Shown here in pieces: positions 1-20,955 of a stretch of DNA of 20,955 nt. The first letter of the stretch is position 1. Every line of letters begins with the position of its first letter. This DNA comes from Elusimicrobiota bacterium. GTDB lineage: Bacteria; Elusimicrobiota; Elusimicrobia; UBA1565. The position numbers and the translations under genes are program-made. The notes under the pieces were generated by a model that was not told the DNA's origin, ran no database searches, and saw nothing but the letters and a program-made list of their open reading frames with translations. The stretch lies in NCBI GenBank assembly GCA_043819795.1, contig JBDREN010000117.1:1-20955 (forward strand), in the 5' to 3' direction.

Positions 1-2
1 CG

Positions 3-416
3 ACACAATTGCAGGCCGAGCTTGACCAGATCCACGAAGCCCAGGCTCGCTCAGTGAAGTTAGATTATGTCAAGACGGCATCGGCAGTCAATACCTGGAC
101 TGATTATACTGAGAAAACGGCTTTCATTACGCCTCAGGGAACATACTACGTTGTTTTCGGTGTGAACAATGCTGAGCACAATAAGGTCGTGCGCATTAGG
201 GCGAACGTGTACATTACATTCGGGAACGACATAGTAGCGCAGGGCGACCTCGCCATCGATATGACCTTGCTGGAATCGACGCAGTCCCTTTATTTTGGGA
301 AAATCTTCGATATGAATGGCTATCGCACGGGACAATACAAAGCGACCCTGGTGGTCACTGACCTGCTTTCAAATAGCATGGCCATTTCAACGACAATGTT
401 CACGGTAGGCTACTAG
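3..416 (+). CDS. Hypothetical protein, 5'-truncated by the window edge; C-terminal beta-rich (Ig-like?) domain
   Basis: Frame is open from position 3 to TAG at 414-416. The C-terminus GQYKATLVVTDLLSNSMAISTTMFTV resembles terminal strands of Ig-like beta-sandwiches. Hand count gives about 49% GC over 1-420, well below the downstream core genes. Confidence 0.6.
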   Translation, partial: TQLQAELDQIHEAQARSVKLDYVKTASAVNTWTDYTEKTAFITPQGTYYVVFGVNNAEHNKVVRIRANVYITFGNDIVAQGDLAIDMTLLESTQSLYFGKIFDMNGYRTGQYKATLVVTDLLSNSMAISTTMFTVGY

Positions 417-485
417 GCTTACCTCGGCGCGCGTTGACCCACAAGCCGCGTCCGACGTGGCGTCTGTTAGTTTGGTCAACTTTTC

Positions 486-494
486 TGATATACT
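486..494 (+). promoter_or_regulatory. Extended -10 promoter element (TGaTATACT) for tRNA-Leu
   Basis: TG-n-TATACT ends 23 nt upstream of the tRNA 5' end. Confidence 0.5.
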
Positions 495-517
495 GTTGCG
501 ATACGGCTGGCGTTATC

Positions 518-599
518 GGGGAAGTGTCGGAACTGGCAGACGAGCATGGCTTAGGACCATGTGCCGCAAGGCTTGGGGGTTCGAGTCCCCCCCCGCCCA
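518..599 (+). tRNA. tRNA-Leu (anticodon TAG), class II; acceptor stem has 3 mismatches (possibly chimeric or pseudo)
   Basis: D-arm TCG...CGA with GG; anticodon stem CATGG/CCATG with loop CT-TAG-GA (anticodon 552-554); variable arm GCC-GCAA-GGC; T-arm GGGGG-TTCGAGT-CCCCC; discriminator A599; no encoded CCA. Acceptor strands are GGGGAAG (518-524) and CCCGCCC (592-598). Confidence 0.85.
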
Positions 600-738
600 G
601 GTTTTTCGACGGAAACGAGCGTTTGCGATTACCCATCGTCGCGACGATCCAGCGATTTCGACGCCGCTCCAAGCTGACAAAATATATATCTCCTTATTTT
701 GCCGTTGCTTTTTCGATATCTTTGTCAACGCCTTGTCA

Positions 739-767
739 TTGACTCTTAGCCATTCAGGGGCTATAAA
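739..767 (+). promoter_or_regulatory. Sigma70-type promoter for small ORF 806-964
   Basis: TTGACT (739-744), 17-nt spacer, TATAAA (762-767), preceded by an AT-rich upstream region. Confidence 0.6.
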
Positions 768-805
768 ATGCTCAAGAAGAACCGCGGAGAGCCAAGAGGC
801 ACGAC

Positions 806-964
806 ATGAAACCGAGCGATGGAGGCTTCTCAAGCGATGCCAGGCCGGAGAAGCTCCGAGAGTTCCATTGGGACCTGACGGCGGAACACCGAAAGGGCTT
901 GTTCTGGCGGGTGATGAAGGCGGGGCCCAAGAATTTTGTCTTCCGCCTGATCAACGAGAAGTAG
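806..964 (+). CDS. Small hypothetical protein, 52 aa (MKPSDGGFSSDARPEKLREFHWDLTAEHRKGLFWRVMKAGPKNFVFRLINEK)
   Basis: Hand translation from ATG 806 to TAG 962-964. SD-like AAGAGG at 794-799 and a near-consensus promoter upstream. Absent from the ORF track, whose shortest ORFs are 60 aa. Confidence 0.5.
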   Translation: MKPSDGGFSSDARPEKLREFHWDLTAEHRKGLFWRVMKAGPKNFVFRLINEK

Positions 965-1113
965 GCCGCAAGCGAAGACGCCGCGCGAGGACGGAGAGAC
1001 GGCCGGGAAAAGCGGCCGACGCGGACCCCATCACGGGCTGAAGCCGCCGCGCGCCTTCTCCTCAGCATACCCCGGGGAACGGCCGGAGCCGGTAGAGGAC
1101 GCCCTCCCGAATC

Positions 1114-1152
1114 TGGTATAATTTCTTCACTTTTCCGAAGCGACTCGAGGAG
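1114..1152 (+). promoter_or_regulatory. tig promoter (extended -10 TGGTATAAT) and RBS GAGGAG
   Basis: Perfect TG-n-TATAAT at 1114-1122; GAGGAG at 1147-1152 ahead of ATG 1163. Confidence 0.65.
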
Positions 1153-1162
1153 AATCAGAGCC

Positions 1163-2440
1163 ATGGCGATTTGGAGCCCGACGGTCAAGACGAAGGCGAA
1201 GAAGCTCAAGACGGAGGGGAGCAAGCACACCTACGAGGTGGAGGTCCCCGCCGCGCGAGTGCAGGAGACGATCCACAACGTGTTCCTGCGCATCCAGCTG
1301 CAGGCCCGGATATCCGGCTTCCGCCAGGGGAAGGCGCCCCTGGAGTTCGTCAAGCGGCAATACGGCGACCGGGCCCGCGCCGAGGCCGTCGACGACCTGA
1401 TCAAGCGGGTGATCCCCGAGACATTGAAGGATCTGGACGTGCGTCCGGTCGCCATGCCGGCGGTCGCGAACGTCCGCATGGACCGGGAAAGCCCTCTCAA
1501 GTTCGACCTGCACGTCGAGGTGGCTCCCAAGTTCGAGCCGAAGGGATACAAGGGCATCGCCGTCACGCACAAGGAGTACGCGGTCACGGACAAGGACATC
1601 GAGACCCGCCTGACGCAGCTGCAGGAAGGCAACGCCCGCCTGGAGATATCCAAGGCCGATTCGGTGGCCAAAGGCCACTATATCATCGTCGACTTCGTCC
1701 TCAGCCGCGACGGGAAGCCGCTCGAGAACGGGGAGGGCAAGCAGGAGCTCGTCGAGATATCCTCGGATCAGACGATCGAGGGCCTGACGCAGGGGCTTAT
1801 CGGATCCAAACGCCGCGAGACCCGCGAGCTCGAGGTCAAGATCGACGACAAGCCGACGCAGTGCCGGATCACCACCCAGGAAATAAAGGAGAAGGTCCTC
1901 CCTCAGATCGACGACGAGTTCGCCAAGGACATGGGGTTCGACTCGCTCAAGACATTGAAGGAGAAGCTCGGCGAGGTCGTGAAGAACGAGTACGAGCAGA
2001 AAAGCGAGAGCGAGCTGCGTCAGCAGATCGAAAAGGCGCTGCTCGACGCCAACGCGTTCGATGTGCCGCCGTCATTGGCCGAGCAGCAGCTCGATTTCAT
2101 GATGGAGCGGCTGACGGCGCGGCTCGCCGGGCCGGACAGCGGCCTTCCGGAGAAGGAGGCGGGCCAGCTGCGCGAGAAGCTGCGCCCGGCGGCCGTGAAC
2201 GAGGTGCGCATGCAGTTCATCACGTCCGAAATCGCGCGCCGCGAGAAGATCGAGGCCACCGGCGAGGACCTCAAGGAGGACCTCGAGAGGCACCTGGCGC
2301 AGTCGGAGAGCGACGACCAGAAGAAGCAGACGCGGGAGCTCTTCGAGAAGCGCGCCGACGACATCCGCGCCGCCATCCGGGACAGGAAGGTCTTCCAGCT
2401 CATCCGCGAGGCCGCGAAGATCACGGCCGTGAAGGCCTAG
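1163..2440 (+). CDS. tig: Trigger factor (ribosome-associated chaperone/PPIase)
   Basis: 425 aa. Ribosome-binding signature GFRQGKAP, FKBP-like middle domain, LPQIDDEFAK motif, location near clpP. Confidence 0.97.
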   Translation: MAIWSPTVKTKAKKLKTEGSKHTYEVEVPAARVQETIHNVFLRIQLQARISGFRQGKAPLEFVKRQYGDRARAEAVDDLIKRVIPETLKDLDVRPVAMPAVANVRMDRESPLKFDLHVEVAPKFEPKGYKGIAVTHKEYAVTDKDIETRLTQLQEGNARLEISKADSVAKGHYIIVDFVLSRDGKPLENGEGKQELVEISSDQTIEGLTQGLIGSKRRETRELEVKIDDKPTQCRITTQEIKEKVLPQIDDEFAKDMGFDSLKTLKEKLGEVVKNEYEQKSESELRQQIEKALLDANAFDVPPSLAEQQLDFMMERLTARLAGPDSGLPEKEAGQLREKLRPAAVNEVRMQFITSEIARREKIEATGEDLKEDLERHLAQSESDDQKKQTRELFEKRADDIRAAIRDRKVFQLIREAAKITAVKA

Positions 2441-2443
2441 TCC

Positions 2444-2470
2444 AGAGCCGCAGGCTTGCCCTGCGGCTCT
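2444..2470. terminator. GC-rich hairpin just after tig (terminator-like or REP-like)
   Basis: AGAGCCGCAGG-cttgc-CCTGCGGCTCT forms a perfect 11-bp stem. A second hairpin CCCGCGCCC-N7-GGGCGCGGG lies at 2521-2545, between the convergent genes. Confidence 0.55.
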
Positions 2471-2560
2471 TACTCCCCTGCGTTGCCAGGGGGGGCCGTC
2501 GCAAGAATGTCGCCGGACTTCCCGCGCCCCGGGAATGGGCGCGGGGGATGCGGCGTCCGA

Positions 2561-3010
2561 TCAGGCTGCGTCGATCCTGCCCTTGATCTGATCGAGCATC
2601 CTCGCCTTCTCGGCCTTGATCCTGCCCGCGATCAGCGGCAGCATCATCTTGGACATGACGCTCCGCGGCGTTAACTCCACCTCGATGTTGACGCGCGTGC
2701 CCTCCGGCGCCTCGTCGAAACCCAGCGAGATGGTGGCCCCGAAATGCTCGTTGTCGAGCGTCCGCGCGGCCCTGCGCGGCGGGTCCCACTCGGTGACCTC
2801 GCAGAGGACCTCCCCGACGCTCGGGATACCGGAGCGGATCCGTACGGCGGAGCCCAGCCCCGTCCGCGGCCGGCCCGGGACGGACGCCAGCTCGACATTG
2901 AGCGGGCCCGCCTCCTTCCCGGCGCGCGCCATCCGGTCGAGATCCGTCAACGCGTCGAAGACCGTCTCCCGCGGCCGCTTGAACACGATGGAGAAACTCT
3001 CCTTGAGCAC
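2561..3010 (-). CDS. SRPBCC (START/polyketide cyclase-like) family protein
   Basis: 149 aa, GTG start. Pattern '[17 protein letters not shown]...[10 protein letters not shown]...GTRV' plus a long C-terminal helix is typical of the SRPBCC fold. Confidence 0.85.
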
Positions 3011-3196
3011 GACGCCATGTTACCAAATAGCGGGGGCTCCCCGCGACGCGGAGTCGGCGGCCCCCCCTACGGGGGCCGCCTGTGTAGGGGGCCTACCCCT
3101 GCATCAGCAGTCCCCCAGGGGGACCGCTGACATCCCCGCGGAGGAGGGACGCGTACACGAGGCTCGAAGAAAAACCCATTCTTCTTCGGCCGAATT

Positions 3197-3205
3197 TGGT
3201 ATACT
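3197..3205 (+). promoter_or_regulatory. Extended -10 (TGGTATACT) 7 nt before the clpP ATG; probable leaderless promoter
   Basis: TATACT at 3200-3205, spacer tccgcaa, ATG 3213; no SD sequence. Confidence 0.6.
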
Positions 3206-3212
3206 TCCGCAA

Positions 3213-3815
3213 ATGATCATCCCTACCATACTGGAACGGTGGAACCAAGGCTCAGCGGTCGGGTACGACATCTACTCCAGGCTGCTCAAGGACCGGATTA
3301 TCTTCGTAGGCGGCATGGAGGGCGTCGTCACGACCGATTCGGCGAACCTGCTCATCGCGCAGATGCTCTACCTCGACGCCGAGGACTCCGGCAAGGACAT
3401 CTACCTTTACATCAACTCCCCGGGCGGCATGGTCTCCGCCGGGCTCGCCGTGTACGACACCATGCAGTACATCAAGGCTCCCATCACGACGATCTGCATC
3501 GGCATGGCGATGTCCTTCGGGGCCGTCCTCCTCGCGGCTGGATCGCCGGGCAAGCGCCTGGCGCTGCCGTACTCCCGGATCATGATCCATCAGCCGCTCA
3601 TCTCCGGCGGGCTGGCCGGCCAAGCCACCGACATCCGCATCGAGGCCGACGAGCTGATGCGGACCAAGAATAAGCTCATCGAGCTCTTCGCCCAACACAC
3701 GGGAAAGAGCGTCGAGACGGTCAGGAAGGACATGGATCGCAACCACTACATGTCGGCCGAGGAAGCCAAGGACTATGGCGTCGTCGACAACGTCATCCGG
3801 GCCGAGGCGAAATGA
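3213..3815 (+). CDS. clpP: ATP-dependent Clp protease proteolytic subunit
   Basis: 200 aa from MIIPTILE. Motifs [14 protein letters not shown] and YINSPGG; catalytic Ser (GMAMSFGA), His (IMIHQP) and Asp region (DMDRN). The ORF-track start at 2616 is an over-extension. Confidence 0.97.
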
Positions 3816-6244
3816 TCAAGCAGTCATCCTCCCGCAGGGCCGAGCGCCCGTCGCACCTGCCGCTGCTGGCCGTGCGGGACGTCGTGATCTTCCCCCACAT
3901 GGCGCTGCCCCTGTCGGTGGGCCGCCAGCGTTCCATCATGGCGCTGGAGCAGGCCATGCAGTCGGGCAAGCTGGTCGCCGTCACGGCGCAGAAAAAGGCG
4001 TCGGTCGAGGACCCCAAGGAGTCCGACCTCTACACGGTCGGGGTGCTCGCCGAGGTCATCCAGTTCCTCCGCATGCCGGACGGCACGCTGAAGGTATTCC
4101 TCCAGGGCATCGTGCGCGCGCGGTTCGCGAACCTGCGCGTCAGCCGCGAGAGCTGGTGGGAGGCCGACCTGGAATACCCGGAGGAGCGCTGGAAGCGGTC
4201 CTCGCGCCTCGAGGCTCTCATGCGCCAGTGCGTGGAGATCTTCGGGCAGCTCCTGAAGCTCACGCGCCGCGCGCCGCCCGAGACGGGCCACGCCCTCTCG
4301 CAGGTCCAGAACCCCTCGCGCCTGGCCGATACCGTCGCGGCGAACGCCGTCACGAAGCTCTCGGACCGCCAGCACCTGCTCGAGATATTCGATCCGGAGA
4401 ATCGCCTCGAGAAGCTCGTCGAGCACCTGGACTCCGAGATCGAGATCCTCAACCTCGAGCGCAAGATCCATACCCGCGTCCGCTCCCAGATCCAGAAGAC
4501 GCAGAAGGAGTACTACCTGACGGAGCAGATGAAGGCGATCCAGAAGGAGCTCCGCCACAAGGACGATTTCGCGAAGGAGATCGACGAGCTGCGCGAGAAG
4601 ATCCGGTCCGCGAAGATGCCCAAGGCCGCCCTGGACGCGGCGATCAAGGAGGTGGGGCGGCTCGAGAAGATGATGCCGTTCTCCCCGGAGTCCACGGTCA
4701 GCCGATCCTATCTGGACTGGATAGTGAGCCTGCCCTGGTCCAAGAAGACCCGGGACCACCTCGACATCGGCCGGGCGAAGTCCATCCTGGACAAGGACCA
4801 TTACGGGCTCGAGAAGGCCAAGGACCGGGTCCTGGAGTACCTCGCCGTCTGCAAGCTGACCAAGAAGCTGCGCGGGCCGATCCTCTGCTTCGTAGGCCCC
4901 CCGGGGGTCGGCAAGACCTCGCTGGGCCGCTCGATCGCCAGGGCGATGAACCGGAACTTCGTTCGGATCTCCCTGGGAGGCGTGCGCGACGAAGCGGAGA
5001 TCCGAGGCCACCGCAGGACCTACATCGGCTCTTTGCCCGGCCGGATCATCCAGTCGATACGCAAGGCCAAAAGCCGCAACCCGGTATTCCTGCTCGACGA
5101 GATCGACAAGATGGGAATGGACTGGCGCGGGGACCCGGCGGCCGCCCTGCTCGAGGTCCTCGATCCGGAGCAGAACTTCACCTTCGCCGACCACTACCTC
5201 GACGTGGAGTTCGACCTCTCCTCGGTGATGTTCATCTGCACGGCCAATACCCCCGACGGAATCCCGATCGGCCTCCAGGACCGCCTCGAGGTCATCCCCT
5301 TCTCGGGCTACACCTACCGGGAGAAGCTCTCGATCGCGAAAGGCTACCTCATCCCCAAGCAGCTCGACTTGCACGGCCTGAAGCCGGCGCAGGTGCGGCT
5401 GCTCGACGACGCGATCCGTCGCGCCATGCAGGAGTACACGCGGGAGGCCGGCGTCCGCGGCCTGGAGCGCGAGATCGCGGCGCTCTGCCGCAAGGTCGCC
5501 CGCGAGTTCGTCGAGAAGAAGTCGGAGCGCGTCGAGGTCGCCGCCGCGGACCTGCAGAGATACCTCGGGATCCCCAAGTTCCCGCCGGAGGACAGGTCGC
5601 CCAACGCCGTCGGCGTCGCCACCGGCCTCGCCTGGAGCGAAGTCGGCGGGCAGATCCTGGCGATCGAGGTGCTGTCCTTCCCCGGCAAGGGGAGGATACA
5701 GCTCACCGGCAAGCTGGGCTCCGTCATGCAGGAATCGGCCAAGGCGGCGCTGTCGTACGTCAAGGCGGCCGCGAAGGAGCTCGGCATACCCGCCACGGTG
5801 TTCACGAAAAGAAATTTCCACATCCACGTGCCCGAAGGCGCGGTCCCGAAGGACGGCCCGTCGGCCGGCATCGCGATCGCGGCCGCGCTCGCCAGCCAGC
5901 TGACGGAGCGGCCGGTCCTTCCGGACATAGCCATGACCGGCGAGATCACGCTCCGCGGCCGGGTCCTCCCGATCGGCGGCCTCAAGGAGAAGGTCATGGC
6001 GGCCCACCGCCTGGGGATGAAGACGGTCCTCTTCCCCGAGCTCAACCGCAAGGACCTCGAGGACATCCCCAAAGACGTCCAGGCAGCCGTGACCCTGGTG
6101 GGCGTTCGCCATATCAGCGACGTGTTCGAGCTGGCGCTCGCGCCCGCCTCGCGCGGCTCCAAGGGCAAAGGGCGGGGCGCGGAGTGGAATGCTTTGCATC
6201 CCAAACCCAAGCACGAGGGCGGCTACGCGGCCCCGCAGGCCTGA
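3812..6244 (+). CDS. lon: Endopeptidase La (LonA)
   Basis: 810 aa. LON N-domain ([13 protein letters not shown]), Walker [10 protein letters not shown], Walker B FLLDEIDK, catalytic PKDGPSAG Ser (5861) and Lys 43 residues later (GGLKEK). ATGA overlap with clpP. Confidence 0.98.
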
Positions 6245-6276
6245 GCCGCTCTGACGAGACGGTCTTTGGAGGCGAC

Positions 6277-7359
6277 ATGGAGTACATCCTTCTGACCCCC
6301 GGCCCGACCCCGCTGCCCCCGTCGGTCTACAAGAAGATGGCCGAGCCGATCCTGCACCACCGTACCCACGAGTTCGAGGAGCTCTTCGCGAAGACCATCG
6401 CGGGCCTCAAATACGTCTTCCGCACGAAGAACGACGTCCTGATGGTCACCTCCTCGGGCACCGGCGCCATGGAGTCGGCGATGGCCAACCTCCTTTCGCC
6501 CGGCGCGAAGGTGCTCGTGCACGTGACCGGGGCCTTCGGGGAGCGCTTCGCCGGGATCGCCAGGGCTTTCGGGCTCGATTCCGTCGTCGTGGAAGAAGAG
6601 TGGGGCCACGCGGCCGACCCCGAGAAGCTCAAGGCCGCTCTCGCGGCCAACCCCGGCGTCCGGGCCGTCTTCCATCAGCTCACGGAGACATCGACCGGCG
6701 TCGTCAACGACGTCAAGACCCTCGCCGGGATCGTCCGCGAGCGGTCCGACGCGCTCACCGTCGTGGACGCGATCTCCGGGCTGGCCGGCGAGGAGCTCGA
6801 GACCGACGCCTGGGGCCTCGACGTGGTCGTCGGCGGCTCCCAGAAGGGCCTCATGGCCCCCCCCGGGCTGGCCTTCATGGCCGTCTCGGAGCGGGCCTGG
6901 AAGGCCGTGGAGACCGCCTCGCTCCCCCGGTTCTATTTCGACTGGCGGACGATGCGCGCCGCCCTGCCCAAGAACCAGACGCCGTTCACGCCCGGCGTCA
7001 CGCTCATCGCCGCGCAGGCCGAGGCCCTGCGACTCATCGGCGAGGAAGGCATCGAAAACGTATGGAAGCGGACCGCCGACCTGGCCGCCTACACCCGCGG
7101 CGAGGTGGCCAAGCTGGGTCTCGAGCTTTTCCCCACGGACCCGTGCGACGTGCTCACCGCGATCCGGCTGCCGGAAGGCGTGGACGGCAAGAAGCTCGTC
7201 AAGGACATCCTCACGGAGGAGCGGATCTCCATCGCCGGCGGCCAGAAGCGCCTCGCGGGCAAGATCGTCCGCATCGCCCACATGGGCTACATCAGGAAGC
7301 CCGACGTGGACGCCGGCCTCAAAGCGCTCTCGAAGCGGCTCAGCCCGACGCACGCCTGA
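6277..7359 (+). CDS. PLP-dependent class V aminotransferase (alanine/serine-glyoxylate family; probable phosphoserine aminotransferase role)
   Basis: 360 aa from MEYILLTPGPTP, RBS GGAGG at 6268-6272. Motifs HQLTETSTGV, VVDAIS, GSQKGLMAPPGL (PLP Lys) and RIAHMG. Directly upstream of serA. Confidence 0.9.
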   Translation: MEYILLTPGPTPLPPSVYKKMAEPILHHRTHEFEELFAKTIAGLKYVFRTKNDVLMVTSSGTGAMESAMANLLSPGAKVLVHVTGAFGERFAGIARAFGLDSVVVEEEWGHAADPEKLKAALAANPGVRAVFHQLTETSTGVVNDVKTLAGIVRERSDALTVVDAISGLAGEELETDAWGLDVVVGGSQKGLMAPPGLAFMAVSERAWKAVETASLPRFYFDWRTMRAALPKNQTPFTPGVTLIAAQAEALRLIGEEGIENVWKRTADLAAYTRGEVAKLGLELFPTDPCDVLTAIRLPEGVDGKKLVKDILTEERISIAGGQKRLAGKIVRIAHMGYIRKPDVDAGLKALSKRLSPTHA

Positions 7360-7360
7360 G

Positions 7361-8968
7361 GTGAGCGATCCCATGAAAGGCCCGTTCAAGGTCCTCGTCA
7401 CCGACAAGATCGACCCGCGGGGGCTCAATCCCCTGGCGGAGCACCCCGGCATCGAACTCGTTATGGCAGTCAAGCCGGCGACCGAAAGGCTCGAAGAGCT
7501 GGTTCCCTCGGCGCACGCCTGGCTGGTGCGCTCCGAGACCAAGATCACCGAGCCCTGGCTCAAGAAGGCCTCCCAGCTGCGGCTCATCGGCCGCGCCGGG
7601 GTCGGGGTCGACAACATCGACGTCGCGGGCGCCTCGCGCCGCGGGATCGCCGTCATCAACGCCCCGGCCGCCAACACGATCTCGGCCTGCGAGCACACCT
7701 GGGGCCTGCTTCTGGCGCTCTCGCGGAACATCCCGCAGGCCGACCGGGACGTGAAAGAGGGCCGATGGGAGCGGTCCAAGTGGATGGGCGTGGAGCTCGC
7801 CGGCAAGACCTTGGGCCTCGTCGGCCTGGGCCGCATCGGACGCGAGGTGGCCAAACGCGCGCGCGCCTTCGGCATGCGCGTCGTCGCCTACGACCCGTTC
7901 ATCTCGCAGAAGGTGGCCGAGGGGCTCGGCGTCGAGCTGGCCGCTTTCAAGGAGCTCCTGGGAGTCTCGGACTACGTATCCCTGCACGTCCCCTCCTCCG
8001 ACAAGACGCGGCACATGATCGATGAGGAATCGCTCGGCTGGTTCAAGAAGGGGGCTCGGCTCGTCAACTGCGCGCGCGGCGAGCTCGTCAAGGAGTCGGC
8101 GCTCGTCGAGGCCGTCAAGTCCGGCGCGCTGCTCGGCGCCGCGCTCGACGTTTACGAGAAAGAGCCCCTGCCGGAGTCGAGCGAGCTCCGCGAGCTTCCG
8201 CAGGTCATCCTCACCCCCCATCTCGGCGCCTCCACGAAAGAGGCCCAGCTGAAGGTGGCCGAGGAGCTCTCCAAGAGCGTCCTCGAGTTCTACGAGAAGG
8301 GCATGGCCCGCAGCGCCATCAATCTCCCGGGCTTCGACCCGGACGCGCTGGAAGCGCTCGGGGCCAGCCTCGGCCTCGCCGAGAAGCTGGGCCGCTTCCT
8401 CGGACAGATGCTCGACGCGGGATTGAAGGGGATCAGTTGCCGCTTCCACGGGGACTTCCAGCCCTCCGAGCGCCATCCGCTGGCCGTGGCCGCGGTCAAG
8501 GGAGTTCTCTCGACGATCCTGGAGGCCACCCTCAGCTACATCAACGCGCCGATCCTCGCGCTCGAGCGGGGCATCGAGCTCTCCGAGTCGGCCGCGCCTT
8601 CCCCGGAGGGCTTCGCGCGGCTCATGACGGTGACCGCGGTGACGGACCGCGGCGAGCGCAGCGTCTCGGGGACCGTCGGGGAGAACGGCGAGCCGCGCAT
8701 CGTGCGCCTCGACCACCTTTTCGTGGACGTGAGCCCGAAAGGCAAGATGCTGGTCCTGGTCAACAAAGACGAGCCCGGCGTGATCGGCGCCGTGGGGACG
8801 CTCCTGGGCCGGCATCGGATCAACATCGCCGACATGCGCGTCGGCCGCGAATCGCCCCAGGGAGAGGCGGTGATGGTCATCACGATCGACGAGGACCTCA
8901 CCGCCGAGCTGCAGAGCGAACTCAAGACGCTCGAGGGCATCAAGGCCGTGCGCTGGGTCGTGCTCTAA
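7361..8968 (+). CDS. serA: D-3-phosphoglycerate dehydrogenase (long form with ASB and ACT domains)
   Basis: 535 aa. Motifs RAGVGVDNID, NAD-binding GLGRIG, NCARG and TPHLGAST; C-terminal ACT domain (NKDEPGVIG...INIADM). Start may be ATG 7373. Confidence 0.96.
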   Translation: MSDPMKGPFKVLVTDKIDPRGLNPLAEHPGIELVMAVKPATERLEELVPSAHAWLVRSETKITEPWLKKASQLRLIGRAGVGVDNIDVAGASRRGIAVINAPAANTISACEHTWGLLLALSRNIPQADRDVKEGRWERSKWMGVELAGKTLGLVGLGRIGREVAKRARAFGMRVVAYDPFISQKVAEGLGVELAAFKELLGVSDYVSLHVPSSDKTRHMIDEESLGWFKKGARLVNCARGELVKESALVEAVKSGALLGAALDVYEKEPLPESSELRELPQVILTPHLGASTKEAQLKVAEELSKSVLEFYEKGMARSAINLPGFDPDALEALGASLGLAEKLGRFLGQMLDAGLKGISCRFHGDFQPSERHPLAVAAVKGVLSTILEATLSYINAPILALERGIELSESAAPSPEGFARLMTVTAVTDRGERSVSGTVGENGEPRIVRLDHLFVDVSPKGKMLVLVNKDEPGVIGAVGTLLGRHRINIADMRVGRESPQGEAVMVITIDEDLTAELQSELKTLEGIKAVRWVVL

Positions 8969-8989
8969 GAGGGATTTCAGGGACCGCCC

Positions 8990-9745
8990 ATGGCGGAGAC
9001 GGCTCTCACATTCAAGGACCTGAGCAAGGTCTACGCCCGCTCCCATCTGGGACGCGTCACCAGGACGCGCGGCCTCGAAGGGCTCACCCTCGACATCCCA
9101 AAAGGCGAGATATTCGGGCTGCTCGGCCTCAACGGGAACGGCAAGACCACGGCTATGAAGCTGGCTCTCGGCCTCCTGCGCCCGACCGAGGGGCAAGTGC
9201 GCGTCTTCGGAAGCGAGCCCGGGACGCTCGACGCGCTCGCGCACGTCGGCTATCTGCCGGAGCTGCCCTATTTCTATCCCTACCTCTCCCCGCGCGAGGC
9301 CCTGGCCTTCTACGGACGGCTCTCGCGCGTTTCTTCGGGAGAGCTGCGCAAACGCATCCCCGCGGTCCTTCGTCAGGTGGGTCTCGAGAAAGCCGCCGAC
9401 CGCAAGGCCCGCGAGTTCTCCAAGGGGATGCTCCAGCGGCTCGGCCTCGCCCAGGCCGTCCTGCACAAGCCCCGCCTGCTCCTGCTCGACGAGCCGGTCA
9501 GCGGCCTGGACCCGCTGGCCGTGCACGACGTGCGCCTGCTGCTCAAGGAGCTTCGCGGGCAAGGGCACACGATGCTGTTGTCCTCGCACAGCATCTCGGA
9601 GGTGGAGCAGCTCTGCGACCGCGTCGGCATCCTGGTGGACCGCCGACTCGTCAAGACCGTGGAGCAGAAGGACTGGGCAGGCCCGGCGGGGACCCTGGAG
9701 CGGATATTCGTCGAGACCGTCCGGCCGCGGGAGGAGGCCGCGTGA
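8990..9745 (+). CDS. ABC transporter ATP-binding protein (PilH/XapD-like)
   Basis: Walker A GLNGNGKTT, signature FSKGMLQR, Walker B LLLLDEP, H-loop SSH. Confidence 0.93.
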   Translation: MAETALTFKDLSKVYARSHLGRVTRTRGLEGLTLDIPKGEIFGLLGLNGNGKTTAMKLALGLLRPTEGQVRVFGSEPGTLDALAHVGYLPELPYFYPYLSPREALAFYGRLSRVSSGELRKRIPAVLRQVGLEKAADRKAREFSKGMLQRLGLAQAVLHKPRLLLLDEPVSGLDPLAVHDVRLLLKELRGQGHTMLLSSHSISEVEQLCDRVGILVDRRLVKTVEQKDWAGPAGTLERIFVETVRPREEAA

Positions 9746-10509
9746 GCGCTCTCTGGACGCTCCTCGCCAACTCCTGGCGCGAGCAGCTGCGGGGACGCTT
9801 CTTCCCGGTGTCTTTGATCTTCGGGGGCGTCATCCTTTACATGAGCGCTTTGCTCGGCATCCTCGCCGCGGACCAGGAGCTGCGCGTGCTGCTGGACTTC
9901 GGGCTCTCCGCCATCGAGATCATGGTCTGCGGGGCGGTGGCCTTCACCGCGGCGACCGGGCTGCTCCAGGAGATCGAGACGAAGACGGTATACCTCATCC
10001 TGACCCGCCCCGTCTCCAAGAGCGCCTACCTGACAGGGCGATTCCTGGGAGGCGTGAGCGCGGCGGTCTCAGCCACGCTCATCATGGCCCTCATCCACCT
10101 GTCTTTGCTGTGGCTCAAGGGCTGGGCGTGGTCGGACGCCTACGCGATGGCGCTTGCCGGAGTGATCCTCAAGGCGCTGGTGACGGCCGCCGTGGCGACC
10201 TTGCTTGCCCTCATCTCGACCTCGGTGCTCTCGGCGCTGCTCATGACCGGCATCGTCTGGGTGCTCGGCCACTTCATCATGGAGATCCGGTTCCTCGTCG
10301 AGCGGGGCGCGGGCTCCGCCGCCAAGACGCTGGCCCCGCTCATCTACGTGCTCCCGAACCTGCAGATACTCAACTTCCGGGACCGGCTCCACGTCCCGGA
10401 GGCGGTCCTCCCGGGAGAGCCGCTCGTCTCCGGACTCCTGTACGCCGTTGTCTATTCGGCCGCCTGCATGGCGTTCACGCTGGCCCTCTTCCGGCGCCGG
10501 GAGTTCTGA
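9742..10509 (+). CDS. ABC-2 type permease (PilI/XapC-like)
   Basis: 255 aa from a GTG overlapping the previous stop (GTGA). About 6 hydrophobic segments, EIETKTVYLILTRPVSKSAYLTGRFLG motif, C-terminal FRRREF. Confidence 0.9.
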   Translation: MSALWTLLANSWREQLRGRFFPVSLIFGGVILYMSALLGILAADQELRVLLDFGLSAIEIMVCGAVAFTAATGLLQEIETKTVYLILTRPVSKSAYLTGRFLGGVSAAVSATLIMALIHLSLLWLKGWAWSDAYAMALAGVILKALVTAAVATLLALISTSVLSALLMTGIVWVLGHFIMEIRFLVERGAGSAAKTLAPLIYVLPNLQILNFRDRLHVPEAVLPGEPLVSGLLYAVVYSAACMAFTLALFRRREF

Positions 10510-11261
10510 TGCCGAGGGACGCCGCCCCTTCCGGCTCCCCCGCGAACGCGCTGTCCCGCCCCGCGGCCGTCACGGGCTTGTGCGCGCTGGCCGCCGCGGC
10601 CCTGCTGCTCGGCCTCAACGCCGCCACCCGCGATACGGTCCGCCTGCCCTATCCCGCCCCCTCCGAGATGCGGCTGGCCGCCGACGACGCGGTGACGAGC
10701 GCCTCGCTGCTCAGCCTCGGGATGCGGCGCCTGGCCGCCGATATCGCGTTCGTGCGGCTGCTCATCTACTACGGGACGGCCGAATACCACGGACCGGGGC
10801 ACCACCACGCGCATCATCATTGGGGCGGGCCGGAGTACGGCTGCGGGCTGTACGCGCAGATCGGGCCCCGCGCGCTGCGCATCCTGGACCTCGATCCCTT
10901 CTGGAGCTACCCGCTGCTCTACGGCGCCGGCGCCTTGGCCTTCAACCTCGAACGTCCGGACGAAGGAGTGGCCCTGCTGAAGGAGGGCTTGGCCTACCGG
11001 CCCCGAGACCCCGAATTCCTCGCCTACATGGCGGCCATCGCCTTCCACGAGAAAGGCGACATGGCCCGGGTCATCACCGAGTTGACCCCGGTCATGCGCG
11101 AGCCCGACGCCCCGACCATGCTCAAGAACATGGTCGCCTTCATGAACGAGCGCCTGGGAAGGAAAGTCGAGGCGGCACGTCTCTACCGGGAGATCCTGGA
11201 GTCCCGGGACGAGAGCTACCACGAGAGCGCGCTCCGAGCCTTGAACCGGCTCGGCGTCTAG
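10509..11261 (+). CDS. Membrane-anchored helical/TPR-like protein (PilG/XapB-like) with His-rich loop
   Basis: 250 aa, TGATG overlap with the permease. N-terminal hydrophobic segment, 'RRLAADIAFVRLLIYYG' and 'ILDLDPFW' patterns, TPR-like helices. Confidence 0.7.
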   Translation: MPRDAAPSGSPANALSRPAAVTGLCALAAAALLLGLNAATRDTVRLPYPAPSEMRLAADDAVTSASLLSLGMRRLAADIAFVRLLIYYGTAEYHGPGHHHAHHHWGGPEYGCGLYAQIGPRALRILDLDPFWSYPLLYGAGALAFNLERPDEGVALLKEGLAYRPRDPEFLAYMAAIAFHEKGDMARVITELTPVMREPDAPTMLKNMVAFMNERLGRKVEAARLYREILESRDESYHESALRALNRLGV

Positions 11262-11448
11262 AGTCGTTCGCCCTCCGGCGAATTACCCATATCGCGTCAG
11301 GGGAAACACCTAGTTCCTTGGGGCCCAGGAATAGTGGGTCCTTTTTCGTTAAAAGTGGGCCCATGCGGCCCATGCCGTACGGAGGAAGTCCGCCTACCCT
11401 TAATCAGAGACGGCACGAAACCGGAAATCGGCGCGAGGAAACCCGACC

Positions 11449-13914
11449 ATGAAGACACTGACCATTCGCTCGGCAAAACAGATCTTGGCAGCGACACTCT
11501 GCCTGGGACTGATCCTCTCAGTCCCGTCTTCTTCAGCCTTCGCGAGTCCCGCCGCCCGCGCCGTGGCGGTCAAGGCTCCGGTCGGCGTTTCCCAAGCCGG
11601 GATCGCCGGCGCCGCGATCCAGCAGGTGCTCGCCGTTCCTATCGGCGGCCTCGCCAAACCGCTATCCTCGAACCTCGGCTCCCGGCTCGCGGCCCCGCAG
11701 CTCAAGCCCGTGATCTACTCACGCCTCACCCCGCTGGCAAGACCGGCCGCGGTCACGCCCGCCCCGCTCGATAGGGACGCCGCTGTCCAGGCCCTCGAGC
11801 GCCACCCGATCATCGGGATCGTCAACGAGGTCCAGAACGCCGGAGGGGACGCATTGCTCGGCAAGCTGGGAACGGCCACAGACGCCGCCCAGGTCCGGGC
11901 CGTGGCCGAAGCCCTGCCCGCGGGCGCGGCGAGAAATAGTATCGAGGCCCTGGCCGGGGCGCTGTCGCTCCCCGAAGGCGCGGAGCGGACCTCGGCCCTG
12001 AACTCGCTCTACGAGAACACCGCGGCCTCCTACCGGACGGCGGATCTGATGCCCGCGGTCAAGGCCTCAGAGGCGGCCGGCGTGTGGGCCCGGATCGCGC
12101 GCGCCAAGTCCCGTCTGCTGCCCGCGGGCCTCAAACGCTACGCGGCCGATCGCGCCGAGCAGCGGAGAGCCAAGGCCCCCTTGATCGATACGGCCAAGCT
12201 GAAGATCCCGACGGCCCGGCTGCGCTGGGTCCCCGACGCCAAGGACCTTCCGGGGAGCACGCGGGAGATCAAAGACGGCGAGACGGCGATCGTCGGCCAG
12301 GACCGGGCTCTAAAGTCCCTGGAGTTCGGCCTCAAGTACACCGGCAAAGGCAGCGACGTGGTCGTCACGGGCCCCGATGGCTCGGGCCGCAAGACCGCCA
12401 TCAGGCAGCTGCTCAAGCGGATCGCCCCCACGATGAAGACCCCGCCGGACATCATCTCAGTCACCGATCTTAAGGAGAAGGGAGCGCCCGACATCATCGC
12501 GGTCGAGGCGGGCTCGGGCGCCAAAGTCAAGGCCGCCATGGACGCCGAGCGCTACAAGGTCGAGATATTGATCGACAACTCGGGCAAGAAGGGAGCGCCG
12601 GTGGTGTTCGAGAAGTCCCCCTCCGTCAAGAGCCTCGTGGGCGCCGCGCTGCGAGCCAACGGCGGCTTCCTGGTGGTGGACGTGATGGACCTCCTGAAGG
12701 AGCAGGGAGCCTATCAGGCCCTGATGCAGATCATCCGCGACGGCCGGATCGCGGTGGCCGCCGGGCGCGGCGAGAGCTACGCGATCCCGGTCCGGTTCAA
12801 GACCGTTCTCACGGCGGCCCCGGCGGTGAAAGCCCTGCTGGCGGAGAAGGACCCCGGATTCACAACCACCTTCGGGACGTCCGCCGAGTTCGAGAAGTCG
12901 ATAGGGATCGGCGGGGATACCGTCGCCGCCTACCTCGCCTTCATGAAACGCACGATCGCCCAGAGCGCCGGCGAGATCCTCGACATGGCGCGCGGGGCCA
13001 TCGCCGGAGCCCTGGAGTACGCCGCGCGCATAGCCGAGAGCAACCAGAAGCTCTCCGCCAGCTTCGGCCCGGTCGCGGAGCTGATGAGCGAGGCCTCGTT
13101 CTGGGCCAAGGAGTCCGGCCGCGGCGAGGTCACCCGCGAGGACGTGGACAAGGCGGTCTCCGAGCGCAGCGAGCGCAGCGGGGCGATGAGGCGCCACGTC
13201 CTGGAGTACTACAGCTCCGATATCTTCCGCGTGGACATCGAGGGCTCGCAGGTCGGCCAGATCAACGGCCTGGCCGTGATGGGCGATTTCGGGGTGCCCA
13301 CCCGGATCACCTTCGCTCCCTACGCGAAGCCGGGCAGCGATTTCGTGGTGTCCGCCGACGAACGCGCCGAGAGCGCCGGCAAGCACTTCAAGAAGTCTCT
13401 CGGGGTGATCAAGGGCTTCATCGGCAGGACGTTCGGGATCAAGCGCGCGATCCCGGTGGAGGTCTCCATCTCCTTCGAGCAGAACTACGGGGGCATCGAC
13501 GGCGACTCGGCCACGCAGACCATGATCTACGGCACGCTTTCGGCCCTGTCGGGAGTGGGGATCAAGCAGGGCATCGCGATCACGGGCTCCGCCGACCAAA
13601 GCGGGAACGTCCAGGTCATCGGCGGCGTGAACCACAAGATCGAGGGCTACTTCGACGTGGCCCGCGAGAAGCTCCGCCGCGAGGGCAAGGAGATGACCGG
13701 CGAGCAGGGAATCATCATCCCGGCCGGCAACATCCGCGACCTGACGCTGCGCCCGGACATCGTGCAGGCCGTGCGCGAGGGCAAGTTCAACATCTGGGCC
13801 GTGGAGCACGTCAGCCAGGGAACGGAGATCCTGACCGGCCAGCCCTACTCCGAGGTCATCCGGAAGGCCGAAGCCTATATCGGCGACGTCCGCGCTAACG
13901 GCGCCAGCAGCTAA
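11449..13914 (+). CDS. LonC/LonB-like S16 protease with N-terminal signal peptide and Ala-rich extension
   Basis: 821 aa, RBS GAGG. Sec-like leader MKTLTIRSAKQILAATLCLGLILSVPSSSAFA. LonC-type motifs VGQDRA, GAPVVFE, RANGGFL, GQINGL and SFEQNYGGIDGDSA (Ser at 13507); Lys in GGVNHKIEG (13636), 43 residues later. Confidence 0.88.
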   Translation: MKTLTIRSAKQILAATLCLGLILSVPSSSAFASPAARAVAVKAPVGVSQAGIAGAAIQQVLAVPIGGLAKPLSSNLGSRLAAPQLKPVIYSRLTPLARPAAVTPAPLDRDAAVQALERHPIIGIVNEVQNAGGDALLGKLGTATDAAQVRAVAEALPAGAARNSIEALAGALSLPEGAERTSALNSLYENTAASYRTADLMPAVKASEAAGVWARIARAKSRLLPAGLKRYAADRAEQRRAKAPLIDTAKLKIPTARLRWVPDAKDLPGSTREIKDGETAIVGQDRALKSLEFGLKYTGKGSDVVVTGPDGSGRKTAIRQLLKRIAPTMKTPPDIISVTDLKEKGAPDIIAVEAGSGAKVKAAMDAERYKVEILIDNSGKKGAPVVFEKSPSVKSLVGAALRANGGFLVVDVMDLLKEQGAYQALMQIIRDGRIAVAAGRGESYAIPVRFKTVLTAAPAVKALLAEKDPGFTTTFGTSAEFEKSIGIGGDTVAAYLAFMKRTIAQSAGEILDMARGAIAGALEYAARIAESNQKLSASFGPVAELMSEASFWAKESGRGEVTREDVDKAVSERSERSGAMRRHVLEYYSSDIFRVDIEGSQVGQINGLAVMGDFGVPTRITFAPYAKPGSDFVVSADERAESAGKHFKKSLGVIKGFIGRTFGIKRAIPVEVSISFEQNYGGIDGDSATQTMIYGTLSALSGVGIKQGIAITGSADQSGNVQVIGGVNHKIEGYFDVAREKLRREGKEMTGEQGIIIPAGNIRDLTLRPDIVQAVREGKFNIWAVEHVSQGTEILTGQPYSEVIRKAEAYIGDVRANGASS

Positions 13915-13936
13915 GAGCTTCCTGATTAGATTCCCC

Positions 13937-13963
13937 GGCCCCGCGCCCCCAAGGCGCGGGGCC
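13937..13963. terminator. Hairpin between convergent genes (probable bidirectional terminator)
   Basis: GGCCCCGCGCC-cccaa-GGCGCGGGGCC forms a perfect 11-bp stem; U-tract is weak. Confidence 0.65.
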
Positions 13964-13970
13964 TTCCGCT

Positions 13971-14849
13971 TCAAGCCGGGCTGAACGCCAGGCGGCGCCG
14001 CAGCGCGGGGCTCAGGCCCAGGATCCCTCCCAGGACCAACAGGCAGCCGAGCCAGGTCCAGGGGTCGGGGATCTCACCCCAGAAGAGCCACCCCCCCGCG
14101 ATGTTGACGACGATGATGAAGAGCACGCCGATGCCCGCGCGCGAGACCGGAGCGCGGCCGAGACCGACCGTAAGCAGCGCCTGGCCGGCCGTCGCGGCGA
14201 CGCCGACGCCCCCCATCATGCCCCACTGGGCGGCGGTGGGCCGGTAGCCGGAAATCAGCACCCACGGCAGGAACACCGCCGTGCCGACGAGGGAGAAGTA
14301 GAAAACGATCCTTAGGGCGGGCTCGTCGCGGGTCAGGGACTTGATGGTGGCGATAGCGACGGAAGCGAGGAGCCCGGAGGCCAGGGCGGCCGCGTAAGGC
14401 GCCGCGCCCGAAGTCGACGAAAACGCCGCGAAGGAAATCTCGGAGCGCAGCGTCAGACAGACCCCCCCGAAGGCCACCGCGATGCAGAGCACCGCCAGGC
14501 GGTCCAGGCGCTCGCCCAGGAAAAGGACGCCCCACAGGGCCGCGTAGAGGGGCGAGACGTGGCTTATGAGCATCGCGTTCGCGATCGGCATGCGGGGCAG
14601 GGCCCAGAAGAGGCATACCATAGCGGACACGCCCCATATCCCGCGCAAAAAAAGCCGCACCCAATGGGGGCTCCGGAAGCCGACGCCCAGGCGACGCATG
14701 AGCATCGCCACGGTCCCCAGGGCCACGGCGCAGCGCAAAAAGGCCACCCAGACGACGGGAACTTCGGGGCCGACGGCCTTGACGAGCATCGTGGCCGCGC
14801 TGAACCACAACGAGGCGAACAGCACGAGGAGGACTCCGTCGCGCGGCAT
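13971..14849 (-). CDS. DMT/EamA family transporter
   Basis: 292 aa from MPRDGVLLVLFAS. About 10 TM segments in two EamA repeats (FLGERL; LFWGEIPDPWTWLG). The ORF-track start at 14984 runs through the tRNA and is an over-extension. Confidence 0.92.
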   Translation of the reverse strand: MPRDGVLLVLFASLWFSAATMLVKAVGPEVPVVWVAFLRCAVALGTVAMLMRRLGVGFRSPHWVRLFLRGIWGVSAMVCLFWALPRMPIANAMLISHVSPLYAALWGVLFLGERLDRLAVLCIAVAFGGVCLTLRSEISFAAFSSTSGAAPYAAALASGLLASVAIATIKSLTRDEPALRIVFYFSLVGTAVFLPWVLISGYRPTAAQWGMMGGVGVAATAGQALLTVGLGRAPVSRAGIGVLFIIVVNIAGGWLFWGEIPDPWTWLGCLLVLGGILGLSPALRRRLAFSPA

Positions 14850-14855
14850 CCGCCT

Positions 14856-14870
14856 ATTATATGGTAAAAT
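14856..14870. promoter_or_regulatory. Back-to-back -10 elements: TATAAT (- strand, DMT gene) and TGGTAAAAT (+ strand, tRNA-Asn)
   Basis: Sequence attata-tggtaaaat. The minus-strand TATAAT lies 6 nt before the DMT ATG. Confidence 0.6.
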
Positions 14871-14908
14871 GCCCGTCGGACGCACGCACGGACGCGGCCG
14901 AAAAGCAT

Positions 14909-14983
14909 TCCGGCGTAGCTCAATGGTAGAGCATCCGGCTGTTAACCGGAGGGTTGCTGGTTCGAGTCCAGCCGCCGGAGCCA
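14909..14983 (+). tRNA. tRNA-Asn (anticodon GTT) with encoded CCA
   Basis: Acceptor TCCGGCG/CGCCGGA, D-arm GCTC..GAGC, anticodon stem TCCGG/CCGGA with GTT at 14941-14943, T-arm GCTGG-TTCGAGT-CCAGC, then G-CCA. Confidence 0.97.
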
Positions 14984-16612
14984 CCTTGTACCTAGCGGGT
15001 AACCATGCCCTTGGGCCGCTAGAAGTTCGGTGGGAACCTTACAGAGGGGTTTCTCGTCGAGAACCGGGGTCCTTTTGGACCCCGGTTTTTGCTTGGGTAA
15101 GGCTGTTAACGGAAGGGTAAAAACGACTTTTGCCTCGACCTTGCTGCTCACCGTGATTTCCCTTACAAGGCACTGCATCAGCAGCCGTTTCCGGCTTGCT
15201 CTCCAACTTTCAAACCGATCCAGAGCCTTCAGCAAGGTCCCCGAGATCTGCTCGGCCTTGGCGTCCTTTCCGGCCAGGTCCTGCAGCCGGGAATCGAGGC
15301 TTTTCAGCTTTCCCCGCAACGCCTTGGCCCTGCCGATCGACTCCTCGATCTCCCGACTCACTTCCTCCGAGACTTCCTTGCTGGGGAGGTTCTCGACCAT
15401 CCACCGGACCTTATCGGCCTTCGAGCGCTCGGCGGCCTCCAACTGCTTCTGAAGGACGTTGCGCTCGCCGGCCAGCCGCTTGGCCGCGCCACGGCCTTCC
15501 TCGCGGTGCTTGCGAAGATACTGCTCGATCACCTCGGGGTGCTGGGCGATCTCCCGAATCTCGCGGGACACGGCCGCTTCAAGGGGCCGGGCCGGGACGT
15601 ACTCCATGTCGCAGCCGCCCTCGCTCCTCCGTGACGCGCAGGCGTAGTAATACTTCCCTTTCCCCTTGCCGGTCGTCATCTTGCGCCCGCAACGCCCGCA
15701 TTTGACCAAGCCGGTCAGGATATTCGGGCTGTGGAGCGCTTCGCCGGATATTGCCGTCCTCGACTTGAGGATTTCCTGTACTCGCTGAAAAAGGTCCTCG
15801 CTGATAAGGGCCTCGTGCCGGGCCTTGACCGGCTTCCCGTCCAAGATCATGAACCCGGCGTAGACGGGATTGGTCAGCATCTGCCAGACCGTGGTGTTAT
15901 GCCAACCCTTCTTCCAGCGGCGGGAGGTCTTATCCTCTCCCCGCAGGGTCTTGGCGATCAGCTTGACCCCCAGGTTCTCCTCGGTCAGAAGCCGGAAGAC
16001 GCGCCGGACAAAGGGCGCTTCTTCAGGCCTAACCTCAAGCACACCTTCCTTTGAGACCCGGTAGCCGAAGGGCGGAAGGCCGTTCCATTTCCCCTCTTTC
16101 AAGCGGCGATGAAGCCCCATGCGTGTTCGCTCACCGATCAGCTCCCGCTCGAACTGCGCGAAGGAGCCCAGCATGTTGAACAGGAGCTTGCCGGGAGGCG
16201 TCGTTGTATCGAAGGGCTCGGTGATGGACCGGATGCCGACGCCGATCCGCTCGAACATTTCTCCCAGCGGGACGAGATCGCTCAGTTTACGGGAAAATCG
16301 GTCGAGCTTGAAGACCAGAACGAGGTCAAACTTCTTTTTCCTGGCGTCCTCCAAAAGGCGCTGCATAGCCGGGCGCTTGAGGTCCTTCCCCGAGTAGCCG
16401 TCGTCCACATAGGGCGGCAGGCAATCCCATTTATGAAACTTCGCCGTGGCCTCCAGCTTCTCGATCTGGGCGGCGATGGAGTAGCCCGACTTCGCCTGTT
16501 CCTCGGTGGAAACCCGGACATAGGCCGCCGCGCGGAGGGGCCGCTTGTCCTCGGATTCGCTCTGGAGACGCTTGCGAAAGGATATCGGGGAACGGCGTTT
16601 ACGGGGGGCCAT
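14942..16612 (-). CDS. Large serine recombinase (integrase)
   Basis: 556 aa. Catalytic YVRVSTEEQ, DDGYSGKDLKRP, FKLDRFSR, FAQFERELIGER; recombinase domain (LTNPVYAG); Zn ribbon CGRCG...YYAC...C; coiled coil. Stop codon lies inside tRNA-Asn. Confidence 0.95.
   Translation of the reverse strand: MAPRKRRSPISFRKRLQSESEDKRPLRAAAYVRVSTEEQAKSGYSIAAQIEKLEATAKFHKWDCLPPYVDDGYSGKDLKRPAMQRLLEDARKKKFDLVLVFKLDRFSRKLSDLVPLGEMFERIGVGIRSITEPFDTTTPPGKLLFNMLGSFAQFERELIGERTRMGLHRRLKEGKWNGLPPFGYRVSKEGVLEVRPEEAPFVRRVFRLLTEENLGVKLIAKTLRGEDKTSRRWKKGWHNTTVWQMLTNPVYAGFMILDGKPVKARHEALISEDLFQRVQEILKSRTAISGEALHSPNILTGLVKCGRCGRKMTTGKGKGKYYYACASRRSEGGCDMEYVPARPLEAAVSREIREIAQHPEVIEQYLRKHREEGRGAAKRLAGERNVLQKQLEAAERSKADKVRWMVENLPSKEVSEEVSREIEESIGRAKALRGKLKSLDSRLQDLAGKDAKAEQISGTLLKALDRFESWRASRKRLLMQCLVREITVSSKVEAKVVFTLPLTALPKQKPGSKRTPVLDEKPLCKVPTELLAAQGHGYPLGTRWLRRLDSNQQPSG
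15062..15090 (+). terminator. Rho-independent terminator downstream of tRNA-Asn
   Basis: AACCGGGGTCC-tttt-GGACCCCGGTT followed by a T run; lies inside the antisense integrase CDS. Confidence 0.75.
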
Positions 16613-16617
16613 AGGCG

Positions 16618-17217
16618 TTACCGTTTCCGTTTCTTGAGTGGAGGATAGATTGATCGCATGTTCTTTAGAAGGTCGTCGCTGGAATCCACGAACGTCTTGA
16701 AGGTGACCGCAGCGTTCGCGATCGGGAGCGGATTGGATTCAAGCAGATCTTGCGAGTCCGTCAGGCATGAAATGAAGGTCTTTGCAAAGTAATGAAGGGC
16801 CCGGCCGTCCTTCTGGCTAAAAGCGATGTCGTACTCTGCGTAGCGGCTCCTAAGAAGTTCCTCGAACGGACGCGCCTCGTCATAGTCAACCTCGGCATTT
16901 TCGACGAACCATTTGTATGCCTCGCGGTGGAGCAGGTCCATCCCTTTTGAATGGGCGGAATCGCTTGAATAATGCTTTCGAGAGAGGCGGGTCGTCAGAT
17001 GCATATAGGCCATGAGCAATTCGCGGATCAGTTCGTTCGGTTTGACTTCTGAGTCGACTAGTTCCCGGAAACCCTCGAAGTCCCGGGCGATTTCGCCCTG
17101 AATCAAATCGTTGATCCAATGGACCATGGCGGTTTCGAAGGAGCGCACTTCCGGCTCGATCCAACCGAAAGATTTGAGCCAACTTCTCAGGACCCCCAGC
17201 ACGCCCCCCTTTGCCAA
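16618..17217 (-). CDS. Hypothetical all-alpha protein
   Basis: 199 aa, TTG start (true start uncertain). Packed with 4-5 nt gaps between the HTH gene and the integrase; natural protein-like composition. Confidence 0.7.
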   Translation of the reverse strand: MAKGGVLGVLRSWLKSFGWIEPEVRSFETAMVHWINDLIQGEIARDFEGFRELVDSEVKPNELIRELLMAYMHLTTRLSRKHYSSDSAHSKGMDLLHREAYKWFVENAEVDYDEARPFEELLRSRYAEYDIAFSQKDGRALHYFAKTFISCLTDSQDLLESNPLPIANAAVTFKTFVDSSDDLLKNMRSIYPPLKKRKR

Positions 17218-17221
17218 TGGA

Positions 17222-17779
17222 TTACCGCTCCGGATCCGTAGTTTTGCCCCGGACCTCCGCGAATGCCTTTGCGTCCTCTTCCCGAATCAGCGACAGCCGG
17301 CCCAAACGCCGCGCGCGCAGACGCCCGGTCCGGATCGCCTTGCGGACTCCCTCGCGGGTGCACCCGGCCATTTCCGCGACTTGTCCGGTCGTCATTTCCA
17401 GGTTCTCCCCTCCTTCGGGGTCGTCGCTTTCAACGACTTCTCCACGCAGGAGGTAGCCCTGTCCGATCCCAAGACGCTTTCCCATGTCCTCGCAGACCCG
17501 ATAGAGGGTCGTCTCATCGACCGGCTTTCCCAGCCGCTTGGCACGCGCATAAAGCGGCGCGGAGGGCTCCAAATAGAGGTTCTCGAAGTCCAGATAGCTG
17601 ACGCCTTCCTTCACCCTTTTCGACAGGCGTCCGAGGAATCTGCGCTCCTCGGCCGTCAGCTTCGCCAAGGGGAGCTGCTTGCCTTCCAACGTCGTATAAG
17701 CGTTTCTGTATGCCACTTCCGAAAGTCCCGCATCCAGTATAGCAGGAAAGTTTGTGTCTAGCAACCCGTTGGTTTGCAT
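17222..17779 (-). CDS. Protein with C-terminal excisionase-like (HTH_17) DNA-binding domain
   Basis: 185 aa from MQTNGLLD, RBS GGAGG upstream (17790-17794). C-terminal MTTGQVAEMAGCTREGVRKAIRTGRLRARRLGRLSLIREED fits the Xis-like winged HTH pattern. Confidence 0.8.
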   Translation of the reverse strand: MQTNGLLDTNFPAILDAGLSEVAYRNAYTTLEGKQLPLAKLTAEERRFLGRLSKRVKEGVSYLDFENLYLEPSAPLYARAKRLGKPVDETTLYRVCEDMGKRLGIGQGYLLRGEVVESDDPEGGENLEMTTGQVAEMAGCTREGVRKAIRTGRLRARRLGRLSLIREEDAKAFAEVRGKTTDPER

Positions 17780-17913
17780 AGCAGGTTTGCCTCCTGGATT
17801 TCCCGGCAAAGCGCCGCGAAGAGAGCGATCGCTTGTTCCCGCTGAGGCCGCTCCGCGAGTTCGTATTCCACTTCGAGCCGCACGATGGGAGGAGGCTTCT
17901 TTGAGCGCCCCAT

Positions 17914-18702
17914 CTAGGCCCTGCGGTAGAACGTCATGGTTTGTCCCGGTTCCGGGCCGACAAAAGGACACTTTCTCGGGTCCGCGCGGAAGGACGCCAG
18001 GCTCCCGGCGCGAACGCGATGAGCCCTGAATCGTTGCGCGAACCGGCACAACCGCGTCATCCCTCCGGGCCAGCCCGCCAGATAAAGCACGAGGCCCCGG
18101 CACGGCATACACTCATCATATACTTCCCACAACTTCCGGTATCTTCCCCGCGATTTCTGGGTCAACTCCACTTCAACGGCTTTCGGCACGTCACCGTCCA
18201 CGACCCAGAGATCGGAAAGAACCAGGCTTCTCATTCGCGCCAGGTTCCTGACGTTCATTTTTTCACTAATCCTCTCGAGCTCCGACCTCACGTCGAGCCC
18301 CAGAATCTCGCGCATTGTTAGTCCCACGGCGTTTACCGTCACTTCATGACGCACCAAAGCAGGGGAGATCGACCTTCGGAAACTCGGGGATCGCGCTCGG
18401 CCGAACATCGTCAAAGTCTTATGCCCGAACGACGTAATGCAATAGAGCTTGGGAAAGTTCACGAAGGACACTTTTCTTATTAGCCCAGCCTTTTCGAGCT
18501 TCAAGAGACGCTTATACGCATACCCGACATACACCGCCGAATCCGTCTCATTGAAAAACAGCTTGGTCCTCTCATCACTCTCCAATTCCCGGCTGAACAC
18601 CAGGCCGTCTATTTGTCCAAGCCCCAAGATACCCCAATATTCCAATCCAGACAGAACAGCCAGATCATGCTTCCCGATCTTAACAGGACATTTCTTCTTC
18701 AC
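17914..18702 (-). CDS. Replication-relaxation (Replic_Relax)-like protein: wHTH plus PD-(D/E)XK-like domain
   Basis: 262 aa. YKRLLKLEKAGLI...LYCITSFG (wHTH), RHEVTV, SDLWV...AVEVELTQKSRGRYRK match the family pattern (H..., PD..., AxExE). Confidence 0.75.
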   Translation of the reverse strand: MKKKCPVKIGKHDLAVLSGLEYWGILGLGQIDGLVFSRELESDERTKLFFNETDSAVYVGYAYKRLLKLEKAGLIRKVSFVNFPKLYCITSFGHKTLTMFGRARSPSFRRSISPALVRHEVTVNAVGLTMREILGLDVRSELERISEKMNVRNLARMRSLVLSDLWVVDGDVPKAVEVELTQKSRGRYRKLWEVYDECMPCRGLVLYLAGWPGGMTRLCRFAQRFRAHRVRAGSLASFRADPRKCPFVGPEPGQTMTFYRRA

Positions 18703-18805
18703 CCTTCCCCCATTTACACCTATTATCTTCAGAATTCAGCTTGCAGCACCTCACAAACCACATGCCGCACCTGCATCTCCTTCCAGATCCGTCTCCGCCC
18801 CCCGC

Positions 18806-18857
18806 CTTCCCGACCCCGGCACCACAACCTTCTGGTTGAGGGGGCGGGGTCGGGAAG
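18806..18857. repeat. Long inverted repeat/hairpin upstream of the Replic_Relax-like gene
   Basis: CTTCCCGACCCCG (18806-18818) pairs with CGGGGTCGGGAAG (18845-18857); inner stem CAACC-ttct-GGTTG (18825-18838). Confidence 0.75.
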
Positions 18858-18984
18858 CGCACAGGCTGAAAGCCGAAGCGAGGGGGGCCGAAAAGATACG
18901 CAGAAACCAACCATTCCCGGTGCGGCATACCAAACTCTTGGTGTCTGGACCACCAGACATCCTGACCGATACTCTGGAAACGCA

Positions 18985-19230
18985 TCAAACGTCCCCCCCA
19001 ACGGGCTCGTCGTCGGCCTTATGGTTCTTCGCCACAAAGGAGATGGCGTAGCCGATGACGCGGTCGCGGTCCGTCTCCTTGCCCGTCTCGCTCATGAGCT
19101 TGAGCTGCAATTTCCCAAGGTCCCTGACCTCCGCGAGGGTCAAAGAGACCCTAAGCAGGATCTTTTTGGGCTGTCGCCCCCGGGTTTTTGCCCCGTCGAG
19201 CGGCGGAGAATTGGTTTCGTTCTCGTTCAT
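18985..19230 (-). CDS. Small putative ribbon-helix-helix-like DNA-binding protein
   Basis: 81 aa with strong RBS (GGAGG-cttaa-ATG). Basic segment, beta strand LLRVSL, then two helices (LAEVRDLGKLQ...; RDRVIGYAISF). Confidence 0.65.
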   Translation of the reverse strand: MNENETNSPPLDGAKTRGRQPKKILLRVSLTLAEVRDLGKLQLKLMSETGKETDRDRVIGYAISFVAKNHKADDEPVGGDV

Positions 19231-19377
19231 TTAAGCCTCCGGTCCGACTTTTTTTGCGGCCTGGGGGCCGCACAATTACAATACCGGCGTCCCGCGATTT
19301 CTTGCCGCGGCCGGGCTGGATAATCGTACGGCAGAACAATGATCGTCGTCGGGAAAACAGAGCTCCCACTTCGATTT

Positions 19378-19386
19378 TGGTATCAT
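19378..19386 (+). promoter_or_regulatory. Extended -10 element (TGGTATCAT) upstream of the sigma-like gene
   Basis: Same TGGTAnnnT pattern seen before tig, clpP, SRPBCC and tRNA-Asn. Confidence 0.45.
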
Positions 19387-19427
19387 CTGACAGGCTGTCG
19401 TCCGCCAAAACCGGCCCTTGTCGATCT

Positions 19428-20141
19428 ATGGATTCGGAATACCGCGCCCTACTGGAGAAGCAGGACTGGCGCAGGATTCACCGCGATCTGGTGCATTTTG
19501 CCCGCACCTTGGCCGTCTCAGGCAAGCTGTGGGCCGGCGGCACACGTCGCTTTTCGGGGGGCGAGGAGCCTATGCTGGCCGACGGATGCACTCCTCGGGA
19601 TGTCGTTCATCAGGTGATTTCGCAGACCTTCGAGGGGCAGGGTCAATGGAAATGGGACCCCGAGAGGAGCGCCGACATCCGCGTACATCTTAAATGGCGC
19701 ATCAGAAGCAAGCTCTCGACCTTGGTGGAGAAGGACGACAATCGCAAGAGGATCCCGGTCCCAAAGGATGAGCACGGAGCGGAACGGTTCGATTGGCTGA
19801 AAGCGCCGAGGGGAATGACGAAGGGCTTGGCCGAAGATGGGGTCGGCGATCATTCGGAGGAAGATTATTCCGTGGATCTCCTCGATCGGCTGTCCACTCA
19901 GTGCCTGGCCGATCATCCGGGGGGCGACGATTTTACCGCGCACCTGGAGAAAGGACTTGGCGACGATCCGCGTCTTCAGGATGTCCTCACCCACATATGC
20001 AACGGAACGCCCCCCCGCAGGATGGCCGATGCTATGGGAATATCCGTCAGAGAAGTCAACAATTTGATGAAGCGTTTGAAACGCAGGTCGCGTCAAATCA
20101 TGCGACCTGATGTCCCAATCCAGGGGAAAGCCAATGCCTAA
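19428..20141 (+). CDS. Sigma-70/ECF-like protein
   Basis: 237 aa from MDSEYRALL. Region-2-like segment (DVVHQVISQTFEG...WDPERSADIRVHLKWRIRSKL) and region-4-like HTH (PPRRMADAMGISVREVNNLMKRLKRR). Confidence 0.72.
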   Translation: MDSEYRALLEKQDWRRIHRDLVHFARTLAVSGKLWAGGTRRFSGGEEPMLADGCTPRDVVHQVISQTFEGQGQWKWDPERSADIRVHLKWRIRSKLSTLVEKDDNRKRIPVPKDEHGAERFDWLKAPRGMTKGLAEDGVGDHSEEDYSVDLLDRLSTQCLADHPGGDDFTAHLEKGLGDDPRLQDVLTHICNGTPPRRMADAMGISVREVNNLMKRLKRRSRQIMRPDVPIQGKANA

Positions 20142-20955
20142 ACAGAGCGACAGAGACAAAGCTCTTTTCGAGCATCTTCGGTACTGGGAAGTGAAGGACG
20201 ACGAACGTGTTCGGCAAGAGCTGAAGGCTGCCGGCTACGATCCCGACGCTCTCGAAGTAGAGGGTGAGGAATTCGTGCGAGGCCTTCTTGCAGAGGACGA
20301 CGCGCAAAGAAGAGAATCCCTCGCGCGCCGGTTCAAAGAGACCGAGCGCCTTGCGGACGAGGCGGATTCGCAGGAATTCGAGGCGCCGGAGGACCTAGCC
20401 AAGGCCATAACCGACATACTGGCCGCAAAGACGGGCGAGGGCTCCCGGCAGCAGCCCCGCGCCTTTTGGCGTAATTTCGATAAGGCATCCCGCGAGGATC
20501 AAATCCGGATTCTTAAGGATATCCGTCTCCTGAAGGCCTTGCAGCGGAAGGATGAAAGCGGCTGCGAAAAGCCTGATGCCAAGACGGTGCAAGCAGCCGA
20601 TCAGGCCCGCCAGGTCCTGGCAGAGTTGTCCGTCTCCCACCCTGGAGAAGAGTCCATCCGCGACTTAGCCTGCGCGCGGGGAGCCCTCGTGCGCGAGGGG
20701 CCGATGCAGGGCGCGGAGAGCTGGATGGTCAAGATGGGCCGACACGGACTAATTCGCGTCCGCGAGTCGATACCGGAAGATACCCGCAAGCGCTACGATA
20801 TCGCCCACGAACTCGGGCACTTTGAGCTGCATTCCGAGGCCGACCAACTCGGCTTGTGCCTCGACGCGGAACTGGCGGCGGCCTATAGATCCAAGAACGC
20901 CGAGGAGATTGAAGCCCACGCCTTCGCCAACGAATTCCTGCTTCCGGAAAAGCTG
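20134..20955 (+). CDS. ImmA/IrrE (DUF955/M78) metallopeptidase with a ~140-aa helical N-terminal domain; 3'-truncated by the window edge
   Basis: Hand translation is open for 274 codons from ATG 20134, which overlaps the sigma-like stop: MPKQSDRDKALFEHLRYWE...RKRYDIAHELGHFELH...EEIEAHAFANEFLLPEKL. HEXXH at 20806-20820. Absent from the ORF track because it has no stop in the window. Confidence 0.85.
   Translation, partial: MPKQSDRDKALFEHLRYWEVKDDERVRQELKAAGYDPDALEVEGEEFVRGLLAEDDAQRRESLARRFKETERLADEADSQEFEAPEDLAKAITDILAAKTGEGSRQQPRAFWRNFDKASREDQIRILKDIRLLKALQRKDESGCEKPDAKTVQAADQARQVLAELSVSHPGEESIRDLACARGALVREGPMQGAESWMVKMGRHGLIRVRESIPEDTRKRYDIAHELGHFELHSEADQLGLCLDAELAAAYRSKNAEEIEAHAFANEFLLPEKL

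Follow-up and report, generated by a model that had tools for sequence, protein, structure and literature searches.

We analysed a stretch of 20,955 nt from a contig of an Elusimicrobiota bacterium (JBDREN010000117.1), called the window below. At its right end lie a sigma-like gene and, overlapping that gene by 8 nt (ATGCCTAA), an unannotated ORF that stays open for 274 codons and runs off the end of the contig, where the window ends too (Table 1). This arrangement agrees with a preliminary description of the DNA, which had also read the ORF as a helical N-terminal domain followed by an ImmA/IrrE-type peptidase. That reading was borne out: the translation contains ELKAAGYDPDAL, AFWRNF at residue 110, RKRYDIAHELGH at residue 218 and EEIEAH at residue 257, so that the quoted motifs were located, and the ORF matched both Pfam Peptidase_M78 (E 1.3e-10) and, over residues 153–273, the PADLOC capP profile (E 3.6e-16). 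Because the latter match starts at residue 153 of the ORF and at position 4 of the profile, about 150 residues precede the normal start of CapP. Forty-five full-length relatives have 129–162 further residues; the missing C-terminus, with the HTH and GAF parts, was not found elsewhere in the genome assembly. Word-indexed protein searches with the window sigma and with the fusion returned no sequences beyond themselves.

A lost stop codon near 20540–20600 had been considered beforehand as a source of the fusion. An independent contig from a separate public sequencing run, 97% identical to the window, aligned over 20505–20864 with 0 gaps. This contig (360 nt, depth 3.2, 10 differing letters) is a different variant that keeps the same single frame. 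Eight of the 10 differences could be placed, all of them at 20732–20833, and five of these eight are synonymous. The comparison bears on the explanation that an assembly or sequencing error hides two genes, which would fit with the split arrangement of all relatives and with an out-of-frame ATG at the junction, standing in the GATGCC context that serves as the CapP start in two close relatives. Although the junction is covered by one assembled contig of low depth and not by raw reads, the same error is unlikely to be shared by the assemblies of two different variants, and we regard an error as highly improbable.

Table 1. Features of the window at the sigma/fusion pair and across the surrounding element.
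Feature	Position	Strand	Details
tRNA-Asn, likely integration site	14909..14983	+	GC 0.67, falling to 0.59 beyond
Large serine recombinase	14942..16612	-	Resolvase, Recombinase, Zn_ribbon_recom; last codons run into the tRNA gene
199-aa protein of the element	16618..17217	-	ORF; no family match
Excisionase-family (HTH_17) protein	17222..17776	-	Pfam HTH_17 E 4.6e-7; TIGR01764 E 6.7e-9
Replication-relaxation (PF13814-like) protein	17914..18702	-	Feature score 0.97; structure TM 0.76 to Replic_Relax clusters
81-aa backbone gene	18985..19230	-	First gene behind the predicted promoter; GGAGG before ATG; likely ribbon-helix-helix DNA binder (sequence pattern only)
Predicted promoter of the window sigma	19281..19308	-	GGCAAGAA-N12-CCGGTAT; directed away from the sigma gene; 15.6 bits
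Sigma-like ORF, ECF-type (group 4) by profile and fold	19428..20141	+	237 aa; G-x-R-x-W-D-P motif in region 2; unnamed family
Anti-sigma-like domain fused to CapP peptidase	20134..20955	+	274 aa present; 3' end off the contig; about 405-435 aa expected
Predicted sigma-binding helices, residues 17-55	20182..20298	+	L-x3-G-x-D-P motif; interface of the predicted complex; same segment on partners of CapP-less sigmas
CapH-like tail	20455..20535	+	Predicted cleavage site W112/R113 (CapH F82/R83); profile-profile match
CapP (M78) peptidase domain	20590..20955	+	R220, H225-E226-x-x-H229, C242 switch, acidic E246, E258; profiles and alignment

The sigma factor and its predicted partner

The window sigma alone gave no significant match to Pfam or NCBIfam (best E 0.05–0.1), and it was identified through the profile of its family and through its fold. 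A HMMER library search collected 207 homologues; among 150 that were aligned, Sigma70_r2 was detected in 46 and Sigma70_r4_2 in 21 (E ≤ 0.01), and the family profile matched the SigH structure 3mzy (E 9.4e-10). In VIA-align, the AlphaFold (AF2) model of the window sigma (pLDDT 82.9) matched ECF region 4 (3vep; Z 8.0, rmsd 1.9, 63 residues) and ECF region 2 (5uxx; Z 7.8, rmsd 3.1, 82 residues). When the model was searched with Foldseek, the top rows were all sigma factors, although none reached E 0.001. Both the region 2 and the region 4 folds on which the preliminary description depended are thus present in the model of the 237-aa protein. The protein consists of sigma2 and sigma4 domains only, as do ECF (group 4) factors, which have about 200 aa, and the position of the co-transcribed anti-sigma gene downstream of an ECF gene is taken by the overlapping ORF, whose product is predicted to bind the sigma. 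By family profile and modelled fold, the window sigma is an ECF factor.

The N-terminal domain belongs to a family of small proteins with two conserved ends, an N-terminal L-x3-G-x-D segment and a C-terminal tail, and was modelled as two short helices and one 42-residue helix. A complex of the window sigma with residues 1–142, predicted from a 59-row paired alignment for each chain, scored 0.75, compared with 0.00 for the best of three controls; the mark applied to this score was reached by 116 of 157 solved pairs and by 2 of 215 mismatched pairs. The runs agreed in at least 50% of contacts, and the pLDDT of the partner was at least 67. Sigma/anti-sigma complexes are well represented among known structures, and the pass may partly reflect likeness to these. 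Contacts were predicted between residues 17–55 of the N-domain and sigma residues 1–89, and this segment of the N-domain is therefore predicted to bind sigma region 2. The interaction between the two proteins that had been proposed from the sequence is, at the level of a predicted complex, upheld.

The partners of family sigmas that lack CapP were also compared. Of 23 proteins encoded downstream of such sigmas, 21 were kept, two duplicates of triad loci being left out, and 17 of the 21 open with the same N-terminal segment (pairwise E < 1e-4). In 11 of those partners, a hydrophobic stretch at residues 80–135 precedes a large domain, a layout like that of membrane anti-sigmas. The shared segment would thus support a sigma-binding head independently of the complex model.

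The N-domain differs from CapH in lacking an N-terminal XRE helix-turn-helix, as had been noted in advance. XRE/HTH_3 was not among the top 25 Pfam families shown for the 59 N-domain homologues. We also gathered 22 canonical CapH proteins from CapP loci of Pseudomonadota genomes and from two plasmids, and the N-terminal profile did not match their HTH (prob 0.4%). The net charge is negative in 58 of the 59 small-protein members, with a median of −10, and a protein as acidic as this is unlike a DNA binder. Cys/His clusters are absent from the small proteins (median of 1 C+H in the first 65 residues, no zinc motif); class I anti-sigma domains of the RseA/ZAS type have a fold of three to four helices and may or may not carry a zinc motif. 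A structure search with the N-domain gave coiled-coil rows only, dominated by the long helix (best Z 6.1), and sequence searches of the PDB gave no anti-sigma or CapH match. The first 40 residues showed a weak similarity to the Arg repressor (E 0.009). Unnamed clusters of 129–148 aa were returned at 0.81 by a feature-cluster search, which we record as a lead only.

The CapH-like tail and the CapP peptidase

The proposal that the N-terminal domain is an anti-sigma was supported by the predicted complex and refined at its other end, where the domain keeps the C-terminal cleavage-site motif of CapH and so is not unrelated to that protein. In a profile–profile comparison, the small-protein tail matched the tails of the 22 canonical CapH proteins (prob 83.7%, E 8e-6), with a score of 25.2 versus 11.1 for the best of 100 column shuffles. 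Like CapH, the small protein has a C-terminal two-helix tail with an F|R cleavage site: W112-R113 of the window aligned with an FFR motif in which R is found in 53 and F in 42 of the 59 members. A W at the P1 position occurs in the window only (1/59). The F-R motif is among the best-conserved columns of the small protein and, by inspection, is absent from the partners of CapP-less sigmas. When single sequences were compared, the window tail matched Thauera CapH weakly (prob 1.6%). The PADLOC capH model matched 23 of the 59 members (best E 2.8e-8), a result that is not independent since the model may itself contain such proteins; its match to the window N-domain spans residues 49–139 (E 0.15).

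The peptidase profile was closer to CapP (7t5t, E 6e-25) than to IrrE (E 1e-4). The HEXXH motif, the distal Glu and the cysteine switch loop that characterize CapP were all found, with H225, E226, H229, E258, C242 and E246 of the window aligned with Thauera CapP, and R220 is the kept equivalent of E. coli R90, an ssDNA-binding residue. The alignment shows that the putative window CapP keeps all catalytic, Zn and cysteine-switch residues and one ssDNA-binding residue, the roles of which are described in the available text of Calloji et al. 2026 (10.64898/2026.05.16.725639). Among 46 peptidases, the R220 equivalent is kept in 42 and the switch cysteine in 45. The central HTH and C-terminal GAF of CapP are present in the split relatives, whose profile covers residues 13–281 of 7t5t; the window contig ends before them. 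In the same available text, the GAF domain of CapP is modelled in contact with the HTH of CapH (10.64898/2026.05.16.725639), a contact that has no counterpart in the window substrate, which is without an HTH.

According to the part of Lau 2022 at hand, CapP cleaves CapH between F82 and R83 upon ssDNA stimulation (10.1101/2022.04.27.489752). It could be argued that the domain in the window is an anti-sigma and that the peptidase nevertheless has its relevant target elsewhere, in the sigma or in some cargo protein, or answers to a signal other than ssDNA. The distance of the cut site from the predicted interface would then need no explanation, and the ssDNA-binding residues of the GAF domain lie beyond the contig end. 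The F-R motif, however, is strongly conserved in the small protein and missing from the partners of CapP-less sigmas, and the near-constant R220 equivalent and switch cysteine speak for the usual signal. We therefore give this alternative a low probability.

Split relatives, a promoter-like motif and the surrounding element

Relatives were surveyed with a degenerate DNA pattern for the region-2 motif of the sigma, which gave 113 matches in species genomes and at least 119 in metagenomes. Flanks were examined for 80 species-genome and 80 metagenome matches and for 7 loci of the window's phylum. The pattern picks up fewer than half of the family members (in its looser form, 68 of 150), and the counts are not whole-family frequencies. 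A CapP gene lay at most 500 nt behind, on the same strand, in 55 of 89 sigma ORFs (score at least 50, at least 1400 nt downstream; a few duplicate loci included). In 60 of 60 modules (58 distinct, short contigs counted), a separate gene of 128–155 aa stood between the sigma and CapP genes. The statement in the preliminary description that similar loci encode the small protein and the peptidase separately was thus correct, and the window is fused. Going by record titles, the hosts include Anaerolineae and other Chloroflexi, Desulfobacterales, Geobacteraceae, Phycisphaerales, Rhodothermales, Ignavibacteriota, Kofleriaceae, Verrucomicrobia, Binatia, Hydrogenedentota and Patescibacteria, and more distant triads lie on two plasmids of cultured strains. 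Cultured hosts with a complete split triad include Malonomonas rubra and Spirosoma linguale (pSLIN02). In the window's phylum, the small-protein profile had 6 matches in 401 genomes, and only that of the window is fused to CapP; the nearest relative, from the same family as the source genome, is split and faces a ubiquitin-like operon. We conclude that sigma, small helical protein and CapP make up a widespread three-gene module, likely a DNA-damage switch, and that the window carries this module in fused form.

A second fusion candidate, a 397-aa frame, was rejected because its small protein proved to be encoded separately, by a gene that ends in a stop codon. Viral contigs contained no relative of the fusion, and none of 80 CapP-pattern loci there had this sigma; the sigma-motif DNA pattern gave one match in viral contigs, which was not a sigma. 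A plasmid search with one sigma homologue gave no match. Downstream of the triads, PADLOC matches (E ≤ 1e-25) were obtained for 10 of 70 proteins, mostly RM genes, with no fixed partner.

Motif discovery, run on 45 of 58 upstream regions, gave TGGC(A/G)AA(A/T)(A/T)-N12-CGG(T/C)A between the sigma gene and a divergent operon (core in one-sequence form, TGGCAAAAA-N12-CGGTA). Its log-likelihood was 319, versus 112 and 100 in two shuffles, and 37 of 42 sites had a single spacer length. Such fixed two-block spacing is typical of ECF promoters. The motif faced the neighbour in 39 of 45 loci and the sigma gene in 29 of 45 (leave-one-out p ≤ 0.02). Copies placed back to back form an inverted repeat. 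It never exceeded 10.8 bits at the 22 canonical XRE-CapH loci and reached 16–25 bits before 7 CapP-less sigma genes, indicating that it tracks the sigma and not the peptidase or the tail.

The motif also helps in weighing the idea that the helical domain acts as a repressor, related to CapH but diverged from it, which binds the intergenic motif through an unrecognised DNA-binding fold and to which the sigma is accessory. This is improbable in our judgement, given that the CapH HTH profile is unmatched, that the domain is strongly acidic and is predicted to form a complex with the sigma, and that the motif has the spacing of an ECF promoter, accompanies CapP-less sigmas, whose partners have no such tail, but not XRE-CapH genes. 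The idea nevertheless draws on several observations: such genes are listed as capH beside a sigma by Lau et al. (10.1101/2022.04.27.489752), the capH model covers most of the length of the window domain, the inverted repeat could be an operator, and the Arg-repressor similarity falls in the first 40 residues.

Divergent neighbours were annotated at 40 loci, after 5 near-duplicate loci had been set aside; at most 3 genes were taken per locus, and the annotation covered 89 of the 97 proteins extracted. Twelve were CBASS, 11 with a CD-NTase and one with an HNH-SAVED effector, and 14 were ubiquitin-like, with E1/ThiF, E2, JAB or BilD genes, so that a CBASS or ubiquitin-like defence operon is divergent in 26 of the 40 annotated relatives. 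The others comprised 3 Tn7 tnsABC, 2 TIR, 1 type IIG RM and 1 AlbA_2, and 7 loci had nothing relevant. The module had been suggested to switch on element excision or defence cargo, or to cause abortive toxicity; activation of a neighbouring operon is supported here, whereas abortive toxicity of the sigma found no support.

At CapH-CapP loci the divergent genes are an immune operon; in the window they are the backbone of a mobile element. The sigma/fusion pair lies inside a low-GC stretch (0.59 vs 0.67) that starts at tRNA-Asn, and the predicted outward promoter of the module points into the element. The site at 19308–19281(−) is the best motif site of the whole window on either strand, is equalled at 15.6 bits by 3 of 1000 shuffles and leaves 50 nt between its end and the 81-aa gene. 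Genome-wide the matrix lacks selectivity, as 112 sites exceed 13 bits and the window site ranks 18th. The site facing the sigma gene scored 7.8 bits, which was reached by 108 of 1000 shuffles and is not significant. Of 100 genomes from the order, 15 have a homologue of the 81-aa gene. At nine fetched loci of such homologues, a Rep/relaxase gene lay behind the homologue in eight, and no sigma module was found within 1.5 kb. In 8 related element loci, where no sigma module precedes the 81-aa gene, the motif reached at most 11.9 bits. Since these related elements are without the sigma module, the window module sits where they have another backbone gene. Another element of this kind has a 98-aa sigma fragment only. 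A copy of attR was not found in the genome assembly. The usual defence cargo is absent from the window and could lie beyond the contig end.

These features raise the question of whether the window copy is an orphan of a triad that works in relatives, that is, a recent stop-loss form whose cargo is lost and whose promoter faces the backbone by accident. There is one fused locus to 60 split ones, and in 12 of the 60 split modules the small-protein gene already shares its reading frame with CapP, so that fusion would be an easy accident. The eight related loci with neither module nor strong motif before the 81-aa gene, the 98-aa fragment in another such element, the atypical W112 and the weak own promoter would also be expected of an orphan. 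However, all catalytic residues and the outward promoter site are intact, and the second variant keeps the frame with largely synonymous differences. Moreover, CapH-CapP fusions are known, accounting for 15 of 408 CBASS systems in the available text of Lau 2022 (10.1101/2022.04.27.489752), and at 3 of 40 annotated loci the genes opposite the module are tnsABC, so that mobility genes can be targets. On balance we think it rather unlikely that the copy is an orphan.

The proposed switch and its relation to known systems

The best reading, and one that we consider probable, is that ssDNA-activated CapP cuts the anti-sigma and thereby frees the sigma. At rest, the N-terminal helices would hold the sigma inactive. 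By analogy with CapP/CapH, ssDNA from damage or from phage replication would activate CapP and open its cysteine switch, and a cut at W112|R113 would then remove the tail. The cut is proposed to free the sigma, and this is the weakest step because the predicted interface lies upstream of the cut: the cut site is about 55 residues beyond it, and cutting there does not obviously break it. Release would probably occur through loss of tail-mediated dimerisation, as for CapH, or through degradation of the 1–112 fragment from its new end. RseA-type membrane anti-sigmas are degraded from the new end after regulated proteolysis. The freed sigma would start transcription at promoters of the consensus given above, driving the divergent operon and, in most of the relatives, also its own gene. 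Its targets would be CBASS, Bub/Bil or Tn7 operons in the relatives and, in the window, the small DNA-binding gene of the element, possibly with the Rep/relaxase and excisionase genes behind it. The fusion would fix a 1:1 ratio, and the cut, made in cis or between two molecules, would detach a free peptidase from its substrate.

A more general form of this proposal is possible, although we lean somewhat against it. M78/CapP may have a second output, in which cutting of a soluble anti-sigma made of a new head and a CapH tail frees an ECF sigma; this would be a self-amplifying, ssDNA-triggered switch that turns on CBASS, Bub/Bil and Tn7 in at least 9 phyla, and the window would be its self-cleaving end point, rewired to element replication and excision genes. 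If true, the freeing of a sigma by CapP would be an activating design with positive feedback and an instance of soluble, one-step anti-sigma proteolysis. To our knowledge, the known damage sensors beside immune operons (CapW, CapH/CapP, CapK/CapS) all lift repression. If many CBASS and Bub/Bil operons are silent when cloned without their neighbours, the proposal offers a possible reason, and both a promoter consensus and a cut site are now named. It would also mean that one anti-sigma head takes an exchangeable input domain, either a membrane sensor or a CapH tail. A compact set of sigma, anti-sigma and protease that brings its own promoter would also serve as a portable reporter of DNA damage.

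The closest known system is CapH with CapP, with which the module shares the CapP cysteine switch, a substrate gene directly upstream that carries an F-R tail, substrate–peptidase fusions, a sigma-70 alongside in some cases and, in relatives of the window module, a position divergent from CBASS or Bub operons. Predicted sigma-70 genes beside capH and capP are noted for 24 of 408 CBASS systems in one sentence of the available text of Lau 2022, with no mechanism given there (10.1101/2022.04.27.489752); the accessible part of another study reports CapH+CapP in 168 of 544 Bub operons and makes no mention of a sigma factor (PMC11601596). Unlike CapH, the window substrate is without an XRE HTH and is a predicted sigma binder, and the proposed output is not derepression: a dedicated sigma would activate transcription from a promoter of its own. 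ImmA/ImmR of ICEBs1 and IrrE/DdrO of Deinococcus are similar in that an M78 peptidase cleaves a regulator after DNA damage, and ImmA/ImmR controls mobilisation of an integrative element (10.64898/2026.05.16.725639, available part), which resembles what the layout of the window suggests. Their substrates, however, are HTH repressors, the window profile is far closer to CapP than to IrrE, and IrrE is described in that part as being without a cysteine switch (10.64898/2026.05.16.725639).

On the sigma side, the accessible part of one paper describes DdvS/DdvA of Myxococcus xanthus, a membrane ECF/anti-sigma pair over a CBASS-CRISPR defence island (PMC11506125). It too is an ECF/anti-sigma switch with proposed proteolytic release and a protease domain fused to the anti-sigma, but DdvA is transmembrane and has a CHCC zinc ASD and a periplasmic TPR-CHAT part (PMC11506125), whereas the window anti-sigma would be soluble and without Cys/His clusters, and its protease a cytoplasmic M78. 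CapK + CapS, as far as the available text describes it, likewise responds to ssDNA and controls the immune operons next to it, with parts drawn from sigma regulation; unlike the module described here, it consists of a kinase and a STAS-wHTH repressor, without a sigma factor or peptidase (PMC13373217). In the available parts of three papers (PMC13373217, PMC11601596, PMC7593790), M78 peptidases are described only with repressors, and our literature searches, which largely miss subscription journals, found no paper on an M78 peptidase that cleaves an anti-sigma. What the window adds to the split triads is a fusion and a mobility-facing promoter, from one truncated locus. Overall, the input side of the proposed switch would work like CapH/CapP, and its output side like an ECF/anti-sigma pair.

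Recombinase terminus and candidate origin of the integrative element

The large serine recombinase gene ends inside the tRNA-Asn gene, whose reverse strand encodes the final 13 codons and the stop, and the C-terminus of the recombinase would therefore differ between the integrated and excised forms. The ~280 nt separating the gene for the 81-aa RHH-like protein from the Rep gene show strong GC skew and contain inverted repeats, which makes this stretch a candidate replication or transfer origin. A small RHH-like gene followed by a Replic_Relax-like gene ~560 nt further on was found at loci L404-L412 and L045 and is common to an integrative-element family in the order of the window genome, several genomes of which carry two copies. 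On the related element at L045, a 98-aa fragment of the window's sigma family lies with a type I RM gene on one side and the Rep gene on the other. Elsewhere in the window, an 821-aa Lon-like AAA protein has a long, Ala-rich N-terminus that, judged by eye from the translation, is signal-peptide-like.

Coordinates of features in the window and at related loci
Feature	Location	Coordinates	Genome or host
Lon-like gene	window	11449-13914	
Recombinase end in tRNA-Asn gene	window	14942-14983	
Candidate origin	window	18729-18950	
Sigma-family fragment	L045	6654-6950	G308
Membrane partner	L041	8383-10254	G178
Membrane partners	L129, L130, L144, L145, L163, L167, L182, L198, L271, L318		
Sigma gene with excisionase-like neighbor	L044	9642-10268	G200
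lexA in triad-facing operon	L152	5384-6022	Malonomonas rubra
LAARKG-tail subfamily	L010	7587-12191	G258

Alternative partners of the sigma family

The membrane partners of the sigma family combine the N-terminal head found in triads with varied large domains. With the sigmas they form an apparently unnamed ECF/anti-sigma group with exchangeable inputs. At L135 and L249, the gene that follows the sigma gene encodes a protein of 86-97 aa in which the head is present and the tail missing, and CapP is absent; at L135 the sigma gene is broken into two frames. A 67-aa excisionase-like HTH gene overlaps the sigma-family gene at L044, replacing the anti-sigma.

Operons adjoining the triads

In a divergent subfamily with the tail motif LAARKG (L010 and proteins P0161-P0183, one named Rhodanobacter glycinis), E2-E1 and JAB genes lie downstream of CapP and are not divergent. 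Tn7-like tnsA-tnsB-tnsC operons lie opposite the triad and motif at L143, L177 and L195, in Desulfobacterota-type hosts, and likewise opposite the triad at L149 and L174, as judged from ORF sizes. The orientation of triad and motif toward these operons suggests damage-induced transposition. In Malonomonas rubra, the triad-facing operon includes lexA, which may connect the triad to the SOS response.
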